64,000 nucleotides of DNA, from assembly GCA_039807095.1 (NCBI GenBank), contig JBDHQM010000003.1, positions 24,620 to 88,619 of the forward strand, in the 5' to 3' direction. Below, piece after piece: positions 1-64,000 of the stretch; position 1 is the stretch's first letter; each line of letters begins with the position of its first letter. The position numbers and the translations under genes were made by a program. The notes under the pieces are model-generated. The model was not told the DNA's origin and ran no database searches. It saw only the letters and a list, made by a program, of their open reading frames with translations. Source of the DNA: Kiritimatiellia bacterium (GTDB lineage: Bacteria; Verrucomicrobiota; Kiritimatiellia; CAIVKH01).

Positions 1-2
1 CC

Positions 3-197
3 TGGCCCCTTGCACTGGCGGGCTATAACGCTGGCGAGGGGCGCGTTGGGAGCGCGTTGAAAAAACAGAACGCCACAACTTTTGAAGAAATTGCAGATGT
101 CTTGCCCCTCGAAACACGAATGTATGTGCCCAAGATAGACGCCGTCATTCAGCGCCGTGAGGGGAAAGAACTCACCCGCCTGCCCGCCCCGCACTGA
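3..197 (+). CDS. Lytic transglycosylase (SLT/GH23 domain), C-terminal fragment; 5' end outside window
   Basis: Frame 3 from the window edge reads WPLALAGYNAGEGRVGSALKKQNATTFEEIADVLPLETRMYVPKIDAVIQRR..., with the AGYNAG motif typical of SLT enzymes. TGA at 195-197, hairpin terminator downstream. Confidence 0.6.
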   Translation, partial: WPLALAGYNAGEGRVGSALKKQNATTFEEIADVLPLETRMYVPKIDAVIQRREGKELTRLPAPH

Positions 198-250
198 TGC
201 GTGCAGACATCGCGCAGCCCTCCAGTAGGACTTTCAGAGTCCTGCTGAAG

Positions 251-279
251 CCGCCCTCGTTGAGGGCGGGTGTTCTTTT
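251..279 (+). terminator. Rho-independent terminator
   Basis: CCGCCCTC / GAGGGCGG stem (251-269) followed by the T-rich tract tgttctttt. Confidence 0.6.
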
Positions 280-652
280 CCGCGATCAACGCGGCCACAG
301 TTGCGTGTGACACTGTATCGAGCCGTTGTCCGGAGGGCCACGTTATACCTGCCCGCAATGCTACGCATAGGCGTTGCAGGCGGGTTGTGGCCGGAAATAA
401 TTCAAAATATCTGGAGTGACGCGTCTGCGGCGAAGCGCGGATCGCTCAATGGGTGGTCGGATGGAGAGGATGATATTTGCGTAACAGGCTGTGTTTCATT
501 GGGTTGTGTGTGTGAATTTATGGAGGGCGACGGAGCGGTCGAAGGGGCAAAAAAAGGATTAAAAAACTCGATTAATGCTTTACAAAACTTTGGTGATTTG
601 CGAGCCTCAATCCATGTTTTTGAGCACTCTTAAATAAGGAGGCAGGTAGGAA

Positions 653-1432
653 ATGAAAAAAGTATTAGTAATGTTGGTTGCGGCTTCGCTTGTCGCAACG
701 GGAGCGTTCGCGGCGAATCTCGCTTCGGACAATGCTTCGGATGTCGCGTATGCCGGCGGTTGGGCAAATGCGTCGAATGGTGGCTCGGGCTTCACGGCTT
801 GGTCCATCACGTCGGACAATGGCACGGGATTCGCGGGCACGTTTGTCGGTGATCCGGCCAACGGCGGCATCGTGGGTATGAGCGCTTCGTCATGGGGCCA
901 GTATGCGAACCCGGACGGATCGGGTGCGTACGTCAACTCCGACCGTGGTTTCACGGGCGGTGCGTTGTCCGTCGGTCAGACCTTCAGCTTTGACTGGGGT
1001 GTGAACTGGGACAGCAACGGCTCAGGCAACAAGGGTTGGAACCTCTATTCCGGTGGCGTCGGTGGCACACAGCTCATCAACGTCAACATGGGCGGCACGG
1101 GAACCATCACGATTGATGATGGCAGTGGCGCTGCGACGTTGTTCGCGAACTACGGCACAGCCGTCATGACGATCAATGTCGAGCAGCTCGTTGGCGGTCT
1201 TCGCATCTATGCGACGGGTCGCGACGGGATTGAGGCCTATGACAACACCTTCGCGGGTGTGTCGGGCGTTGATTCGTTCCGCTTCTATTCGAGCAACTTG
1301 TCCAACGACACGGGTGACAACCGTCAGCAGTACATCAACAATCTGGCCGTTGTGCCGGAGCCGTCCACGATTGTGTTGGGCGTTGTCGGTGTGCTCGGCT
1401 TGGCGATTGCCCGCCGTCGCGCGGCAAAATAA
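653..1432 (+). CDS. PEP-CTERM sorting-domain secreted protein
   Basis: Signal peptide MKKVLVMLVAASLVATGAFA. C-terminal VPEPSTIVLGVVGVLGLAIARRR matches PEP motif + TM helix + basic tail. AAGGAGG RBS upstream of the ATG. Confidence 0.85.
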   Translation: MKKVLVMLVAASLVATGAFAANLASDNASDVAYAGGWANASNGGSGFTAWSITSDNGTGFAGTFVGDPANGGIVGMSASSWGQYANPDGSGAYVNSDRGFTGGALSVGQTFSFDWGVNWDSNGSGNKGWNLYSGGVGGTQLINVNMGGTGTITIDDGSGAATLFANYGTAVMTINVEQLVGGLRIYATGRDGIEAYDNTFAGVSGVDSFRFYSSNLSNDTGDNRQQYINNLAVVPEPSTIVLGVVGVLGLAIARRRAAK

Positions 1433-1457
1433 TTTCGCTGCATAGCGAAAAACGCAC

Positions 1458-1488
1458 AAAGGCCCGGTCTTCCGGGCCTTTGTTGTTT
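1458..1488 (+). terminator. Rho-independent terminator
   Basis: aaaGGCCCGGtcttCCGGGCCtttgttgttt directly after the PEP-CTERM gene stop. Confidence 0.7.
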
Positions 1489-1512
1489 AACGAAATCTGC
1501 GGTAAATTTGCA

Positions 1513-1695
1513 CTCCCGGAGGTTGGTTCCTCATTCCGCCAACGGAGTGGCTCGCCTTTGCAGGGCCTCCGGCGGGCAAGCCCGCCTACGCAGGGCCTAC
1601 GGCGGGCAAGCCCGCCTACGCAAGGCCTACGGCGGGCAAGCGGAACTACAGCGAACGGGTTTGTGGGGAGGAGTCGCGATTCGCGATTGCGATCG
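1513..1695. repeat. Intergenic repeat family A, long copy (three internal 30-bp tandem units)
   Basis: Shares both ends (ctcccggaggttggttcctcattccgccaacggag ... ggaggagtcgcgattcgcgattgcgatcg) with 1826-1949. Internal 30-nt units at 1554, 1584 and 1614 each carry the hairpin GGCGGG-caag-CCCGCC. Confidence 0.85.
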
Positions 1696-1825
1696 GGATT
1701 GGGGGAACAATGTGCTGCAGGCCGAAGGTGAGGGCTGGTAGGGCGAGCTTTCCAAGCGAGCCGAAAAAATCTGTGTTCGCTTCGGTGCGCGAGGGCGCGC
1801 ACCGCAACACGCGAGGGCGCGTGTG

Positions 1826-1949
1826 CTCCCCGGAGGCTGGTTCCTCATTCCGCCAACGGAGCGGTCCGCCTACGCAAGGCCTACGGCGGGCAAACGGAAC
1901 TACAGCGGGCGGGTCGGTGGGGAGGAGTCGCGATTCGCGATTGCGATCG
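1826..1949. repeat. Intergenic repeat family A, short copy (one 30-bp unit)
   Basis: Near-identical ends to 1513-1695 in the same orientation, about 60 nt shorter because it has only one internal unit. Confidence 0.85.
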
Positions 1950-2092
1950 ATGCGCGCCCACAGAGTGGCCGCGCCACCTCTGTGCAACGCAGCGAGGGTG
2001 AGCCGCGCACTCCGCTGCGCGGCCATACACGCTCACGGCTTGTCACGGCGAGGTTCCGACGGCAACGGGCGGAATGATTTGCGTGCGCGGCG

Positions 2093-3229
2093 CTACTCGA
2101 CCGTTCCGGATTTCAGGTCTCTTCCGAATTGTGATGCGGCGCGGTGCAGCAATTCGGGAGCAAGGCGGAGGGCTTCGCTCAGCGGATAGCGATCAGGGGT
2201 GATGGAGATGGCGCGGGCGATGCCGATCGCGCGGTATTCGGCGGGGGTCAGTTCTATGCGGCCCGCGAGTACGGCGCAGGGGATCCGGTGTTTGCGCGCG
2301 AGGGCGGCGATGCCGGATATGGCTTTGCCGTGAAGCGATTGGTGATCGAATGAACCTTCGCCGGTGAGAATCCAGTCCGCTCCGATGAGGGCATCTTCGA
2401 GAGCGGTTTCGCAAATTACAGTTTCGATTCCCGACTGCGGTGTGGCCCGCATGAATGCGACAGCACCTGCTGCGAGGCCGCCTGCAGCGCCGCCGCCGGT
2501 GAGTGTGAGAATATTGAGTTGGAATTGATCTTGGACGCGTTGGGCGAGATTCCGGAGACCCGCGTCGAGGTGTTCCACTTGAGCGAGTGTTGCGCCTTTT
2601 TGCGGGCCGAAAATATGTGCCGCACCGTCCGGACCGCAGAGGGGATTGGTGACATCGGTGAGGGCGAGGATTGGGGGCAACGCAGATGGTCGCTCCGGCG
2701 GCACGATGGTAGCGATGGAAGAGAGGCTTGCCCCGCAGGGTGTGAGCTCGTTTCCGTCCGCATCGAGAAATCGCCAGCCGAGCGCATTTGCCGCCCCGGT
2801 GCCGCCATCTACGGTGGCGCTGCCGCCGAGTGCGAGGAGGATACGTTCTGCGCCATGATCAACGGCAGCGCGAATGAGTTCGCCGGTGCCGAGGGTGGTG
2901 GTTTCGAGCGGATTGCGCTGATCGGGACGGAGCAGGGTGAGGCCGCTGGCGGAGGCGGTCTCGACAATGGCGGTACGAGTGTCGGGGAGCCAACCGAATC
3001 CGGCGTCCACAATCATGGATGGGAGCGGGCCGGTTGCGGGATATGAAATCCATTCGCCGCTGTGTACGGTGATGAGAGCATCGGCGGTACCCTCGCCGCC
3101 GTCGGCGACGGGTTTTTCGATACAGAGGAGGGCGGGATTGGCTTCGGTAAGGGCCTGTGCGGCAATACGGCAGGCGAGGTGGGCGGGGAGCGAGCCTTTG
3201 AAGGAATCGAACGCGAGGACGATTTTCAT
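2093..3229 (-). CDS. glxK: Glycerate kinase
   Basis: 378 aa starting MKIVLAFDSFKGSL, the classic glycerate kinase N-terminus. Gly-rich segments (GGSATVDGG, GGGAAGG) throughout. Confidence 0.9.
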   Translation of the reverse strand: MKIVLAFDSFKGSLPAHLACRIAAQALTEANPALLCIEKPVADGGEGTADALITVHSGEWISYPATGPLPSMIVDAGFGWLPDTRTAIVETASASGLTLLRPDQRNPLETTTLGTGELIRAAVDHGAERILLALGGSATVDGGTGAANALGWRFLDADGNELTPCGASLSSIATIVPPERPSALPPILALTDVTNPLCGPDGAAHIFGPQKGATLAQVEHLDAGLRNLAQRVQDQFQLNILTLTGGGAAGGLAAGAVAFMRATPQSGIETVICETALEDALIGADWILTGEGSFDHQSLHGKAISGIAALARKHRIPCAVLAGRIELTPAEYRAIGIARAISITPDRYPLSEALRLAPELLHRAASQFGRDLKSGTVE

Positions 3230-3235
3230 AGTCGG

Positions 3236-3730
3236 TCAGTCTTCGCCGATAGCGATGATGCGGTCGTAGGGGGAGGGGGTGCGTACGTGCGAGGTGACTG
3301 ATCGTGCGAGTGCTACGACGCGGTAGCCGGGGTGTTGTTCGACTGTGTCCGGTGCGAGGTCTGCTTTGTGGAGAATCAGTTCCTTCGGGATCGCGCAATT
3401 TTTGCGGAAGGTACGCGGCACGGTGGCGTGAAGTTTTCCGCCGGTGCGCGGCTTGAGTCCGTGAATTTGTTCAGCGGTCTCGTGGGAATAGACGAGTTGC
3501 GGGTTGCCGGTTCGATCGCGTGACCAAAGCGACCATACGACGAGCTCGGGCCAATCGGGTTGCGGGATATCAACGAGGCGATAGATGCCGCGCTGTGCCT
3601 TTTCCCAGTGTCCCTCGCGCGTGTGATAGATATGGAGGCTATCGGGGTAGCCCGCCTCGCTGGCCTGCGCGGCCGTGAAATAGCCCGCTTGTTGGCGGGC
3701 TATGGCGCGAAGTTTTTCCCTCGGCTGCAT
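3236..3730 (-). CDS. AbiEi-like antitoxin-domain protein (no toxin partner)
   Basis: N-terminus LRAIARQQAGYFTAAQASEAGY...RGIYRL matches the AbiEi_4 winged-helix pattern. No AbiEii-like gene follows on this strand. Confidence 0.6.
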   Translation of the reverse strand: MQPREKLRAIARQQAGYFTAAQASEAGYPDSLHIYHTREGHWEKAQRGIYRLVDIPQPDWPELVVWSLWSRDRTGNPQLVYSHETAEQIHGLKPRTGGKLHATVPRTFRKNCAIPKELILHKADLAPDTVEQHPGYRVVALARSVTSHVRTPSPYDRIIAIGED

Positions 3731-3994
3731 ACGGGCGTATTGAACGATAAACAGGCGGCGAAATAAATGTTATTCGGTTTTAGTGATCGGAGAATTGCTC
3801 TGTCGTTAAGTTGGCTGAAACGGGAACACCAGACGATAGAGTGTCTCGCCGGCAGCGCTGTGTGCGCATTGCGGGTGGGTGGAGCCGCAGGACACAAGAA
3901 GGGGTGGTTTACGGCGATGGAACAAAGGTTCTTTGACCTTGTGAAAAGCATAGTATACGTTTAGATTACGAAACCAGTAATCCAAATACCTAAT

Positions 3995-4654
3995 ATGCAG
4001 TCTTTGACTGAAAAATTGTTGAGATTAGCCCCTCCGGGTGGCGTGTGTGACGAGACGGTCGTCTGGAATTTGTTTCCGGACGCTTCCGTTGGAGCACGGC
4101 GACTACTGGTGCATCGGGCGGTGAAAGCCGGTGAGTTAATTCGATTGAAACCCGGTTTGTACGTGCTGGCCCCGGAATTCCGGAAAACGGATGCGCACCC
4201 GTTTGTCCTGGCCGGGCTGTTACACGGGCCGTCATATATCAGTCTGGAATCTGCCTTGAGCTGGCATGGTCTTATTCCAGAGGCCGTGTATCAGGTGGCC
4301 AGTGTGACCTCGGCCCGCAGCAGGACCTTCAAGACCCCTGTGGGCGTGTTTTCTTATCGGCGAGTATCCGCCCGCGATCCGCTGGCGGGCGTGGAGTCGG
4401 CGAAGTTGGATGCCCATGCATGGGCGTTTATTGCCACGCCTTTGCGGGCAATTGCGGATATGGTGTATGTGAATCCGCGTATTGAGTGGGATAAGGATGG
4501 CGTGGATTATTTGACCGAATCTCTTCGCATTGAGTCCGAAGATTTGGCGCGAGTTTCTTTTGCGACGCTCGATTCGATCCGCCGGAGTGTCCGGAGTCGA
4601 AGAGTGCGTGCGTATCTTGATGGATTACATAAGGAATTGAATTGTGGACGCTAA
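3995..4654 (+). CDS. abiEi: Type IV toxin-antitoxin system antitoxin AbiEi
   Basis: 219 aa. LIRLKPGLYVL and SYISLESALSWHGLIPE motifs are typical of AbiEi. 11-nt overlap with the downstream AbiEii gene. Confidence 0.8.
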   Translation: MQSLTEKLLRLAPPGGVCDETVVWNLFPDASVGARRLLVHRAVKAGELIRLKPGLYVLAPEFRKTDAHPFVLAGLLHGPSYISLESALSWHGLIPEAVYQVASVTSARSRTFKTPVGVFSYRRVSARDPLAGVESAKLDAHAWAFIATPLRAIADMVYVNPRIEWDKDGVDYLTESLRIESEDLARVSFATLDSIRRSVRSRRVRAYLDGLHKELNCGR

Positions 4655-5519
4655 TGTTTTTGACGCCCGGTTTCGCAACTATGCCCCGGCTAACGCTGTA
4701 GAGCAGGAGTTAGTATTGCAGGAAATGCTGCAGTGCTTTGTACTGTCGTCGCTTTCACGGGCGGGCTTTTTCAAAGACGCACTTTTTCATGGTGGAACCT
4801 GCCTGCGCATTATTCATGGCATTGCCCGATTTTCTGAGGACCTGAACTTTATGCTCAAGCGGGTCAACCTCTCTTTCGAGTGGACTCCGTATCTGGATGC
4901 CGTACGCAAAGATTGTGAGGCAGGAGGAATTCTCTTTGAAGCAAACGATAGAGTGGCGTCGAAGACTGCGGTGCGCAAAGCGTGGCTCAAGACGGACTCC
5001 ATCGGCACGTTGCTGGAATTTACTCCTCCCTATCCGCGCGTAATGAAACAGAAAATCAGAATTAAGCTAGAGATTGATACACGGCCTCCGGCGGGGTCCG
5101 GCTTCGAGACGCATTATCTTTCATTCCCGACGATGAGCGCGTTAACCGTACAAGATTTACCTTCGTCGTTCGCTACGAAAGCACATGCGTTGTTGTGCCG
5201 TAGCTATACCAAGGGTCGCGACTGGTATGATTTTCTCTGGTTCGTTTCACGCCGGGTCCGCCCCCGGTTGGACGTCTTGGCCAACGCTCTTGACCAACAG
5301 GGCCCATGGGCGGGGCAAGGGATTGACGTGACGGCAGATTGGTTTGTTGCCCAAATGCGCACGGCGGTTGCCGCTATTGATTGGCCAGCTGCAATACGCG
5401 ATGTGGAGCGGTTTTTGCCATTAAGGGAGCAAGAATCTTTGGCGCTCTGGAATGCTGGTTTCTTTTTGTATCATGTAGATCGGATGGCTGATTATTTGAC
5501 GGCAGGGAGTAAGGAGTAA
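4644..5519 (+). CDS. abiEii: AbiEii/AbiGii-family nucleotidyltransferase toxin
   Basis: LFHGGTCLRIIHGIARFSEDLNF matches the GGTaL...RfSeDlDF signature of DUF1814/AbiEii. Confidence 0.85.
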   Translation: MDANVFDARFRNYAPANAVEQELVLQEMLQCFVLSSLSRAGFFKDALFHGGTCLRIIHGIARFSEDLNFMLKRVNLSFEWTPYLDAVRKDCEAGGILFEANDRVASKTAVRKAWLKTDSIGTLLEFTPPYPRVMKQKIRIKLEIDTRPPAGSGFETHYLSFPTMSALTVQDLPSSFATKAHALLCRSYTKGRDWYDFLWFVSRRVRPRLDVLANALDQQGPWAGQGIDVTADWFVAQMRTAVAAIDWPAAIRDVERFLPLREQESLALWNAGFFLYHVDRMADYLTAGSKE

Positions 5520-5557
5520 TCAGATGGGAACGACGATACGATGATGCGGGTTCCCGA

Positions 5558-6337
5558 GTGATGAAGGCAGGCTTTTGGAGAATGGGGTCGGGGACGCCGA
5601 TGTGGGTGCGGGGGGTGCACACGCTGGTTGTTCTGCTTCTGCTTTCGGTCGGGCTCTATTTCGCTTTCGCAGAGATTGCGTATCACTGGAACTGGTCGGG
5701 CGTCTGGAGGTACCGCGCCCGCTTCGTGGACGGATGGCTTACGACGCTGGGTATTTCGGCCGCCGCGCTGGCGCTGAGTACGCTCATCGGCCTCGTGGCC
5801 GCGCTCGCGCGGCGGTCAAAGTTTCTTCCGTTCCGCCAAGCGGCGCTCGTGTATGTCGAATTGATTCGCGGGACGCCGCTGCTGGTTCAGATTCTGATTT
5901 TCTTTTACGTCGTCGCAAACGCATTTGGCCTGCACAGCCGCTTTCTCGCGGGTGTGTTGATTCTCTCGCTGTTCGCGGGGGCCTACATTTCCGAAATCAT
6001 CCGTAGCGGCATCGAAAGTGTCGGCGCGAGTCAGCTCGAGTCGGCCCGCGCCATCGGGCTGACGCCCGCGCAGACCTATCGCCACGTCATTTTCCCGCAG
6101 GCGATCCGCCAGATGCTGCCACCGCTCTCCGGCCAGTTTGTCTCGCTCGTGAAGGATTCGTCGCTTCTGAGCATCATCTCCATCAGCGAGTTCACGCTCA
6201 GCGCGCAGCAGGTGAACAGCTACACGTACAGCGCCCTCGAAAGCTATCTTCCGCTTGCGATCGGCTATCTCATCGTCACTCTCCCGATTTCCTGGTTCAG
6301 CCGCTCACTCGAAAAACGGTTCCGCTATGAAACTTGA
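5558..6337 (+). CDS. Amino-acid ABC transporter permease (His/Glu/Gln/Arg type)
   Basis: Multi-TM protein with the EAA-like loop ESARAIGLTPAQTYRHVIFPQA. Stop overlaps the ATPase gene start. Exact start uncertain. Confidence 0.85.
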   Translation: MMKAGFWRMGSGTPMWVRGVHTLVVLLLLSVGLYFAFAEIAYHWNWSGVWRYRARFVDGWLTTLGISAAALALSTLIGLVAALARRSKFLPFRQAALVYVELIRGTPLLVQILIFFYVVANAFGLHSRFLAGVLILSLFAGAYISEIIRSGIESVGASQLESARAIGLTPAQTYRHVIFPQAIRQMLPPLSGQFVSLVKDSSLLSIISISEFTLSAQQVNSYTYSALESYLPLAIGYLIVTLPISWFSRSLEKRFRYET

Positions 6338-7055
6338 GCTGAGCGACATCCATAAATCGTTTGGCGGACAACCCGTCCTGCGCGACGTCTCGCTCGATGT
6401 TGAGGGCCGCGCGATTGTTCTCATCGGCCCGTCTGGCGGCGGGAAGTCCACGCTGCTGCGTATTCTCGCCGGACTCGACCATCCGGACGGCGGTGCTGTG
6501 TGTTTCGACGGCGATGCGCTGGAGTTCCGCGAGGAGGCGCTGCGCGCGCATCGCCGCCGCGTCGGCGTTGTGTTCCAAGCCGCGAATCTCTTCCCGCACC
6601 TCACCGCGCTCGAAAATATTACGCTGCCGCTCACGAAGGTGCACGGTCAGCCGCCGCGCGAGGCGCGCGCGGCGGCGATGGAGTTGTTGGAGCGGTTTCA
6701 ACTCGCCGATCACGCGCACAAAAAACCAGCACAGCTCTCCGGCGGACAGCGCCAGCGCGTGGCGATTGTGCGCGCCGTTGCGATTCGCCCGAAATTCCTC
6801 CTGTTCGACGAGCCGACCAGTGCGCTGGACCCGGAAATGACGGCCGAGGTGCTCGACATGATTGTCGAGCTCCGCGCCGAGGGCCGCGACCTGATTCTCG
6901 TCACGCATCACCTCGCCTTTGCGCGAAAGGTGGCCGACCACATCGCGTTTCTCGCCGACGGTCGGATTCTGGAGCACGCGCCGGGAGTGCAGCTCTTCGA
7001 CGCGCCGCGCGAGGCGACGGTGATTCGCTTTCTTGAACGCGTTTTGAAATACTGA
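6327..7055 (+). CDS. Amino-acid ABC transporter ATP-binding protein (GlnQ-like)
   Basis: Walker A GPSGGGKST, signature LSGGQRQRVAI, Walker B LLFDEPTSALD. Start placed at ATG 6327 (MKLELSDIHKSFGG) rather than the ORF-track start at 6255. Confidence 0.9.
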   Translation: MKLELSDIHKSFGGQPVLRDVSLDVEGRAIVLIGPSGGGKSTLLRILAGLDHPDGGAVCFDGDALEFREEALRAHRRRVGVVFQAANLFPHLTALENITLPLTKVHGQPPREARAAAMELLERFQLADHAHKKPAQLSGGQRQRVAIVRAVAIRPKFLLFDEPTSALDPEMTAEVLDMIVELRAEGRDLILVTHHLAFARKVADHIAFLADGRILEHAPGVQLFDAPREATVIRFLERVLKY

Positions 7056-7060
7056 TCGCC

Positions 7061-7918
7061 ATGAACATCCTTCTCCTCGGCTCATCCGGATTCGTCGGAC
7101 GCGAAATCCGGCGCACCTTTGAAAACGGACACACCGTCATCCCCGTCAGTCGGAGCGGCGGCCGCGACTCGCGCGCGGTGGATATCCGCGATGCCGCCGC
7201 GCTGCGTGCGCTAGTGGATGAAGCCGCGCCGGATGCCGTTCTCCTCGTCGCCGCGTATCGCGAGCCCGATTTCTGCGAGGAGCATCCGGAAGAGGCGCGG
7301 CGGTTGAACGTCGAGCCCGCGCGCGTCCTTGCCGAACACCTACCTGCTGCTATGCGCTTGCTTTTCGTGAGCACGGACTACGTTTTTGACGGCGAGAATC
7401 CGCCGTATGTCGAAACGGACCCCGTGTCGCCCGTCAGTGTGTACGGCGCGACGAAGGCGGAGGCGGAGGCGATTCTCGCGCAGCGCGTGAATACGACGAT
7501 TCTCCGGATCCCGCTCCAAATCGGCGGCGGAGTGGACCTCGCCGACTGTGGATTCATCGGTCAGATGGTCGAGGCGATTCAATCGCGGAAGCCACAGCAG
7601 CTCGACGATGTGCTGCTGCGTTTTCCGACCTGGACGCGCGACGTCGCGGGCGCGATTCGATTCCTCGTTGAGAAGAAGCTCGACGGCATCTACCACTACA
7701 GCACGCCGACCGGCGCGACGCGCTACGCACTGACGCTCGAAGTTGCCCAACTCATCGGTCAGCCGCATGACCACCTCGCGCCGTCGAAAGAAATTATTCA
7801 GCGCAAGGCGCGACGCCCGTTCAACAGCCAGTTGAGCGACACCAAAATTCGCGCCGCCGACTACACGCGCCACACCGACTTCGCGACTGTCGTGAAGACC
7901 GTTCTCAGCGAGTTGTAA
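7061..7918 (+). CDS. SDR-family NAD(P)-dependent reductase, RmlD (dTDP-4-dehydrorhamnose reductase)-like
   Basis: GSSGFVG Rossmann motif, STDYVFDG and YGATKAEAE (YxxxK) as in the RmlD substrate-binding domain. Confidence 0.7.
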   Translation: MNILLLGSSGFVGREIRRTFENGHTVIPVSRSGGRDSRAVDIRDAAALRALVDEAAPDAVLLVAAYREPDFCEEHPEEARRLNVEPARVLAEHLPAAMRLLFVSTDYVFDGENPPYVETDPVSPVSVYGATKAEAEAILAQRVNTTILRIPLQIGGGVDLADCGFIGQMVEAIQSRKPQQLDDVLLRFPTWTRDVAGAIRFLVEKKLDGIYHYSTPTGATRYALTLEVAQLIGQPHDHLAPSKEIIQRKARRPFNSQLSDTKIRAADYTRHTDFATVVKTVLSEL

Positions 7919-7937
7919 TTTTCGGGAAACAGCGCGT

Positions 7938-8222
7938 TTATTCGTAGTGCGTCCACATGCGCAGGACTTTCACCGTTTTGATGTCATCGAGGATCTGATA
8001 GACGAGGCGGTGTTGAATGTTGATGCGGCGCGAGCATGCGCCGGTCAGGTCGCCGACAAGTTTTTCAAAAGGCGGCGGCGTCTGGTACGGATTTTTCGCG
8101 AGAATTTCCAGGAGGCGTTCGGCGGAAGGCCGCAATCCGCTTCGCGCGAGCTTTTTCGCATCGCGTCGTGCCTGCGAAGTATAGACGACGGTCCAGCTCA
8201 CCAGCCGGGACTCGTTCGGCAT
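7938..8222 (-). CDS. yoeB: Type II toxin YoeB/Txe family
   Basis: C-terminal SRRINIQHRLVYQI...VKVLRMWTHYE matches the YoeB signature. Overlaps the upstream yefM by 25 nt. Confidence 0.85.
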   Translation of the reverse strand: MPNESRLVSWTVVYTSQARRDAKKLARSGLRPSAERLLEILAKNPYQTPPPFEKLVGDLTGACSRRINIQHRLVYQILDDIKTVKVLRMWTHYE

Positions 8223-8440
8223 TTGCTGACCGGCGTTTTCAGTCCGCGCTTGATGGATGCCCGCATTCCGGGAATCGCGGAGAGGTAGAGCGTTTCCTGG
8301 ATCGCGCGCCAGTCGTCTTCGGAAATCAGAACTGCCGATGCGCGTTTGCCGACGATCTGCACCGGCGTTCGCGATTCGGCGACCTGGTCCACGAGGGCAT
8401 ACAGTTTATTTCGTGCGCGCGTGGCTGTCATTGTTGTCAT
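8198..8440 (-). CDS. yefM: Type II antitoxin Phd/YefM family
   Basis: ARNKLYALVDQVAESRTPVQIVGKRASAVLISEDDWRAIQETLYL is the typical YefM fold sequence. Confidence 0.85.
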   Translation of the reverse strand: MTTMTATRARNKLYALVDQVAESRTPVQIVGKRASAVLISEDDWRAIQETLYLSAIPGMRASIKRGLKTPVSKCRTSPGW

Positions 8441-8454
8441 GGCTATTTCCCATT

Positions 8455-8472
8455 CGTACGCAATAGCGTACG
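8455..8472. promoter_or_regulatory. Candidate YefM-YoeB operator palindrome
   Basis: CGTACGC-aata-GCGTACG begins 15 nt upstream of the yefM ATG (8440) and has GTAC cores. Confidence 0.45.
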
Positions 8473-8537
8473 TCTTTTACTGCGCGCCGTCAAACCTGTT
8501 TCGCGAATGTGAATGACTGAAATCGCCCGTTGGGGTA

Positions 8538-10388
8538 ATGTCTGGCAGAGAGGATGTGCGGATGGCGTCGAAAAACTTCCAACGCTTGGAAATTCATTCG
8601 CGGAAGACTTCCAAGGCTTGGAACTATTTCCTCAAAAACTTCCAAGGGTTGGAACTTTTGCCTCGCGCGGCTTCCAAGGGTTGGAAATTTTTTGTTTTGG
8701 CGCTGTTTTTGGCGGTTGCGGCGCGGGGGGCGAGCCCGTGGCGCGAGGTGGTATCGTTTTCGATCACGACAAACATTTCGCACGATAGAAGTGTTTACGT
8801 TGTCGGCAATCATCCTGACCTCGGGAACTGGAATCCGACGGCGGCGGTGCAGCTCGCATATTCGGGGGGCGATTCGTGGACGGGGAACGTCGCGGTGCAG
8901 GCGGGGACGGTGCTGGAATATCGCTATATTTCACGGCTCGATGCGTCGAATCAGTATTGCGTGGTGACGAATGTAGAGTGGCTCGGCGACGGGAATCTCA
9001 CGAATGTGATTTCCGCGCAGCCTGACGCGCCGTATGCGGGAAAGACGCTGCTTTATTTGTCGTCGTGGACGAATGCGTTCGTGCGGTATTGGGCGGATGC
9101 GACGAATCTCGTTTCGATGGAGATGGAGCGGGTGGGCGAGGGGCGGGTGCTTGGCGAGTATTTGTATCGCGCGGCGGGGTTCGGCGAGGCGGGCGAGGCG
9201 GTGCAGTTCGACTGCTTCGGTTTTTTGAGCGAGACGCAGTATTGGGACAAGGCGCCGTATACGGGATTCGGGACGAACGATTATTCCACGCCGCTCGATG
9301 TGTTCTATTTGCAGGACGGCGACATCTTCAATTATACGCCGCCCCCCGCGCCGGCTGCATCGTCCGTGACGTCGCTGGTCATCGTGTCGTCCTACACGAA
9401 TATTCCGGGGCGCAACGTGCGGATTTATCGCCCGCGCGGGTATTCCGACAACACGTGGAAACGGTATCCGGTGATGTACGCGCACGATGGGCAGTACTTT
9501 GCCGGAGGGTGGGGCGGCTGGCAGACTTTGGATCGGGAAATCAGTCAGGGGCGGATGCGTGAGGCGATTGTGGTGGCGGTGGATACGCCGGGCGCGGCGT
9601 ACCGGTGTCGCGAGTTGGTGCCGCCGGGCGATGAGATTGATTTGGTGGACTATTGCGGGTCGCCGAATGTGCAGGGCATTGGCGACCAGTATGCCGACTA
9701 TTTGATTCACGATGTGAAGGCGTATGTGGACGCGAATTACCGGACGTTGCCGGACAGGGAAAACACGGGCGTAATCGGCTCCTCGCTCGGCGGGTTGATT
9801 TCGTGCTGGATGGCGATGCGGACCAACGCGTTCGGGTGGGCGGGGGTGATGTCGGCGGCGTTCTGGACGGCGCCGAACTTCATGGACTGGATTGAGACGA
9901 ACGATTCGCGCGTCGCGCGGTTGTATTACGACTTCGGCACCAGCGAGGATGACTCGATTTGGAATGTCTTGTGGTTGCTCCGCTATTATCTGCTTGAGGA
10001 CGGGTACGCGGAGAATGGCGATCTGCTGACCCGCATCGGCTGCGACCACACCCATGCGGAGTGGGCGTGGAAAGCGCGGCTGCCCAGCGCGATGCGATAT
10101 TTGCTGAACCCGTGGGACGAGCCAAATCTGCTCGCGCAAGCCGAGTATCCACCCGCCCTCACGTGGGAAGGGGGGGGCGGACCGACTTCGCTCGTCCATC
10201 GCACGTTGTTCGGCTATCAGTATCGCCTCGAAACCGCGACGAACATGCTGGACGGCGTTTGGGCGACATCCGCGGTGCCCGCGATTGTTGAAGCGCGGCC
10301 CTGGTCCGAACTCGTCTGGCCGCTCACCAACGCGTTGCCTCCCGACCCGACCGTCTTTCTCCGCGTGAGCGCCGAGCCCGTGCCCTGA
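8538..10388 (+). CDS. Secreted CBM20 (starch-binding)-esterase fusion (esterase D/putative esterase family alpha/beta hydrolase)
   Basis: VYVVGNHPDLGNWNP...GTVLEYRYI is a CBM20 signature. RIYRPRGY...YPVMYAHDGQ and the nucleophile elbow GSSLGG are esterase-family features. The 5' end is uncertain: the first ~50 codons translate the palindrome array, so the start is probably later (in-frame TTG at 8658 or downstream). Confidence 0.8.
   Translation: MSGREDVRMASKNFQRLEIHSRKTSKAWNYFLKNFQGLELLPRAASKGWKFFVLALFLAVAARGASPWREVVSFSITTNISHDRSVYVVGNHPDLGNWNPTAAVQLAYSGGDSWTGNVAVQAGTVLEYRYISRLDASNQYCVVTNVEWLGDGNLTNVISAQPDAPYAGKTLLYLSSWTNAFVRYWADATNLVSMEMERVGEGRVLGEYLYRAAGFGEAGEAVQFDCFGFLSETQYWDKAPYTGFGTNDYSTPLDVFYLQDGDIFNYTPPPAPAASSVTSLVIVSSYTNIPGRNVRIYRPRGYSDNTWKRYPVMYAHDGQYFAGGWGGWQTLDREISQGRMREAIVVAVDTPGAAYRCRELVPPGDEIDLVDYCGSPNVQGIGDQYADYLIHDVKAYVDANYRTLPDRENTGVIGSSLGGLISCWMAMRTNAFGWAGVMSAAFWTAPNFMDWIETNDSRVARLYYDFGTSEDDSIWNVLWLLRYYLLEDGYAENGDLLTRIGCDHTHAEWAWKARLPSAMRYLLNPWDEPNLLAQAEYPPALTWEGGGGPTSLVHRTLFGYQYRLETATNMLDGVWATSAVPAIVEARPWSELVWPLTNALPPDPTVFLRVSAEPVP
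8577..8686. repeat. Array of four phased TTCCAA-N3-TTGGAA palindromes
   Basis: Copies at 8577-8591, 8609-8623, 8640-8654 and 8672-8686 (spacing 32/31/32 nt). The same motif and spacing occur at 22256-22302 and 46738-46784. Confidence 0.85.
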
Positions 10389-10456
10389 AGCGATGTTTCA
10401 GTTGCTTTTGAACTTGGATCGAAAGCCTCGACAGTCTTGCGCGGAAACGGCAGCAT

Positions 10457-11002
10457 TTGGCCATGACTTCGAAGCAATTTTATGACTGGCAGACCGCTGG
10501 CGGAACGAACGACGTTATGCGGTTGATAGACTGCTTGGAGCGCGCAGACATCCTCTGGTGTGCCATTGGCGGCATTGCTGTCAACCATTGGGCCGCAGAA
10601 CCGATGGTTACGCGGGATGTTGATTTGGTTGTTGCGACGGATTCGATTCAACGCGCAGTGGCCGCGCTTGAGGCGGCAGGATTCACCGCCGAGGTTCACG
10701 AGTGGTCCATCAATCTCAGAGGGAAATCGAAGGTTTCCATTCAGATTAGTACGGAGGATTTGTACAAGGATTTTCCGGCTCGCTCTGTTCCGGCGGACGT
10801 ACACGGGATATTGATGCGGGTCGCGAGTCTCGAAGACACCCTGACGGGGAAAATGAGGGCGTGGTCCGATTCGACCCGGCGACAGAGCAAAAGGATTAAA
10901 GATTTAGGCGATATCGCCCGCTTGGTTGAAGCACATCCCGAGCTGTGGCCGCGCCTGACAGACGAGTTGCGCAAGCAACTGCAACCGCCACCAGGCGCGT
11001 GA
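10457..11002 (+). CDS. Nucleotidyltransferase-fold protein (lone, MNT-like)
   Basis: AIGGIAVNHW...TRDVDLVV resembles the G-x-x...D-x-D NTase motif. The C-terminal KRIKDLGDIARL helix is common in small NTase proteins. No HEPN partner adjacent. Confidence 0.5.
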   Translation: MAMTSKQFYDWQTAGGTNDVMRLIDCLERADILWCAIGGIAVNHWAAEPMVTRDVDLVVATDSIQRAVAALEAAGFTAEVHEWSINLRGKSKVSIQISTEDLYKDFPARSVPADVHGILMRVASLEDTLTGKMRAWSDSTRRQSKRIKDLGDIARLVEAHPELWPRLTDELRKQLQPPPGA

Positions 11003-11021
11003 TTGCGGGTTTCGCCGTTTT

Positions 11022-12182
11022 TTACGGTTCGGTGGGGGCGGGTTTCTCGATTGTTGCTGCGAGAGTGTCGCGGATGGCGGATGGGAGGTCCGTTTCGTCG
11101 GGGTCGATGATGCGGACCAGGCGAGCGGAGTCGTCAATGAGCGCCACGGTGGGGATGTCGCGGACGCCGAAGGTTCTGAAGAATGTGCCGCTGGAGTCGA
11201 GGGCGAGGGGGATGGTGACGTTGTAGTTGCTCCGGTAGTCGGCGAGGTCCTGAGCGGTTGCCCAAGGGCCGCCTGATATGCCGAGCCAGTCCACGTCGGG
11301 GAGGGAGGTGGCTATTTCCTCAATTGCTTCGCGCACGCGCGTGCAGGCTTTGGAGGTGTCAGGGCGGCTGGTTTCGAGGTACCACTCGCACCAGCTGGAG
11401 AAGAATTCAACGGCGAGGAGTCGGCCGGGCTTGGCTTTGAGCGGGGCGAGTTGGCCGTTGTCGAGCGCGATGGAGAGTTCGGGGAGGGTTGCGCCGACTT
11501 CCACGCGCTGTTCCATGTTGACGGCGCGCGCTTCGGTTGCGTCGTCCGGTTCTTCGGCGAGCACTTTTGCGAGCGCGGCGTTCAGGTCGTCATTTTCGGC
11601 GTGGCCCATGTATTGGAAGCGAACGTCTTTACCGATGATGACGTGCTGCGGGGTGACGTTCACGTGGAAGAGTTTGGTGAGGGTGCCGTCGTCAATCACG
11701 ATGGGCATGGTGAGCTTGTATTTGTCGCGGAATGCGCGAACGGATTTTTCATCGTCGCTGTACCCGATGTTCACGGCAACGATTTGAATTTTGTCGCCGA
11801 GTTCCTTGTAGGTTGCCTCGAAACCGGGCATCTGCTGGCGGCAGGGCACGCACCAGGTGGCCCAGAATTTCAGGTAGACGGGCTTTTTGCCGTAGATCGA
11901 GGCGAGGTCAATGCGTTCGCCGTCTATGGTGGTCATTTTTGCGAGCGGGGCGGCCTCGCGTAGGACATTTGATCCGGCTTCTTTCGCGAGTTCCTCGCCT
12001 GCGGCGGCATAGTCCGGATCCTCGACCGTGTCGTTGAGGTCAATGTTATCGAGATTGGTCGCCGTTTTTGGGGCGACCGGCGGCGGAGTTTCAGTGGCGG
12101 CTTCGTCGGCAAAGAGCGGGGTGGCCGCGAGGCTGAGAAGGAGGACGGCAAGGAGCGTGTTGTTTGTGAGCGCTGACTTCAT
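11022..12182 (-). CDS. TlpA-like thiol:disulfide oxidoreductase with two thioredoxin-like domains
   Basis: Start placed at ATG 12182 (MKSALTNNTLLAVLLLSLAATPLFA signal peptide, AAGGA RBS). First domain has FWATWCVPC (CxxC). Second domain has FFSSWCEWY (second Cys missing). Confidence 0.8.
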   Translation of the reverse strand: MKSALTNNTLLAVLLLSLAATPLFADEAATETPPPVAPKTATNLDNIDLNDTVEDPDYAAAGEELAKEAGSNVLREAAPLAKMTTIDGERIDLASIYGKKPVYLKFWATWCVPCRQQMPGFEATYKELGDKIQIVAVNIGYSDDEKSVRAFRDKYKLTMPIVIDDGTLTKLFHVNVTPQHVIIGKDVRFQYMGHAENDDLNAALAKVLAEEPDDATEARAVNMEQRVEVGATLPELSIALDNGQLAPLKAKPGRLLAVEFFSSWCEWYLETSRPDTSKACTRVREAIEEIATSLPDVDWLGISGGPWATAQDLADYRSNYNVTIPLALDSSGTFFRTFGVRDIPTVALIDDSARLVRIIDPDETDLPSAIRDTLAATIEKPAPTEP

Positions 12183-12383
12183 TGTACTTTCCTTAATGAT
12201 AGATGGTTCCCTCAGGCCGGCCGCTCCGCGGATTGAAGCAGAGCTGGCGTTTGCCCAGCTTGTTGCAGCACGTCGCACTATACCACAGGTTTCCGGCATT
12301 GCGGTGGGAAAAGTTGCTGGTTCGCAGATTGAACTTTGGGAAAGGGCGAATACACTGCGGTCTTTTTGAGGGCAGGCAAGCTG

Positions 12384-13163
12384 ATGCTTCGAGTTTTATT
12401 TCAAATCTGGCTGGCGTGGTTCATTTTATCGCGGATTTCGCGACTCTTTTCGTCGTCATCCAGTACGCCGCCCCCGCCCCCGCCACCACGTCCGCCGCAT
12501 CCGCCACCGGGTGCGGGCAGATCCTCGCGCAGCGGAACCGGCAGTGAGTCCGCATTGCCGCACGGCTTTGCCGATCTCGTGGCGATGCTGGCGAAGCAGG
12601 CAAAGTGCGATGGCGCGGTGACGCGGGAGGAGATTCGGGTGGTCGAGGCGTTCTTCACGGACGTGTTGAGCCTGTCGTCGGCCGCCCGCGCGGAAGCAAT
12701 CCGGATTTTCCAGCGGGCGAAGGACTCGCGGATCAGCTTTGAGTACCATGCGCGACGCTTTTATGAGCAATACGCGGGGAATTGGGGGATGCTCTCCGGC
12801 GTTCTGGAGCTGCTGGTGACGATTTCGCTGGCCGATGGCGAGATGAGCGCCGAGGAAGAGCTGCTCATCAATCAGGCGCAGGCGATTTTCGGCGTGCAGA
12901 GCGAGGAATATGCGCAGTACCGCTCCCGCCAGCGCACCCGGCCACGCAGCGGGGAGAAGGGCGAGCAGTATTACGCCAAGGTGCTGGGGCTCCGCGGCGA
13001 GATGACGCGCGAGGAAGTGAAGAAGGCGTATCGGAAGCTCGTCACACAATATCACCCCGACCGCGTCGCCCATCTCGGCGAGAAAATGCGCCTCTCCGCT
13101 GAGGAAGAGATGAAGAAAATCAACGAAGCCTACGAATATTTCCGTCGGAAATATTCACTCTAG
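12384..13163 (+). CDS. djlA: DjlA-like co-chaperone (N-terminal TM, TerB-like domain, C-terminal J domain)
   Basis: MLRVLFQIWLAWFILSRI TM helix, proline run PPPPPPPRPPHPPP, TerB-like LAKQAKCDGAVTREE and SLADGEMSAEEE, J domain YYAKVLGL...AYRKLVTQYHPDR. Confidence 0.75.
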   Translation: MLRVLFQIWLAWFILSRISRLFSSSSSTPPPPPPPRPPHPPPGAGRSSRSGTGSESALPHGFADLVAMLAKQAKCDGAVTREEIRVVEAFFTDVLSLSSAARAEAIRIFQRAKDSRISFEYHARRFYEQYAGNWGMLSGVLELLVTISLADGEMSAEEELLINQAQAIFGVQSEEYAQYRSRQRTRPRSGEKGEQYYAKVLGLRGEMTREEVKKAYRKLVTQYHPDRVAHLGEKMRLSAEEEMKKINEAYEYFRRKYSL

Positions 13164-13526
13164 CCGCAAATCCATTCCGCCTTTTTGCCTGCCAGAGGCC
13201 CGCCATCTGCGGGGAGGGCGGAGGCATGGACTGACCGGAAAACCAGGGCTGAAATTCTGGTCGCGGGGTGTCCGAAAGCGGAAAAAGCCAACTTTTTTTG
13301 GGGTCGGGGAGCCCTCCTTAACTCGTTTGTAGCGAGGAAAATAGCCTTTTGACGCCACCGCAAGGGACAAGGAGGTACGAAAAGCGGATTTGACTTAAAC
13401 GCTTTAGTCCGTACCTTCGCCCGAGTGTTGAGAAATTCTTTGGTTGCCGGCGGAGGTCGCAGGCGGGCTCAACAAGCGGTCGCTGGGCGACCGACATGAA
13501 GTTCTAAGGCACGAGGGAGAGCCTTC

Positions 13527-14222
13527 ATGAAGCAGGGTTGGAACAATAAAATTGCGATAGCAGTGGCGACGACCGTGGTTTGCGTGTCGGTCATTGCACT
13601 CGCGGAATCACCGGCAGCACGGCAGACGAATACGGCGGCGTCCGCGCTTCCTGTACGCGAGGCAGGTGCAATCGCGCCCGCGCTTCCTGCTGCCGCACCC
13701 GCGCGCGTTGCCGAAAAGGCGACTCCCAGTGAGTCGGCCAGCGAGCTGGATCAGCGCTTGATCGCCAAGTTGCTTGTGGAATCCATTGTTCAGATTGAGT
13801 CCGCCAGCAACCCGCGCATGGTGGGGTCCAAGGGCGAGCGCGGCTTGATGCAGATCAAGGCGGATACGTGGAGCGAGGTTACGCGGCGTCATTTCGGCAC
13901 CCGGATCGCCTTTTCGCGCGCTTTCGAGAGTCAGCTGAACCGCGACGTGGGCAGCGCCTACCTTTCCGACCTGCAGTCATTTCTCGCCAAGCATCGCAAT
14001 TTATGGAAAGCCGATGAGCGCGCTCTTTTGCTGGCGTGCTACAACGCCGGACCCGAGCGCGTGCGCCAGTGCGGGTTTGACATCCGCCGTCTACCCGCCT
14101 CGACGCGGGATTACATTACGCGCGGCTCCGCGCTGCACGACGCGCTGTTGGGAGACCACAACATCTCCACGCATCAAGTCCGCCTCGCGATGGACGCCAC
14201 TCGCCGGTCGGGCGGCGTTTAG
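13527..14222 (+). CDS. Lytic transglycosylase (SLT domain) with signal anchor
   Basis: IESASNP...GERGLMQIKADTW (catalytic Glu context) and LLLACYNAGPERV. Confidence 0.8.
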   Translation: MKQGWNNKIAIAVATTVVCVSVIALAESPAARQTNTAASALPVREAGAIAPALPAAAPARVAEKATPSESASELDQRLIAKLLVESIVQIESASNPRMVGSKGERGLMQIKADTWSEVTRRHFGTRIAFSRAFESQLNRDVGSAYLSDLQSFLAKHRNLWKADERALLLACYNAGPERVRQCGFDIRRLPASTRDYITRGSALHDALLGDHNISTHQVRLAMDATRRSGGV

Positions 14223-14281
14223 TCCGCAGTTGTCTTTTCCGGTTTCGCGTGCTTTAGTTAGGCGCTTTAGGAGATTTATCC

Positions 14282-14875
14282 ATGCAGCCGAACGTTGATA
14301 TTGCCGAAGCACTGCGCCGTGGGTTTAACCTCTACAAAGAGAACATCACGACACTGATGATCGCCACATTGCTGGCGATGATCATTTCGGTTGTGACGGT
14401 GGGAATTCTGGCCGGCCCCATGATGGCGGGTCTGATACTGATCACGCTGCGTCTGGTGGATAAATCCGACCCGAAGCCGGAAATCGGCGACCTCTTCAAA
14501 GGGTTTGAGTTCTTTCTGCCATCGCTGGTCTACATTGTTCTGCTTATGGTTGCGCAATTCGTTGGGAAGTTTGTTTTGGGGTGGTTTCCGATCATAGGCA
14601 TTCTGCTCAGTAGCCTCTTCGGGATGGCGCTCAGCGCATCTGTAATGTTCGCGATGTACTACATTGTGGATCGCAAACAGGACGTAGTCGCGGCCATCCA
14701 GCAGAGTTTTGAGCTGGTCAAAAAGAATTTCTGGGTATTTTTGGCGCTGAACCTCGTCGCCGGGCTGCTTTCAGGACTCGGTTTTATTGCCTGCGTTATC
14801 GGCATCATTGTGACCGCGCCGTTTTACGTGACGACGATCTCGATCGTCTATCGCGATCTGCATCCGGTGCAATAG
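14282..14875 (+). CDS. Integral membrane protein of unknown function
   Basis: 197 aa with about five hydrophobic helices, followed by a strong terminator. No catalytic motif recognised. Confidence 0.6.
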   Translation: MQPNVDIAEALRRGFNLYKENITTLMIATLLAMIISVVTVGILAGPMMAGLILITLRLVDKSDPKPEIGDLFKGFEFFLPSLVYIVLLMVAQFVGKFVLGWFPIIGILLSSLFGMALSASVMFAMYYIVDRKQDVVAAIQQSFELVKKNFWVFLALNLVAGLLSGLGFIACVIGIIVTAPFYVTTISIVYRDLHPVQ

Positions 14876-14903
14876 ACGGTAGGCCGAGGGCTTGTAGACG
14901 GAA

Positions 14904-14930
14904 GCCGCCCTCGCTGAGGGCGGCTTTTTT
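14904..14930 (+). terminator. Rho-independent terminator
   Basis: GCCGCCCTC-gct-GAGGGCGGC followed by TTTTTT. The stem sequence is nearly identical to the terminator at 251-279. Confidence 0.75.
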
Positions 14931-14958
14931 GCGACCAGCGTCCGCGACTCGGGAGCGG

Positions 14959-16374
14959 TTATGCCTGCGATTCGAGCGCCATTTTGAGGTGCGCGCCTTC
15001 GACGGGGACGGGATAGACGCCGGTGAAGCAGCCGACGCAGAAGTCCTTGGGATTGTCCACGCAGGAGAGCATGCCTTCGAGGCTGACGTAGCCGAGGGAA
15101 TCCGCGCCGATGAAGGAGCATATCTGCTTCTCGTCGCGTTCCGCAGCGACCAGTTCATCGCGTGAGGGAAAATCAATACCGAAATAGCAGGGGTGTCGCG
15201 TCGGCGGGCAGGAAATCCGCACGTGCACTTCCTTTGCGCCCGCTTCGCGAAGGGCAGCGATCCGACGGCGCGATGTCGTGCCGCGGATCAGCGAGTCGTC
15301 CACCATCACTACGCGCTTTCCGCGCACTACGCCCGGCACGACTGCCAGCTTGAGATCGGCGCTGCTCGCGCGCTGCGCTGCAGTGGGCATGATGAACGTG
15401 CGGCCGACGTAGTGGTTCCGGATGAAGCCGTAATCCATCGGCAGCTTGCTTTCGTGCGCAAACCCCAGCGCGGCTGCCATCCCGCTGTCCGGGACGGGGA
15501 CGACGATGTCGGCATCCACCGGATGCTCCTCTGCGAGGCGTTTGCCGAGCCGCATCCGGACATCGTGTACGCTCTGGCCGAAGAGGGTGCTGTCGGGGCG
15601 CGCGAAATAGACGTGCTCAAAAATGCACTGGCCGAGTGAGCCATTGACCGGCTCGCAAAAGAAGTTGCTGTGGATGCCGCGGCTGTCCACCGTGACCAGT
15701 TCGCCCGGCTTCACATCGCGCACAAACTCCGCGCCGATCTGATCCAGGGCGCAAGTTTCGCTCGCGAAGACGTAGCCGCTGCCCAGTTTTCCGATGGAGA
15801 GCGGGCGGAATCCGTACGGATCGCGCGCTGCCATCAGCGAATCCTTCGTCATCAGTAGAAACGAGAATGCGCCCTGCAACTCGCCCAACGCGCGTTCGAC
15901 GCGGCGCGGGCGCGAGCGATACTGCGGGTCCGCGATGAGGTGCAGCAGGATTTCGCTGTCCGTACTCGTCTGAAAAATTGCGCCAGCCTCCTGATAGCCG
16001 CGGCGGAGCCGCTTCGCGTTGATCAAATTGCCGTTGTGCGCAATGGCCCAGATTCCGTCCACGCACTCGACGACCAGCGGCTGCACATTCTGCGGGCGCG
16101 GCGCGCCGGTCGTGGAATAGCGCACGTGGCCGATGCCCAGATGCCCCTGTAAATCGGAGAGCGGCTGGGTGGGTTTTGTGAACACATCGTTCACCAGCCC
16201 CATCCCCTTTATAGAGCGTACCTTCTCGCCGTCGCTCACCACCATCCCCGCGCCTTCCTGGCCGCGATGCTGAAGCGCAAATAAACCCGTAAAAATGGCT
16301 TTGGCTGCATCCGGCACGCCGAATACGCCAAAAAGACCGCAATAATGTCTCGGTTTTTCAGCCGAACTGCTCAT
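14959..16374 (-). CDS. purF: Amidophosphoribosyltransferase
   Basis: N-terminal propeptide then CGLFGVFG (Ntn catalytic Cys). PRTase motif VVMVDDSLIRGTT. C-terminal Cys cluster. Confidence 0.95.
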   Translation of the reverse strand: MSSSAEKPRHYCGLFGVFGVPDAAKAIFTGLFALQHRGQEGAGMVVSDGEKVRSIKGMGLVNDVFTKPTQPLSDLQGHLGIGHVRYSTTGAPRPQNVQPLVVECVDGIWAIAHNGNLINAKRLRRGYQEAGAIFQTSTDSEILLHLIADPQYRSRPRRVERALGELQGAFSFLLMTKDSLMAARDPYGFRPLSIGKLGSGYVFASETCALDQIGAEFVRDVKPGELVTVDSRGIHSNFFCEPVNGSLGQCIFEHVYFARPDSTLFGQSVHDVRMRLGKRLAEEHPVDADIVVPVPDSGMAAALGFAHESKLPMDYGFIRNHYVGRTFIMPTAAQRASSADLKLAVVPGVVRGKRVVMVDDSLIRGTTSRRRIAALREAGAKEVHVRISCPPTRHPCYFGIDFPSRDELVAAERDEKQICSFIGADSLGYVSLEGMLSCVDNPKDFCVGCFTGVYPVPVEGAHLKMALESQA

Positions 16375-16553
16375 CAGAACACTCCATCCGTAAAGCGTTT
16401 TTCCGCAAGGGATCTCAAAGCCTGATTAGGAACGGAAAGTGCGCGGTGTCGAGAACAAACCGCGAGAAGGACCCCAATTTTAACGGACGGGCGCCCTGAT
16501 TGAAGGACTGGTGTCTTTTCGGCTGCTGTAGCCTGGCGGGAGAGAAGGGAGCG

Positions 16554-16586
16554 AAAAAAAGCCCCGCCGCGGGTATGCGGCGGGGC
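16554..16586 (-). terminator. Rho-independent terminator for the porin-like gene
   Basis: On the minus strand: GCCCCGCCGC-ataccc-GCGGCGGGGC followed by TTTTTTT, 25 nt after the stop at 16611. Confidence 0.75.
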
Positions 16587-16610
16587 TTTGGTGGGCCGGT
16601 GTGTGCCGAC

Positions 16611-17426
16611 TTAGAACGTGTAGCTGAGCTGCAGGCTGCCGACGACGTAGTCGGTCTTGCCGTAGTACAGGTCGCTATCCGCTTTGACCGCGTCCTTTGC
16701 GTCATCCAGCAGGAAGGCATAGGTGACAGCGGGGGTGATCGTGAGATTGTCGGAGATGGCAATCGGAAGGCTCGCGCCGACGCTGCCGTCGGTGAGGCCT
16801 TTCACGCCATCCACAAAGTAGAAGGTTCCCCACTTATCCGATGCGGCGCCGAGGCTCGCGCTGAGCTCAAGCTCAACCTTCTCCGCGAGGGAAAGGCTGT
16901 GGCTGATCTCAATATCGCCGTAAAAGCCGTTGGCCTCCTTGAGGTCATAGTAGAGGTTCAGCGTCGGCGAGAGCAGCACATCGCTGAATGCGTAGTTCAG
17001 GAACGCCTCGCGCGTGTCGTTTTCGAGCGCGATGTTGCCGAGTGAGTTCTCTTCCGTGACGTTCGGGAAGTCGTAGCTGACAATACCGAGTTTGACATCC
17101 GCGCCGGTGATCGGGCAGGCGAACTCGTATGCCACTTGAATGTCGTGCTCCGAGAATTCGCCCTCGTGGCCGGTTGCTTCATCGGTCAGATTGAGGTTGC
17201 CCCACCAGTTCAGAGAGAACCCGTTTTTGCTGATGGTGACTTCCGGCTGCAGTACCGCCTCCTTGTTGATGACCTGGCCGCGCCAGACATAAGCCGAGAG
17301 AACCGGCACATCCAGCGTCACCTCAACCGACGATTTCGCAGCTTCATCCGCAGCGGCACCCAATGGGAGCGCCAGCATGGCACCCGCGGCGAAACCCAAC
17401 CCGATTTTCTTCAGCGTTTCTTTCAT
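16611..17426 (-). CDS. Outer-membrane beta-barrel protein (TorF/Gcw_chp-like putative porin)
   Basis: Signal peptide, alternating beta-strand pattern, VLSAYVWRGQ near the N-terminus, C-terminal ...LQLSYTF aromatic end. Confidence 0.6.
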   Translation of the reverse strand: MKETLKKIGLGFAAGAMLALPLGAAADEAAKSSVEVTLDVPVLSAYVWRGQVINKEAVLQPEVTISKNGFSLNWWGNLNLTDEATGHEGEFSEHDIQVAYEFACPITGADVKLGIVSYDFPNVTEENSLGNIALENDTREAFLNYAFSDVLLSPTLNLYYDLKEANGFYGDIEISHSLSLAEKVELELSASLGAASDKWGTFYFVDGVKGLTDGSVGASLPIAISDNLTITPAVTYAFLLDDAKDAVKADSDLYYGKTDYVVGSLQLSYTF

Positions 17427-17675
17427 TCTTTCCTTTCTTCAACCTGATTGCCGCCCGTATCTGGAGCGACATTTCTATGATCGCTATACTAGGGTCGCGC
17501 GCGATGGGTGTGCAAGCCTGCCAGCGGAAAAAGCAAAACTATTTCCCAATGCAAAACCGGATGCAATTCGCACATTTCATTCCGCTTTGACAACGCAAAC
17601 GCAAAATCGCACAGTGTTGCCGAAAACCGCCGCAGCCCTGAAGAAGGGCGCCGCAAAAAACAAGGAGCGAACACA

Positions 17676-18197
17676 ATGAAAAGTTGGATCGTAGCGTTAG
17701 CAGCGGGCGTAATCGTGAGTTGGGGCGTAACCGCGCATGCCGAAGACACCAGTGGACCGCATCGGCTCGGGCTCGGTGCACACTATTGGACGGCGGTGAA
17801 GGACATTGACGTCAAGGACGTGGATAAGGACGGCTTCTCCTGGGTCGCCACCTATCAATACAAACCCGGCGCCTTCGGTTTGGGACTTGATGTGGAATGG
17901 AAGGAAAAGGGGTTCGCCGGGTCTACGAAGGACGTCTATGAACCGCAGGCCTACCTGATTCTCGGGCGCGCACTGTACGCCGCGGCGGGAGTGGGTGGCT
18001 ACTACTCCGATAGCGAGTTTGCCAAGGATCCGTTCTATCTGTTCCGTGCAGGATTCGACCTGGAACTGCTTCCCTCGATTCGTCTCGATATCCACGCGAT
18101 CTACCGCTTTGAGGAGTGGAACGACCTCAAATCCGACGACCGGAACATTGACAGCGACACGATTACCGTCGGGGCCGCGCTTCGCATCGCCTTGTGA
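17676..18197 (+). CDS. Small outer-membrane beta-barrel protein
   Basis: Start at ATG 17676 with AAGGAG RBS. Signal peptide MKSWIVALAAGVIVSWGVTAHA. Alternating hydrophobic strands. Confidence 0.55.
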   Translation: MKSWIVALAAGVIVSWGVTAHAEDTSGPHRLGLGAHYWTAVKDIDVKDVDKDGFSWVATYQYKPGAFGLGLDVEWKEKGFAGSTKDVYEPQAYLILGRALYAAAGVGGYYSDSEFAKDPFYLFRAGFDLELLPSIRLDIHAIYRFEEWNDLKSDDRNIDSDTITVGAALRIAL

Positions 18198-18321
18198 TTC
18201 AGGAAGATGCACGCGCCGAGCTGCCAAAATAGACGATAAGTGCTTGCATAAACTTAAAGCTTTAACCAATCTTTTCTCAGTTCGGCCGTTTTTAGGTCGA
18301 ACTGGGAAAAGAGGTTAAGTT

Positions 18322-19026
18322 ATGGCGTGGTTTATCAATCGTCGGCGTTTTGTAGTCGGGCTGCTTCTGGGCGCCTTGCTGATTGGCGTAGGGGTATCTT
18401 CCTCAGTGGCGCAGGCCGCTTTGGACAATGCCGCTCTGCCGCGGATGAGCACCCCGGTAAAGAACATCTCCATAGTCGTTTTTGACACGGAGACGACCGG
18501 GCTGAGTCCGACCAAAGAACGCGTAATTGAGATCGGCGCAGTCAAAATCCTCAACGGCGCGGTTGTGGCGACCACAAACTGGCTGATCAACCCCGGGCGC
18601 GAGATTCCGAAGCGCGCCACGGACGTTCACGGCATCACCACCGAAATGGTGAAGGACAAGCCGACATTTGCTGAGGTCTATCCTCAGTTCCTGGAGTTTA
18701 TCGGCGATTCTCTCTTGATGGCGCACAATGCGCGGTTCGACGTGGACTTTATGCGCGCCGAAATCCTCCGCGCGGAACTTCCGCTCCCGAGTAATGCGAC
18801 GGTGGACACGCTCAAGCTGTTCCGCACGTGGTATCCCGAGTCCAAGTCGCACCGCATCGGTGCGCTGGTCGAATATATTGGTCTGAACACCGATGAAGAT
18901 CTGCATCGCGGCGATGTGGATGCAGAGGTGACCGGCCTCATATTCCTGGACGGGCTGAACAGGCATCCGCAGGTCAAGACGTTGCGCAAGCTGCTCGCCG
19001 ATGCCGGAGGATTGATCGTCTTCTAG
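18322..19026 (+). CDS. DnaQ/DEDDh-family 3'-5' exonuclease with N-terminal signal/anchor sequence
   Basis: Exo I VVFDTETTGL, Exo II LMAHNARFDVDFM, Exo III H-x4-D (HRGDVDAE). Preceded by the hydrophobic leader FVVGLLLGALLIGVGVSSSVAQA. Confidence 0.8.
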   Translation: MAWFINRRRFVVGLLLGALLIGVGVSSSVAQAALDNAALPRMSTPVKNISIVVFDTETTGLSPTKERVIEIGAVKILNGAVVATTNWLINPGREIPKRATDVHGITTEMVKDKPTFAEVYPQFLEFIGDSLLMAHNARFDVDFMRAEILRAELPLPSNATVDTLKLFRTWYPESKSHRIGALVEYIGLNTDEDLHRGDVDAEVTGLIFLDGLNRHPQVKTLRKLLADAGGLIVF

Positions 19027-19178
19027 TAGCCGCGCGGCTTTTGAAGCAAACCGGAATTGTCGTCCGACTGACGCCATTTCCGGTTTGCCTTTTAACCTCG
19101 GACTCTATGCAACACCCGCCTCGCAGGCTCCAAAGCTATTGCGGGGCAGAATACGTTGGAGCGAGAGTGGGTCCAAAT

Positions 19179-19478
19179 TTATGCGTGAGCCGGTTCAGCC
19201 TGGAGCTTGATTCCCAATGCGCCAATCACCTTTAGAATCGTGCTGAATTCAGGATTCCGTTCGCCGGATAGCGCCTTATAGAGACTTTCTCTCGAGAGGC
19301 CCGCGTCGCGCGCCACTTTCGCCATGCCTTGTGCGCGGGCAATATCTCCCAACGCTTTCGCAATGAAAGCAGCATCTCCATCCGCCTCTTCAATACAGGC
19401 TTGGAGATAGGCCGCCATTTCCTTGGGTGTGCGAAGGTGATCGGCCACGTCATATCGAGTTGTTTTTGTTTTGTTCAT
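19179..19478 (-). CDS. Addiction-module antidote protein (HigA/XRE-type HTH)
   Basis: DVADHLRTPKEMAAYL...GMAKVARDAGLSRESLYKALS matches the TIGR02684-type antidote. Lies downstream of the toxin, as in HigBA. Confidence 0.8.
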   Translation of the reverse strand: MNKTKTTRYDVADHLRTPKEMAAYLQACIEEADGDAAFIAKALGDIARAQGMAKVARDAGLSRESLYKALSGERNPEFSTILKVIGALGIKLQAEPAHA

Positions 19479-19488
19479 GAAATTTCCC

Positions 19489-19779
19489 TCACAGCCTGTG
19501 AGCGAGTTCTACAGCAAATTTTATATCAGCCACCTGCGTGCTCTTGTCTCCGCCAGCCAACAAGACAATAACTTCTCGGCCTTGCTTCTTGAAATAGACC
19601 CGATAGCCCGGCCCACAATTAATCCGCAATTCGGATACGCCTCCGCCAACCGGTTTTGCGTCACCAGCGAGCCCCATCCTAAGGCGCTCAATTCTGACTA
19701 GGATTCTTGCGCGCCCTTCAAGATCACGCAAATCGTCAAGCCATTGTGCAAAGGCCTCTGTCTTTCGGATTTGAATCAC
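19489..19779 (-). CDS. Addiction-module killer protein (RelE/HigB superfamily)
   Basis: IQIRKTEAFAQWLDDL...RIERL..G..GD.KPVGGGVSELRINCGPGYRVYF...LLAGGDKSTQ matches TIGR02683-type toxins. GTG 19779 is preferred over ATG 19797 because a TTGACA-16-TACAGT promoter overlaps the longer ORF. Confidence 0.8.
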   Translation of the reverse strand: MIQIRKTEAFAQWLDDLRDLEGRARILVRIERLRMGLAGDAKPVGGGVSELRINCGPGYRVYFKKQGREVIVLLAGGDKSTQVADIKFAVELAHRL

Positions 19780-19873
19780 GAGCAAACTGTATCCCATAGG
19801 ATACGACTGTCAAGTGGCTCGATCTCACCTCTTTTTGGGGCCAAGCCGCATTTGAAGTGGATTGAGCCGCGTG

Positions 19874-19902
19874 TTGACATAATGTACATAATAGTGTACA
19901 TT
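19874..19902 (+). promoter_or_regulatory. Sigma70-like promoter with two embedded TGTACA operator cores for the Phd-VapC operon
   Basis: TTGACA (19874-19879), 17-nt spacer, TACATT (19897-19902). TGTACA at 19883-19888 and 19895-19900, centres 12 bp apart. Confidence 0.55.
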
Positions 19903-19922
19903 CACGCACAGAGAGGTTGTTT

Positions 19923-20162
19923 ATGCTAACAGTCCCATTCACAGAGTTTCGTAAAAATGCGTCTGGTCTGTTGAATCGCGTTGAAAAGGGCGAAGCCTTG
20001 TTGCTCGTGCGGCATGGTCGGCCCATCGCGGAAATCCTTCCGGTGGCGACGAGTGACGGGCGTGTACCTTCGTGGAAGCGCCCGGCAATCAAGCTGACGG
20101 CCAAGGGCGCGCGGCTCTCTTCAGCGATTATTGAGGAACGGGCGCGTGAAGACGTTTTTTGA
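19923..20162 (+). CDS. Type II antitoxin, Phd/YefM family
   Basis: MLTVPFTEFRKNASGLLNRVEKGEALLLVRHGRPIAEI. GAGAGG RBS 6 nt before ATG 19923. Overlaps the PIN toxin gene. Confidence 0.8.
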   Translation: MLTVPFTEFRKNASGLLNRVEKGEALLLVRHGRPIAEILPVATSDGRVPSWKRPAIKLTAKGARLSSAIIEERAREDVF

Positions 20163-20559
20163 CTCTTCGGCTTTTGCGAAGCGATACATTGCTGAGCAGG
20201 GATCGGGAGAGGTTGATGCCATTTGTCAGAACACGGATGAATTGGCGCTCTGTGTCATTTGTGTTCCCGAGATCATTTCAGCGCTCAATCGCCGCGTTCG
20301 GGAGCGGAGTATCACCGCTGCGGAATATGTGTCGGTCAAAGATCAATTGATTCGGGATGTTCGCGATGCCGAAATCATCAACCTGACGGATGAGGTTGTT
20401 GCTCATTCCGTGTTGATCCTGGAGCGAAACGCAGTCAGGGCCATGGATTCACTGCATGTTGCGGCGGCATACGCATGGAAAGCGGATCTATTTGTCTCTT
20501 CCGATAAGCTCCAAATTCGAGCTGCCGGCAAATGTGGCCTGAAAACAAAACTCGTATAG
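20146..20559 (+). CDS. vapC: PIN-domain ribonuclease toxin VapC
   Basis: FFDSSAFAKRYI (first acidic residue) and AMDSLHVAAA are PIN features. GTG 20146 overlaps the antitoxin stop (20160-20162). Confidence 0.85.
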   Translation: MKTFFDSSAFAKRYIAEQGSGEVDAICQNTDELALCVICVPEIISALNRRVRERSITAAEYVSVKDQLIRDVRDAEIINLTDEVVAHSVLILERNAVRAMDSLHVAAAYAWKADLFVSSDKLQIRAAGKCGLKTKLV

Positions 20560-20621
20560 CGCGCGAACAGCGCCTCCTGCGAAACTTTGAGTTTGCGGCA
20601 GCGGGCTGCTAATACTGGCGC

Positions 20622-21710
20622 ATGAATCTTGCCTACTACATCACGGCCCACGGCTACGGACACGGTGCGCGTTCGTGCGACATTCTGCGCGCGCTGCGCG
20701 AGCAGGCGCCGGATGCGCCGATCCACGTTGTCACCGATCTGCCGCGCGATTTTCTGACTTCGCGTCTGCCGCCCGGGCCGTGGCATTTTCGAGCAGGTCG
20801 CTTTGACGTCGGCATGGTGCAGCTCGATTCAATTCGTGTGGACATTCCTGCCACGCTCCGCAACTGCCGCGCACTCCTCGAACAGGCGGATGCGCTGCGG
20901 CAACGCGAAGAGGTGTTTCTCGAGGAACACGAAATCGCTGCAGTCGTCTGCGACATCCCCGCCATCCCGCTGCAGGCGGCGCACGCGCGCGGCGTTCCTG
21001 CGCTTGCGGTGGGCAACTTTGCGTGGGATTGGATCTATGAAGACTTCGTCGCTTCCGACTCCGCGTGGCAGCCGGTCATCGCCGCGTTTCGCGCGGGCTA
21101 TTCACAGTGCGATTTGCTGATGCGCCTTCCGTTCGCTGAACCGATGGCGGCGTTTCCGCGGCGCGTGGACCTCGGCGTCCCCGCGCGGCCCGGACAGAAC
21201 CGGCGCGCAGAAATTGCCGCGGCGACTGGCGCGGATCCCACGAAGCGGTGGATTCTTCTCTCCTTCACCACACTGGATTGGGACGATGCGGCGCTGGATC
21301 GGGTACGCGCGTTGCGCGATTGGGAGTTTTTCACTGTGGAACCGCTCGGCTGGCCGGGCCCGAATTTTCACACTCTCCAACGACGGAACGTTTCGTATGC
21401 CGATGCCCTTGCCAGTTGCGATGCGGTCCTCACAAAGCCCGGTTTCGGTGTGCTCGCGGAATGCGCTGTAAATCAGAAACCCATGATCTACGTCGAGCGC
21501 ACCGACTTCCGCGAATACCCCGTTCTCGAAGCGGCCGTGAAGCGCTATTTCCGCCACGTCCACTTGCCTGCGGAACAACTCTATCGCGGAGAAATTCGCG
21601 CGGCGCTGGAGGCGATCGAGTCCGCGCCGCCGCCGCAGGAATCTGTCCGCGCGGGGGGCGATGCGGAAGCAGCTTCGATCATTCTCGACCACGCGCGTCG
21701 CGCGCGGTGA
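20622..21710 (+). CDS. GT-B fold glycosyltransferase-like protein
   Basis: The N-terminus AYYITAHGYGHGARSCDILRAL resembles the YY(V/I)tGHGfGHatR start of the glycosyltransferase-like domain of L-arabinokinase-type proteins. C-terminal half has KPGFGVLAEC. Confidence 0.5.
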   Translation: MNLAYYITAHGYGHGARSCDILRALREQAPDAPIHVVTDLPRDFLTSRLPPGPWHFRAGRFDVGMVQLDSIRVDIPATLRNCRALLEQADALRQREEVFLEEHEIAAVVCDIPAIPLQAAHARGVPALAVGNFAWDWIYEDFVASDSAWQPVIAAFRAGYSQCDLLMRLPFAEPMAAFPRRVDLGVPARPGQNRRAEIAAATGADPTKRWILLSFTTLDWDDAALDRVRALRDWEFFTVEPLGWPGPNFHTLQRRNVSYADALASCDAVLTKPGFGVLAECAVNQKPMIYVERTDFREYPVLEAAVKRYFRHVHLPAEQLYRGEIRAALEAIESAPPPQESVRAGGDAEAASIILDHARRAR

Positions 21711-21716
21711 CGCGGC

Positions 21717-22217
21717 TCAAAGCGGGATGTGTTCGAGTTGATCTGTCGCCAAATCGAGGATGGCGATGGAGGGCGGGTTGGCGCGCGTGACCGCGCCGGG
21801 ATTGATGACGCGCGTATGGCCGCTCCGCGAATCTTCCATCCGGTGCGTGTGCCCTGTGAGGACGTAATCGTTCGCGCCGCTCGAAATGGCCTGCAACAGT
21901 GCTTGGGCGAGATGGCCGTGGTGTACGGCAATCCGCTTGCCGTCCAGTTCAAGATTTGCCTGGAGGCCCCACATTTTCACAAACGGCCCCGCGCGATAGG
22001 CGCGGAGCGTCGGATTGTATTCGTCTACATTTCCCAGCACCGCGTGAAGCGGCACGCGGTGCGCGTCGCAGAGCGTCGCCAGTTCATCGAGCAACTCTTC
22101 ACTTCCGATGTCACCGCAGTGAATCACCGCGCCGACGTCGCGCGCGAGGAGTAGCTCCAGTGCGCGGATGGCGAGCGGGAGCTTGCCGTGTGTATCCGAA
22201 AGAATCCCGATTTTCAT
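21717..22217 (-). CDS. YfcE/MJ0936-family metallophosphoesterase
   Basis: Start at ATG 22217: MKIGILSDTHG, HCGDIG, LGNVD, VHHGH, LTGHTH, the full calcineurin-like motif set. Confidence 0.85.
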   Translation of the reverse strand: MKIGILSDTHGKLPLAIRALELLLARDVGAVIHCGDIGSEELLDELATLCDAHRVPLHAVLGNVDEYNPTLRAYRAGPFVKMWGLQANLELDGKRIAVHHGHLAQALLQAISSGANDYVLTGHTHRMEDSRSGHTRVINPGAVTRANPPSIAILDLATDQLEHIPL

Positions 22218-22255
22218 GCGCACGCTCCGACGAAAACTCTCCAGCGCGGACAAAC

Positions 22256-22302
22256 TTCCAATCCTTGGAAGTCGTTTCGTGCGCGACTTCCAAGCGTTGG
22301 AA
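22256..22302. repeat. Two phased TTCCAA-N3-TTGGAA palindromes
   Basis: ACTTCCAAtccTTGGAAGT at 22256-22270 and ACTTCCAAgcgTTGGAAGT at 22288-22302 (32-nt spacing), 39 nt upstream of the phosphoesterase start. Confidence 0.85.
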
Positions 22303-22335
22303 GTTCGACAGACGTTCGGGCGGCGGATGTGCGAT

Positions 22336-23217
22336 TCAGGCGCATGGCAGGGTGCGTTCGACGACGAATTCTTTTTTGGGGTCGGCGCGAATGATTGCGC
22401 CGTATGCGTCAGGGTCGTGATCGAACAGGAGGAGGATATTTTCGTTTGCGATACGGGGCAGCCATTCGCGCTTCCAGACTCGCGTGTCGAGCGGAAACGT
22501 GTCGTAGCTGGTTTGGAAGACCATGCGGAGGTTGTGCTGGGTGGGGCAGACGTCGCCGGCGAGGAGGAGCTGCGTGATGCCGGTGAAGTCGGCGGCGTGT
22601 GGGTGATCGAGTTTCAGCTCCGGATGTGCGATGCGAACGGCGCAGTGGCCGCGCGTGTGACCGGATGTGCGGTGCAGCCAGATGCCGGGGAGGATTTCCG
22701 CGATGTCGGGGGCGCTGAGGTTAAGTGTTGCGCCGCGCAGGGCGTCAATTGTTTCAGGCGGATAGGATTTGTAGAGGAGGGGATTGCTCGAGGTCGCGTC
22801 TTCCCATTCTTTTTCGTGGATGAAGAGTGTCGCGTTCGGGAATGTGCGTTCGCGCGCGAAGGCGGGCGGGGCGACGGCGCCGCCTGCGTGGTCCCAGTGG
22901 AGGTGGGTGAAGACGAGGAAATTGATCTGTTCCGGTTCGATTCCGCGCGTGCGCAGAGCATCGAGCAGGGGCCAGCCGGGGCCGAGACCGTGTAGAACGT
23001 TTTCTTTTTCGGAGAAGCGATCTGCCGAGCCGCAGCCGGTATCCACCAGGCCGATGCGTCCATCGTCGAGCTCGACGAGGAGGACGTGCGCGTGTTGCGC
23101 GATGCGGTTTTGGTCGTCCGGCGCGATGAGGCGGGACCAGATGGGCTTCGGCACGAGGCCGAACATTGTGCCGCCGTCGCTGGTGAAGGTGGAGGCGATG
23201 AGGGGCGTGACGCGCAT
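22336..23217 (-). CDS. MBL-fold metallo-hydrolase
   Basis: FTHLHWDHAGG (HxHxDH motif) plus downstream His/Asp ligand positions. Confidence 0.8.
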   Translation of the reverse strand: MRVTPLIASTFTSDGGTMFGLVPKPIWSRLIAPDDQNRIAQHAHVLLVELDDGRIGLVDTGCGSADRFSEKENVLHGLGPGWPLLDALRTRGIEPEQINFLVFTHLHWDHAGGAVAPPAFARERTFPNATLFIHEKEWEDATSSNPLLYKSYPPETIDALRGATLNLSAPDIAEILPGIWLHRTSGHTRGHCAVRIAHPELKLDHPHAADFTGITQLLLAGDVCPTQHNLRMVFQTSYDTFPLDTRVWKREWLPRIANENILLLFDHDPDAYGAIIRADPKKEFVVERTLPCA

Positions 23218-23233
23218 GGTGAGTCGCGATCGT

Positions 23234-23536
23234 TTACCGGAGGCGATCTACGCTGCGCTGGAGATCGTCGAGCCCGCGTTGGAGATCGCGAATCCGGTCG
23301 TCGAGTGAATCGGTGCCGTAGGACTGGGTATCGCCGAGGAAGCGCGAGATGGATTGCACTTTGCGTTCGAGCGCGGCGATGTGCGCGTCGAGTTCCTCGA
23401 GTTTCTTGAGGACGGCGGCGACATCCGTCGCCTGCGCTGCGGCGGGGGCGGGCTGTTTTTCAGCAGGTTCCTGCGCGAAAAGCACAGGCGCGCCGAGCAA
23501 CGCGGTGACGAGGCATAAAGCTGGAATACGTTTCAT
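23234..23536 (-). CDS. Small secreted coiled-coil protein
   Basis: Start at ATG 23536: MKRIPALCLVTALLGAPVLFA signal peptide, then heptad-like LKKLEELDAHIAALERKV...DLQRGLDDLQRSVDRL. Confidence 0.5.
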   Translation of the reverse strand: MKRIPALCLVTALLGAPVLFAQEPAEKQPAPAAAQATDVAAVLKKLEELDAHIAALERKVQSISRFLGDTQSYGTDSLDDRIRDLQRGLDDLQRSVDRLR

Positions 23537-23598
23537 GATCGAATCCTCCAGCGGCAGTCTAGCGCGGCGCGCGCGGGCAATCAATGCCTGTGCGCGTG

Positions 23599-24177
23599 TT
23601 AGCGAGTCTGTGCGGGGGGCGGGCGCGACGCTGGTGCGGACGCTTTGCCGTCGCCGCCTGCTTTGCGTGCGACGCCGGGGGTGATCATCATGAAAATGAA
23701 GCGGCCCATTTCTTCGGGCGAGCGCTCGGCGCGTCCCACGTCTTCGATGTCTTTCATCACGCGGCGCATGAGCTGGTGCCCGATTTCTTTGTGTGCCTGT
23801 TCGCGTCCACGGAACATCAGGGATGCTTTGACGCGGTGGCCTTCGCCGATGAACTGGCGGATCTGGCGCAGCTTGGTCTGGTAGTCGTGTTCGTCCACGT
23901 TGGGGTGGAATTTCACTTCTTTGATGCGCTGATTGGACTGATTTTTGCGCGCTTCTTTTTCTTTCTTGGCCAACTCAAATTTGTATTTGCCGAAATCCAT
24001 GATCCGGCAAACCGGCGGTTGGGCGGTGGGAGCAATCTCCACCAGGTCCAGGCTCTCGTGGCGCGCCCGTGTCAGCGCTTCATAGGTGCTCACAATACCG
24101 AGCTGTTCGCCATCCGGCCCGATGAGGCGTATGGATGGAACCCGGATCTGATTATTGACTCGAATGTACGTACGAAT
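23599..24177 (-). CDS. infC: Translation initiation factor IF-3, ATT start codon
   Basis: In-frame extension of the ORF reads IRTYIRVNNQIRVPSIRLIGPDGEQLGIVSTYEAL..., the canonical IF-3 N-domain. ATT at 24177 lies 6 nt after GGAGGGAG. Confidence 0.9.
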   Translation of the reverse strand: MRTYIRVNNQIRVPSIRLIGPDGEQLGIVSTYEALTRARHESLDLVEIAPTAQPPVCRIMDFGKYKFELAKKEKEARKNQSNQRIKEVKFHPNVDEHDYQTKLRQIRQFIGEGHRVKASLMFRGREQAHKEIGHQLMRRVMKDIEDVGRAERSPEEMGRFIFMMITPGVARKAGGDGKASAPASRPPPAQTR

Positions 24178-24203
24178 GACTACTCCCTCCGCTTATTTTC
24201 TCT

Positions 24204-25970
24204 CTATGCGCCGGCCGCGGCAACGGGTGCTGCGGTCCGGTTTGCTTCCTCTTCCTTTAGACGCGCCAACAACGCGTCCACCGATAGTGTACCCAAATCT
24301 CCCGCACCGCGCGCGCGCACGGCGACCAGATTCGCCTCGGCTTCGCGTCCGCCGACGACGAGCATGTAGGGAATCTTTTCCAGCTGCGCATCGCGGATGC
24401 GCGCGCCGATTTTTTCGGAGCGCTGATCCACGGTGACGCGGATATCCGCCGCGCGCAGTTTTTCCGCAACGGATTCTGCGTAGGCGGCCTGCTTGTCCGT
24501 GATGGGCAGCACGCGCACTTGCTCCGGTGCGAGCCAGAGCGGGAAGGCCCCGGCGTATTGCTCGACGAGAATGCCGAAGAAGCGCTCGATACTGCCGAAC
24601 AGCGCGCGGTGCACCATGTAGGGCTGATGCGGCTGGTTGTCGGAGCCGACGTAGGACAGGTTGAAGCGCTCGGGCAGGTTGAAATCGAATTGAATGGTGG
24701 TGCACTGCCATTCGCGGCCGATGCAGTCGCGAACCTTCATGTCAATCTTGGGCCCGTAGAACGCGCCGCCGCCTTCGTCCACTTCGTAGGGGATGCCTTC
24801 GAGTTTGAGTGCCTTTTCGAGTGACGCGGTGGCCTGCGCCCAGCGCGACTCGTCGCCGACGCTTTCGGCGGGGCGGGTGGCGAGATAGGCGGTGATTTCG
24901 GTGAAGCCAAAGGTCTTCCAGATGAAGTTAGAGAACCGGATCACGCGAATGATTTCGTCTTCGATTTGTTCGGATGTGCAGAAAATGTGCGCATCGTCCT
25001 GCGTGAAGCCGCGCACGCGGAGGAGGCCGTGCAGCACGCCCGCTTTTTCGTAGCGGTATACCGTGCCGAGCTCCGCCCAGCGCAGGGGTAGGTCGCGATA
25101 GGAACGTTTCTGGCTCTTATAGATTTCGATGTGGAACGGGCAGTTCATCGGTTTGATGAAGTACTCGTTTTCGTCAATCTTCATCGGCGCATACATGCTG
25201 TTCTTGTAGAAGCCGAGGTGACCGGAGGTCTCCCAGAGCATGCTGCGGCCGGTGTGCGGGGTGTAGAGCAGGTCGTAGCCGCCGCGGAAATGTTCTTTGC
25301 GCCAAAAATCCTCGATGATGCAGCGGATGCGCGCGCCTTTCGGGTGCCAATGGATCAGGCCGGGGCCGACGTCTTCCTGAATGCTGAAGAGGTCGAGCTC
25401 TTTGCCCAGCTTGCGGTGGTCGCGGAGTTTAGCTTCTTCGAGCAGGCGGAGATGATCGTCCAGCTCCTTCTGCGTCGTGAATGCGGTTGCATAGACGCGC
25501 TGGAGCATCGGATTGGTCTCTTTGCCGCGGTAGTAGGAGCCGGCGACATTGAGCAGTTTGAACGCCTTGATTTTGCCGGTGCTGGCGACGTGCGGGCCGC
25601 GGCAGAGGTCGAGGAATTCGCCGTTTTGATAGAACGTGATCGCTTCGCCTTCGGGAATGTCCGCCAGACGCTCAATTTTGTAGCGCTGGTGCATGCCGTT
25701 GATGAGTTTGGTGGCTTCTTCGCGGCTGACCTCGCGGCACTCGAAGGGCTGGTCTTCCGCAATGATCTTTGCCATCTCGGCTTCGATCTTCGGGAAGTCT
25801 TCCGGGCCGAGGCGGTGCTCGAGGTCAAAGTCGTAGTAGAAGCCCTCCTCCGTCGGAGGGCCGATGTCGAGTTGAACGTCAGAGCCAAACAGACGCCGCA
25901 CTGCGGCTGCCATCACGTGGGCAGCGCTGTGCCGCATCCGGTACAATTCACTAGCCGGATCGAGTTTCAT
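24204..25970 (-). CDS. thrS: Threonine--tRNA ligase (no N-terminal TGS domain)
   Basis: 588 aa. The editing-domain motif RHSAAHVMAAAV is already at residues 13-24. Class II catalytic core and anticodon-binding domain follow. Confidence 0.95.
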   Translation of the reverse strand: MKLDPASELYRMRHSAAHVMAAAVRRLFGSDVQLDIGPPTEEGFYYDFDLEHRLGPEDFPKIEAEMAKIIAEDQPFECREVSREEATKLINGMHQRYKIERLADIPEGEAITFYQNGEFLDLCRGPHVASTGKIKAFKLLNVAGSYYRGKETNPMLQRVYATAFTTQKELDDHLRLLEEAKLRDHRKLGKELDLFSIQEDVGPGLIHWHPKGARIRCIIEDFWRKEHFRGGYDLLYTPHTGRSMLWETSGHLGFYKNSMYAPMKIDENEYFIKPMNCPFHIEIYKSQKRSYRDLPLRWAELGTVYRYEKAGVLHGLLRVRGFTQDDAHIFCTSEQIEDEIIRVIRFSNFIWKTFGFTEITAYLATRPAESVGDESRWAQATASLEKALKLEGIPYEVDEGGGAFYGPKIDMKVRDCIGREWQCTTIQFDFNLPERFNLSYVGSDNQPHQPYMVHRALFGSIERFFGILVEQYAGAFPLWLAPEQVRVLPITDKQAAYAESVAEKLRAADIRVTVDQRSEKIGARIRDAQLEKIPYMLVVGGREAEANLVAVRARGAGDLGTLSVDALLARLKEEEANRTAAPVAAAGA

Positions 25971-26133
25971 ACGAGGGGAAAGAAGTGCGCAGACATAGAC
26001 AGGCGGACCATTAGACGGTCGCCACGAGGCGAGAGTGCGTATTTAGAAATAACGCGAACATGCTGTGAACCTAGCGAGGCTGCGCGCGGCATGCAAGCGT
26101 TTTTGGCTTGTTTTGCGAGGTTCCGTCGCGCGA

Positions 26134-26574
26134 TCAGGCGGCGTCGCGCTTGTTGCGCGAGAAGAGGGAGTCGAGTTCCCAGGGGCCGGGCGGGAGCGCG
26201 GCGAGGGCGAAGGATGCCGCTGCAGCGGAGAGGACGGAATAGTCGAACACGCTTTTGATGCCGACTGCGGGTGTGCTTCCCATTGTGATGGCGAAGGAGA
26301 GCAGGAGCAGGCCGCTCAGAATTGCGGTGATCCGCGTTTTGAATCCGAGCAAGAGGAGAACGGCAAAAATGATTTCTGCTGCTGTTGCGACTACGCCGAG
26401 TGTGGGAACCAGCGCCGCAGGAGCCCACCAGTTGATCTGTGCCACGTAATCCAGAAACGGCTGCCACGCGCCCCATGCGGATTTTGCTGCCGGCCAGCAT
26501 CCGAAGCGATCAGCGACAGCGGAGAGGAAGCCCGCAGCGATAGCGAGGCGAAGGAAAGGTTTGGTGAGGTTCAT
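26134..26574 (-). CDS. DoxX-family membrane protein
   Basis: 146 aa, four TM helices, AAEIIFAVLLLLGFKTRITAILSGLLLL typical of DoxX. Confidence 0.65.
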   Translation of the reverse strand: MNLTKPFLRLAIAAGFLSAVADRFGCWPAAKSAWGAWQPFLDYVAQINWWAPAALVPTLGVVATAAEIIFAVLLLLGFKTRITAILSGLLLLSFAITMGSTPAVGIKSVFDYSVLSAAAASFALAALPPGPWELDSLFSRNKRDAA

Positions 26575-26654
26575 GGGTGTTGCTCGGATTGTGTGACGTT
26601 GCGAATTTGATTTGCCGCGCTACACTACATCGCGTTTCGGATGGTTTCAAATAG

Positions 26655-27659
26655 ATGAAGCGGAAAGTACTGATAATCGGGCTGCTTTTGCTCGTGGCTG
26701 CAGCAGCGGGGCAGCATCATTACCGGAAATATAAAAAACGGCATCGTCCACCGAGCCCGTACAACTGGTCCATCGGGATTGTGGCGGGATCGGATCCGTT
26801 GAATGTGCGGGTGATAGATGCGTTTCCGAATCCGCGTTTCACGGCGGATGCGATTCCGGGGCATCGCTACTCGTTCGTGGCGGATCCGTTTCTGATCGAA
26901 GAGGGCGGAGAGTGGTTCCTCTTTTTCGAGATGTTCGATCGCGAGGCGCGCCGCGGCGAGATCGGCGTTGCGACAAGTCCAGACGCGGTGCATTGGACGT
27001 ATGCGGGGCCTGCGCTGCAAGAGCCGTTCCATTTGTCATATCCCTTTGTGTTTGAGGAAGGCACCAACTTCTTCATGATCCCGGAGTCGCGCGCGGCGCG
27101 GGAAGTGCGGTTGTATCGCGCGGTGGAGTTCCCGCTGAAGTGGGAGCTGGATCGTGTCCTCTTTAAAGGGAACTACAGTGATCCAACACCGGTCGCGTGG
27201 CAGGGGAAGTGGTGGATTTTCGCCACGCGTGGGTCGTACAGCATGGATATTTGGTATGCCGATGACCTGCGCGGCGAGTGGCGGCCACACGCGAAGAATC
27301 CGCTTTACCTCTATAGTAAAGGTCGCGCGCGAAACGGGGGGCGTCCGCTGGTGATGGGGGACAAGATATTTCGCTTTGCCCAAGATTCTCATGGGGGTTA
27401 TGGCCGCGCGTTGCGCGCGCTCGTCATTAATGAGTTGGATCCCACGCGTTTCGTGGAGCACGTTGTAAAATCGGCTGACCCACTGTTTTCGGCGCATGGC
27501 GACGGGTGGGCACGGGTGGGGATGCACCACTATTCTCCTGTATTTACACGAGAGGGGTCGTGGATCGCCGCCGTTGACGGCAGTGGGATTTGGGAGGCCG
27601 ACCTGGAGGCGCTGGATCAGGTGCGCGGGAACGAGGAAATTCACTCATCCGATCCGTGA
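26655..27659 (+). CDS. Membrane-anchored GH43-like beta-propeller family protein (function unknown)
   Basis: N-terminal TM. FVADPFLIEEGGEWFLFFEMFD and YPFVFEEGTNFFMIPES resemble repeated propeller blades of glycosyl-hydrolase-43-like/uncharacterised transferase families. Confidence 0.4.
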   Translation: MKRKVLIIGLLLLVAAAAGQHHYRKYKKRHRPPSPYNWSIGIVAGSDPLNVRVIDAFPNPRFTADAIPGHRYSFVADPFLIEEGGEWFLFFEMFDREARRGEIGVATSPDAVHWTYAGPALQEPFHLSYPFVFEEGTNFFMIPESRAAREVRLYRAVEFPLKWELDRVLFKGNYSDPTPVAWQGKWWIFATRGSYSMDIWYADDLRGEWRPHAKNPLYLYSKGRARNGGRPLVMGDKIFRFAQDSHGGYGRALRALVINELDPTRFVEHVVKSADPLFSAHGDGWARVGMHHYSPVFTREGSWIAAVDGSGIWEADLEALDQVRGNEEIHSSDP

Positions 27660-27823
27660 GTTGAGGTGCGCAATTTGACTTTGCGGTGAGATGCGTGTTT
27701 ATTCTCCCGCGCTCGGGCTGTTTCCTCGCGATCTCGCGCCTGCCTGAAGAGCGTGGTTTCATTGCACGCGTCGTGTTTTCGCGCGCCCTGCGCCGCGAAA
27801 TGTGGGGAAAATTCAAAACCCTG

Positions 27824-27852
27824 TTGACACTAAACCGACCAGTCGGTACAGT
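27824..27852 (+). promoter_or_regulatory. Promoter with embedded palindromic TetR-type operator
   Basis: TTGACA (27824-27829), 17-nt spacer, TACAGT (27847-27852). The spacer contains ACCGAC-ca-GTCGGT (27834-27847). Confidence 0.5.
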
Positions 27853-27927
27853 GTGCGGCAATTGAACGAGATTTCGCGATGAATCGGCAGTTTCTACAGC
27901 ACAAAACGATCGAACTGGAGGGGAATC

Positions 27928-28503
27928 ATGGCGCCTAAATCTGCGCGTGAGTCCATCCTGGAGGCGGCTGAGGCGATCGTGGTGGAGCAGGGTGCGTCCT
28001 TTATGACGATGGACGCTGTGGCGGCCCGGGCCGGGGTGAGCAAGGGCGGATTGATTTATCACTTTCCGTCGCAGGAAAGTTTGATGGGGGCGCTCATCGA
28101 GCGGTTCACGGAGCAATGCGCGTCGCGTCGGGAGGAGGTGCACGACACGTTGCCGGCGGGGCCGGCGCGCGAGTTGGTGGCATACATCTTAGCGCGTGCC
28201 GACACTTCTCCTGCGGCGTGCAAGGTGGGCGGTGGCATGTTGGCGGCGGTGATGCGTGCGCCGCATTTGCTCGAAGCGACGCAGTCGGAGTGGCTGCAGA
28301 CGGTTGAGCGGATCATGGGGGGAGTGAAGAACCGCGAGCGGATGATGGTGCTGCTTTTGGCTGCGGACTGCATCTGGCTCTCGAAGTTGCTCGGTTGGCA
28401 GGGGCTGAAGGATGAGGAGCTTCACCGCATTCGTGCGGAGATTGTGAAGCTGGCGTATGAGTGGAGCGAAGATGCTCGGGGAAAAGAAAATTCTACAGTG
28501 TGA
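27928..28503 (+). CDS. TetR/AcrR-family transcriptional regulator
   Basis: ILEAAEAIVVEQGASFMTMDAVAARAGVSKGGLIYHFPSQESL is the TetR HTH. Sits upstream of the RND operon. Confidence 0.9.
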   Translation: MAPKSARESILEAAEAIVVEQGASFMTMDAVAARAGVSKGGLIYHFPSQESLMGALIERFTEQCASRREEVHDTLPAGPARELVAYILARADTSPAACKVGGGMLAAVMRAPHLLEATQSEWLQTVERIMGGVKNRERMMVLLLAADCIWLSKLLGWQGLKDEELHRIRAEIVKLAYEWSEDARGKENSTV

Positions 28504-28534
28504 AGTGTTGATTAGAAGAATAGAGAGAAAGCCT

Positions 28535-29776
28535 ATGAAGAACCTCAAGTCGTTTGTACGTATGAATGTAGTGCCGTCCGCGCTGGCCGTGGTTGCGGGT
28601 GCGGCGGTGGCGGTGGGCTGCGCGAAGAGCGAGCAGCAGGGCGGTGGTGGCGGCTTCATGGGCGGAGTGCCCGAGGTCGGAGTTATCGTGATTCACCCCG
28701 CATCCACGATGCTGTTGGCGGAGTTGCCGGGCCGGATTTCGGCGTCGCTGGTGGCGGAGGTGCGTCCGCAGGTGACGGGGATCATTCAGAAGCGCTTTTT
28801 TGAGGAAGGCGCGAATGTGGAAGAGGGCGCAGTCCTCTATCAGATTGATCCGGCGATTTATGAGGCGACGCACGCGAGTGCGAAGGCGGCGCTGGCGCGG
28901 ACGGAAGCGAATTTGAAATCGTTGCGCGCCCAGTTGAAGCGCTACGAAGAGTTGGTCGCTATTCACGCGGTGAGTCAGCAGGCCTATGACGACATTGATG
29001 CCGCAGTGAAGCAGGCGGAGGCAGAGTTGGTTGCAAATCAGGCATCGGTGGATGCTGCGCGAATCAATCTGGATTACACCCAAATCAAAGCGCCGATTTC
29101 CGGCCGCATTGGCAAATCAGAGGTGACGGTGGGCGCGCTGGTGACGGCGAATCAGGGCGCGCCACTGGCGGTGATTCAACAGTTGGATCCGGTGTATGTG
29201 GATGCGCCGCAGACGAGCGCGAACTATCTGCGCTTGAAACAGGCGGTTGCCTCGGGTCGCGTCGTGCGCAATGGAACGGATGCGGCAGCGCACCTCATCT
29301 TCGAGGATGGCTCTCACTATCCGCTTGCGGGTACAGTCAAATTTGCTGATGTGACGGTGAATCCGGCGACGGGTTCGTTGAATCTTCGCAGCAGCTTTCC
29401 GAATCCGGACGGATTGCTCCTGCCGGGCATGTATGTGCGTGTGAATCTGGAAGAGGGCGTCAGCGAAAATGCAGTCTTGGTGCCGCAGCGCGGGGTGACG
29501 TTCACGCCGCAGGGCGCTGCCGTTGTGACGGTGGTGAACGCAGAAGACCAGGCGCAGCAGCGCACGATCGAGCTGGATCGCGCGTTGGGCGAGATGTGGC
29601 TGGTTTCCAGCGGGCTGCAGGAAGGCGACCGCGTCATTGTCGAGGGCATTCAGCGAGTGCGCCCGGGTTCACCGGTGAAGCCGGTTCCATTTGGCGCGAC
29701 CGCAGCCGATGCGGACTCCAGCGGAGATCATTCGGAACCGGCCGTGTCGGACGTTGAAGCAGAAGCCGCAGAGTAA
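28535..29776 (+). CDS. RND efflux periplasmic adaptor (membrane fusion protein, AcrA/MexA family) lipoprotein
   Basis: Start at ATG 28535. Lipobox VAVGC. Coiled-coil hairpin and YTQIKAPISGRIG lipoyl-like motif. Confidence 0.9.
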   Translation: MKNLKSFVRMNVVPSALAVVAGAAVAVGCAKSEQQGGGGGFMGGVPEVGVIVIHPASTMLLAELPGRISASLVAEVRPQVTGIIQKRFFEEGANVEEGAVLYQIDPAIYEATHASAKAALARTEANLKSLRAQLKRYEELVAIHAVSQQAYDDIDAAVKQAEAELVANQASVDAARINLDYTQIKAPISGRIGKSEVTVGALVTANQGAPLAVIQQLDPVYVDAPQTSANYLRLKQAVASGRVVRNGTDAAAHLIFEDGSHYPLAGTVKFADVTVNPATGSLNLRSSFPNPDGLLLPGMYVRVNLEEGVSENAVLVPQRGVTFTPQGAAVVTVVNAEDQAQQRTIELDRALGEMWLVSSGLQEGDRVIVEGIQRVRPGSPVKPVPFGATAADADSSGDHSEPAVSDVEAEAAE

Positions 29777-29788
29777 GGAAGGCGCGCC

Positions 29789-32700
29789 ATGTTTTCCCAA
29801 TTTTTCATAGATCGTCCCGTCTTCGCCTGGGTGTTGGCGATCATCACGATGATGGCCGGCGCACTGGCGATCAAGACGCTGCCTGTTGCGCAATACCCGG
29901 CCATTGCGCCGCCGGAAATCGCGATTAATGCGATGTATCCCGGCGCGTCGGCGCAAACGGTGGAGGACACGGTCACGCAGGTCATCGAGCAGAAGATGAA
30001 CGGCATTGACGGACTTCGCTACATGGGGTCGAGCAGTGACTCTGCGGGCCACGTGACAATCACGCTGACTTTCGACGCGGGTACGGACCCGAACATTGCG
30101 CAGGTGCAAGTGCAGAACAAGCTTCAGCTAGCGACGCCGCTGCTGCCGCAAGTTGTGCAGCAACAGGGCATCTCGGTGACAAAATCCACGCGAAACTTTC
30201 TCCTGATCATCGGAATGGTTTCGGAAGATGGAAAGATGGATCGCTACGACCTGACGGACTACATGGTCTCGCACATTCAGGACGTGATCAGCCGCGTAGA
30301 AGGCGTGGGTGAGGTGATGATGTTCGGATCGCAATATGCGATGCGCATCTGGCTCGATCCCGACAAGCTCAATGCCTATCAACTCACGCCGGGCGATGTG
30401 CGCCAGGCTATTCGCGCTCAGAACGTGCAGGTTTCTGCGGGCCAGTTCGGCGGGCAGCCGTCAATCAAGGGGCAGCAGCTCAACTATTCGATCACCGCAC
30501 AGACGCTCCTCAAAACGCCCGAGGAATTTGGCGAGATTATTCTGCGCTCCGCTGCGGATGGCGCAACAGTGCGGCTCCGCGACGTGGCGCGGGTGGAGCT
30601 TGGCTCTGAGAGCTATGAAGCGGAAGGGTTCTATAACGGCAAGCCTGCGTCGGGTCTAGCGCTGCGACTCGCATCCGGCGCGAACGCGCTCCGCACGGCG
30701 GACCTCGTGAAGGCCAAGATGGCCGAACTCTCGCGCTATTTCCCCGAAGGCGTGTCGCTGGTGTATCCGTATGACACAACGCCGTTCGTAAAAATTTCCA
30801 TCGAGGAAGTGGTCAAGACATTGATCGAAGCGATTGTGCTGGTGTTCCTCGTTATGTTCCTCTTCTTGCAGAATATCCGCGCGACGCTGATTCCGACCAT
30901 CGCGGTGCCTGTGGTGCTGCTCGGCACCTTCGCGCTGATTGACGCGTTTGGCTTCACCATCAACACGCTGACGATGTTCGCAATGGTCCTGGCGATCGGG
31001 CTGCTGGTGGACGACGCAATTGTTGTGGTCGAGAACGTCGAGCGCATTATGAGTGAGGAGGGCCTCTCGCCGCGCGAGGCAACTCGGAAGTCCATGAAGC
31101 AGATTTCGAACGCGCTCGTTGCGATCGCCATGGTGCTCTCGGCTGTATTCATTCCGATGGCATTCTTTGCCGGTTCGACCGGTGTCATCTATCGCCAGTT
31201 TTCGATCACTGTGGTTTCGGCGATGGCGCTCTCGGTGCTGGTGGCGTTGATTCTCACACCGGCGCTCTGCGCGAGCATGTTGAAGCCGTTGGAGCAGGGG
31301 CACCACCTCGGCGAAACGGGCTGGTTCAAGGGTTTCTTCCGCTGGTTTAACAAGATGTATGATCGTGGTAGTCACGGCTACCAATCAACAGTCGGCAGCA
31401 TTCTGAAAAAGGGCGGCCGCTATCTGTTTTCGTACGGCGTGATTGTTGCGCTGGTCGGATTCCTGTTCGTTCGCCTGCCCACCGCCTATCTGCCGGATGA
31501 GGATCAGGGCATGCTGCTCAACCTTATTCAACTTCCAACCGGCGCGACGCTGGATCGCACGCTGGAGGTCGCGGAGACGATGCGCAAGCACTACATGGAA
31601 GAAGAAAAAGAGGCGGTGCGCTCCATGTTCAGTGTTGCCGGTTTCAGTTTTGCCGGCCGCGGTCAGAACAACGGTATGGCATTCGTTTCGCTGCGCGATT
31701 GGAAAGAGCGCGAGCGTCCGGATCTGAAGGTCAAGGCTGTCGCAGGGCGCGCCATGATGGCCTTCTCACAGATTCGCGATGCGATGGTGTTCGCGTTTGC
31801 GCCACCCGCCGTTATGGAGATGGGTACGGCAAACGGATTCGATTTCCAGTTGCAGGATCGCGGCGGACTTGGCCATGAGGCGCTGATGGCGGCGCGCAAT
31901 CAATTGCTCGGCATGGCGGCGCAGAGTCCGATTCTGGCCAAGGTTCGCCCCAACGGGCAGGACGATCTGCCGGAATATAAAATTGATATTTCACCGGAAC
32001 GCGTCGGCGCACTCGGCCTCTCCATGGCGGATGTGAACGACACGCTTTCCACAGCGTGGGGCAGTAGCTACATCAACGACTTCATTGATCGCGGCCGAAT
32101 CAAGCGTGTCTATATGCAGTCCGATGCCGGATTCCGCATGACGCCTGCCGATCTGGATCGCTGGTATGTCCGCAACAACAAGGGCGAGATGGTTCCGTTC
32201 TCCGCGTTTGCCACCGGCAAATGGCAATATGGCTCGCCACGTCGCGAGCGCTTCAACGGAATGCCCTCCGTGGAAATTCTCGGCGAACCCGCGCCGGGTA
32301 AGAGCTCCGGCGATGCGATGGCAGAAATGGAACGCCTCGCCGCACAACTGCCTGCGGGTATCGGATATGAATGGACGGGTCTTTCGTATCAGGAGCGGAT
32401 GGCGGGCGCGCAGGCACCTGCACTCTACTCGCTCTCGATCCTCGTCGTTTTTCTCTGCCTCGCGGCGCTGTATGAGAGCTGGGCCATTCCGTTCTCTGTG
32501 ATGCTCGTGATTCCGCTCGGCATCATCGGTGCTTTGCTCGGCACCTACTCGCGCGGTCTTGCGAACGACGTCTATTTCCAGGTGGGCATTCTCACCACCA
32601 TCGGCCTCTCGTCAAAGAACGCGATTCTGATTGTGGAGTTTGCCAAAGAGCTGATGGAGCAGGGGAAGAGCCTGGTGGAGGCAACTATGGAGGCTGCGCG

Positions 32701-32950
32701 CCTGCGCTTACGCCCCATCATCATGACTTCCATGGCGTTCATTCTCGGCGTGCTTCCGCTCGCGAAAAGCACTGGCGCAGGTTCCGGCGCACAGAATGCC
32801 ATCGGCACCGCCGTCATTGGCGGAACGCTTACCGGCACATTCCTCGCGCTCATCTTTATCCCGCTGTTCTTCTACATCGTGCGACGAATCTTCAAGGCGA
32901 AGTCGCGCGTTGAACCCGTTGCGATCAGCTCCCCCACGGAGGCACCCTAA
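29789..32950 (+). CDS. RND multidrug efflux permease (AcrB/MexB family, HAE1)
   Basis: 1053 aa, [19 protein letters not shown]-terminus, 12-TM architecture with two large periplasmic loops. Confidence 0.95.
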
Positions 32951-32951
32951 T

Positions 32952-34346
32952 ATGAAGAAGTCACTTGCATGGCTCTTGGCAGTTCCCGCGCTTGGACTCG
33001 CGGGCTGTCTCACACTTGCACCCGAATACGAGCGACCGGAAGCGCCTACACCAGCCGCCTGGCCGGAGGCGTCGGGCGCAGAAGGCGCACCGGCATCGGC
33101 GAATGATGCTGCATGGAACACGTTCTTCACCGATCCCAAGTTGCAGGCAGTCATCGAACTCGCGCTCACAAACAATCGCGACCTGCGCGTCGCCGCGCTG
33201 AACATTGAGCGGGCGCAAGCGCTCTATCGCGTCCAGCGTGCCGACCTGCTCCCCGCGATCAAAGCCACAGGTATAGGGAGCAAGCAGCGCACTCCGGCTT
33301 CGCTTTCATCCAGCGGTGTCGCTACGGAGTCGGAGCGCTATGAGATCAGCCTCGGCTTCGCCGCGTATGAACTCGACCTCTTTGGTCGCGTTCGCAGCCT
33401 CAAGGCGCAGGCACTGGAACGCTTCCTTGCCACAGAGCAGGCGCAGCACAGCGCGCACATCTCCATCATGGCGGGTGTTGCCAATGCCTATCTCGCACTT
33501 GCCGCTGACCAGGAACGCTTGCAACTAGCGCGCGATACATTTGAAGCGCAGAAGGCCGCGACCGATCTGATTCGCCGCCGCTTCGATGTCGGCGCCGCGT
33601 CGGAGATTGATTTGCGCCAGTCAGAGATGAGTGTTGAAGCTGCGCGCGGCGATATCGCTCGCTTCTCCGGCCAGGTTGCCCTCAGCCAGAACGCACTCGC
33701 CCTGCTTGTCGGCGCACCGGTTCCGACTGAGTTGCTCCCAACGACGTTGAGCGCGATCGCGACGATCCCCGAACTCGCTGCGGGGACTCCGTCGGAAGTC
33801 CTGCAGCAGCGCCCGGATATTCTTCAAGCGGAGAATCTGCTCAAAGCGGCAAACGCCAACATCGGTGTTGCCCGTGCTGCCTTTTTCCCGCGCATTGCGC
33901 TCACTGCGGGATTCGGCACCGCCAGCGACGAGCTCTCCGGTCTCTTCAAATCCGGCTCGGACACCTGGAGCTTTGTGCCCTCCATCACGCTGCCAATTTT
34001 TGAAGCCGGACGGAACCGCGCCAACCTGCGAGTAGCCAAAGCAGACCGCGATATCGCCCTCGCGCAGTACGAGAAGGCCATACAGACCGCATTTCGCGAA
34101 GTTGCTGACACCCTTGCACTTCGCGGGTCGCTTGTGGACCAGCTCGCAGCACAGGAAGCGCTCGTCAAAGCTGCGGAATCCACCTTCCGCCTGGCAGAAG
34201 AACGCTATAAGAGCGGAGTAGACAGCCAACTCGCTGTCCTCGACGCCCAGCGCTCGTACTACGGCGCGCAGCAAGGCCTCGTCGCCCTCCGCCTCGCCCA
34301 ACTCGCCAACCGCCTCACCCTCTACAAAGCCCTCGGCGGCGGGTGA
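32952..34346 (+). CDS. RND efflux outer-membrane factor lipoprotein (NodT/OprM family)
   Basis: Start at ATG 32952 (2 nt after the pump stop). Lipobox LGLAGC. Duplicated OEP repeats ending ...LTLYKALGGG. Confidence 0.9.
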   Translation: MKKSLAWLLAVPALGLAGCLTLAPEYERPEAPTPAAWPEASGAEGAPASANDAAWNTFFTDPKLQAVIELALTNNRDLRVAALNIERAQALYRVQRADLLPAIKATGIGSKQRTPASLSSSGVATESERYEISLGFAAYELDLFGRVRSLKAQALERFLATEQAQHSAHISIMAGVANAYLALAADQERLQLARDTFEAQKAATDLIRRRFDVGAASEIDLRQSEMSVEAARGDIARFSGQVALSQNALALLVGAPVPTELLPTTLSAIATIPELAAGTPSEVLQQRPDILQAENLLKAANANIGVARAAFFPRIALTAGFGTASDELSGLFKSGSDTWSFVPSITLPIFEAGRNRANLRVAKADRDIALAQYEKAIQTAFREVADTLALRGSLVDQLAAQEALVKAAESTFRLAEERYKSGVDSQLAVLDAQRSYYGAQQGLVALRLAQLANRLTLYKALGGG

Positions 34347-34568
34347 TATCCTCCACTTGCTTTGGCAGTGAAATCCAAGTATCTCTAACCCAACGTTTCA
34401 CGAGTTCGAGTATTTTGAATAAAACTGTAGCTGTTATGACGTACGGGAGGGGCAACCTCCGTGTTGCCCGCAGCCGATACTCGGGGCAGGACCTGCCAGA
34501 GGCGGGCGGGCATCGCCTGCCTCTCCGGCGAAGAGGCTATCGTTTAATTAAAATCGCTCTAGTGAAGT

Positions 34569-34645
34569 CGGGGCGTGGCTCAGCCTGGTAGAGCGCCAGC
34601 TTTGGGAGCTGGATGTCGTGAGTTCAAATCTCACCGCCCCGACCA
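34569..34645 (+). tRNA. tRNA-Pro (anticodon UGG), CCA encoded
   Basis: Manual cloverleaf: acceptor CGGGGCG/CGCCCCG, D arm GCTC/GAGC, anticodon arm CCAGC-TTTGGGA-GCTGG, T arm GTGAG-TTCAAAT-CTCAC, discriminator A + CCA. 77 nt. Confidence 0.95.
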
Positions 34646-34648
34646 TTT

Positions 34649-35137
34649 TTATTTTAGAGCGAGTAGTTCAGATGCTGCGCCGTTCCGCTCGCGTCGGGTG
34701 TCGAGCTCTGAAAGAATCACTGTACGGGATTCGTAGCGTTTGTTATGAGCGTCGAGAAGATTCAGCGAGAGCTGACCGATGAAGTTGTGGTTTTTGCTGA
34801 CGAGCCGCAGAATCGCGCCACGGATTGTTGGTGAGAAGTATTGAGCCTGCCCTTCGAACGTCAATCGTCCGTTCCCAAACTCGAAGTTGCCGCGAAATAG
34901 CCCTGCTTCGATCGCGTCCAGCCGCATCCCGTCTCCCTCGCGCGTGATGGTGACGCCAAGTTCCGGCGCATGCGCCGCGATGTATTCCCGGTGGAAGCCG
35001 GGGAGATGAATCACCCGTCCCTCAGACGTGATCCACATCTTGAAACAATTTTCCACACTGACCCGTGCTCTTCCGTCTCCGCGATAAAACGCCGGAGTCG
35101 GGAAGCGTGCGCGTTTGGAGGTGGAGGAGCCTTTCAT
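34649..35137 (-). CDS. Hypothetical protein, no recognisable domain
   Basis: 162-aa ORF whose ATG overlaps (ATGA) the stop of the upstream RhuM-like ORF. Stop is 4 nt from the tRNA-Pro 3' end. An internal start (MWITSEG) is also possible. Confidence 0.4.
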   Translation of the reverse strand: MKGSSTSKRARFPTPAFYRGDGRARVSVENCFKMWITSEGRVIHLPGFHREYIAAHAPELGVTITREGDGMRLDAIEAGLFRGNFEFGNGRLTFEGQAQYFSPTIRGAILRLVSKNHNFIGQLSLNLLDAHNKRYESRTVILSELDTRRERNGAASELLALK

Positions 35138-35622
35138 AACAGTCTGGCTTCTTTCCAGGCGTGATAGCTATTTGTAGTTCGGTGAAGTGTATGGGCGAGT
35201 TGTAACTCGCCCTTACACTGTGCCGCTTCACGTTGCCGATGCTGTTGATACTGACTTGGCTTTGCCCAAATTCTAAACTCTGTACCCCGCTTGGAGTTTA
35301 CGCGATAGCCGACGGAAATGATCATGTCGAGGTTGTAAAGGTCCATTTGGCGAAGCTTGCCGTCGGCAGCAACTTGTGCATTTTTTGCACAGGTTGCAGA
35401 ACGCTGTAACTCTCTGGTGGCGTATATGTTGCTGATGTGGCGAACTATTACGCTTCGGTCGCGGCCAAAAAGTTTGGCCATCTGATGCGCATCCATCCAC
35501 ATGGTATTGCGTGTCAGTTTTATTTCCAAATTCGTGCGGCCGTCTTTGGTTCGGTAGAGAACAATTTCTCCGCCTTTGCCCGAGACTGCGATCGTTTTAC
35601 TGCTCTTCTTTTTTACTCTCAT
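35134..35622 (-). CDS. RhuM-family protein, N-terminal portion only (probably truncated)
   Basis: GEIVLYRTKDGRTNLEIKL..TMWMDAHQMAKLFGRDRSVIVRHISNIY...YNLDMIISVGYRVNSKRGTEFRIWA matches RhuM family N-termini. Similarity stops at FRIWA, and full-length members have roughly 200 more residues. Confidence 0.7.
   Translation of the reverse strand: MRVKKKSSKTIAVSGKGGEIVLYRTKDGRTNLEIKLTRNTMWMDAHQMAKLFGRDRSVIVRHISNIYATRELQRSATCAKNAQVAADGKLRQMDLYNLDMIISVGYRVNSKRGTEFRIWAKPSQYQQHRQREAAQCKGELQLAHTLHRTTNSYHAWKEARLL
35197..35216. repeat. 20-nt direct repeat, copy 1 (gagttgtaactcgcccttac)
   Basis: 19/20 identical to 35652-35671. This copy is part of the hairpin GGGCGAGTT-gt-AACTCGCCC. Confidence 0.7.
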
Positions 35623-35651
35623 CGTTGTCTAATTGTGGACGTAAGGAGGAT

Positions 35652-35671
35652 GAGTTGCAACTCGCCCTTAC
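35652..35671. repeat. 20-nt direct repeat, copy 2 (gagttgcaactcgcccttac)
   Basis: 19/20 identical to 35197-35216. Contains the recD stop codon (35668-35670). Confidence 0.7.
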
Positions 35672-37446
35672 GTCTTTTGTCGGGTATCGAGGCGGGATTT
35701 GAGGCCCATGCTGCGGGTGGTGGCTTTGAGGATGCCGGATTTGAAAGATTCCTCTTCGCACCAGAGGTCTACGCCGGTTTCGGTGCGGGTGATGGCGGTG
35801 TAGATCAGTTCGCGCGTGAGAATGGGGCTGTCCTGAGTCGGCAGTAGTACGGCGACGTGATTGAAGCCGGAGCCCTGCGCTTTGTGAACGGTCATCGCAA
35901 AGGCGGTTTCGTGTTCAGGCAAGAGCCGTGTGGGTAGCGGAGTAGCGCGTGTTTCGAAGTGCGCGACAAGATTGCCGGTCTCGTCGGGCAGGATGATGCC
36001 GATGTCGCCGTTAAACAGCTGAACCTCGTAATCGTTTTTCGTCACGAGAATGGGGCGATGGTCATAAAAATCTCCGCGCCGGTTCGGGAAGAGTAGGCCT
36101 TCGATAAGCCGATTGATTCTATCCACGCCGGTTGCGCCGCGACGGAGCGCGCAAAGCACGCGAAATTGAGCGAATGCATCGAATGCCGCACGAGGATCCT
36201 TCGCCTCGCAAAATGCTCGGTAGCGCTCACGTACCAGCGTCGCAAAGTCATCGGGATACTCACGGAACGTGAACTCTTTTATTGTTCTATGGAGTGTGAC
36301 TTTTTTCCCCTCTACCCCAGCAGTGCCTTCTGAAAGGATTGTCCATGCCTCATCAGCATTTGCCTCACGCACGGTCTGACTGAGCGGGGTGACAGCGGAA
36401 TCGGCATCGAAACGCTTGCTCTCGGTCAGCTCGACGACGCAGTTCTTCAACGCCTGCGACTCACATATTTCGGCCATCACGCTGCCGGGATCCACGGACG
36501 CCAGTTGATTTTTGTCACCGAGCAGGATTAGGCGCGCATCGGGCGGAAGCGCGTCCAGCAGTTTCGCCATTCGCGGCAAATCCACCATGCTCGTTTCATC
36601 TATGAGAAGAACGTCGGCCGCCAGCGGATTTTTGCGGTTATGGAGGAAGTAGGGCGAGTTCCGTTGATTGCCCAATAGACGCTCGATGGTGGAAGCGGGT
36701 TCTATATCAAGCCCTTTGTATTCTTCAGGAATTCCGGCGCGAATACTCTCCTGCAAACGCGCGGCGGCTTTACCGCTCGGCGCAGTCATGCGCACGCGCA
36801 AAATCTTTTCACCCGCATTTTCGCCGAGAAGCTTCAAGAGGATTGCGGCAATAGTGGTTTTCCCTGTTCCGGGGCCGCCTGTGATGATGGTCAGCCGGTT
36901 CTCCAGTCCTTTCCGGACTGCCTGCTCCTGGCTGGCAGTGAGCGAGAATTCACCGTTTTCTCCAAATGTCAGCGAATTCAGGCGTTGCTGAATTTCTTCG
37001 GAAACTTGCGCGGGCTTTTTTTCGGCGAGGGAGAGCAGTTTCTCCGCGACAAATTTTTCGTAGTTCCAGAAACGGCGGAGATACAGGCGATGATTGTGCA
37101 GAACGAATGGCGTCTGTTTTGCGTCGCCATCGCCGACCAGTGCAGCGCAGTCTTTGATGACATCTTCAGTGGCCTTTGGTCTGGGGAGTGTTGAAATGCC
37201 GCTCCCGACATCGCGTGTTTCATCATCGTTGTTGCGGATTGCGCGCTCCAGTTGCCACCAGGTGTCGGACTGCAGATCGAGACAGACGTGTCCATCACCG
37301 GATACGCGGATCGCGAGCGCAAGAATCGCCTGTACTTCGTCGGAAGGAATTTTGTCCGAAGCGAAGCGGCGAACGAGTGCATCTACGGCATGAATATCCA
37401 GTTCGCGCAGCAGGTCCGCGTTAAACAAACTCTCCACGTTCATCAC
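35668..37446 (-). CDS. recD: Exodeoxyribonuclease V alpha subunit
   Basis: Walker A GGPGTGKTT, LIDETSMVD (motif II), SF1B helicase C-terminal motifs (MTVHKAQGS). GTG start overlaps the recB stop. Confidence 0.9.
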   Translation of the reverse strand: MMNVESLFNADLLRELDIHAVDALVRRFASDKIPSDEVQAILALAIRVSGDGHVCLDLQSDTWWQLERAIRNNDDETRDVGSGISTLPRPKATEDVIKDCAALVGDGDAKQTPFVLHNHRLYLRRFWNYEKFVAEKLLSLAEKKPAQVSEEIQQRLNSLTFGENGEFSLTASQEQAVRKGLENRLTIITGGPGTGKTTIAAILLKLLGENAGEKILRVRMTAPSGKAAARLQESIRAGIPEEYKGLDIEPASTIERLLGNQRNSPYFLHNRKNPLAADVLLIDETSMVDLPRMAKLLDALPPDARLILLGDKNQLASVDPGSVMAEICESQALKNCVVELTESKRFDADSAVTPLSQTVREANADEAWTILSEGTAGVEGKKVTLHRTIKEFTFREYPDDFATLVRERYRAFCEAKDPRAAFDAFAQFRVLCALRRGATGVDRINRLIEGLLFPNRRGDFYDHRPILVTKNDYEVQLFNGDIGIILPDETGNLVAHFETRATPLPTRLLPEHETAFAMTVHKAQGSGFNHVAVLLPTQDSPILTRELIYTAITRTETGVDLWCEEESFKSGILKATTRSMGLKSRLDTRQKT

Positions 37447-40400
37447 GCACCTCCGAAGAACGCAGCGAGTTCTTCGATGAGCGGCCTGGGCGGGCGATCA
37501 TGAAAGCCCCCGCGACTTGATTTACCGTCCATACCGCGCACGAAGAGGTAAAAAACGCCGCCGAAATGGGTGTCGAAGTTGTAGTCCTTCAGGCGGCTCG
37601 CCAGAAATCCGTGGAGCGCGACGGAGTAGAGGAGGTATTGCAGATAGTACATGTGCGCTTCCATCTCGGCGGCAATTCCGTCGGTGTCGAAGCCGTCCGC
37701 GCGTCCGTTGAGGCGATTTGACTTCCAATCCACGATGTAGAATTTGCCCTCGTGCTGGAAAACGAGATCCATGAAGCCGGTCATGAAACCGCGCGGGATT
37801 GTCGTATCGCGTTCTTTGATTCTCTTGATGAAATTGTCATTGCGCGCGGGTGTCTGCCAGTGCGCGTCCAGAATGTCTGCAATGTCTCTTAGTTTACGCT
37901 CCTCTTCTTTGAGCGAAAAATTGAACTCTAATTCAGACCGGCGATGCGAAAGCGGAATGTCTCTGAGCTTGAAGGAGCCGGATGCAGCGCTAAGCGGGGT
38001 CGAAAGCGTATTCGCGATCATCGTGTGAACTGCTTCGCGCTGCCTTTCGAGCAAGGCTCTCTTTTCTTGAGGCATGCCGTCCGTCGGTCGAGGGCAGATC
38101 CGGTATTTATCGAGCACGCGGTCTGTGATTTCGCGAATGGATTTCGTGCTGTCCTGGAAGTCGCTGAGTTCAAAGATTTCGTGCCAGCATTCGCCCAGCT
38201 TTGCGCCGCCCGGGATGCTGAAGATTGGATCAGGTTGCGTCTCGTCCATTTCAGGAAGCGTTGCCTCGGTTTGATCCACGTCGCGAATTTCAGGCTCTTT
38301 TGCTTTGGCTTCGCGATGCGAAGCCAAGCCGGAAAAGCTCGCGTGGCCGTGTGACTTGTCCACCGGAGCTTTTAGTTTGCGCTCTGATAGTGCTGCCGCA
38401 TCGGGCATCGGCGAGCCTTTCCATTTTTCCTCGGCAGGCTCGGGTGCCTCCTGCTGCTCGATGTTGCTCGCATTTTTGTCAGGCCGATTCAGGGCATTTA
38501 GTACATGTGCGGCGGCGTATTTCGTTGCATCGGCACTTTTTTCACTCGCGAAAAGGTAGACGCGATTGATCGCGCGGGTGAGGGCGACGTACACCTTGCG
38601 AATGTTTTCTTCGTGCACCTCTTGTACGGCTCTCTCTTTATTGGGTGAGCCGCTCTTGTCGAGGTCGAGGATAAGTTTGTTCTGTTCATCGTGATACTTG
38701 ATGAACTTGGACTTATTTCCTCCGGCGGTGGATTGTTGTTGCGAAAGTGTAGGAACGAAGACGATCGGGAACTGCAGGCCCTTGCTTTTGAAGACCGTCA
38801 TGATTTGAACCGCATCGTCGTCGTCTGTGATCCGCGGCTTGTGTTCGTCGTTTTCGTCATCGTCGCGTTCGTCGTCATTTGTCTGACGGGCGAACCAGGT
38901 GTTGAGCGCGATGGGGCCGAGGCGTCGTTCGGTCGCTTCACGATGGATGAGTTCGACAAGGTGTTGCAGCTCGATACAGCGCCGTTTTCCGTTTTCCTGT
39001 TTTGCTAGATGCGGAAAGAGTTTCAGTTCCAGTGCGAGATAGCGGAATGCATCCACGAACGATGACTCTTCCCAGCGCTTCCCGGCGTTGCGAAACTTCT
39101 CGACCCAACCTTCAAACGATGAGAGCGGATCTTGAGTCGCGGATGTTTGTGCGTTTTGAACAGGTTGAGCTGCCCGGATCGCCTCTTCCTCCGCTTTGAA
39201 GCGCATGAGCATTTCGGCCGAGCAGGGGAGTAGGCCCGTCGCCAGTGCGCTGCGAATCATTCGGGATTTGCCCGGCTCCAGCATCGCCTGCATGAGTAGC
39301 GCAAGGCGCGGCGCATCCGGCGAGTCGAAGACATTTCCGGATGCCTGCCGCACTGCATTCACGCCGCGCTCAATGAGCGCATCCTGAATTTCAAGCGCCT
39401 CCTTGTGAGCCTTCACAAGCACCGCGATCTGTCCGGGATGCACTCGCTCGCCGCCGATGGCGGTGGACGAGTCGCTCAGCAGGCGCACAATTTCGGAGAC
39501 AGTGTAGCGCGCCCATTCGTTCTCCTTCCCTTCGGCAATTCGCCAGATTTTGAGTGGGCAATCGTCGCGTTTTTTGCTGATTAGTAATTCTTTATCGGTG
39601 CCAACGTCGTTGGCATTCAGTTGCCCATCATACGGCACATTTTCGTTCAGGAACGTACGGCCACCGGGCGGGTCTGCAAAAAGCTGGTTGATTGCAGCGA
39701 CGAGATTCTTTTCCGAGCGATAGTTCGTGCCCAGCGAGTGTTGCTCATTGGTCGAAATTTTGCTTTTGGCTTCGTAGTAGGTGAAAACATCTCCGCCGCG
39801 GAAACCGTAGATCGCCTGTTTGGGGTCACCGACGAAGACGAGCGGTGTTTTTGATTCTGGGGCTCCGAAGAGGTCCCAGAAAATATCGTACTGAATCGAG
39901 TCGGTATCCTGAAATTCGTCAATCAGGGCCGCCTTGAACTCGTCGCGCAATACTTCTCGCAAACGCGGTCCCGCCTGCCCGCTTTTCAGCACTGCCTGCA
40001 CATTTTCGAGCATCGAATCATACGTCAGCGCAATCCGGTCGCGAAGACGACCGGATATCTGTTTTCGCAAGTCCTCTACTACAGTCGCCTGCTTCCCCAG
40101 CTCGAAATGTTCTGTCCCGTGATTGTTCTTTCCGAGTCCCTGTAGTGCGCGAGCGAAAGATATTGCATCAGCACCTGAAGCTGGCAGGTCTCTCATTGCC
40201 TTTAGGGTCTCATGCATCGAAATGGCGGCAGGGAAATTTTCGTTTGGAAGTTGTGGCGGTATGCCAAAAGAATCTAGCCACGCGGTGAATTCCGCATGGT
40301 TTTGCTGAAAGAGTTGAGAGAGGGTAGAGAGATCAATTCGAGTTTGGTCTTTTTTCCCTTGAATGAGAGCAGGGCCGGAAGGCCAGATAAGAGTCCTGGG

Positions 40401-41075
40401 CATCCGCCCAATACCCGCCCATATTTTTTCACAGGCCTCTACCCATTCGCGGAAAGCAGGCGTATCGGGGAAGCTCGCGCCTCTTATTTGAGCCGTTGGG
40501 TTTTTGTGGGCTTCGGAGACGAGTTTGAAGAGGGCGTCGAATTTTTCAAAAGGGACGCTGCCGCTGTAGGCATTTTGGCGCCACCAGTCGCGGCAGGTTT
40601 CGCGGACGATTTCGGACGCTTCGCTCATCAGCTCGGCGTCGGGGTCGTGACCACATTCGAAGGCGTAGTGATCCAACACACGGTTGCAGAATCCGTGGAT
40701 CGTGAAAATTGCAGCGCTGTCGAAATCCATGAGCGCTACTCTGATGCGCTTCGATAACTCATCCGCAGATGCGCCCGACGCGGCGATTGCCGCTGTTATG
40801 CGCTGAGCATCTGTCGAGTTAGCTGCTTGTGCTGCCCCGTCGAGGTGATAACGGCACTGAACAAGAATCGTGCGGAGGCGGTCGCGTAACTCGCGCGTCG
40901 CGGCGTTGGTGAATGTGACGACGAGGATTTGCTGCACCGCCAGTCCTTGGAGGATGAGGCGAAGATAGACATTCTGAATATTGTATGTCTTGCCCGTGCC
41001 GGCACTGGCTTCGACGAGCATGGGCTGCTCAAACTTCGTCTGCGGATCAAATACGATGGTGCTGAACTCGCTCAT
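37443..41075 (-). CDS. recB: Exodeoxyribonuclease V beta subunit (UvrD-type helicase + PD-(D/E)XK nuclease)
   Basis: Start at ATG 41075 (ATGA overlap with the recC stop). EASAGTGKT Walker A, DEFQDTD, C-terminal nuclease motif GFMDLVF...YIVDWKSN. Confidence 0.9.
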   Translation of the reverse strand: MSEFSTIVFDPQTKFEQPMLVEASAGTGKTYNIQNVYLRLILQGLAVQQILVVTFTNAATRELRDRLRTILVQCRYHLDGAAQAANSTDAQRITAAIAASGASADELSKRIRVALMDFDSAAIFTIHGFCNRVLDHYAFECGHDPDAELMSEASEIVRETCRDWWRQNAYSGSVPFEKFDALFKLVSEAHKNPTAQIRGASFPDTPAFREWVEACEKIWAGIGRMPRTLIWPSGPALIQGKKDQTRIDLSTLSQLFQQNHAEFTAWLDSFGIPPQLPNENFPAAISMHETLKAMRDLPASGADAISFARALQGLGKNNHGTEHFELGKQATVVEDLRKQISGRLRDRIALTYDSMLENVQAVLKSGQAGPRLREVLRDEFKAALIDEFQDTDSIQYDIFWDLFGAPESKTPLVFVGDPKQAIYGFRGGDVFTYYEAKSKISTNEQHSLGTNYRSEKNLVAAINQLFADPPGGRTFLNENVPYDGQLNANDVGTDKELLISKKRDDCPLKIWRIAEGKENEWARYTVSEIVRLLSDSSTAIGGERVHPGQIAVLVKAHKEALEIQDALIERGVNAVRQASGNVFDSPDAPRLALLMQAMLEPGKSRMIRSALATGLLPCSAEMLMRFKAEEEAIRAAQPVQNAQTSATQDPLSSFEGWVEKFRNAGKRWEESSFVDAFRYLALELKLFPHLAKQENGKRRCIELQHLVELIHREATERRLGPIALNTWFARQTNDDERDDDENDEHKPRITDDDDAVQIMTVFKSKGLQFPIVFVPTLSQQQSTAGGNKSKFIKYHDEQNKLILDLDKSGSPNKERAVQEVHEENIRKVYVALTRAINRVYLFASEKSADATKYAAAHVLNALNRPDKNASNIEQQEAPEPAEEKWKGSPMPDAAALSERKLKAPVDKSHGHASFSGLASHREAKAKEPEIRDVDQTEATLPEMDETQPDPIFSIPGGAKLGECWHEIFELSDFQDSTKSIREITDRVLDKYRICPRPTDGMPQEKRALLERQREAVHTMIANTLSTPLSAASGSFKLRDIPLSHRRSELEFNFSLKEEERKLRDIADILDAHWQTPARNDNFIKRIKERDTTIPRGFMTGFMDLVFQHEGKFYIVDWKSNRLNGRADGFDTDGIAAEMEAHMYYLQYLLYSVALHGFLASRLKDYNFDTHFGGVFYLFVRGMDGKSSRGGFHDRPPRPLIEELAAFFGGA

Positions 41076-44000
41076 TTCGACGCTTCCCCGCGTTTGAGAT
41101 GGTCCAACAATGGCTGGCCGATCCTTTTTGCCCACTCTTCGAACGCTTTTTCGTCCTTGAATGGGCCCGTTCTGCCGAAAATAGCGACGTAGTACGGATC
41201 TTTATTTGTGTCGTATCCACCCTCGAAGGGCTTCCACGCCTTGCTCGCTCCATTCAACGCGTTTTCCGAATTTTTTCCGGCGAGCAGTTCCACATATTTG
41301 AACGACACTTCCGGAACAAACGGCGGCACGGGCGTGTATTCAGTAAGAAAGATGTGGACATATTCGCCCAGCAGTGTTGCGGCATCTTCCGATTTGAGGA
41401 ATAGCGCACACTTAAGATCGTCACCCTTGCCTTGTGCGTTGAGCGATTCTACGGGCTTGCCTGCTGCATTCGCGAAGAGGTGTTTGAGCCACGTTGCGAA
41501 GAGGCGACGATACTTGAAGGTCGAGGCGTGGAAATCGAGAATCACCGGGCCGGTGAGAATTGGCGAGGAGCCTGAGAGGCGGACAGTTGTTGTTTTCTCA
41601 ACCGGGATGTCAATGCTCAGGTTCTGAGGCGGCGTGTTGGCATGTGCTGTAAGTGCATCCTTCAGCGTATCAAAGTGTGGGACGGGTTGTTTGAGCAGTT
41701 CATCCACTTTGGCTTTGAATTCTTCGAACCAGTGCTCGCCCCAGTTGGCAAGCGGAAGGAGGTTGTCGGCGGCGATTTGCGCGCGTGCGGCATCCGGCTG
41801 TCCGGCGATGGTTGCGTCAATGATGCGTTGGCGAATCTTCGACTCGTCGAGATGAGTGGGGTCGAATACTTCGGCATCTTTCGGAAGTTCGTCCAGCAAG
41901 GGGCGAGGCTCTGCTCCGAGTACTTTCCGGAAGTAGTACTTTGCCGGATTATCGAAGTAGCGGATCAGCTCATCCAGATCAACGTTGACGGTTGACGTCG
42001 GCGTCTTGGGTGCGGGTGCTTGCGCCGCCGGCTCGGATGGAACGGCAAGGGCTTTGGCCGTGTTGCAATTGCTCTCGGAGTAGGAGAAGAGTTTGGATTT
42101 GGTGTCGAAATAGTCGGGGTGGTACGGAGCGAGGCGGTGTTCGAAGCGACGGACCTCTGGTTGGAAATTGTGCTTGAGGTATTCCAGCAGCTCGCGCACG
42201 GCCACGGATTCCGGCATGAGCGTGTTGTCTTCTTCAGAGAACGCGGGATAGAGGATCAGCAACCGCTCTCGCGCGTTGAGGAGGACTTCGAGAAAGGCCT
42301 GGCGGTCTTCGATTGCGAGGGAACGGTCGCCCATTTTACGTGCATCACGGAGAAGATCGTATGCGGGGCGTTTTTCCGAGCGGGGGAAGAGTCCGTCGCC
42401 CATGCCGAGGAGTGCCTGGACGTGGCGGGGCGTACTACTGCCCGGGCGGAGCGAGGTGAAGATGACGGCGTTGCGGTTGAGGTCTGTGCCACCGGTGAGA
42501 TCGCCGAGGTGGCCGGTGAGAAATTCGCGGATCACTGATAGCGGAAGTTTTTCTTCGCCAAAATCTGCCGCCTTAGCGCTTGTTGCCAGCAGGCGGATAG
42601 CGCTCTTTAGAATTGCGATATCGCGATAGGTTTCGTTGTCGCTGAGGAAAAAATCGTCCACAAGCGCGTTGAGATGTTCGACCCAGTTCGCCACCGAATG
42701 TTGGCCCTGGCTGAAGCTCGCGAACTCGGTCAGCTTGCTGTAGAAGTGGGCGAGATAGCCGAGACGCACGGCTTCGCCGCCTTCGACGGCATCGCACGGA
42801 ACGATCTCAAGTTTCGGAGCGTCGTCCGCGAAATCGGTTCCCATCGCGTAGCCTACGAAAAGCCGGTCGAGCCCATAGCCCCAGGTCGTTTCCTCACCAA
42901 ATGTAGCGTCTGAAACCCGTTTGCGGTGCTCTGGATCCCGGCCCCAGCGAACGCCCCCACGGTTGAGCCAAACTGCGGCATCGTCCACTTCTTCGGCTTC
43001 TAGGCCGAATTGCTTCGCGATGGCGGGATAACGCAAAAGTTCAAGCAATTCGGGCGCAGTGAAGCGACTGTCCGCGAGATTGAGCAGTGTGCGGAATGCG
43101 TTGGACGCCAGACTCTCTCCAGCGGATACGCGGTCCGCTATGATGAATGGAATTGTTTTCGGGCCATTCGGATTCACGGCCGAAAAGACCGCTTCGATAT
43201 ACGGCGCATAGACGTTGAGGTCCGGTGTCTGAACCTGAATATGGCGCGGCTGGAGGCCTTCGATGGTATTGAAACATTCGAGGAGCTGGTCACGCAGAAT
43301 TTCCACCTCACGCATTTTTCCGTGGCAGAGGTGGAGTTGAATGGAGTTGTCGGGCTGTGCAACTTCGGTAGCGGGCGAGGTATCGCACGCTACAATAGAT
43401 TGCTGGAGCTTCGCCAGCAGCGATGAGCCGTCAGGGGTGATGAAAATATCGTTGAGTTGGCCGCCCGAAAGGTCAAGCGCGGCGGCGACGCTGTCGCGGC
43501 TGCCGCGAGCATAGGCATCGAGGAGCGGATGCTTGAGATCGAGCAGTTCGCCGGAATCGTCCGGCAATTCGTGGAATGCGTCCTGCCGGATTTTGCTTTT
43601 CAACGATTCGCGATCGAACCAATCGGTCTCCGACGGGTTGAATAAATAGAAGTCAACGGGAAGGATATTGCCTAGGTGGTGGAAGAATGTCAGGTGCACC
43701 GGCGGGAGCATGGAGGGTGCGAAGACGAAGATGCGGCGGTAGGTGTTCTGGATGCCGCAATTCGCGAGATCGTTCTGCATCCGGCGATACGCGGCGAGAT
43801 ACGTTTTGTCGCGCAGTCCGTCGGTCAGCATCCGCCAGAGTTCAGGTTCCCACGCGAGCGATTCGTTGCCCTCGACCGCCGTGTGTTTTCCGTTTTCCCA
43901 GTCGAGCATCATTTGCGGGCGATAGGAAATATACTGATTCATCAGCGCGGCAAGGCGTCCCGCGAGTTTGAAGCATTTGCGCGGATCGCGCTCGTCTTTC

Positions 44001-44395
44001 GTCGTTATGTAGCGCTCGATGGGAGCAAAAACGGGAGGAAGTTCTGGTGTGCGCAGAATGTTGTAGATCCGCCAGCGCATACTCTTTACGGAGAATGGAT
44101 GCTGCTCCGGGTCGGGCGTGCCGCCGCCGGGATGATCCATACGGTAGAGCCAATCGTTGACAAAAAGGCTGAGCAGCGGGAAGTCGCAATCGGCGAGAAC
44201 ATTCGGGGCGGCATCCCGTTCGCGGTCGAAAAGGAAATACTGCTGGAGCCATGCCTGCTGGGTCCGGCTTGGAAGGACGATGCAATCGCGCCTCGCGAAA
44301 ATAGCATCAACGGACGACCGGTTCGCGTAAAGCTTGTCGAACAGGTTGCCCGCCAACTTCTCGAGATTGTTTCCCCACGTGATACTAAGTGCCAT
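41072..44395 (-). CDS. recC: Exodeoxyribonuclease V gamma subunit
   Basis: 1107 aa, first gene of the recC-recB-recD set. N-terminal region (IVLPSRTQQAWLQQYF...) and overall length are typical of RecC. Confidence 0.85.
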   Translation of the reverse strand: MALSITWGNNLEKLAGNLFDKLYANRSSVDAIFARRDCIVLPSRTQQAWLQQYFLFDRERDAAPNVLADCDFPLLSLFVNDWLYRMDHPGGGTPDPEQHPFSVKSMRWRIYNILRTPELPPVFAPIERYITTKDERDPRKCFKLAGRLAALMNQYISYRPQMMLDWENGKHTAVEGNESLAWEPELWRMLTDGLRDKTYLAAYRRMQNDLANCGIQNTYRRIFVFAPSMLPPVHLTFFHHLGNILPVDFYLFNPSETDWFDRESLKSKIRQDAFHELPDDSGELLDLKHPLLDAYARGSRDSVAAALDLSGGQLNDIFITPDGSSLLAKLQQSIVACDTSPATEVAQPDNSIQLHLCHGKMREVEILRDQLLECFNTIEGLQPRHIQVQTPDLNVYAPYIEAVFSAVNPNGPKTIPFIIADRVSAGESLASNAFRTLLNLADSRFTAPELLELLRYPAIAKQFGLEAEEVDDAAVWLNRGGVRWGRDPEHRKRVSDATFGEETTWGYGLDRLFVGYAMGTDFADDAPKLEIVPCDAVEGGEAVRLGYLAHFYSKLTEFASFSQGQHSVANWVEHLNALVDDFFLSDNETYRDIAILKSAIRLLATSAKAADFGEEKLPLSVIREFLTGHLGDLTGGTDLNRNAVIFTSLRPGSSTPRHVQALLGMGDGLFPRSEKRPAYDLLRDARKMGDRSLAIEDRQAFLEVLLNARERLLILYPAFSEEDNTLMPESVAVRELLEYLKHNFQPEVRRFEHRLAPYHPDYFDTKSKLFSYSESNCNTAKALAVPSEPAAQAPAPKTPTSTVNVDLDELIRYFDNPAKYYFRKVLGAEPRPLLDELPKDAEVFDPTHLDESKIRQRIIDATIAGQPDAARAQIAADNLLPLANWGEHWFEEFKAKVDELLKQPVPHFDTLKDALTAHANTPPQNLSIDIPVEKTTTVRLSGSSPILTGPVILDFHASTFKYRRLFATWLKHLFANAAGKPVESLNAQGKGDDLKCALFLKSEDAATLLGEYVHIFLTEYTPVPPFVPEVSFKYVELLAGKNSENALNGASKAWKPFEGGYDTNKDPYYVAIFGRTGPFKDEKAFEEWAKRIGQPLLDHLKRGEASK

Positions 44396-44554
44396 TACCC
44401 GATATCAATACCAGAACTCCCTTTCCGCTTCGAGCCGGGATTGTGTCATAAGCGCGAAAATTACGGATGCGAACGCTCAACGCATCGAGGTGTAGCGGGC
44501 CGTGTTCACCCGTGTGGCGAGTTCGTGACGTGAGGGGTGCTGACGGTCCCGCCC

Positions 44555-44575
44555 CCGTCCACCTTGTGTGGACGG
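44555..44575. repeat. REP-like hairpin CCGTCCAC-cttgt-GTGGACGG
   Basis: 8-bp stem 14 nt beyond the stop of the HUH gene. The minus-strand loop reads ACAAG, so it is inverted relative to the hairpins in the 45.35-45.8 kb array. Confidence 0.55.
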
Positions 44576-44588
44576 AGCGGAAGTGGAA

Positions 44589-45326
44589 TCAGCCGCGGAC
44601 GGCTTTCATACTATATTCGCTGAATGTGCCGACATAAAACGTGTCCTTCCAGAATCCAGCCATACCGGCCGCGGCCGCTGTTTTTGCCTGGAGCTCCCTT
44701 GCAAGCGACTCCGGGTTTTTTGCTGGATCCGCCTTTGCGGCCACATGCAGATGGTCCGGCATAACGGCACATTTTGCTACAAAGGGTAGCTTGCAAGCAT
44801 CAGAAACTCTTCGAGCGATCTGGTCGCTCATTCGAGAGCGGCTGTCGGTAACCAAAACGATGTGCAAATTATACCAATATCGCCCGCTGTTTGTTTCAAA
44901 CGGCTGCGCGAGATCAATGTCAGGTTGTGAGAAAGTGTGCTGTTTCAGCGCATCGCGATAGCGCTCGTCGGCAAGGTCTGCATGTGCCAACTGGTTTCGT
45001 ATATATGCTTCGACGGTTGCCCTTGTGTTGTCACCGACTGAACGAAGCGAAACTTTCCGCGAAAAATTGGCGACGAGCTTCGCGGAGCGAATTGAGTGCT
45101 GTAGGCGCCCTTTGAGCACGCGCGTGATTTCAATAGGGGCGCTATGCGGATTTGCGCTTACGACAAGTTGATAGGATGTGGGCTGGATGCGCTGTTCAAG
45201 GATGTTTAGGCCGTCCCGCTTCCACTCGGCGACTGGTAGTCTGATATCCGTTGGCAGTGAGGTTCCGGCGCTTGGCCACGCTGTCCAACTGTAGCGTAAA
45301 TGAAATGCGTGAGGTGAGCTTTTCAT
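44589..45326 (-). CDS. IS200/Y1 (HUH) transposase-like protein with two tandem domains; candidate REP-associated tyrosine transposase (RAYT)
   Basis: Start at ATG 45326. Residues ~150-245 (YNLHIVLVT...MPDHLHVAAKADP...FWKDTFYVGTFSEYSMKAV) keep the HUH and Tyr. Residues ~8-112 (FHLRYSWTAW...SYQLVVSANP...RVLKGRLQ...SLRSVGDNTRATVEAYIRNQ) follow the same layout without HUH or Tyr. Confidence 0.65.
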   Translation of the reverse strand: MKSSPHAFHLRYSWTAWPSAGTSLPTDIRLPVAEWKRDGLNILEQRIQPTSYQLVVSANPHSAPIEITRVLKGRLQHSIRSAKLVANFSRKVSLRSVGDNTRATVEAYIRNQLAHADLADERYRDALKQHTFSQPDIDLAQPFETNSGRYWYNLHIVLVTDSRSRMSDQIARRVSDACKLPFVAKCAVMPDHLHVAAKADPAKNPESLARELQAKTAAAAGMAGFWKDTFYVGTFSEYSMKAVRG

Positions 45327-45349
45327 GTGGCGAGTGAACAGCTTCTTCA

Positions 45350-45805
45350 CCTGCCGGGCAAGCCGGCAGGGGCCGGTGATTGGAGGGTTGTGATGTAGCT
45401 TGTGACCTTGTTCACCCACGGGACAAGCCCGTGGGGGTCGTGTGGTGTCCGGTTGGCTGTGGCGACTAGCTCTCCGGGCAAGCCGGCAGGGGCCGGTGAT
45501 TGGAGGGTTGTGATGTAGCCTGTGACCTTGTTCACCCACGGGACAAGCCCGTGGGGGTCGTGTGGCGTCGGTGCGGGCTGTGGCGACTAGCTCTCTTCGC
45601 AAGCCGGCAGGGGCCGGAGGTTGGAAGGTTGTGAAGTAGCTTGTGACCTTGTTCACCCACGGGACAAGCCCGTGGGGGTAGTGTGGCGTCGGTGCGGGCT
45701 GTGGCGACTAGCTCTCCTCGCAAGCCGGCAGGGGCCGGTGATTGTAGAGTCGTGATGTAGCTTGTGGCCTTGTTCATCTGCGGAGTAAGCCCGTGGCGTG
45801 AGGGG
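45350..45805. repeat. Tandem array, about 3.7 copies of a 120-121-bp unit carrying two hairpins
   Basis: The unit landmark gcaagccggcagg recurs at 45358, 45478, 45599 and 45720. Each unit has GCCGGC-aggg-GCCGGt and CCACGGG-acaag-CCCGTGG (first at 45416-45434). The last unit is degenerate. Confidence 0.9.
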
Positions 45806-45892
45806 TGGACTGTTTATGGTGTAGTGCTGGCGCACGGAAGATTGCGATTTCGGGGGAAGCGTGGATACTGACGGGCGGTTTTTGAACGGAGA

Positions 45893-46672
45893 GTGGTGAT
45901 GCGCGAAAGGCCGGTAACATTTCAGGTGAGTGGGCAGCAGGTAGTGGGGATGGTGCATATTCCGGAGGGGGTGGGGCCGTTTCCGGTGGTGATTTTTTTG
46001 CACGGATTTACGGGGAGCAAGGTGGAGGCGCACCGGTTGTTTGTGGGGCAGGCGCGGGATTTGGCGAGGGCGGGTATTGCGTCGCTGCGGTTTGATTTTC
46101 GCGGGAATGGGGACAGCGAGGGGGAATTTCGCGAGATGACGATGGCGCGGAATGCGGAGGATGCGGCGGCGGCGCTGCAGTTTGTGTTGCAGCGCGATGA
46201 TTTTGATCCGGCGCGAATTGGCGTGCTCGGAATGAGTATGGGCGGGATGGTGGCGGCGTTTGCGCTGGCGGATCACCCGGAGTTCAAGGCGGGTGTGCTG
46301 TGGAATGCGGTGGCGAAGCCGCGCGCGCGGCGCGATGCGCGGTTGTCGCCGGAGGCGATGGCTGAATTGGGGAACCCGACTGTGCTGGATAACGGCGGGT
46401 GGGGCGTGGGCGTGCAGTTTTTTCAGGAGCTGGGCGATCTCGATCCGTTGGCGGCGATTTGCAAGACGAAGGCATCGGTCCTCGTGGTCGGCGCGACGGC
46501 GGATGAGGCGGTTCCGTTCGTTGAGGCGGAAGCGTTCCGCGCGACGCTGACAGAGGCGGGCGTTGAGAATGCGCTGTACGCTGTGCAGGGCGCGGGTCAC
46601 ACGTTCGCCTCGCTGGCGTGGAAGGCGGAGGTGTTCCGCGAGACGACGGCGTGGTTCAAAAAGTGGCTGTGA
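45893..46672 (+). CDS. Alpha/beta hydrolase
   Basis: VVIFLHGFTGSK, nucleophile elbow GMSMGG, late GAGHTF His motif. Start could be ATG 45899. Confidence 0.8.
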   Translation: MVMRERPVTFQVSGQQVVGMVHIPEGVGPFPVVIFLHGFTGSKVEAHRLFVGQARDLARAGIASLRFDFRGNGDSEGEFREMTMARNAEDAAAALQFVLQRDDFDPARIGVLGMSMGGMVAAFALADHPEFKAGVLWNAVAKPRARRDARLSPEAMAELGNPTVLDNGGWGVGVQFFQELGDLDPLAAICKTKASVLVVGATADEAVPFVEAEAFRATLTEAGVENALYAVQGAGHTFASLAWKAEVFRETTAWFKKWL

Positions 46673-46737
46673 GCGGGGCACAATTTGCTTCGTCTGCCAT
46701 CGTCCGCTGTTTCTTTCTCTGCATCGCGTTGCTATAC

Positions 46738-46784
46738 TTCCAACGTTTGGAAGTTTATTGAAAATGCACTTCCAAGGATTGGAA
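46738..46784. repeat. Two phased TTCCAA-N3-TTGGAA palindromes
   Basis: ACTTCCAAcgtTTGGAAGT at 46738-46752 and ACTTCCAAggaTTGGAAaa at 46770-46784 (32-nt spacing), 75 nt upstream of the ABC ATPase start. Confidence 0.85.
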
Positions 46785-46858
46785 AATTTTTGAACGCGGC
46801 GTGCGATGCGCGGTCTATCAACGCATTCGGCGCGTGAGGAGGGCGCCCGGAGCGACGT

Positions 46859-47587
46859 ATGATTAAAGTAAGCAACTTGGTGAAGAACTTCGGCCGTCGC
46901 GAGGCGGTGCGCGATGTGTCGTTTGAGGTGAAGCCGGGCGAGGTGCTCGGTTTCCTCGGGCCTAACGGCGCGGGGAAGACCACGACGATGCGCATGGTGA
47001 CGGGGTATCTGGCGCCCACGTCGGGGCGGGCGTGGATTCAGGGGTTCGATGTGACGGAGAAGCCGGTTGAGGCGCGACGCCATCTCGGATATCTGCCGGA
47101 AAATGCGCCGTCGTATGGCGATATGACGGTGGAGGAGTTTCTCGCGTTTGCTGCGGCGATGCGGGGCTATCGCGGGAAAGAGGCGCGCCAGCGGGTCCAT
47201 GATACGCTGGAGAAGTGCATTCTCACGACAGTGAGGAATCAGCCGATTGAGACGTTGTCGAAGGGGTATCGCCAGCGCACGTGTTTTGCGCAGGCGATTT
47301 TGCACGATCCGCCGGTTTTGATTCTGGATGAGCCGACGGAGGGGCTGGACCCGAATCAGAAATTTGTTGTGCGGAATATGATTCGCGAGATGGCGAAGAA
47401 CAAAGTGATTGTGTTCTCCACGCACATTCTCGAGGAGGTCGAGGCGATTTGCACGAGGGCGATCATTATCAGTGCGGGGCAGATTGTGGCAGACAGCACG
47501 CCTGCTGAGTTGCGAAAGCAGGGTTCGCTGGATCAGGTGTTCCGCTGGCTGACGACGTCAGCGGATGTCGGAGGTAGCGCGCGATGA
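46859..47587 (+). CDS. ABC transporter ATP-binding protein (ABC-2/GldA-like)
   Basis: GPNGAGKTT Walker A, LSKGYRQR signature variant, LILDEPTEGLD Walker B. GAGGAGGG RBS. Confidence 0.9.
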   Translation: MIKVSNLVKNFGRREAVRDVSFEVKPGEVLGFLGPNGAGKTTTMRMVTGYLAPTSGRAWIQGFDVTEKPVEARRHLGYLPENAPSYGDMTVEEFLAFAAAMRGYRGKEARQRVHDTLEKCILTTVRNQPIETLSKGYRQRTCFAQAILHDPPVLILDEPTEGLDPNQKFVVRNMIREMAKNKVIVFSTHILEEVEAICTRAIIISAGQIVADSTPAELRKQGSLDQVFRWLTTSADVGGSAR

Positions 47588-48321
47588 GCAGTCCGGTTTG
47601 CACCATTCTGAAGCGCGAGTGGCGGTCGTATTTCAATTCGCCCGTCGCGTATGTGTTCATTGTGATTTTTCTCGCGCTGGCGGGGTTTTTCACCTTCAAC
47701 GTGAGCCGGTTCTATGAGGCGGGGCAGGCAACTCTGGATCGCTTCTTCTTTTGGCATCCGTGGATTTATCTGATCCTGGTGCCGGCGGTGGCGATGCGGT
47801 TGTGGGCGGAGGAGCGGCGGACGGGTACGCTGGAGTTGCTGTTGACGTTTCCAGTGACGACGGCGCAGGCGATTGCGGGCAAGTTCCTTGCCGCGTGGCT
47901 GTTCGTTTTGATGGCGCTCGCGCTGACGTTTCCGGTTGTGGCGACGGCGTTCTATCTCGGATCGCCCGATCCGGGACCGATTGTGACGGGCTATATCGGA
48001 AGCGCATTGCTGGCGGGGGCGTATCTCGCGGTGGGGTCGCTCACCTCCGCACTGACGAGGAACCAGGTGATCAGCTTCATCCTCGCGGCGGTGATCGGGC
48101 TGTTTCTGCTGCTCGCGGGGTTTCCGCCGGTGACGGATGTGCTCTATCAAATTGCGCCAGCGTGGGCGGTTGAGATCGTGGCAGGTTTCAGCTTTAGCGC
48201 GCATTTCGAGCAGATGCAGCGCGGTGTGCTGGATGTGCGCGATGTTCTTTATTTTGCCAGCGCGATTGCGTTCATGCTGCTGGCGACGCATGTGACACTG
48301 GATAACCGCAGGACGAAGTGA
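47584..48321 (+). CDS. ABC-2 type transporter permease (GldF-like)
   Basis: Six hydrophobic helices. 4-nt overlap with the ATPase gene. Confidence 0.85.
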   Translation: MSSPVCTILKREWRSYFNSPVAYVFIVIFLALAGFFTFNVSRFYEAGQATLDRFFFWHPWIYLILVPAVAMRLWAEERRTGTLELLLTFPVTTAQAIAGKFLAAWLFVLMALALTFPVVATAFYLGSPDPGPIVTGYIGSALLAGAYLAVGSLTSALTRNQVISFILAAVIGLFLLLAGFPPVTDVLYQIAPAWAVEIVAGFSFSAHFEQMQRGVLDVRDVLYFASAIAFMLLATHVTLDNRRTK

Positions 48322-48328
48322 GCGGACC

Positions 48329-50221
48329 ATGAAAAAATCTGGAATTAATATGGTGACGGGTGCGGTGGGTTTGGTGGTGACCCTCGCGGTGCTGGTGCTG
48401 CTCAACGTGGCGGCGGGTTCTCTGCGCATGCGCGCGGATTTGACGGCGGGCAAGTTGTACACCCTCGCGCCGGGCACGGAGCAGTTGTTGAAACATCTCG
48501 AGCGGGATGTGACGCTGAAGTTCTACTACAGCCGCAGTGCGGACGCGGTGCCGATGACGTTCAAGCAATACGGGAGCCGGATTCTCGATTTGCTGCGCGA
48601 GTACGAAAAATTGAGCGGCGGCCATCTCACCCTCGAGGTGATTGATCCGCAGCCGGACAGCGACGAAGAGGAATGGGCGCGTCGTTATGGTCTCTCTGCG
48701 TCTCGCATTGGGCAAGGCGACAGCGCACCCCAGGTGTTTCTCGGATTAGTGGCGTTGTCCGGCGCGCGCCAGTCGGCAATTCCGTTCTTCTCGCCCGCGG
48801 ATGAGCCGCAGATTGAGTTTTTGATTACGCGCGCGGTCAACGAGGTGACGGTGACGAAGAAGCCGAAGATTGCGGTGATTTCTCCGCTGCCGATGTTTGG
48901 CGGGATGGAGGGGTTTGTTCCGCGCGGCCCGAATTTTGAAGGCTGGATCATCATTAATGAACTGCGCTCGGTTGCGGAAATTGTGAATTTGACGGGCGCG
49001 GTGGAAAAGATTCCGGACGATGTGGATACGTTGCTGCTGGTGTATCCGCGCAACCTTCCCGAAGCGACGCTGTATGCGGTGGATCAATTTGTGCTGCGCG
49101 GCGGCCGCCTTTTTGCGATGGAGGATCCGCAGTGCCTCGCGGATCTCGACGCGCAGAGTTCGCAGTTTCGCGATCCAAAGTCGGCGCAGGCAGATATGAA
49201 TCGTCTCACATCGGGGTGGGGCATCACCATGTCCACCGACCGCGTCATTTCCGATCCGAGCGCCGCGACGCGCGTGGCATCGCGCGGCGGCGAGGTGGAG
49301 TTGCACAACTCGTGGCTGACACTGCGCCCCGGGAACTTCAACCGAGACGATGTTGCGGTTGCCGCGATGACGATGATGCAGTTTCCCATGGCCGGCTGGT
49401 TTGAGGTGACGCCGGTTGACGGAGTCACCGTCACGCCGCTGATCACTGCCGGTCCTGAAGCGGGGAGCGTTTCGATTCTGGAGGCGACTGCGGGAACATT
49501 CGCCGGGCAGACGACGTTTGAGCGGGTGACCAATGCCATGCCGATTGCGATTCGCGTAAGTGGCCGCTTCAAGACGGCATTTCCGGGCGGTCGCCCGAGC
49601 AATGTGCCGGATGCGGTGAAGACTGCGCCCGATCCGGAACCGGACGCTTCACACCTTGCCGAAAGCACCCGCGATGGCGCCGTGGTGTTGGTCGCCGATG
49701 CGGATTTTCTTTATGACGCGTTCGCAGCGCGGCGCCTTCCGATGTTTGGCCCGGGTGTCTATCAATTGATGAATGACAACATCAATTTTGCCGCCAACAT
49801 CGCGGGTCAGCTTGCCGGTGGCGATGCGCTGATTGCGCTGCGCGGGCGGGGCTCCTTCGAGCGGCCCTTCACGCGTGTGCTTGCGCTGCAGACAGAGGCG
49901 CAGGAAAAGTGGCGTCAGGAAGAGCTGAAGTTGCAGGAACAGCTCGCCGTGACGCAGAGCAAACTCGACCGGTTGCAGTCAGGCAAGACGGAAGACCAGC
50001 AACTCATCATTACGCCGGAGCAGCGGCAGGAGATTGAAAAGTTTCGCGCACAGCAGCTCGAAACGCGCCGCGCCCTCAAAGAAGTGCGCAAGAACCTCAA
50101 TCGCGAAATTGAATCGCTCGGGCTATGGGTCAAGGCGATCAACATTGGCGCTATGCCCGCACTCGTGATTGTGTTTGGCCTGATCCACGGATTGCGCCGC
50201 CGCCAGCGTGCGCGCGGTTGA
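48329..50221 (+). CDS. GldG-like ABC-transporter auxiliary protein
   Basis: 630 aa. N-terminal and C-terminal TM anchors bracket a large periplasmic region, with a C-terminal coiled coil. Position after the ABC-2 pair is typical of the family. Confidence 0.75.
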   Translation: MKKSGINMVTGAVGLVVTLAVLVLLNVAAGSLRMRADLTAGKLYTLAPGTEQLLKHLERDVTLKFYYSRSADAVPMTFKQYGSRILDLLREYEKLSGGHLTLEVIDPQPDSDEEEWARRYGLSASRIGQGDSAPQVFLGLVALSGARQSAIPFFSPADEPQIEFLITRAVNEVTVTKKPKIAVISPLPMFGGMEGFVPRGPNFEGWIIINELRSVAEIVNLTGAVEKIPDDVDTLLLVYPRNLPEATLYAVDQFVLRGGRLFAMEDPQCLADLDAQSSQFRDPKSAQADMNRLTSGWGITMSTDRVISDPSAATRVASRGGEVELHNSWLTLRPGNFNRDDVAVAAMTMMQFPMAGWFEVTPVDGVTVTPLITAGPEAGSVSILEATAGTFAGQTTFERVTNAMPIAIRVSGRFKTAFPGGRPSNVPDAVKTAPDPEPDASHLAESTRDGAVVLVADADFLYDAFAARRLPMFGPGVYQLMNDNINFAANIAGQLAGGDALIALRGRGSFERPFTRVLALQTEAQEKWRQEELKLQEQLAVTQSKLDRLQSGKTEDQQLIITPEQRQEIEKFRAQQLETRRALKEVRKNLNREIESLGLWVKAINIGAMPALVIVFGLIHGLRRRQRARG

Positions 50222-50248
50222 TTTCCGGATGAAGGAATTGGAGACGAC

Positions 50249-51373
50249 TTGATGAAAACGCGAACCCTCATCACTTTGCTCATTGCTCTGATTGCGCTTG
50301 CGATGGCGATTTCTAAGCTCAACCAGCGCGCGCAGAACGTTGACGCGCCTGCTCTGGGGCAGCGTGTACTTGCGGAGAAAGATATCAACGCCGTCGAGCG
50401 GATCGAATTGACGAGCGGCACGCAACAGGTGGCGTTGGTGCGCACTGACGGTGAGTGGGTGGTGGAATCGCTTTGGAACTATCCGGCCCGCTTTGAGCAA
50501 ATCGCCGGGTTGTTGCGCCAACTCGATCAGTTGCGAATTGGAGAGGTGATTCGCGGTGGCACGGATATTCCGGATGAATTCGGGCTGGCTGAAAGCGAAA
50601 CCAGTTTTCCGGTACGCGTCCGGCTGTTCGGTGCGGGGCATGTGCAGACCGACGATCTGCTCATCGGCCAGCCGCGCGTTTCTTCGGCGATGCCTGTTGG
50701 TTTTTCACTCCCCGACAGTCGCTACTATCGTTCCGGCAACGGTCCGGTGATTCTCGCCGAACCATTCATGGAAGATGTTCGCCGCCGCCCGACAGATTGG
50801 ATGGTTGCCGAGCTTCCCGGCTTTGGTCCGCAAGAAATTCTTTCAATGACCGCTACGCCGACGAACGGTGCGCCCTATTCATTGCGCCGCAGTCCGGAGG
50901 GCGATTACAGCGGAGAGGGAGCGCTCGCGAAAAAGGCAATCAACGTTGCCAGCGCAGAGATCTGGTTTCGAGCACTGCAGAATCTTTCCTCGCGCTCGAT
51001 TGTGGATCCTGACACAGCGCCGGAAACGCTTGAGCGAGGTTCGAGCGGGAGCGCTGTGGCGTACCTGACCAATGGGATTACGGTGCGAGTGGAGCTGGGC
51101 GCGCGTACAACTGAGAATCTTGGAAATTACGCGTGGCTCACATTTGAGTATTCAGAGCCGCCTGCATTGGACGGCGCAGATGCCGCCGCTATTGAGGCCG
51201 ATCGCGCAGCGCGGGACAGCGCGCGCGAGCAGGCAGAAAAATTGCAGGCGCAGTACGGACATTGGACCTACATCCTAGACTATAGTCAGGTTGCAAAATT
51301 GATCTTTCTTCCTGACCAGTTGATTATCGCCAACGCGACTCCACCCCCGTTGCCGCCCGACGACGCGAAGTAA
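50249..51373 (+). CDS. DUF4340-like anchored periplasmic protein
   Basis: N-terminal anchor TLITLLIALIALAMAI. Such proteins characteristically follow GldG-like genes. Assignment rests on context and architecture. Confidence 0.55.
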   Translation: MMKTRTLITLLIALIALAMAISKLNQRAQNVDAPALGQRVLAEKDINAVERIELTSGTQQVALVRTDGEWVVESLWNYPARFEQIAGLLRQLDQLRIGEVIRGGTDIPDEFGLAESETSFPVRVRLFGAGHVQTDDLLIGQPRVSSAMPVGFSLPDSRYYRSGNGPVILAEPFMEDVRRRPTDWMVAELPGFGPQEILSMTATPTNGAPYSLRRSPEGDYSGEGALAKKAINVASAEIWFRALQNLSSRSIVDPDTAPETLERGSSGSAVAYLTNGITVRVELGARTTENLGNYAWLTFEYSEPPALDGADAAAIEADRAARDSAREQAEKLQAQYGHWTYILDYSQVAKLIFLPDQLIIANATPPPLPPDDAK

Positions 51374-51476
51374 TTCTTGCGCTGCAACTACCTGCACAAT
51401 AGCGAGTTGCATATATTGCTAAAAACAGCTGGAAGTTTCGCTAGCCGCGTTGTCTAGTCGTTTCATTGGATTACCT

Positions 51477-52019
51477 GTGAAAACGACAACAAAAAACAAG
51501 AAACGGCCGCGGATAACGATTCGGGAAATGGCGCTCAAGGATTTGAGCGATGTGTATGAACTGGGGGCTCAACTTTTCACTGCGGAAAAGTGGCCGACGC
51601 TGTATCGGGCGTGGGACGAGCACGAGATTCTCAATTTGTTCAACTCTGAGAGCGAGTATTGCCTCGTGGCGGAATGTGACGAGGCGATTGTGGGGTTTGC
51701 GTTGGGCACGATGATGCGCAAGCCGCGAAATTCGTGGTCCTACGGCTGGCTGCTCTGGCTGGGCGTCTCGCCGCGTTTCAAGCGTCGCGGATTGGGTGGG
51801 CGCTTGATCAACAAACTCACGGACACCTTTATTGATGACGGCGCGCGCATGATGCTGGTGGATACCGATGCGCAGAACAAATCGGCGTTGGGGTTGTTCC
51901 GCAAGATGGGGTTCGCCGACGAGATGAATCACGTATATCTCTCGAAGAATCTGCATGCGCACCCGCGCTACATCGAGCGCACGCTCGATGAAGAGGAGTG
52001 GGACGACGAGATCGGTTGA
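51477..52019 (+). CDS. GNAT-family N-acetyltransferase
   Basis: ITIREMALKDLSDVYEL, VGFALG, acetyl-CoA motif RFKRRGLGGRLINKL. Start uncertain (GTG 51477, TTG 51450 or ATG 51528). Confidence 0.8.
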   Translation: MKTTTKNKKRPRITIREMALKDLSDVYELGAQLFTAEKWPTLYRAWDEHEILNLFNSESEYCLVAECDEAIVGFALGTMMRKPRNSWSYGWLLWLGVSPRFKRRGLGGRLINKLTDTFIDDGARMMLVDTDAQNKSALGLFRKMGFADEMNHVYLSKNLHAHPRYIERTLDEEEWDDEIG

Positions 52020-52054
52020 GCCTCTTGGCGTGTTCCCAACGCGACGGGATTGAC

Positions 52055-52090
52055 GCGGCTGCGCTTCGGTGTGCAGCCGCGTTCTTTTTT
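52055..52090 (+). terminator. Rho-independent terminator
   Basis: GCGGCTGC-gcttcggtgt-GCAGCCGC followed by gttctttttt. Confidence 0.75.
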
Positions 52091-52183
52091 GCGGTTATGA
52101 CAGACTGCTGAATCGAATCGGCATTTCGGTTTGATAGAATAGGGGGAAAAACAGCGCGGTGGGGATCGGAATGGGAGGTGGCT

Positions 52184-53416
52184 ATGAAAATTCTTCATAC
52201 AGCAGACTGGCACTTGGGGCGGTCGCTTTATCAGAAACGACGTTATGCGGAATTTGAGCAGTTTCTCGCCTGGCTCGTGGAGACGATCCGCGAGCGCGAG
52301 ATTGATGTCCTGCTGATTGCGGGCGATGTGTTTGATACGGGCACGCCGGGCACGGCGGCGCAGGGGTTGTATTACGAGTTTTTGATTAATGTGCTTCGGA
52401 AATCGTCGTGTCGCCACGTGGTGGTGACGGGCGGGAATCACGATTCGCCCTCGTTTCTCGATGCGCCGAAGAGCATTCTTGCGGCGCTATCTGTCCGCGT
52501 GGTGGGGAGCGCGACAGAGAATCCAGAGGACGAGGTAGTGGTGCTCCGGGATGAGGGGGGCGAGCCGATCCTGATTGTGGCGGCGGTGCCGTATTTGCGC
52601 GATCGCGATGTGCGGAAATCGGAGGCGGGCGAGAGCGCGGCTGACAAGGGCCGGAAGCTGATCGAGGGGATTCAACAGCATTATGCATCGGTCGGCGCAG
52701 TGTCTGAGAAGAAGCGGGCGGAACTGGGCGGCACGATTCCCGTGGTCGGGATGGGACATTTGTTCGCGGCGGGCGGGAAGGCGGGAGAGGGTGTGCGCGA
52801 GTTGTATATCGGCGGGTTGGGGCAGGTGACGGTTGATATTTTTCCCGCGTGTTTCGATTACGTCGCATTGGGGCATCTGCACATTCCGCAGAGTGTCGGC
52901 GGACGTGAAACGGTGCGGTACAGCGGGTCACCGATCCCGATGGGCTTTGGCGAAGCGGGTCAGCAGAAAGTGGTGTACGAGATCGAGTTTGCGGGAGGGG
53001 CGCCGGTTGTGAGGGCGCACGCGATTCCACAGTTTCAGCGACTGGTTTCGGTGAAGGGTGACTGGGATGCGATTGCACAACGGCTCGGCGAGCTGAAGGT
53101 GCGAGGCGAGAGCATTTGGGTCGAGGTGGAGTACGAAGGGGCAGAACTCATTGGCGACCTGCGACAGCGGGTCGAGGCGTGTGTAGAGGGTTCGCAGGTT
53201 GAGGTGTTGCAGATCAAGAATCCACCGACGATGCGCCGCTATCTTGAGCAGAGTACGGATGGGCGAACGCTGGAAGAGATGACGGTGGAGGAGGTTTTTC
53301 AGCGCCGGATCGCGGATATCGAGCAAGGCGAAGCAGAGCGGGATGCGCTGCTGGACACTTTTCGCGAGGCGCTTCACGAGGTCGAGCGGGCTGCGACGGA
53401 AGGGGTGGTGCGCTAA
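52184..53416 (+). CDS. sbcD: Exonuclease SbcCD, nuclease subunit D
   Basis: MKILHTADWHLG, AGDVFD, GNHD, GHLH phosphoesterase motifs. GGGAGG RBS 5 nt before ATG 52184. Confidence 0.9.
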   Translation: MKILHTADWHLGRSLYQKRRYAEFEQFLAWLVETIREREIDVLLIAGDVFDTGTPGTAAQGLYYEFLINVLRKSSCRHVVVTGGNHDSPSFLDAPKSILAALSVRVVGSATENPEDEVVVLRDEGGEPILIVAAVPYLRDRDVRKSEAGESAADKGRKLIEGIQQHYASVGAVSEKKRAELGGTIPVVGMGHLFAAGGKAGEGVRELYIGGLGQVTVDIFPACFDYVALGHLHIPQSVGGRETVRYSGSPIPMGFGEAGQQKVVYEIEFAGGAPVVRAHAIPQFQRLVSVKGDWDAIAQRLGELKVRGESIWVEVEYEGAELIGDLRQRVEACVEGSQVEVLQIKNPPTMRRYLEQSTDGRTLEEMTVEEVFQRRIADIEQGEAERDALLDTFREALHEVERAATEGVVR

Positions 53417-56400
53417 ATGAAGATTCTGAATGTACGGTTCAAGAATTTGAATTCGCTTGTTGGCGAGTGGGCGGTTGATTTCACCGATCCGGCGTATGCG
53501 AATGATGGAATTTTTGCGATCACCGGACCGACCGGCGCGGGGAAGACAACGATTCTCGATGCGATTTGCCTGGCGTTATATGGCGCGACGCCGCGACTGG
53601 GGAAAATTACGGCGGCGGCGAACGAAATTATGTCGCGGCACACGGCGGAATGTTTTGCCGAAGTGACGTTTGCGACATCGAAGGGCAGCTATCGGTGCCA
53701 ATGGAGCCAGCATCGCGCGCGTGGCAAAGCGGGCGGGTCGCTGCAAAATGCTCGACACGAATTGGCGGATGCCGCGACGGGTGAAATCAAGGAGTCGAAG
53801 GTCGGCCGGGTGCCGGATTGCGTGAAAGAAATCACCGGCATGGATTTTGAGCGTTTCACTCGCTCCATGATGCTGGCGCAGGGCCAGTTTGCCGCGTTTC
53901 TCGAAGCGAGGGCGGAGGAGCGCGCCGAGCTTTTGGAGGATATTACCGGGACCCAGATTTATTCGGATATCTCGATTTATGTGCACGAACGGCAACGGGA
54001 CGAGAAGATCGCGCTCGAAAAGCTCAAAGCTGAGATTTCGGGTATTTCCGTGCTTCTTCCTGAGGAGGAAGAGGCAATGCGTCAGGGGTTGGCTGCCAGC
54101 CGAGAGGTCGAGCAGGAAAAGAGTGCGGAACTGAAGCGTGCAGAAGCAGACGTTGCGTGGCTGAACGAGGTGGCGAAGCTGCGGAACGAGTTGATCGAAT
54201 TGCGCGGTGAAGCAGAGCAACTGGATCGAGAGGAAAGAGAGTTCGCGCCAAAACGTGAATTGTTGGCAAATGCCCTTCGCGCCGCTGTTCTGGACGCGGA
54301 ATACGCGAGGCTTGAGTCGCTGCGCAAGCAGCAACAGGAGGAAGAATCGCAGCGGGCAGGACTGGAGGCCAGGCTGCCCGCCATCGAGGCTGCGCTGGGC
54401 GCTTCGACTAAGGGCGTTGAAGAGGCGCAGAAGGCGCTGGCCTCGGCGCGCGCGGTGTTTCAGAAAGAGGAGCCTGTTTTGAAGGAGGTTCGTGCGCTCG
54501 ATCAGCGAATCGAGACGGACGAGAAGCGGATTCAGAAGGAGCGGCGCGAGAGTGCTGCGGCGGAGCAGGAGATTCAGGCTCAGGAAAAGACGCTGGCTCA
54601 GCGGCAGCAGCAGCGCAGTCGGATTGAACGCGACCTCGCCGTCACTGCGGATTATTTGAAGAAAAACGCGCGAGATAAGGCGTTGGTTTCCGGTTTTGAA
54701 GCGCTGGAGGCGAAGGTTGAGCAGTTGGCGGCGAAACAGGAGGAGCGGGAGAGAAAAGAAAAAGAGATCGAGGGCGCCAAGGAAGAGCTCGAAGAAGCAC
54801 ATCGCGCAAAGAGTGGTGCAGAGCGTCAAACGAAGGACCTCTCGAAGAAGGTTGATGAACTGAAAAAGCGAGTCGCTGCGCGCACGAGCGACTACGAGGA
54901 GTGTTTGGGCTCTGCGACGCTGCGCGAATTGCAGAAGGATCTTGAAGCCGCACAGCAAGAGCGGGTACTGCGGGCGAAGATTGCGGACCTCGAAGACGAG
55001 CGCGCGAAGCTGGTGGATGGCAAGCCGTGTCCGTTGTGCGGATCCAAAAAACATCCGTTTGCCGAAGGGAATATTCCGGAACTCGATGCGGTGGAGCGAA
55101 AAATTGTGCGCATTACCAAGCAGATTGAGAAGGCGGAGCAACTTAAAGAAGACGTACAGAAGATCGAACGGGAGATGACGGAGGCCCGGCAAAAGAAATC
55201 GGAGGCGGAAAAGAAACTTGTCGCTGTAGAGAAAGACGCATCGGCAGCGCAGAAAGCAATCGAGAAGGCTGAAAAAGAACTGCTCAAAGTGCGCAACGCT
55301 GCGGAAACGCTGCAGAAGGCGATTGCAGAAAAACTCGAGCCGTTTGGAATCAAGGGTGCTGAAGAAGACATTCAAGCTGCGCTGGATGAGCTGGAAACGC
55401 GTCTGAAGGCGTGGGAGGCGCAGAGTGAAAAGCAGAAGGCGCTGAAGGAGGAGCTTGGGGAGATAGACGCGACTGTGAAGTCGCTCACGAGTGTCATCCA
55501 GACGAAGCGCGAGGCGCTGAGTCGGAAACGCGTTGAACTTGCAGAGTTGGAAAAAGGTGTGGAAGCGACGCGAAAGGCGCGCGAGAAACTGTTCGGCGTG
55601 CGCAACCCGGATGCGGAAGAGAAGCGATGGAAGGCCGATATTGATAACGCGGAGCGAAATCTGAAGCCGATTGAGGAGCAGAAAGAGCGCAGCAAAGAGG
55701 AACGTGACAGCGTCAAGACGCGTCTTGATGCGCTGGCAAACAGTATTGGTGCCCGAAACGGGAAGTTAGTTGAGGCAGGCGAAGCCTTTTCCGTCTCGCT
55801 TGCGAAAGAGAAGTTTCAGGATGAATCCGATTTCCTGTCCGCCCGACTTACGGCTGAAGAGCGGGACGCACTTCAGCGCAATGCAGCGGAATTGGAGCGC
55901 CATCGGGCAGGGCTGAAGAGCAGGCGCGAGGATCGTGATCGCCGCCTCAAATTGGAGGAAGAGCGCAAACTGACGGACGCGCCGCTTGACGTCTGTGTTG
56001 CGAATGCAGACGCGTTGCGCAAAGCGTACGAAGAAACGCGCGATGCGAATGTCGAGGCGCAGTCGCGGCTGAAGCAGAATGAGGAAGCAAAAGCCGCAAT
56101 TGCGACGCGACAGGCGGCGGTGAATGCGCAACAGCGCGAGTGTGATCGCTGGTCAAATCTGGATGCGTTGATTGGGTCGGCGACCGGGAAAAAATTTCGC
56201 GACTTTGCACAGGGCCTGACGTTTCAAATTATGGTCAGTCACGCGAATAATCAGTTACAGCGCATGACGGATCGTTATTTGCTGACTCGCAATAAAGAAG
56301 AACCTCTGGAACTTTGCGTTGTTGATAATTACCAGGCTGCAGAGGTGCGTCCGACGAAGAACCTTTCCGGCGGAGAGAGTTTTATCGTCAGCCTCTCGCT

Positions 56401-56659
56401 GGCGTTGGGGTTGTCGCAGATGGTGAGCAATAAGGTGCAGGTGGATTCGCTCTTCCTTGATGAAGGTTTTGGCACGCTCGATGAGGACGCGTTGGATACG
56501 GCGCTTGAAGCGCTTTCCACATTGCAGCAGACCGGGAAGTTAATCGGCGTGATTTCTCACGTATCGAGCATGAAGGACCGGATTGCCACGAAAATTGCGG
56601 TTGAGCCGCAGAGTGGCGGCCGGAGCGTGATCTCCGGTCCGGGCTGTTCGGCGGCGTAG
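53417..56659 (+). CDS. sbcC: Exonuclease SbcCD, ATPase subunit C
   Basis: 1080 aa. Walker A GPTGAGKTT, very long coiled coil with central zinc hook CPLCGS, C-terminal LSGGESF and FLDEGFGTLD. Confidence 0.9.
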   Translation: MKILNVRFKNLNSLVGEWAVDFTDPAYANDGIFAITGPTGAGKTTILDAICLALYGATPRLGKITAAANEIMSRHTAECFAEVTFATSKGSYRCQWSQHRARGKAGGSLQNARHELADAATGEIKESKVGRVPDCVKEITGMDFERFTRSMMLAQGQFAAFLEARAEERAELLEDITGTQIYSDISIYVHERQRDEKIALEKLKAEISGISVLLPEEEEAMRQGLAASREVEQEKSAELKRAEADVAWLNEVAKLRNELIELRGEAEQLDREEREFAPKRELLANALRAAVLDAEYARLESLRKQQQEEESQRAGLEARLPAIEAALGASTKGVEEAQKALASARAVFQKEEPVLKEVRALDQRIETDEKRIQKERRESAAAEQEIQAQEKTLAQRQQQRSRIERDLAVTADYLKKNARDKALVSGFEALEAKVEQLAAKQEERERKEKEIEGAKEELEEAHRAKSGAERQTKDLSKKVDELKKRVAARTSDYEECLGSATLRELQKDLEAAQQERVLRAKIADLEDERAKLVDGKPCPLCGSKKHPFAEGNIPELDAVERKIVRITKQIEKAEQLKEDVQKIEREMTEARQKKSEAEKKLVAVEKDASAAQKAIEKAEKELLKVRNAAETLQKAIAEKLEPFGIKGAEEDIQAALDELETRLKAWEAQSEKQKALKEELGEIDATVKSLTSVIQTKREALSRKRVELAELEKGVEATRKAREKLFGVRNPDAEEKRWKADIDNAERNLKPIEEQKERSKEERDSVKTRLDALANSIGARNGKLVEAGEAFSVSLAKEKFQDESDFLSARLTAEERDALQRNAAELERHRAGLKSRREDRDRRLKLEEERKLTDAPLDVCVANADALRKAYEETRDANVEAQSRLKQNEEAKAAIATRQAAVNAQQRECDRWSNLDALIGSATGKKFRDFAQGLTFQIMVSHANNQLQRMTDRYLLTRNKEEPLELCVVDNYQAAEVRPTKNLSGGESFIVSLSLALGLSQMVSNKVQVDSLFLDEGFGTLDEDALDTALEALSTLQQTGKLIGVISHVSSMKDRIATKIAVEPQSGGRSVISGPGCSAA

Positions 56660-56718
56660 GCGCAGTGATCGGCAACTTCCGCCTGAAACGGAAAGACGGC
56701 CCCACCTTTAGTTGCTTT

Positions 56719-58347
56719 TCAGTGACGGAAGTGGCGCATGCCGGTGAATGCCATTGCGATGCCGTACTGGTCGCATGCGGCGACGACTTCCTCGTCTTTG
56801 CGGGAGCCGCCGGGCTGGACGATGTAGCGGATGCCGGCCTCGGCCGCTTGCTCGACCGTGTCGGGGAAGGGGAAAAACGCGTCTGAGATCAACACGCTTT
56901 CGCGAAGAATCTGGTCGTGGAATTCTTTGAATGAAACGCCGTAGGTGTTCTTTTTCTCGTAGAGCGCGGCGATGTTGTCTTCGGCGCGCGGTACAGCGAG
57001 TTTGCGGAGCGAGTCCACGCGATTGGGCTGACCTGCGCCCATTCCGAGGAGCATGTACTGGCCCGGCGCGTGTTCGCGGACGATGACGATTGCGTTGGAT
57101 TTGACGTGTTTGCAGGCTTTGATGCCGAATTCGGCGAGCGCTTTTTTCTCTTCCGGAAAGAACGCTGCAGTGGGGACCATCCACTGCGAGAGGGTTTCCA
57201 CATCGCGGCTCTGGATGAGAAGTCCGCCGTTGATTTGGCGCAGCACAGAGCCGGGGGCGGCGGGTGCGAGTGGCGCGCGCAGTTTCAGGATGCGTATCTG
57301 CTTGCTTTTCGCGCGAAGGAATTCGAGCGCGTCGGCGTCATAGTCCGGCGCAATCAGCACTTCAATGAAACGGTTTGCCGTGAGTTGCGCTGTGGCGAGG
57401 TCCACCGGTGTGGTGGTTGCGATCACGCTGCCGAAAGCAGAAACGGGGTCGCCCGCCCAGGCTGCTTCAAACGCTTCGGCGAGAGTCGCGCCAGTGGCGA
57501 ATCCACACGGATTGCCGTGCTTGACGATAGCCACTCCGGGGTGTCCGGCGAGTTCGCGGACAGCCTCGAGTGCGGCATCGCCATCGAGGTAGTTGTTGTA
57601 GGACATTTCCTTTCCGTGGAGGATGTCGGTATGTGCGATGCACGCCTCGTCCGTCTCCGGATAGCGATAGAACGCGGCGTCCTGGTGTGGATTTTCGCCG
57701 TAGCGCAGGCGTTCACCCGAGGCGAATGAGAGATTGAAGGGCGGCGCGTGTTGCGGGGTGGCCACGCTGCTCAAATAGGAGGCGATTGCGCCGTCGTAGC
57801 GCGATTGTTGCGCAAAAACTTTGATCGCGAGTTCGCGGCGGAGCTCCGGTGTTGTGTTTCCGCCGTTTTCTTTCAATTCGGCGAGGACGCGTGGGTAATC
57901 GGCGGGATCCGTGACGACCGTGACGGAGGCGTGGTTTTTCGCCGCGGAGCGGAGCATGGTGGGGCCACCGATATCAATGTTTTCAATCGCATCGTCGAAT
58001 GTGATGTCGGGTTTGGCGATTGTGGATTCGAAAGGGTAGAGATTGACGGCGACCAGATCAATCGGCTGGAGCCCGTGTTTGGCCATCGTGGCTTCGTGTT
58101 CTTTGTTTCCGCGCAGGCACAAAAGACCGGCGTGTACGGTGGGGTGCAACGTCTTCACGCGCCCGTCGAGCATTTCGGGGAAGCCGGTGAATTCGGCGAT
58201 GTCTTTGACGGTGAGCCCTGCGGCCTTGAGCAGGCGCGCAGTGCCGCCGGTGGATATAAGTTCGATACCGAGGTCCGCGAGGCCCTGGGCGAACTCGGTT
58301 ATGCCTGTTTTATCGGAAACACTGAGTAGAGCGCGTTGTATTTTCAT
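56719..58347 (-). CDS. purH: Bifunctional AICAR transformylase / IMP cyclohydrolase
   Basis: Start at ATG 58347: [15 protein letters not shown] (MGS-like domain). C-terminal ...[12 protein letters not shown]. Confidence 0.95.
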
Positions 58348-58375
58348 AAATTTGAATTCAGCGAGCGAAAGATTT

Positions 58376-58406
58376 TTAACCACGGATTTCACTGATGTTC
58401 ACGGAT
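58376..58406. repeat. Left terminal inverted repeat of the GxxExxY cassette
   Basis: ttaaccacggatttcactgatgttcacggat matches the reverse complement of 58803-58833 at 28 of 31 positions. Confidence 0.8.
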
Positions 58407-58418
58407 GTAGAAGACGGA

Positions 58419-58814
58419 TTAGAGGGCAAGGCGTTGCCATTGGAGTCTGGGTTGTGAGAAATTAATAATCACCCCAATTTTGAATTTGGTGACTTTCAGA
58501 TAATTAAGAATCTGGCCGTGTTCGTATTCGGTGATTCTCGGAATGACCTTCGTTTCAACGATGATATTGTCGAACACGACAAAGTCGGGAATAAATTCAC
58601 CCGCCGTGATGTCTTTGAATCGAACTTCAAAGGAGCGCTGTTGATCGTACGGAATACCCCGGAGATCGAATTCACGAGCGAGGGCGTTTTCATAGATTTT
58701 TTCTAAAAAGCCATGTCCGATAGTGGAATGGACTTCCATGGCAGCGCCAATAATCGCGTAGGTCTCCTCCTCGAATTGGAGCTTCTTATTTCCCTTCTCT
58801 GTATCCGTGGGCAT
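58419..58814 (-). CDS. GxxExxY-family protein (PD-(D/E)XK-like)
   Basis: 131 aa with the eponymous motif GFLEKIY and downstream DFVVFDNIIVETK (D...E-x-K). AT-richer than its neighbours (26 G+C in the 60 nt of line 58501). Confidence 0.85.
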   Translation of the reverse strand: MPTDTEKGNKKLQFEEETYAIIGAAMEVHSTIGHGFLEKIYENALAREFDLRGIPYDQQRSFEVRFKDITAGEFIPDFVVFDNIIVETKVIPRITEYEHGQILNYLKVTKFKIGVIINFSQPRLQWQRLAL

Positions 58815-58833
58815 CCGTGAAATCCGTGGTTAA
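58803..58833. repeat. Right terminal inverted repeat of the GxxExxY cassette
   Basis: atccgtgggcatccgtgaaatccgtggttaa. Contains the cassette gene's ATG (58814) and overlaps the purM stop codon (58830-58832). Confidence 0.8.
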
Positions 58834-59858
58834 GAAAGGATGACCTTCCGGGTGCCTTTGGTGACGTGGCCGATGAGGGTGGGGGTTTCGCCTGCGGTGC
58901 GGAGGGTGGTGAGGGCGCGGGTGAGGTCGCGGGGGCGGACGGCGATGACGTAGCCGATGCCCATGTTGAAGACGCGGTACATTTCGTCGGTGCGGACGTT
59001 GCCTGCGTCCTGAATGAATTGGAATACCGCAGGGGGTGTCCACGTGGAGGTGTCCACGACGGCGTTCACGTTTTTCGGCAGGATGCGGGGAAGGTTGTCG
59101 GGGAAGCCGCCGCCGGTGATGTGGGCCATGCCGCGGATGTTGACCTTTTTCATTAAGGCTTGAACGGGCTTGAGGTAGCTGCGGTGCACGGCGAGCAGGA
59201 CGTCGGCGACGCTCTGCTTGGTGCCGGGGAAGGTGTCATCGCACTCGAGTTGCGCCTTGCGGAAGACGACGGCGCGGGCGAGTGAGTAGCCGTTGGTGTG
59301 GAGGCCGGAAGAGGGCAGGCCGATGAGCGCGTCGCCGGGTTTGATGTCTGCGCCGGTGACGAGTTTCTTCTTTGGCACGGCGCCGACAATGGTGCCGACG
59401 AGATCGTATTCGCCGTCAGGATAGAGGTCGGGAAGTTCAGCCGTTTCGCCGCCGATGAGGGCGCAGTTGTTTTCGCGGCAGGCCTTGCAGAGGCCGTCAA
59501 TGAGTTGCGCCATGACGCTTTGGTCAATCTTGCCGAGGCCGATGTAGTCGAGGAAGAAGAGAGGGGACGCGCCTTGTACAAGGATGTCGTTGACGCAGTG
59601 GTTGACGATGTCCTGGCCGACGGTGTCGTGGCGACCCGCGCGCACGGCGACTTTGAGTTTGGTGCCCACTCCGTCGGCGCTGCTGACGAGGAGATGGTCC
59701 TTGCCGGGCGATTGGAAGAGGCCGCCGAACGAGCCGAAGTCGCCGATGACACCGGCGGTGTGGGTCGCGGAGATTTTCTTTTTCGCGCGGGAAAGCGCGT
59801 TCATCTTGGCGTCAATATTGACGCCGCTGGCTCCGTATGCGCTCGTGTTCTTTTTCAT
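58830..59858 (-). CDS. purM: Phosphoribosylformylglycinamidine cyclo-ligase (AIR synthetase)
   Basis: YGASGVNIDA...IGDFGSFGGLF...DGVGTK motifs. Confidence 0.95.
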   Translation of the reverse strand: MKKNTSAYGASGVNIDAKMNALSRAKKKISATHTAGVIGDFGSFGGLFQSPGKDHLLVSSADGVGTKLKVAVRAGRHDTVGQDIVNHCVNDILVQGASPLFFLDYIGLGKIDQSVMAQLIDGLCKACRENNCALIGGETAELPDLYPDGEYDLVGTIVGAVPKKKLVTGADIKPGDALIGLPSSGLHTNGYSLARAVVFRKAQLECDDTFPGTKQSVADVLLAVHRSYLKPVQALMKKVNIRGMAHITGGGFPDNLPRILPKNVNAVVDTSTWTPPAVFQFIQDAGNVRTDEMYRVFNMGIGYVIAVRPRDLTRALTTLRTAGETPTLIGHVTKGTRKVILS

Positions 59859-59867
59859 GGGATCCTC

Positions 59868-61160
59868 TTAGAGTCCGACTGCTTTGAAGGTGCGGTTGAC
59901 GTCGCGGAAGTGAGTTTTGATGTCGAAAACGCGGTCGAGGTCGTCTGCGCCGACGTGCTGCGCGATGTCGGGGTCTTTGGCGAGCAGGTCTTTGAGGTGT
60001 TCGCCGGTTTCCCACGCGCGCATGGCGTTGCGCTGGACAACGCGATAGGCGATTTCGCGGCTGACCCCTTTCTCCGTAAGCATGAGAAGGACTTGCTGCG
60101 AGTGGATGAGGCCGTGCGTCAGTTCGAGGTTCCGCTTCATGTTTTCGGGAAACACGGTGAGGGTGCGCACGACGAATTCGAGTTTGCTGATCATGTAGTC
60201 CAGCGCGATGGTGGCGTCGGGCAGGGCGACGCGTTCGGCGGAGGAGTGCGAGATGTCGCGCTCGTGCCAGAGTGGCACGTTTTCGAGTCCGGTGAGCGCA
60301 TAGCCGCGGATGAGGCGGGCGAGGCCGCAGAGGCGTTCGCCGAGAATCGGGTTGCGCTTGTGCGGCATGGCGGAGGAGCCCTTCTGATCCTTGCCGAAGT
60401 ATTCCTCGACTTCGCGTACCTCGGTGCGCTGAAGGTGGCGGAACTCCATTGCCCAGCGTTCGATTGATCCGGCGACGAGCGCGAGGGCGGTGAGATATTC
60501 CGCGTGCAGGTCGCGCTGCAGAATCTGCGTGGAGATGGGTGCGACGTTGAGGCCAAGTTTTTTGCAGACGTAGGCTTCGACCTTGGGATCGAGGTGGGCG
60601 TGTGTGCCGACGGCGCCGGATAGTTGGCCGACGCGTACGGTTTCGCGCGCGGTTTGGAGGCGGGCGAGCGCGCGGCCGAATTCGTCATACATCAACGCCA
60701 TTTTGAGGCCGAAGGTGATGGGTTCCGCGTGGATGCCGTGCGAGCGGCCGATCATCGGTGTGAATTTGTGTTTACGCGCTTGCGCGGCGATGGCCTTGCG
60801 GAGGGTTTTGATCCCTGCGATGAGGAGGTCGGCCGCCTGCACCATTTGTACCGCGAGCGCAGTGTCAATGACGTCGGAGCTGGTGAGGCCCTTGTGTATG
60901 AAGCGGGCAGAGGGGCCAACGTATTCGGCGACGTTGGTGAGGAATGCGATGACGTCGTGGTTGACCTCGCGTTCAATCTCGTCAATTCGCGCGACGTCGA
61001 ACTTTGCGCGCTTTTGGATGCGCTGGAGGTCGGCGGCAGGGATGTCGCCGAGTTTGTGGAGTGCCTCGCAGGCGAGCACCTCGACGCGGAGCCAGATTGC
61101 GAACTTGTTTTCGTCAGTCCAAATGCGGCTCATTTCGGGCCGCGAATAGCGTGGAATCAT
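59868..61160 (-). CDS. purB: Adenylosuccinate lyase
   Basis: MIPRYSRPEMSRIW N-terminus and the fumarate-lyase signature GSSAMPHKRNP. Confidence 0.95.
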   Translation of the reverse strand: MIPRYSRPEMSRIWTDENKFAIWLRVEVLACEALHKLGDIPAADLQRIQKRAKFDVARIDEIEREVNHDVIAFLTNVAEYVGPSARFIHKGLTSSDVIDTALAVQMVQAADLLIAGIKTLRKAIAAQARKHKFTPMIGRSHGIHAEPITFGLKMALMYDEFGRALARLQTARETVRVGQLSGAVGTHAHLDPKVEAYVCKKLGLNVAPISTQILQRDLHAEYLTALALVAGSIERWAMEFRHLQRTEVREVEEYFGKDQKGSSAMPHKRNPILGERLCGLARLIRGYALTGLENVPLWHERDISHSSAERVALPDATIALDYMISKLEFVVRTLTVFPENMKRNLELTHGLIHSQQVLLMLTEKGVSREIAYRVVQRNAMRAWETGEHLKDLLAKDPDIAQHVGADDLDRVFDIKTHFRDVNRTFKAVGL

Positions 61161-61255
61161 GGTTGCGGAATCCTCTCAAAGACCGATTGGTAGCAAAGGT
61201 TTTCCGGAACGGAAACCAGAAAGCGGGGCGGGGGGCGAAAAAGTGGTTTTCCGCC

Positions 61256-64000
61256 TTATTTTTCGGGGCGCGCGGCCTTGTAGCGTTGGTCCAACTCGCC
61301 GACGCGACGGCGGACATGGGCAATGAATTCGTCAACGCGATTGTCGTAGGGGTTGTCGCGGTAACGATCCCATCGCCGGTCGTCCCACTCGACGTAGCCG
61401 GTGAGGGATTGCGCGTGTTCTCGAATGTCGCGCTCCATGGCATCGAGATCGAGCACGCTACGGCGCAGCTCCCACCAGCGCGCGGCGAGGCGTTCCGCGT
61501 AGCCGGGATATTCCTTCAGCATGCGGGAGAAGACGATGCTGTGATAGAGCGGGTAGCGCGTGTGTCCGTAGGTGTTGTCGAAGTCGTAGGGGATGAGGAA
61601 GAATTTGGCATCTGCGCCGGGTGGGCGTGCGAGAAGGTCGTGGATGGCAAATTTGAAGGGGTACCCGTTGTAGTTTTCGCTGAAGTCGAGAAGGATGTGG
61701 AAATCGGTCAGGTTATCGAGGTCGAGTTGCTGTCCGATTTGCGCAGTAAACTGGTCTGCGGGCGCCTGCATGATAAGGCGATGCAGTTCGAGTTCGGGGT
61801 CGAGGAACACTCCCTTGCGGCGGGAAGGTTCGAGTTGGCGCATGAAGTATTCGCCATCCGGTGAAAGGCTGGGGGGGCCGCCAGCGGCTTTATAGAGGAG
61901 GGCGGGATTCGGGTCGGCGTCGTCGAGGTCCGGGAACCCGAGCCATTCATTGCGAATGGAGGGGCTGACTTCGTAGAGGCCGAAATAGTTGCCGTTGGCG
62001 AACACTTCCACCCATGTGACGGGCATTCCGACGCGAACTCGGTCGGGCGTGTCCGCAAAGGCGGCGAAGCGCGAATAGAAGAACCAGTTGTGCAGGAAGG
62101 AGGGATCGCGCCAGGGGTTGACGAAGCGGAGTTTCGTTTCGTTGGTGGTGCCCCACCAGCCGTGTGGCTCGGAAAGGCGGAGGCTGAAGGGACGTTTGAG
62201 TTGGCGGAGCGATGTGTGCCCGCGCATGGCGATGCCCGCTCGCCCGTCTTGTGCGGCGTAATAGCGCTGCACTGTGGTGTCGCTGCCTGCGGGGTAGACC
62301 TCTGTGGCGCAATCCACGCGGCGAATGCGATCGAGCGGTGCGGCAGCCCAGAGGAATACGGCAGAGACGGTGCGGTTGCGCGGCATGACGCGGAAATCCA
62401 GCGTGCGTATTGCGGCGTCGGAGTGTGTGCCTGTGATGTGTGCGGTGAGGGTGACGCCGGTCGGTGTGTTGTTGGTGGGGCGCGTGACGCGTCCGGATTC
62501 GGAGATGATGTCCGGGTTGCTGCTGGTCCACGTCAGCGGGGTTCCATCGGGCAACTGGCGCGGCAGGGGGAGGTCATACAGGATGAAGAGCGGGGCGGGA
62601 TTGGTTCCGATCACGAGCCACGGGGAGAGTGTGGCGAGCATTTCTTCTCCGCGTGTCTTGCGCAGGGGTTCGGCGAGGGGGAGTTGCTTGAGCCGGTTTT
62701 TGCTGTCGCGCAGTTTTGCGACGATCTCACGACTGCTCAGCGGGCTGGTGTAATCGGAGCGGATCAGGTTGCGAAATGCGCGGTCGGTTTCATTGCAGAG
62801 TTCGATCAGGCGCGCGCGCTCTATGCGGGGCGGCTTGCTGATTCCTACATGTTGCCATTCCTTCCGCCGGGTGACTCCCTGGAGGCGCTCCGAGGTTTCG
62901 CCGGGCGGGACACCGAGGTGAGTATAATCCTCGAAATAATAGAGACCCGCGAATTCGCCATTAATCAAAAGGCGGCAGAACCCGTTCGAGATGGCGGGAA
63001 GATTCAATTCGCGCGCCACTCGGGTTTCGAGGATGGGGGCGAGCCAGTCGGCAGATTCGGGTGGTTGCAGGCGGATACGGCGGAATCCGAGGATAGTTTC
63101 GCCATCCTGCACCTCGAGCACGTAGGAACGGCGGATGGATGCGGGGTAGGCGCTGTCTGATCCATCGAGCCGTAGAAAACCCGTAAAGCTGTGCTGACCA
63201 TCGAGGACGTCAACGCGGCGCGGTTGCGCGGCGCTGTCAGTACGGCGTCCATTTTTCCGGCTGGCGCGATCTGCCTTGAGGAAGAAGCGGGCATCCTTCT
63301 TTGAGAGAGCCAGATTGATTTGCGGAAGCGGCGCACGCTGGATCTTTCCCGCGTGTAGCGCCGGATTGAAGCGGTCTGCAAGTTTGAGCAGGTGCGAATA
63401 GGCGTTGCGGAAGGTGTCTATGCGGTTGAGTTTTTCGACTTCCCGTCCGGCGAGGCGCTGGAGGGCAGGCTGTTCTCCCTGGGCCCACGCGGCTACTTCA
63501 GCGTCCGTGAGTGCGTGTTTCCAAATCACCACATCATCCACTGCGCCCTGAAGCGGTTCGGCGATGAGCGTGGTGTTCGCTGCGCCGATATGGAGGATGC
63601 CCTCTGCGGGCCGAAAGGGTTCGTCCTCAAGCGTCGCGCGCAGTGCGCCGTCCTCGTAGAGGCGGATGCGGCCTGCATCCGCCTCCACGACTGCGGCGAT
63701 ATGGACGAAGCGGTTGTAGTTTGTGAACGTGTAGTGCGCTGCCTGCACCGCACCCGTGGAGGCAGAGAAAAATGCGAGCTGGCCGCGGTCCAACTTGAGG
63801 CCCATCGCGCGCGAGTCGCGCGTGAAGAGGATTTCCTGATCGGGCGATGCGGGGTTCAGGTTGATCCAAAGGGAGACGGTGAACGTGGAGCCGAGATCGC
63901 TCCACTTCAGCGGGAGCCGCACGAACGTGCGGCGTCCGCCATCGAACTCCAGTGCAGTTCCAAACCGACCCTGTACGGCGCGCGTACCGGCGATGCGGGC
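61256..64000 (-). CDS. CotH kinase-family protein with N-terminal LamG/concanavalin-like domain; 5' end outside window
   Basis: The reading frame stays open to the window edge (ARIAGTRAVQGRFGTALEFDGG...). LamG-like LWINL...HIAAVV...IRLYEDG...VDDVVIWKHALT. CotH-type C-terminal region with FLIPYDFDNTYGH. Confidence 0.75.
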   Translation of the reverse strand, partial: ARIAGTRAVQGRFGTALEFDGGRRTFVRLPLKWSDLGSTFTVSLWINLNPASPDQEILFTRDSRAMGLKLDRGQLAFFSASTGAVQAAHYTFTNYNRFVHIAAVVEADAGRIRLYEDGALRATLEDEPFRPAEGILHIGAANTTLIAEPLQGAVDDVVIWKHALTDAEVAAWAQGEQPALQRLAGREVEKLNRIDTFRNAYSHLLKLADRFNPALHAGKIQRAPLPQINLALSKKDARFFLKADRASRKNGRRTDSAAQPRRVDVLDGQHSFTGFLRLDGSDSAYPASIRRSYVLEVQDGETILGFRRIRLQPPESADWLAPILETRVARELNLPAISNGFCRLLINGEFAGLYYFEDYTHLGVPPGETSERLQGVTRRKEWQHVGISKPPRIERARLIELCNETDRAFRNLIRSDYTSPLSSREIVAKLRDSKNRLKQLPLAEPLRKTRGEEMLATLSPWLVIGTNPAPLFILYDLPLPRQLPDGTPLTWTSSNPDIISESGRVTRPTNNTPTGVTLTAHITGTHSDAAIRTLDFRVMPRNRTVSAVFLWAAAPLDRIRRVDCATEVYPAGSDTTVQRYYAAQDGRAGIAMRGHTSLRQLKRPFSLRLSEPHGWWGTTNETKLRFVNPWRDPSFLHNWFFYSRFAAFADTPDRVRVGMPVTWVEVFANGNYFGLYEVSPSIRNEWLGFPDLDDADPNPALLYKAAGGPPSLSPDGEYFMRQLEPSRRKGVFLDPELELHRLIMQAPADQFTAQIGQQLDLDNLTDFHILLDFSENYNGYPFKFAIHDLLARPPGADAKFFLIPYDFDNTYGHTRYPLYHSIVFSRMLKEYPGYAERLAARWWELRRSVLDLDAMERDIREHAQSLTGYVEWDDRRWDRYRDNPYDNRVDEFIAHVRRRVGELDQRYKAARPEK

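Follow-up and report, generated by a model that had tools for sequence, protein, structure and literature searches.

A probable REPtron-like locus of a Kiritimatiellia bacterium, encoding a putative single-chain TnpA pseudo-dimer among its own hairpin repeats

Introduction

The active sites of the IS608 transposase TnpA are hybrid: the HUH motif comes from one monomer and the tyrosine Y127 from the other (PMC3597680). An engineered 'trans-only' IS608 heterodimer (H64A + Y127F) cleaves DNA without rejoining it (He et al. 2013, PMC3597680). TnpAREP of E. coli is a monomer, for which same-site religation has been proposed; it leaves the question of how strand transfer can be carried out with one HUH site (PMC3479197).

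A further group, the class 3 TnpAY1 proteins, occurs in Planctomycetes and Acidobacteria, has atypical flanking hairpins and has been described as an intermediate between insertion sequences and REPtrons (Quentin et al. 2018, PMC6006769). These proteins consist of a single domain with a median length of 178 aa, carry the motifs NHVH and Y----Q and are accompanied by hairpins with a CnGA foot. Unexpectedly long proteins were discarded in the same study as fusions or annotation errors (PMC6006769).

Here we analyse a locus within 64,000 nt of a Kiritimatiellia bacterium (GCA_039807095.1, contig JBDHQM010000003.1, 24,620-88,619 of the forward strand). We call this whole stretch the window. The locus is probably REPtron-like: the gene for a single-chain TnpA pseudo-dimer would sit among arrays of hairpin repeats that belong to it. 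In the literature on tandem or single-chain Y1/HUH transposases, on RAYTs (REP-associated tyrosine transposases) of the PVC group (Planctomycetes, Verrucomicrobia and relatives) and on the term 'REPtron' we found no description of this architecture, and the sole match for 'two HUH domains' concerned separate virus proteins.

Results

Gene and protein fold

The gene starts with ATG, encodes 245 aa and has a 121-bp tandem array on one side and a hairpin of opposite orientation on the other (Table 1). A longer version of 355 aa starts at the GTG at 45656 and reads through the repeats. It had been suspected to be an artefact, and it is one: the closest homologues have 245-246 aa and cover 100% of the window protein. 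The over-extended version exists as a database protein (P0001). In the window, recC adjoins the locus.

Table 1. Features of the locus, in positions of the window.
Feature	Position	Strand	Remarks
Tandem Y1/HUH protein gene	44589..45326	-	245 aa; stop codon included; from ORF list, Pfam, PDB profile alignments, AF2 and Foldseek
N-domain (residues 1-130)	44937-45326	-	
C-domain (residues 131-245)	44589-44936	-	
Y108-I-R-N-Q112 codons	44991..45005	-	N-domain helix; catalytic-type Tyr with Gln four residues on; codons checked by hand
D191-H192-L193-H194 codons	44745..44756	-	HUH motif of the C-domain
Tandem array, four units of 120-121 bp	45335..45817	+	Fourth unit degenerate; hairpins all antisense to the gene
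Gene-proximal hairpin CCTGCCGG-GCAAG-CCGGCAGG	45350..45370	+	Antisense to the gene; 24-44 nt upstream of the ATG
ACAAG hairpins CCCACGGG-ACAAG-CCCGTGGG	45415-45435, 45535-45555, 45656-45676		Antisense to the gene
Downstream 'sense' hairpin	44555..44575	-	Forward strand CCGTCCAC-CTTGT-GTGGACGG; gene's strand CCGTCCAC-ACAAG-GTGGACGG
Degenerate partial repeat unit	44485..44539	+	Directly repeats the array's last unit (45750-45807)

A reading of the sequence without database searches (the sequence-only reading) had proposed two Y1/IS200-like domains in tandem, and Pfam and profile-to-PDB matches in both halves bear this out. The whole protein scores 43.2 bits against Y1_Tnp (PF01797; cutoff 23). 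Searched separately, both halves match this profile: the C half with 27.4 bits (E=4e-6), over profile positions 6-114 only, and the N half with 20.9 bits (E=4e-4), slightly below the 23-bit gathering cutoff, over positions 37-121 with the C-terminal Tyr motif included. The N-half profile finds the full-length TnpA of ISDra2 (E=2e-6) and of IS608 (E=2e-5). The C-half profile aligns to residues 5-119 of 2f4f (E=7e-13), and this alignment stops just short of the Tyr motif. Between the halves themselves similarity is weak (hhalign probability 75%, E=2.7e-5).

The two domains are also predicted to form one body, as had been proposed. AF2 models the chain as a single rigid two-domain unit (pLDDT 94.6, pTM 0.89), and the top Foldseek matches of this model are the IS200/IS605 TnpA structures 2ec2, 2f4f, 2vic and 2xm3; the RAYT structure 4er8 comes 27th. 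The equivalog model for IS200/IS605 TnpA (NCBIfam NF033573) gives 46.1 bits, under its cutoff of 55. PHROGs returns generic 'transposase' families only, and PADLOC has no match, so this is no known defence component. Members of the protein family have 245-270 aa and two domains, and they come mainly from Planctomycetota, Verrucomicrobiota, Kiritimatiellia and Lentisphaerae.

Active-site residues

The N-domain carries the tyrosine. Y108 and Q112, in the segment EAYIRNQ, align to Y127 and Q131 of IS608 TnpA, and Y108 to Y132 of ISDra2. At the positions of IS608 H64 and H66 the N-domain has a variable residue and Q53. The C-domain carries the HUH motif, as had been read from the sequence: its PDHLH aligns to the PDHIH of 2f4f and 2ec2.

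All four residues are conserved in the family: Y108 in 199/200 sequences, Q112 in 198/200, and among non-gap sequences H192 in 192/194 and H194 in 190/193. The Y...Q motif is absent from every C-terminal tail among ~200 diverse homologues. The pattern of complementary loss, with Tyr and no HUH in the N-domain and HUH and no Tyr motif in the C-domain, is thus kept across ~200 homologues. Such a distribution, in which HUH is confined to the C-domain and Y---Q to the N-domain, is unlike that of single-domain homodimeric TnpA.

With the Tyr helix kept in the N-domain and the HUH motif in the C-domain, the two domains complement each other and are expected to build one composite site. The reciprocal site would be dead, since Q53 replaces the second His in the N-domain and the C-domain stops before the Tyr motif. 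In three dimensions Y108 would then lie next to H192 and H194. The alignment of P60 in the N-domain to P73, a residue of the IS608 dimer interface, lends indirect support to an intramolecular pseudo-dimer of the TnpA type. From the invariance of H192, H194, Y108 and Q112 we infer metal-dependent cleavage of single-stranded DNA through a 5'-phosphotyrosine.

The sequence-only reading had divided the work differently. It took the C-domain for active, with its own tyrosine (Y231) in the segment FYVGT, and the N-domain for inactive, with both motifs lost. On such a reading the C-domain would be a self-contained Y1 nuclease, whose tyrosine could also be Y238, and the N-domain a dead scaffold or DNA-binding module. 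The loss of HUH from the N-domain stands (Q53), but its Tyr helix is present, and the catalytic-type tyrosine is Y108 by alignment to IS608 Y127. It is true that Y231 and Y238 hardly vary (185/192 and 187/193 non-gap sequences, respectively) and may play a part in the protein, and the C half outscores the N half against Y1 profiles. Yet the counterpart of Y231 is the conserved non-catalytic Tyr/Phe in the 'W..sYf' strand of TnpAs, Y238 falls on a Val of 2f4f, and the chain stops short of the position of the Tyr motif. An active C-domain also leaves unexplained why Y108 and Q112 are invariant in a 'dead' domain and why they align exactly to Y127 and Q131 of IS608. We regard a layout of inactive N-domain and active C-domain as quite improbable.

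Hairpins and tandem array in the window

About 3.7 tandem copies of a 120-121-bp unit had been noted upstream of the gene. TRF finds 3.5 copies with period 121 and 91% matches at 45358-45776, and a repeat search resolves four units (identity 83/100/93/77%). Each unit contains one decayed GCAAG hairpin and one ACAAG hairpin, and the ACAAG hairpin described earlier is present in three perfect copies. A second hairpin described for each unit, GCCGGC-AGGG-GCCGG, exists as the predicted fold of internal array units, and comparison shows it to be a by-product of decay of CCTGCCGG-GCAAG-CCGGCAGG, which is intact only in the gene-adjacent unit. Units of the window carry GTAGC ~20 nt upstream, and this is not conserved across loci. 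A CRISPR-like array was considered and rejected: whole units, 'spacers' included, are repeated at 91% identity.

The 21-mer of the gene-proximal hairpin recurs unchanged, at the corresponding position, in loci with proteins of only 56-64% identity (L001-L010, L011, L012). On the gene's other side, the 5' flank of the downstream hairpin, ACTTCCGCT, begins directly after the stop codon, and GGGG follows 3' of the stem. This hairpin and its flanks agree with the consensus unit of the family. In total, the window contains 5 perfect hairpins with an 8-bp stem and a 5-nt loop, compared to 0.03 expected from shuffles, and all lie at the locus.

Towards recC, the locus is bounded by the 55 nt at 44485-44539. 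They align to the last unit of the array with a local score of 35 (shuffles 16.7 +/- 2.4), and both copies of this direct repeat end in CGTGAGGGGTG.

The hairpins could instead act as regulatory elements of RNA or DNA (mRNA stabilisers, attenuators or protein-binding sites), with the protein as a domesticated hairpin-binding regulator of its own or neighbouring genes. Their positions fit such a role: they lie 24-44 nt upstream of the ATG and directly after the stop codon, these positions are kept in related loci, and REPs affect mRNA stability (PMC3333891). However, a scan for sigma-70 promoters and intrinsic terminators over 44200-46000 found none, hence the hairpins are not canonical terminators, and Rfam has no match at E<=1 over 43500-47000. 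Furthermore, the HUH, Tyr and Gln residues are essentially invariant, and clusters without the gene occur far from any gene of the family (see below). A non-catalytic role is therefore very unlikely.

Hairpins in related loci

We compared 80 related loci from PVC-group genomes. Hairpins occur within 400 bp of the gene in 64/80 of them, frequently in ~70-nt arrays, and have an 8-bp stem and a 5-nt RCRAG loop. Close to the gene, 59.6 kb hold 225 RCRAG hairpins, compared to 71 in 908 kb farther off. The sequence-only reading of a gene flanked by hairpins with the same loop in opposite orientation thus applies to the window and to the related loci: upstream 82 hairpins are antisense and 34 sense, downstream 79 are sense and 30 antisense.

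The stems covary. Near genes, 263 sites fit CC-N6-RCRAG-N6-GG; pairing is complete in 210 of them, and their inner stems have 46 different sequences. Weighted by locus, the consensus is cAAaCTt..tCt-CCtGCCGG-RCRAG-CCGGCaGG-GG, in which neither GTAG nor CGTC appears at the foot of the stem.

The gene and its hairpins could also form a mobile unit, that is, an autonomous insertion sequence of the IS200/IS605 type, with the hairpins as its ends and the array as an amplified end. Class-1-like motifs (DHLH, Y---Q), neighbourhoods that differ in nearly all 80 loci, two loci in some metagenome-assembled genomes (MAGs) and the ~55-nt direct repeat that bounds gene and array in the window all agree with this. 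Yet the flanking hairpins are inverted, unlike the same-strand hairpins of IS200/IS605. There are only 1-2 loci per MAG, and paralogues in one MAG are diverged and bear different stems. Two loci (P0010 and P0015) have kept synteny, in the order amylase, gene, UDG, AhpC. In addition, the coordinated two-end excision of IS608 is impossible with a single active site (PMC3597680), and gene-less clusters far outnumber gene-bearing ones among the metagenome loci listed (see below). We consider an insertion sequence unlikely.

No neighbouring gene family occurs in more than 5/80 loci. As there is no conserved partner gene, neither the adjacency of recC in the window nor that of UDG in the P0010 and P0015 loci is a family trait.

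Hairpin clusters without the gene

In some loci (L011, L021, L026, L030, L032, L038 and L071) hairpin clusters also occur at a distance of 2-10 kb from the gene. Among the 80 metagenome hairpin loci listed, the gene is present in 4 and absent from 76, on contigs that are not assignable to gene-bearing genomes; at least 17 metagenome loci have at least 1.2 kb on either side and no gene. The arms are complementary in 101 of the 114 matches listed for the metagenome hairpin pattern, compared to 12.5% expected. Gene-less clusters are often arranged antisense-antisense-sense-sense with ~70-nt spacing. By analogy, such inverted clusters without a gene appear to be REP/BIME behaviour.

The sequence-only reading had asked whether the hairpins are unique to this locus. 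Inside the 64-kb window they are: BLAST with the 121-bp unit and a relaxed scan for the hairpins found none outside 44485-45817. At the level of the family, gene-less dispersed clusters are common. Hence the case for dispersal is made by the family and not by the window.

Discussion

We propose the following mechanism for the REPtron-like locus. Two IS200/IS605-type TnpA domains are joined in a single chain, in which one of two hybrid sites would survive. The Tyr helix (Y108, Q112) would come from the N-domain and the metal-binding HUH motif (H192, H194) from the C-domain. The putative substrate is a hairpin of single-stranded DNA that has an 8-bp CC...GG stem, a 5-nt RCRAG loop and the 5' flank AACTnCTTCA. 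The protein would bind the hairpin, nick the DNA close to it by way of a 5'-phosphotyrosine intermediate and rejoin the ends in the same site. The engineered trans-only site of IS608 cleaved without rejoining, so strand transfer would need another route, such as same-site religation. As an outcome, hairpin units would be generated, amplified and occasionally dispersed, and the 121-bp array in the window would be a local amplification.

A wider proposal is that the protein is a natural 'trans-only' TnpA: a fused dimer that lost one hybrid site by complementary decay, was domesticated independently of proteobacterial RAYTs and drives an unrecognised REP/BIME-like family of RCRAG hairpins across the PVC superphylum. 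Our confidence in this proposal is evenly balanced.

If true, IS200-type transposases have become REPtrons by a second, independent route, and the domestication of HUH transposases with hairpin repeats is convergent. A new repeat family, with an 8-bp CC...GG stem, an RCRAG loop and an AACTnCTTCA flank, would also become available for the annotation of Planctomycetota, Verrucomicrobiota and Kiritimatiellia, where hairpin arrays currently lead to gene calls that are too long, the 355-aa version among them. The protein would be the natural counterpart of H64A/Y127F TnpA and a stable, monomeric one-site enzyme for the study of strand transfer. Paralogues of the same genome with different cognate stems suggest that hairpin specificity is programmable, which is of practical interest for HUH-tags and tools that target single-stranded DNA.

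Comparison with known systems

With IS200/IS605 TnpA (references: IS608, ISDra2; PDB 2a6m, 2vjv, 2xm3) the locus shares the Y1/HUH fold, the class-1 motifs DH[LVI]H and Y---Q and short DNA hairpins. However, IS200/IS605 TnpA is a single domain of ~130-155 aa that forms a homodimer with two hybrid sites. The window protein has two diverged units in one 245-aa chain and, as predicted from its motifs, one active site instead of two. IS200/IS605 elements carry subterminal hairpins on the same strand and occur in several near-identical copies, often with tnpB; here the hairpins are inverted, copies are few and tnpB is lacking.

The class 3 TnpAY1 proteins share the occurrence in Planctomycetes, a Tyr motif that ends in Q and a REPtron-like setting with atypical secondary structures. 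Identity with this class was rejected on length (245-270 vs 178 aa) and motifs (DHLH, Y---Q); two domains and RCRAG-loop hairpins also set the family apart.

With RAYT/TnpAREP of E. coli (PDB 4er8; PMC3333891, PMC3479197) the locus shares a stand-alone Y1 gene with 1-2 copies per genome, oppositely oriented hairpins in variable number, gene-less inverted clusters elsewhere, local amplification of arrays and, as predicted from its motifs, one active site per functional unit. The earlier interpretation as a RAYT with its REP substrates therefore holds for the inverted arrangement of the hairpins, but not for the motifs, which by Table 1 of PMC6006769 are IS200 class-1-like (DHLH, Y---Q). Class-2 RAYTs have YIxxNP and are single-domain monomers, whereas the window protein has Y-I-x-x-Q and two domains. 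RAYT/TnpAREP is a monomer with its Tyr in cis; here the single site would have arisen through fusion and complementary decay of a dimer. RAYT REPs are tagged with GTAG/CGTC (PMC3733652), while the features conserved in the repeats described here are the loop RCRAG, CC...GG at the base of the stem and AACTnCTTCA as 5' flank.

In the layout of its predicted active site, the window protein is the same as the engineered IS608 heterodimer: one hybrid site, with the HUH motif from one unit and the Tyr from the other.

The gene, its array and its hairpins

The family gene begins at an ATG and encodes 245 aa (see table). An alternative reading starts at GTG 45656, takes in 110 codons from the tandem repeat and yields 355 aa; this is the version in the public database record P0001 (window 44589-45656, minus strand). 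The sequence-only reading suspected an artefact. Indeed, the nearest homologues are 245-246 aa long and match the 245-aa version over its full length, hence the longer reading is an over-extension. Several other members in the homologue match lists are also 290-390 aa long, and gene calls in this family may repeatedly be over-extended into hairpin arrays as an artefact of annotation.

Features of the repeat-bearing locus and its neighbours (window coordinates; sense and antisense are relative to the family gene)
Feature	Coordinates	Strand or orientation	Remarks
Family gene	44589-45326	minus	ATG start, 245 aa
Tandem array	45335-45817		four 120-121-bp units, upstream of gene
Hairpin	44555-44575	sense	downstream of gene
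Hairpin	45350-45370	antisense	upstream of gene
Hairpin	45415-45435	antisense	upstream of gene
Hairpin	45535-45555	antisense	upstream of gene
Hairpin	45656-45676	antisense	upstream of gene
recC	41072-44395	minus	Exonuc_V_gamma + RecC_C, 1107 aa; 193 bp downstream of family gene, same strand
alpha/beta-hydrolase gene	45893-46672		

TRF describes the array as 3.5 copies of period 121 with 91% matches, and in a repeat search the units are 83, 100, 93 and 77% identical to the reference copy. The 64-kb window has five perfect hairpins with an 8-bp stem and a 5-nt RCRAG loop (or its complement), where 0.03 are expected. The four upstream are antisense and the one downstream is sense, so the proposed opposite orientation of same-loop hairpins around the gene holds. 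Each 121-bp unit consists of two sub-units, one with CCCACGGG-ACAAG-CCCGTGGG and the other with CCTGCCGG-GCAAG-CCGGCAGG. The latter hairpin is intact solely in the gene-adjacent copy; its 5' arm has decayed in the remaining copies. The GCCGG...CCGG hairpin noted earlier is the predicted fold in those other copies, but it arises where this arm has decayed.

Past the downstream hairpin, the last array unit (45750-45807) recurs as a 55-nt direct repeat at 44485-44539. Therefore, the repeat-bearing locus spans 44485-45817, which fills most of the 1.5-kb gap from recC to the alpha/beta-hydrolase gene. No copies of the hairpin or of the 121-bp unit were found outside this locus within the 64-kb window. 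Such confinement had been named as an argument against a RAYT-like system; it holds inside the window, but at the family level gene-less clusters are present elsewhere. The adjacency to recC is probably coincidental, because the other loci compared (80 loci) have no such link. A putative ssDNA nuclease locus beside recBCD genes is still a noteworthy neighbourhood.

Two Y1 domains and a proposed composite active site

Both protein halves match Pfam Y1_Tnp, as expected from the earlier claim of two tandem Y1/IS200-like domains. The N half covers profile positions 37-121 of 121, reaching the end with the Tyr motif, and the C half covers positions 6-114, short of that motif. The resemblance between the halves is weak (hhalign probability 75%, E=2.7e-5). 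An AlphaFold2 model from a 60-sequence alignment is a single confident body (pLDDT 94.6, pTM 0.89), with beta-alpha-beta-beta-alpha-beta order in both domains. Y108 sits in helix 102-111, and residues 121-129 form a linker helix. Among PDB structures the model is closest to IS200/IS605 TnpAs; 4er8, the RAYT of E. coli, ranks 27th.

To map residues, profiles of 15 homologues per half were aligned to PDB sequences. The N-half profile matches full-length ISDra2 TnpA (E=2.3e-6) and IS608 TnpA (E=1.6e-5). EAY108IRNQ112 aligns to QY127IENQ131 of IS608 and to Y132 of ISDra2, a residue named in the title of PDB entry 2xo6 ('Y132F mutant'). P60 aligns to P73, and the IS608 HUH histidines H64 and H66 align to a variable residue and to Q53. 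The C-half profile matches the Sulfolobus IS200 transposases 2f4f (E=7e-13) and 2ec2 (E=3e-12), with PDH192LH194 on their PDHIH; the chain ends where theirs run on into the Tyr helix.

Across 200 family members of full length, among them representatives at ≤50% identity, the same division is conserved. Y108 is kept in 199 and Q112 in 198 of the 200, H192 in 192 of 194 non-gap sequences and H194 in 190 of 193. The first His position of the N-domain is variable, and the second is Q in 158 members and H in 6. None of the 200 has a Y...Q motif in the C-terminal tail.

IS608 TnpA is described as an obligate dimer with two sites, each combining the HUH of one monomer with Y127 on helix alphaD of the other (PMC3597680, PMC3479197). 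Judged by the aligned motifs, one hybrid site here would keep both parts, the N-domain Tyr helix and the C-domain HUH, and the reciprocal site would have lost both. This motif layout is that of the engineered IS608 H64A + Y127F heterodimer. Hence the single-chain pseudo-dimer survives from the sequence-only reading, but not its inactive and active halves: the domains are complementary. We infer that the Y108 helix is juxtaposed with the C-domain HUH.

Alternatively, the C-domain could be a self-contained active enzyme beside a dead N-domain. Y231 and Y238 in the C-domain are nearly invariant, but they align to non-catalytic positions in the C-half profile, and we consider this reading quite improbable. 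From their conservation, the two tyrosines may contribute to function. That the protein is a non-catalytic regulator, in a family that so widely keeps Y108, H192 and H194, we consider very unlikely.

Hairpins around the gene across the family

Scanning one genome per species gave 253 relatives, and hairpins were counted on the best 80 loci. These are nearly all from Planctomycetota, Kiritimatiellia, Lentisphaerae and Verrucomicrobiota MAGs; the top relative is a Kiritimatiellia MAG (64% identity). Among these best 80 of 253, 64 loci have perfect RCRAG hairpins ≤400 bp from the gene, and 225 hairpins lie in 59.6 kb near genes against 71 in 908 kb elsewhere. Upstream hairpins in the same loci are 82 antisense to 34 sense, and downstream ones 79 sense to 30 antisense; for the nearest hairpin the ratios are 45:10 (upstream antisense) and 46:13 (downstream sense). 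This bias agrees with the window.

When pairing is not required, CC-N6-RCRAG-N6-GG occurs at 263 sites near genes; at 210 of them the arms pair completely, and 46 different inner stems are represented. The hairpin structure is conserved while its sequence changes. The window hairpins agree, flanks included, with the locus-weighted consensus cAAaCTt..tCt-CCtGCCGG-RCRAG-CCGGCaGG-GG, and arrays with a period of ~68-72 nt are common among the relatives' loci. L001, the closest long-contig homologue (63% identity), is arranged as in the window, with antisense hairpins upstream and sense ones downstream; in L001 they lie in a 67-bp array. In L001-L010, as in the window, the 21-mer CCTGCCGG-CTTGC-CCGGCAGG lies ~25-45 nt upstream of the start codon; their proteins are 56-63% identical to the window protein, yet the 21-mer is common to all.

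Paralogues in the same MAG carry different stems (L019/L054, L052/L056, L070/L078, L065/L083, L048/L074), which suggests that each protein has its own cognate hairpin. In the best 80 of 253 loci, every neighbouring gene family is limited to 5 loci or fewer; therefore, the unit is the gene plus its hairpins.

Some loci vary the theme. Six (L035, L040, L051, L052, L075, L087) have, ≤400 bp from the gene, hairpins of a second loop class, with the usual CCTGCCGG-type stems but A/T-rich loops (ATAAA, ATGAA, TTCAT, GTAAA). Sometimes these stand on one gene side and RCRAG/CTYGY hairpins on the opposite one, as in L051, where CTTGY is upstream of the gene and ATAAA downstream. In L012 (MAG contig CALGMT010000081.1, ~-285 to +275), a block of three sense then two antisense hairpins stands on both gene sides, as though the gene occupied one of the junctions in a longer periodic array. 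The window has this layout in reduced form: the array is followed by the gene, then by one sense hairpin and one degenerate antisense unit. L002-L010 (proteins P0010, P0015; two related lineages) share an alpha-amylase gene upstream and AhpC/redoxin downstream. Here the family gene stop overlaps the called start of a UDG-family gene by 14 nt. That start is probably mis-called, because a sense RCAAG hairpin lies inside the called ORF (L009 6759-6779).

Hairpins without the gene

Several genome loci have hairpin clusters 2-10 kb from the family gene. In L030, three antisense then three sense hairpins with 70-nt spacing lie at -5.5 to -5.1 kb, with no gene between. A metagenome scan with CCYRCSGGRCRAGCCSGYRGGG gave 80 loci among the matches listed; four contain the family gene (tblastn, 60 family queries), and 17 lack it with at least 1.2 kb on each side of the hairpins. 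Many of these listed loci are '- - + +' clusters with ~70-nt spacing. Arms are complementary in 101 of the 114 matches listed, against 12.5% expected from the degenerate pattern, and the listed matches have the family 5' flank (G)AACTnCTTCA. This is REP/BIME-like behaviour: gene-less inverted clusters arranged as those bracketing the gene.

The window holds two other kinds of repeats. Dispersed near-perfect ACTTCCAAGGCTTGGAA-like palindromes, CTTCCA-N3/4-TGGAAG (8571-8692, 22250-22308, 46732-46790; TRF row 8571-8664), form intergenic pairs or triplets ~31 nt apart, one pair ~0.9 kb from the family gene locus; they are another REP-like element or a protein-binding site. In the intergenic stretch 1515-1949, GGCGGG-CAAG-CCCGCC hairpins (6-bp stem, 4-nt loop) lie both in a 30-bp tandem repeat (1553-1641) and in a duplication of ~250-285 bp. 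These resemble RCRAG hairpins in G+C-rich stem and CAAG loop but differ in loop length, stem base and flanks, and may be a decayed relative or unrelated.

Comparison with known systems

The probable reading that we propose is a REPtron-like system, in which ssDNA hairpins with RCRAG loops would be the substrate of a TnpA pseudo-dimer with a single chain and one site. Local amplification of this substrate would have produced the 121-bp array. The sequence-only observations (gene, array, hairpins, two domains) stand; the interpretation stands in part, with the active-site layout corrected.

An autonomous IS is an unlikely alternative reading. The protein scores below the NCBIfam equivalog cutoff for IS200/IS605 TnpA and its motifs are divided between two domains; compared with IS200/IS605 insertion sequences, the gene has inverted hairpins on its two sides, few copies and no tnpB. 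These differences rule out a canonical IS200/IS605 TnpA or IS.

Class 3 of Quentin et al. (2018), described as Planctomycetes-rich, has 178 aa, NHVH and a CnGA foot (PMC6006769), and identity with it is rejected. That survey states that unexpectedly long proteins were discarded as fusions or errors (PMC6006769), which may explain the family's omission. The family comprises 403 clusters at 50% identity at E≤1e-3, and 237 at 1e-10, among 1.84 billion representatives. Most full-length matches cover both domains, and the family is compact. JGI annotates members as 'RayT', by COG transfer. In the literature searched, we found no Y1 transposase described as tandem or single-chain.

Membership of RAYT/TnpAREP as defined is ruled out: the Tyr motif is Y---Q (class 1) instead of YIxxNP, the protein is built of two domains and TnpAREP, a monomer, of one, and the hairpins have no GTAG or CGTC tags. 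In a REPtron, a Y1 gene is bordered by inverted hairpin repeats that vary in number, are scattered elsewhere as well and multiply locally (PMC3333891). The family gene likewise lies between inverted hairpin repeats; at the family level these also form gene-less clusters, and they are probably amplified locally. By this analogy the system looks functionally like a REPtron.
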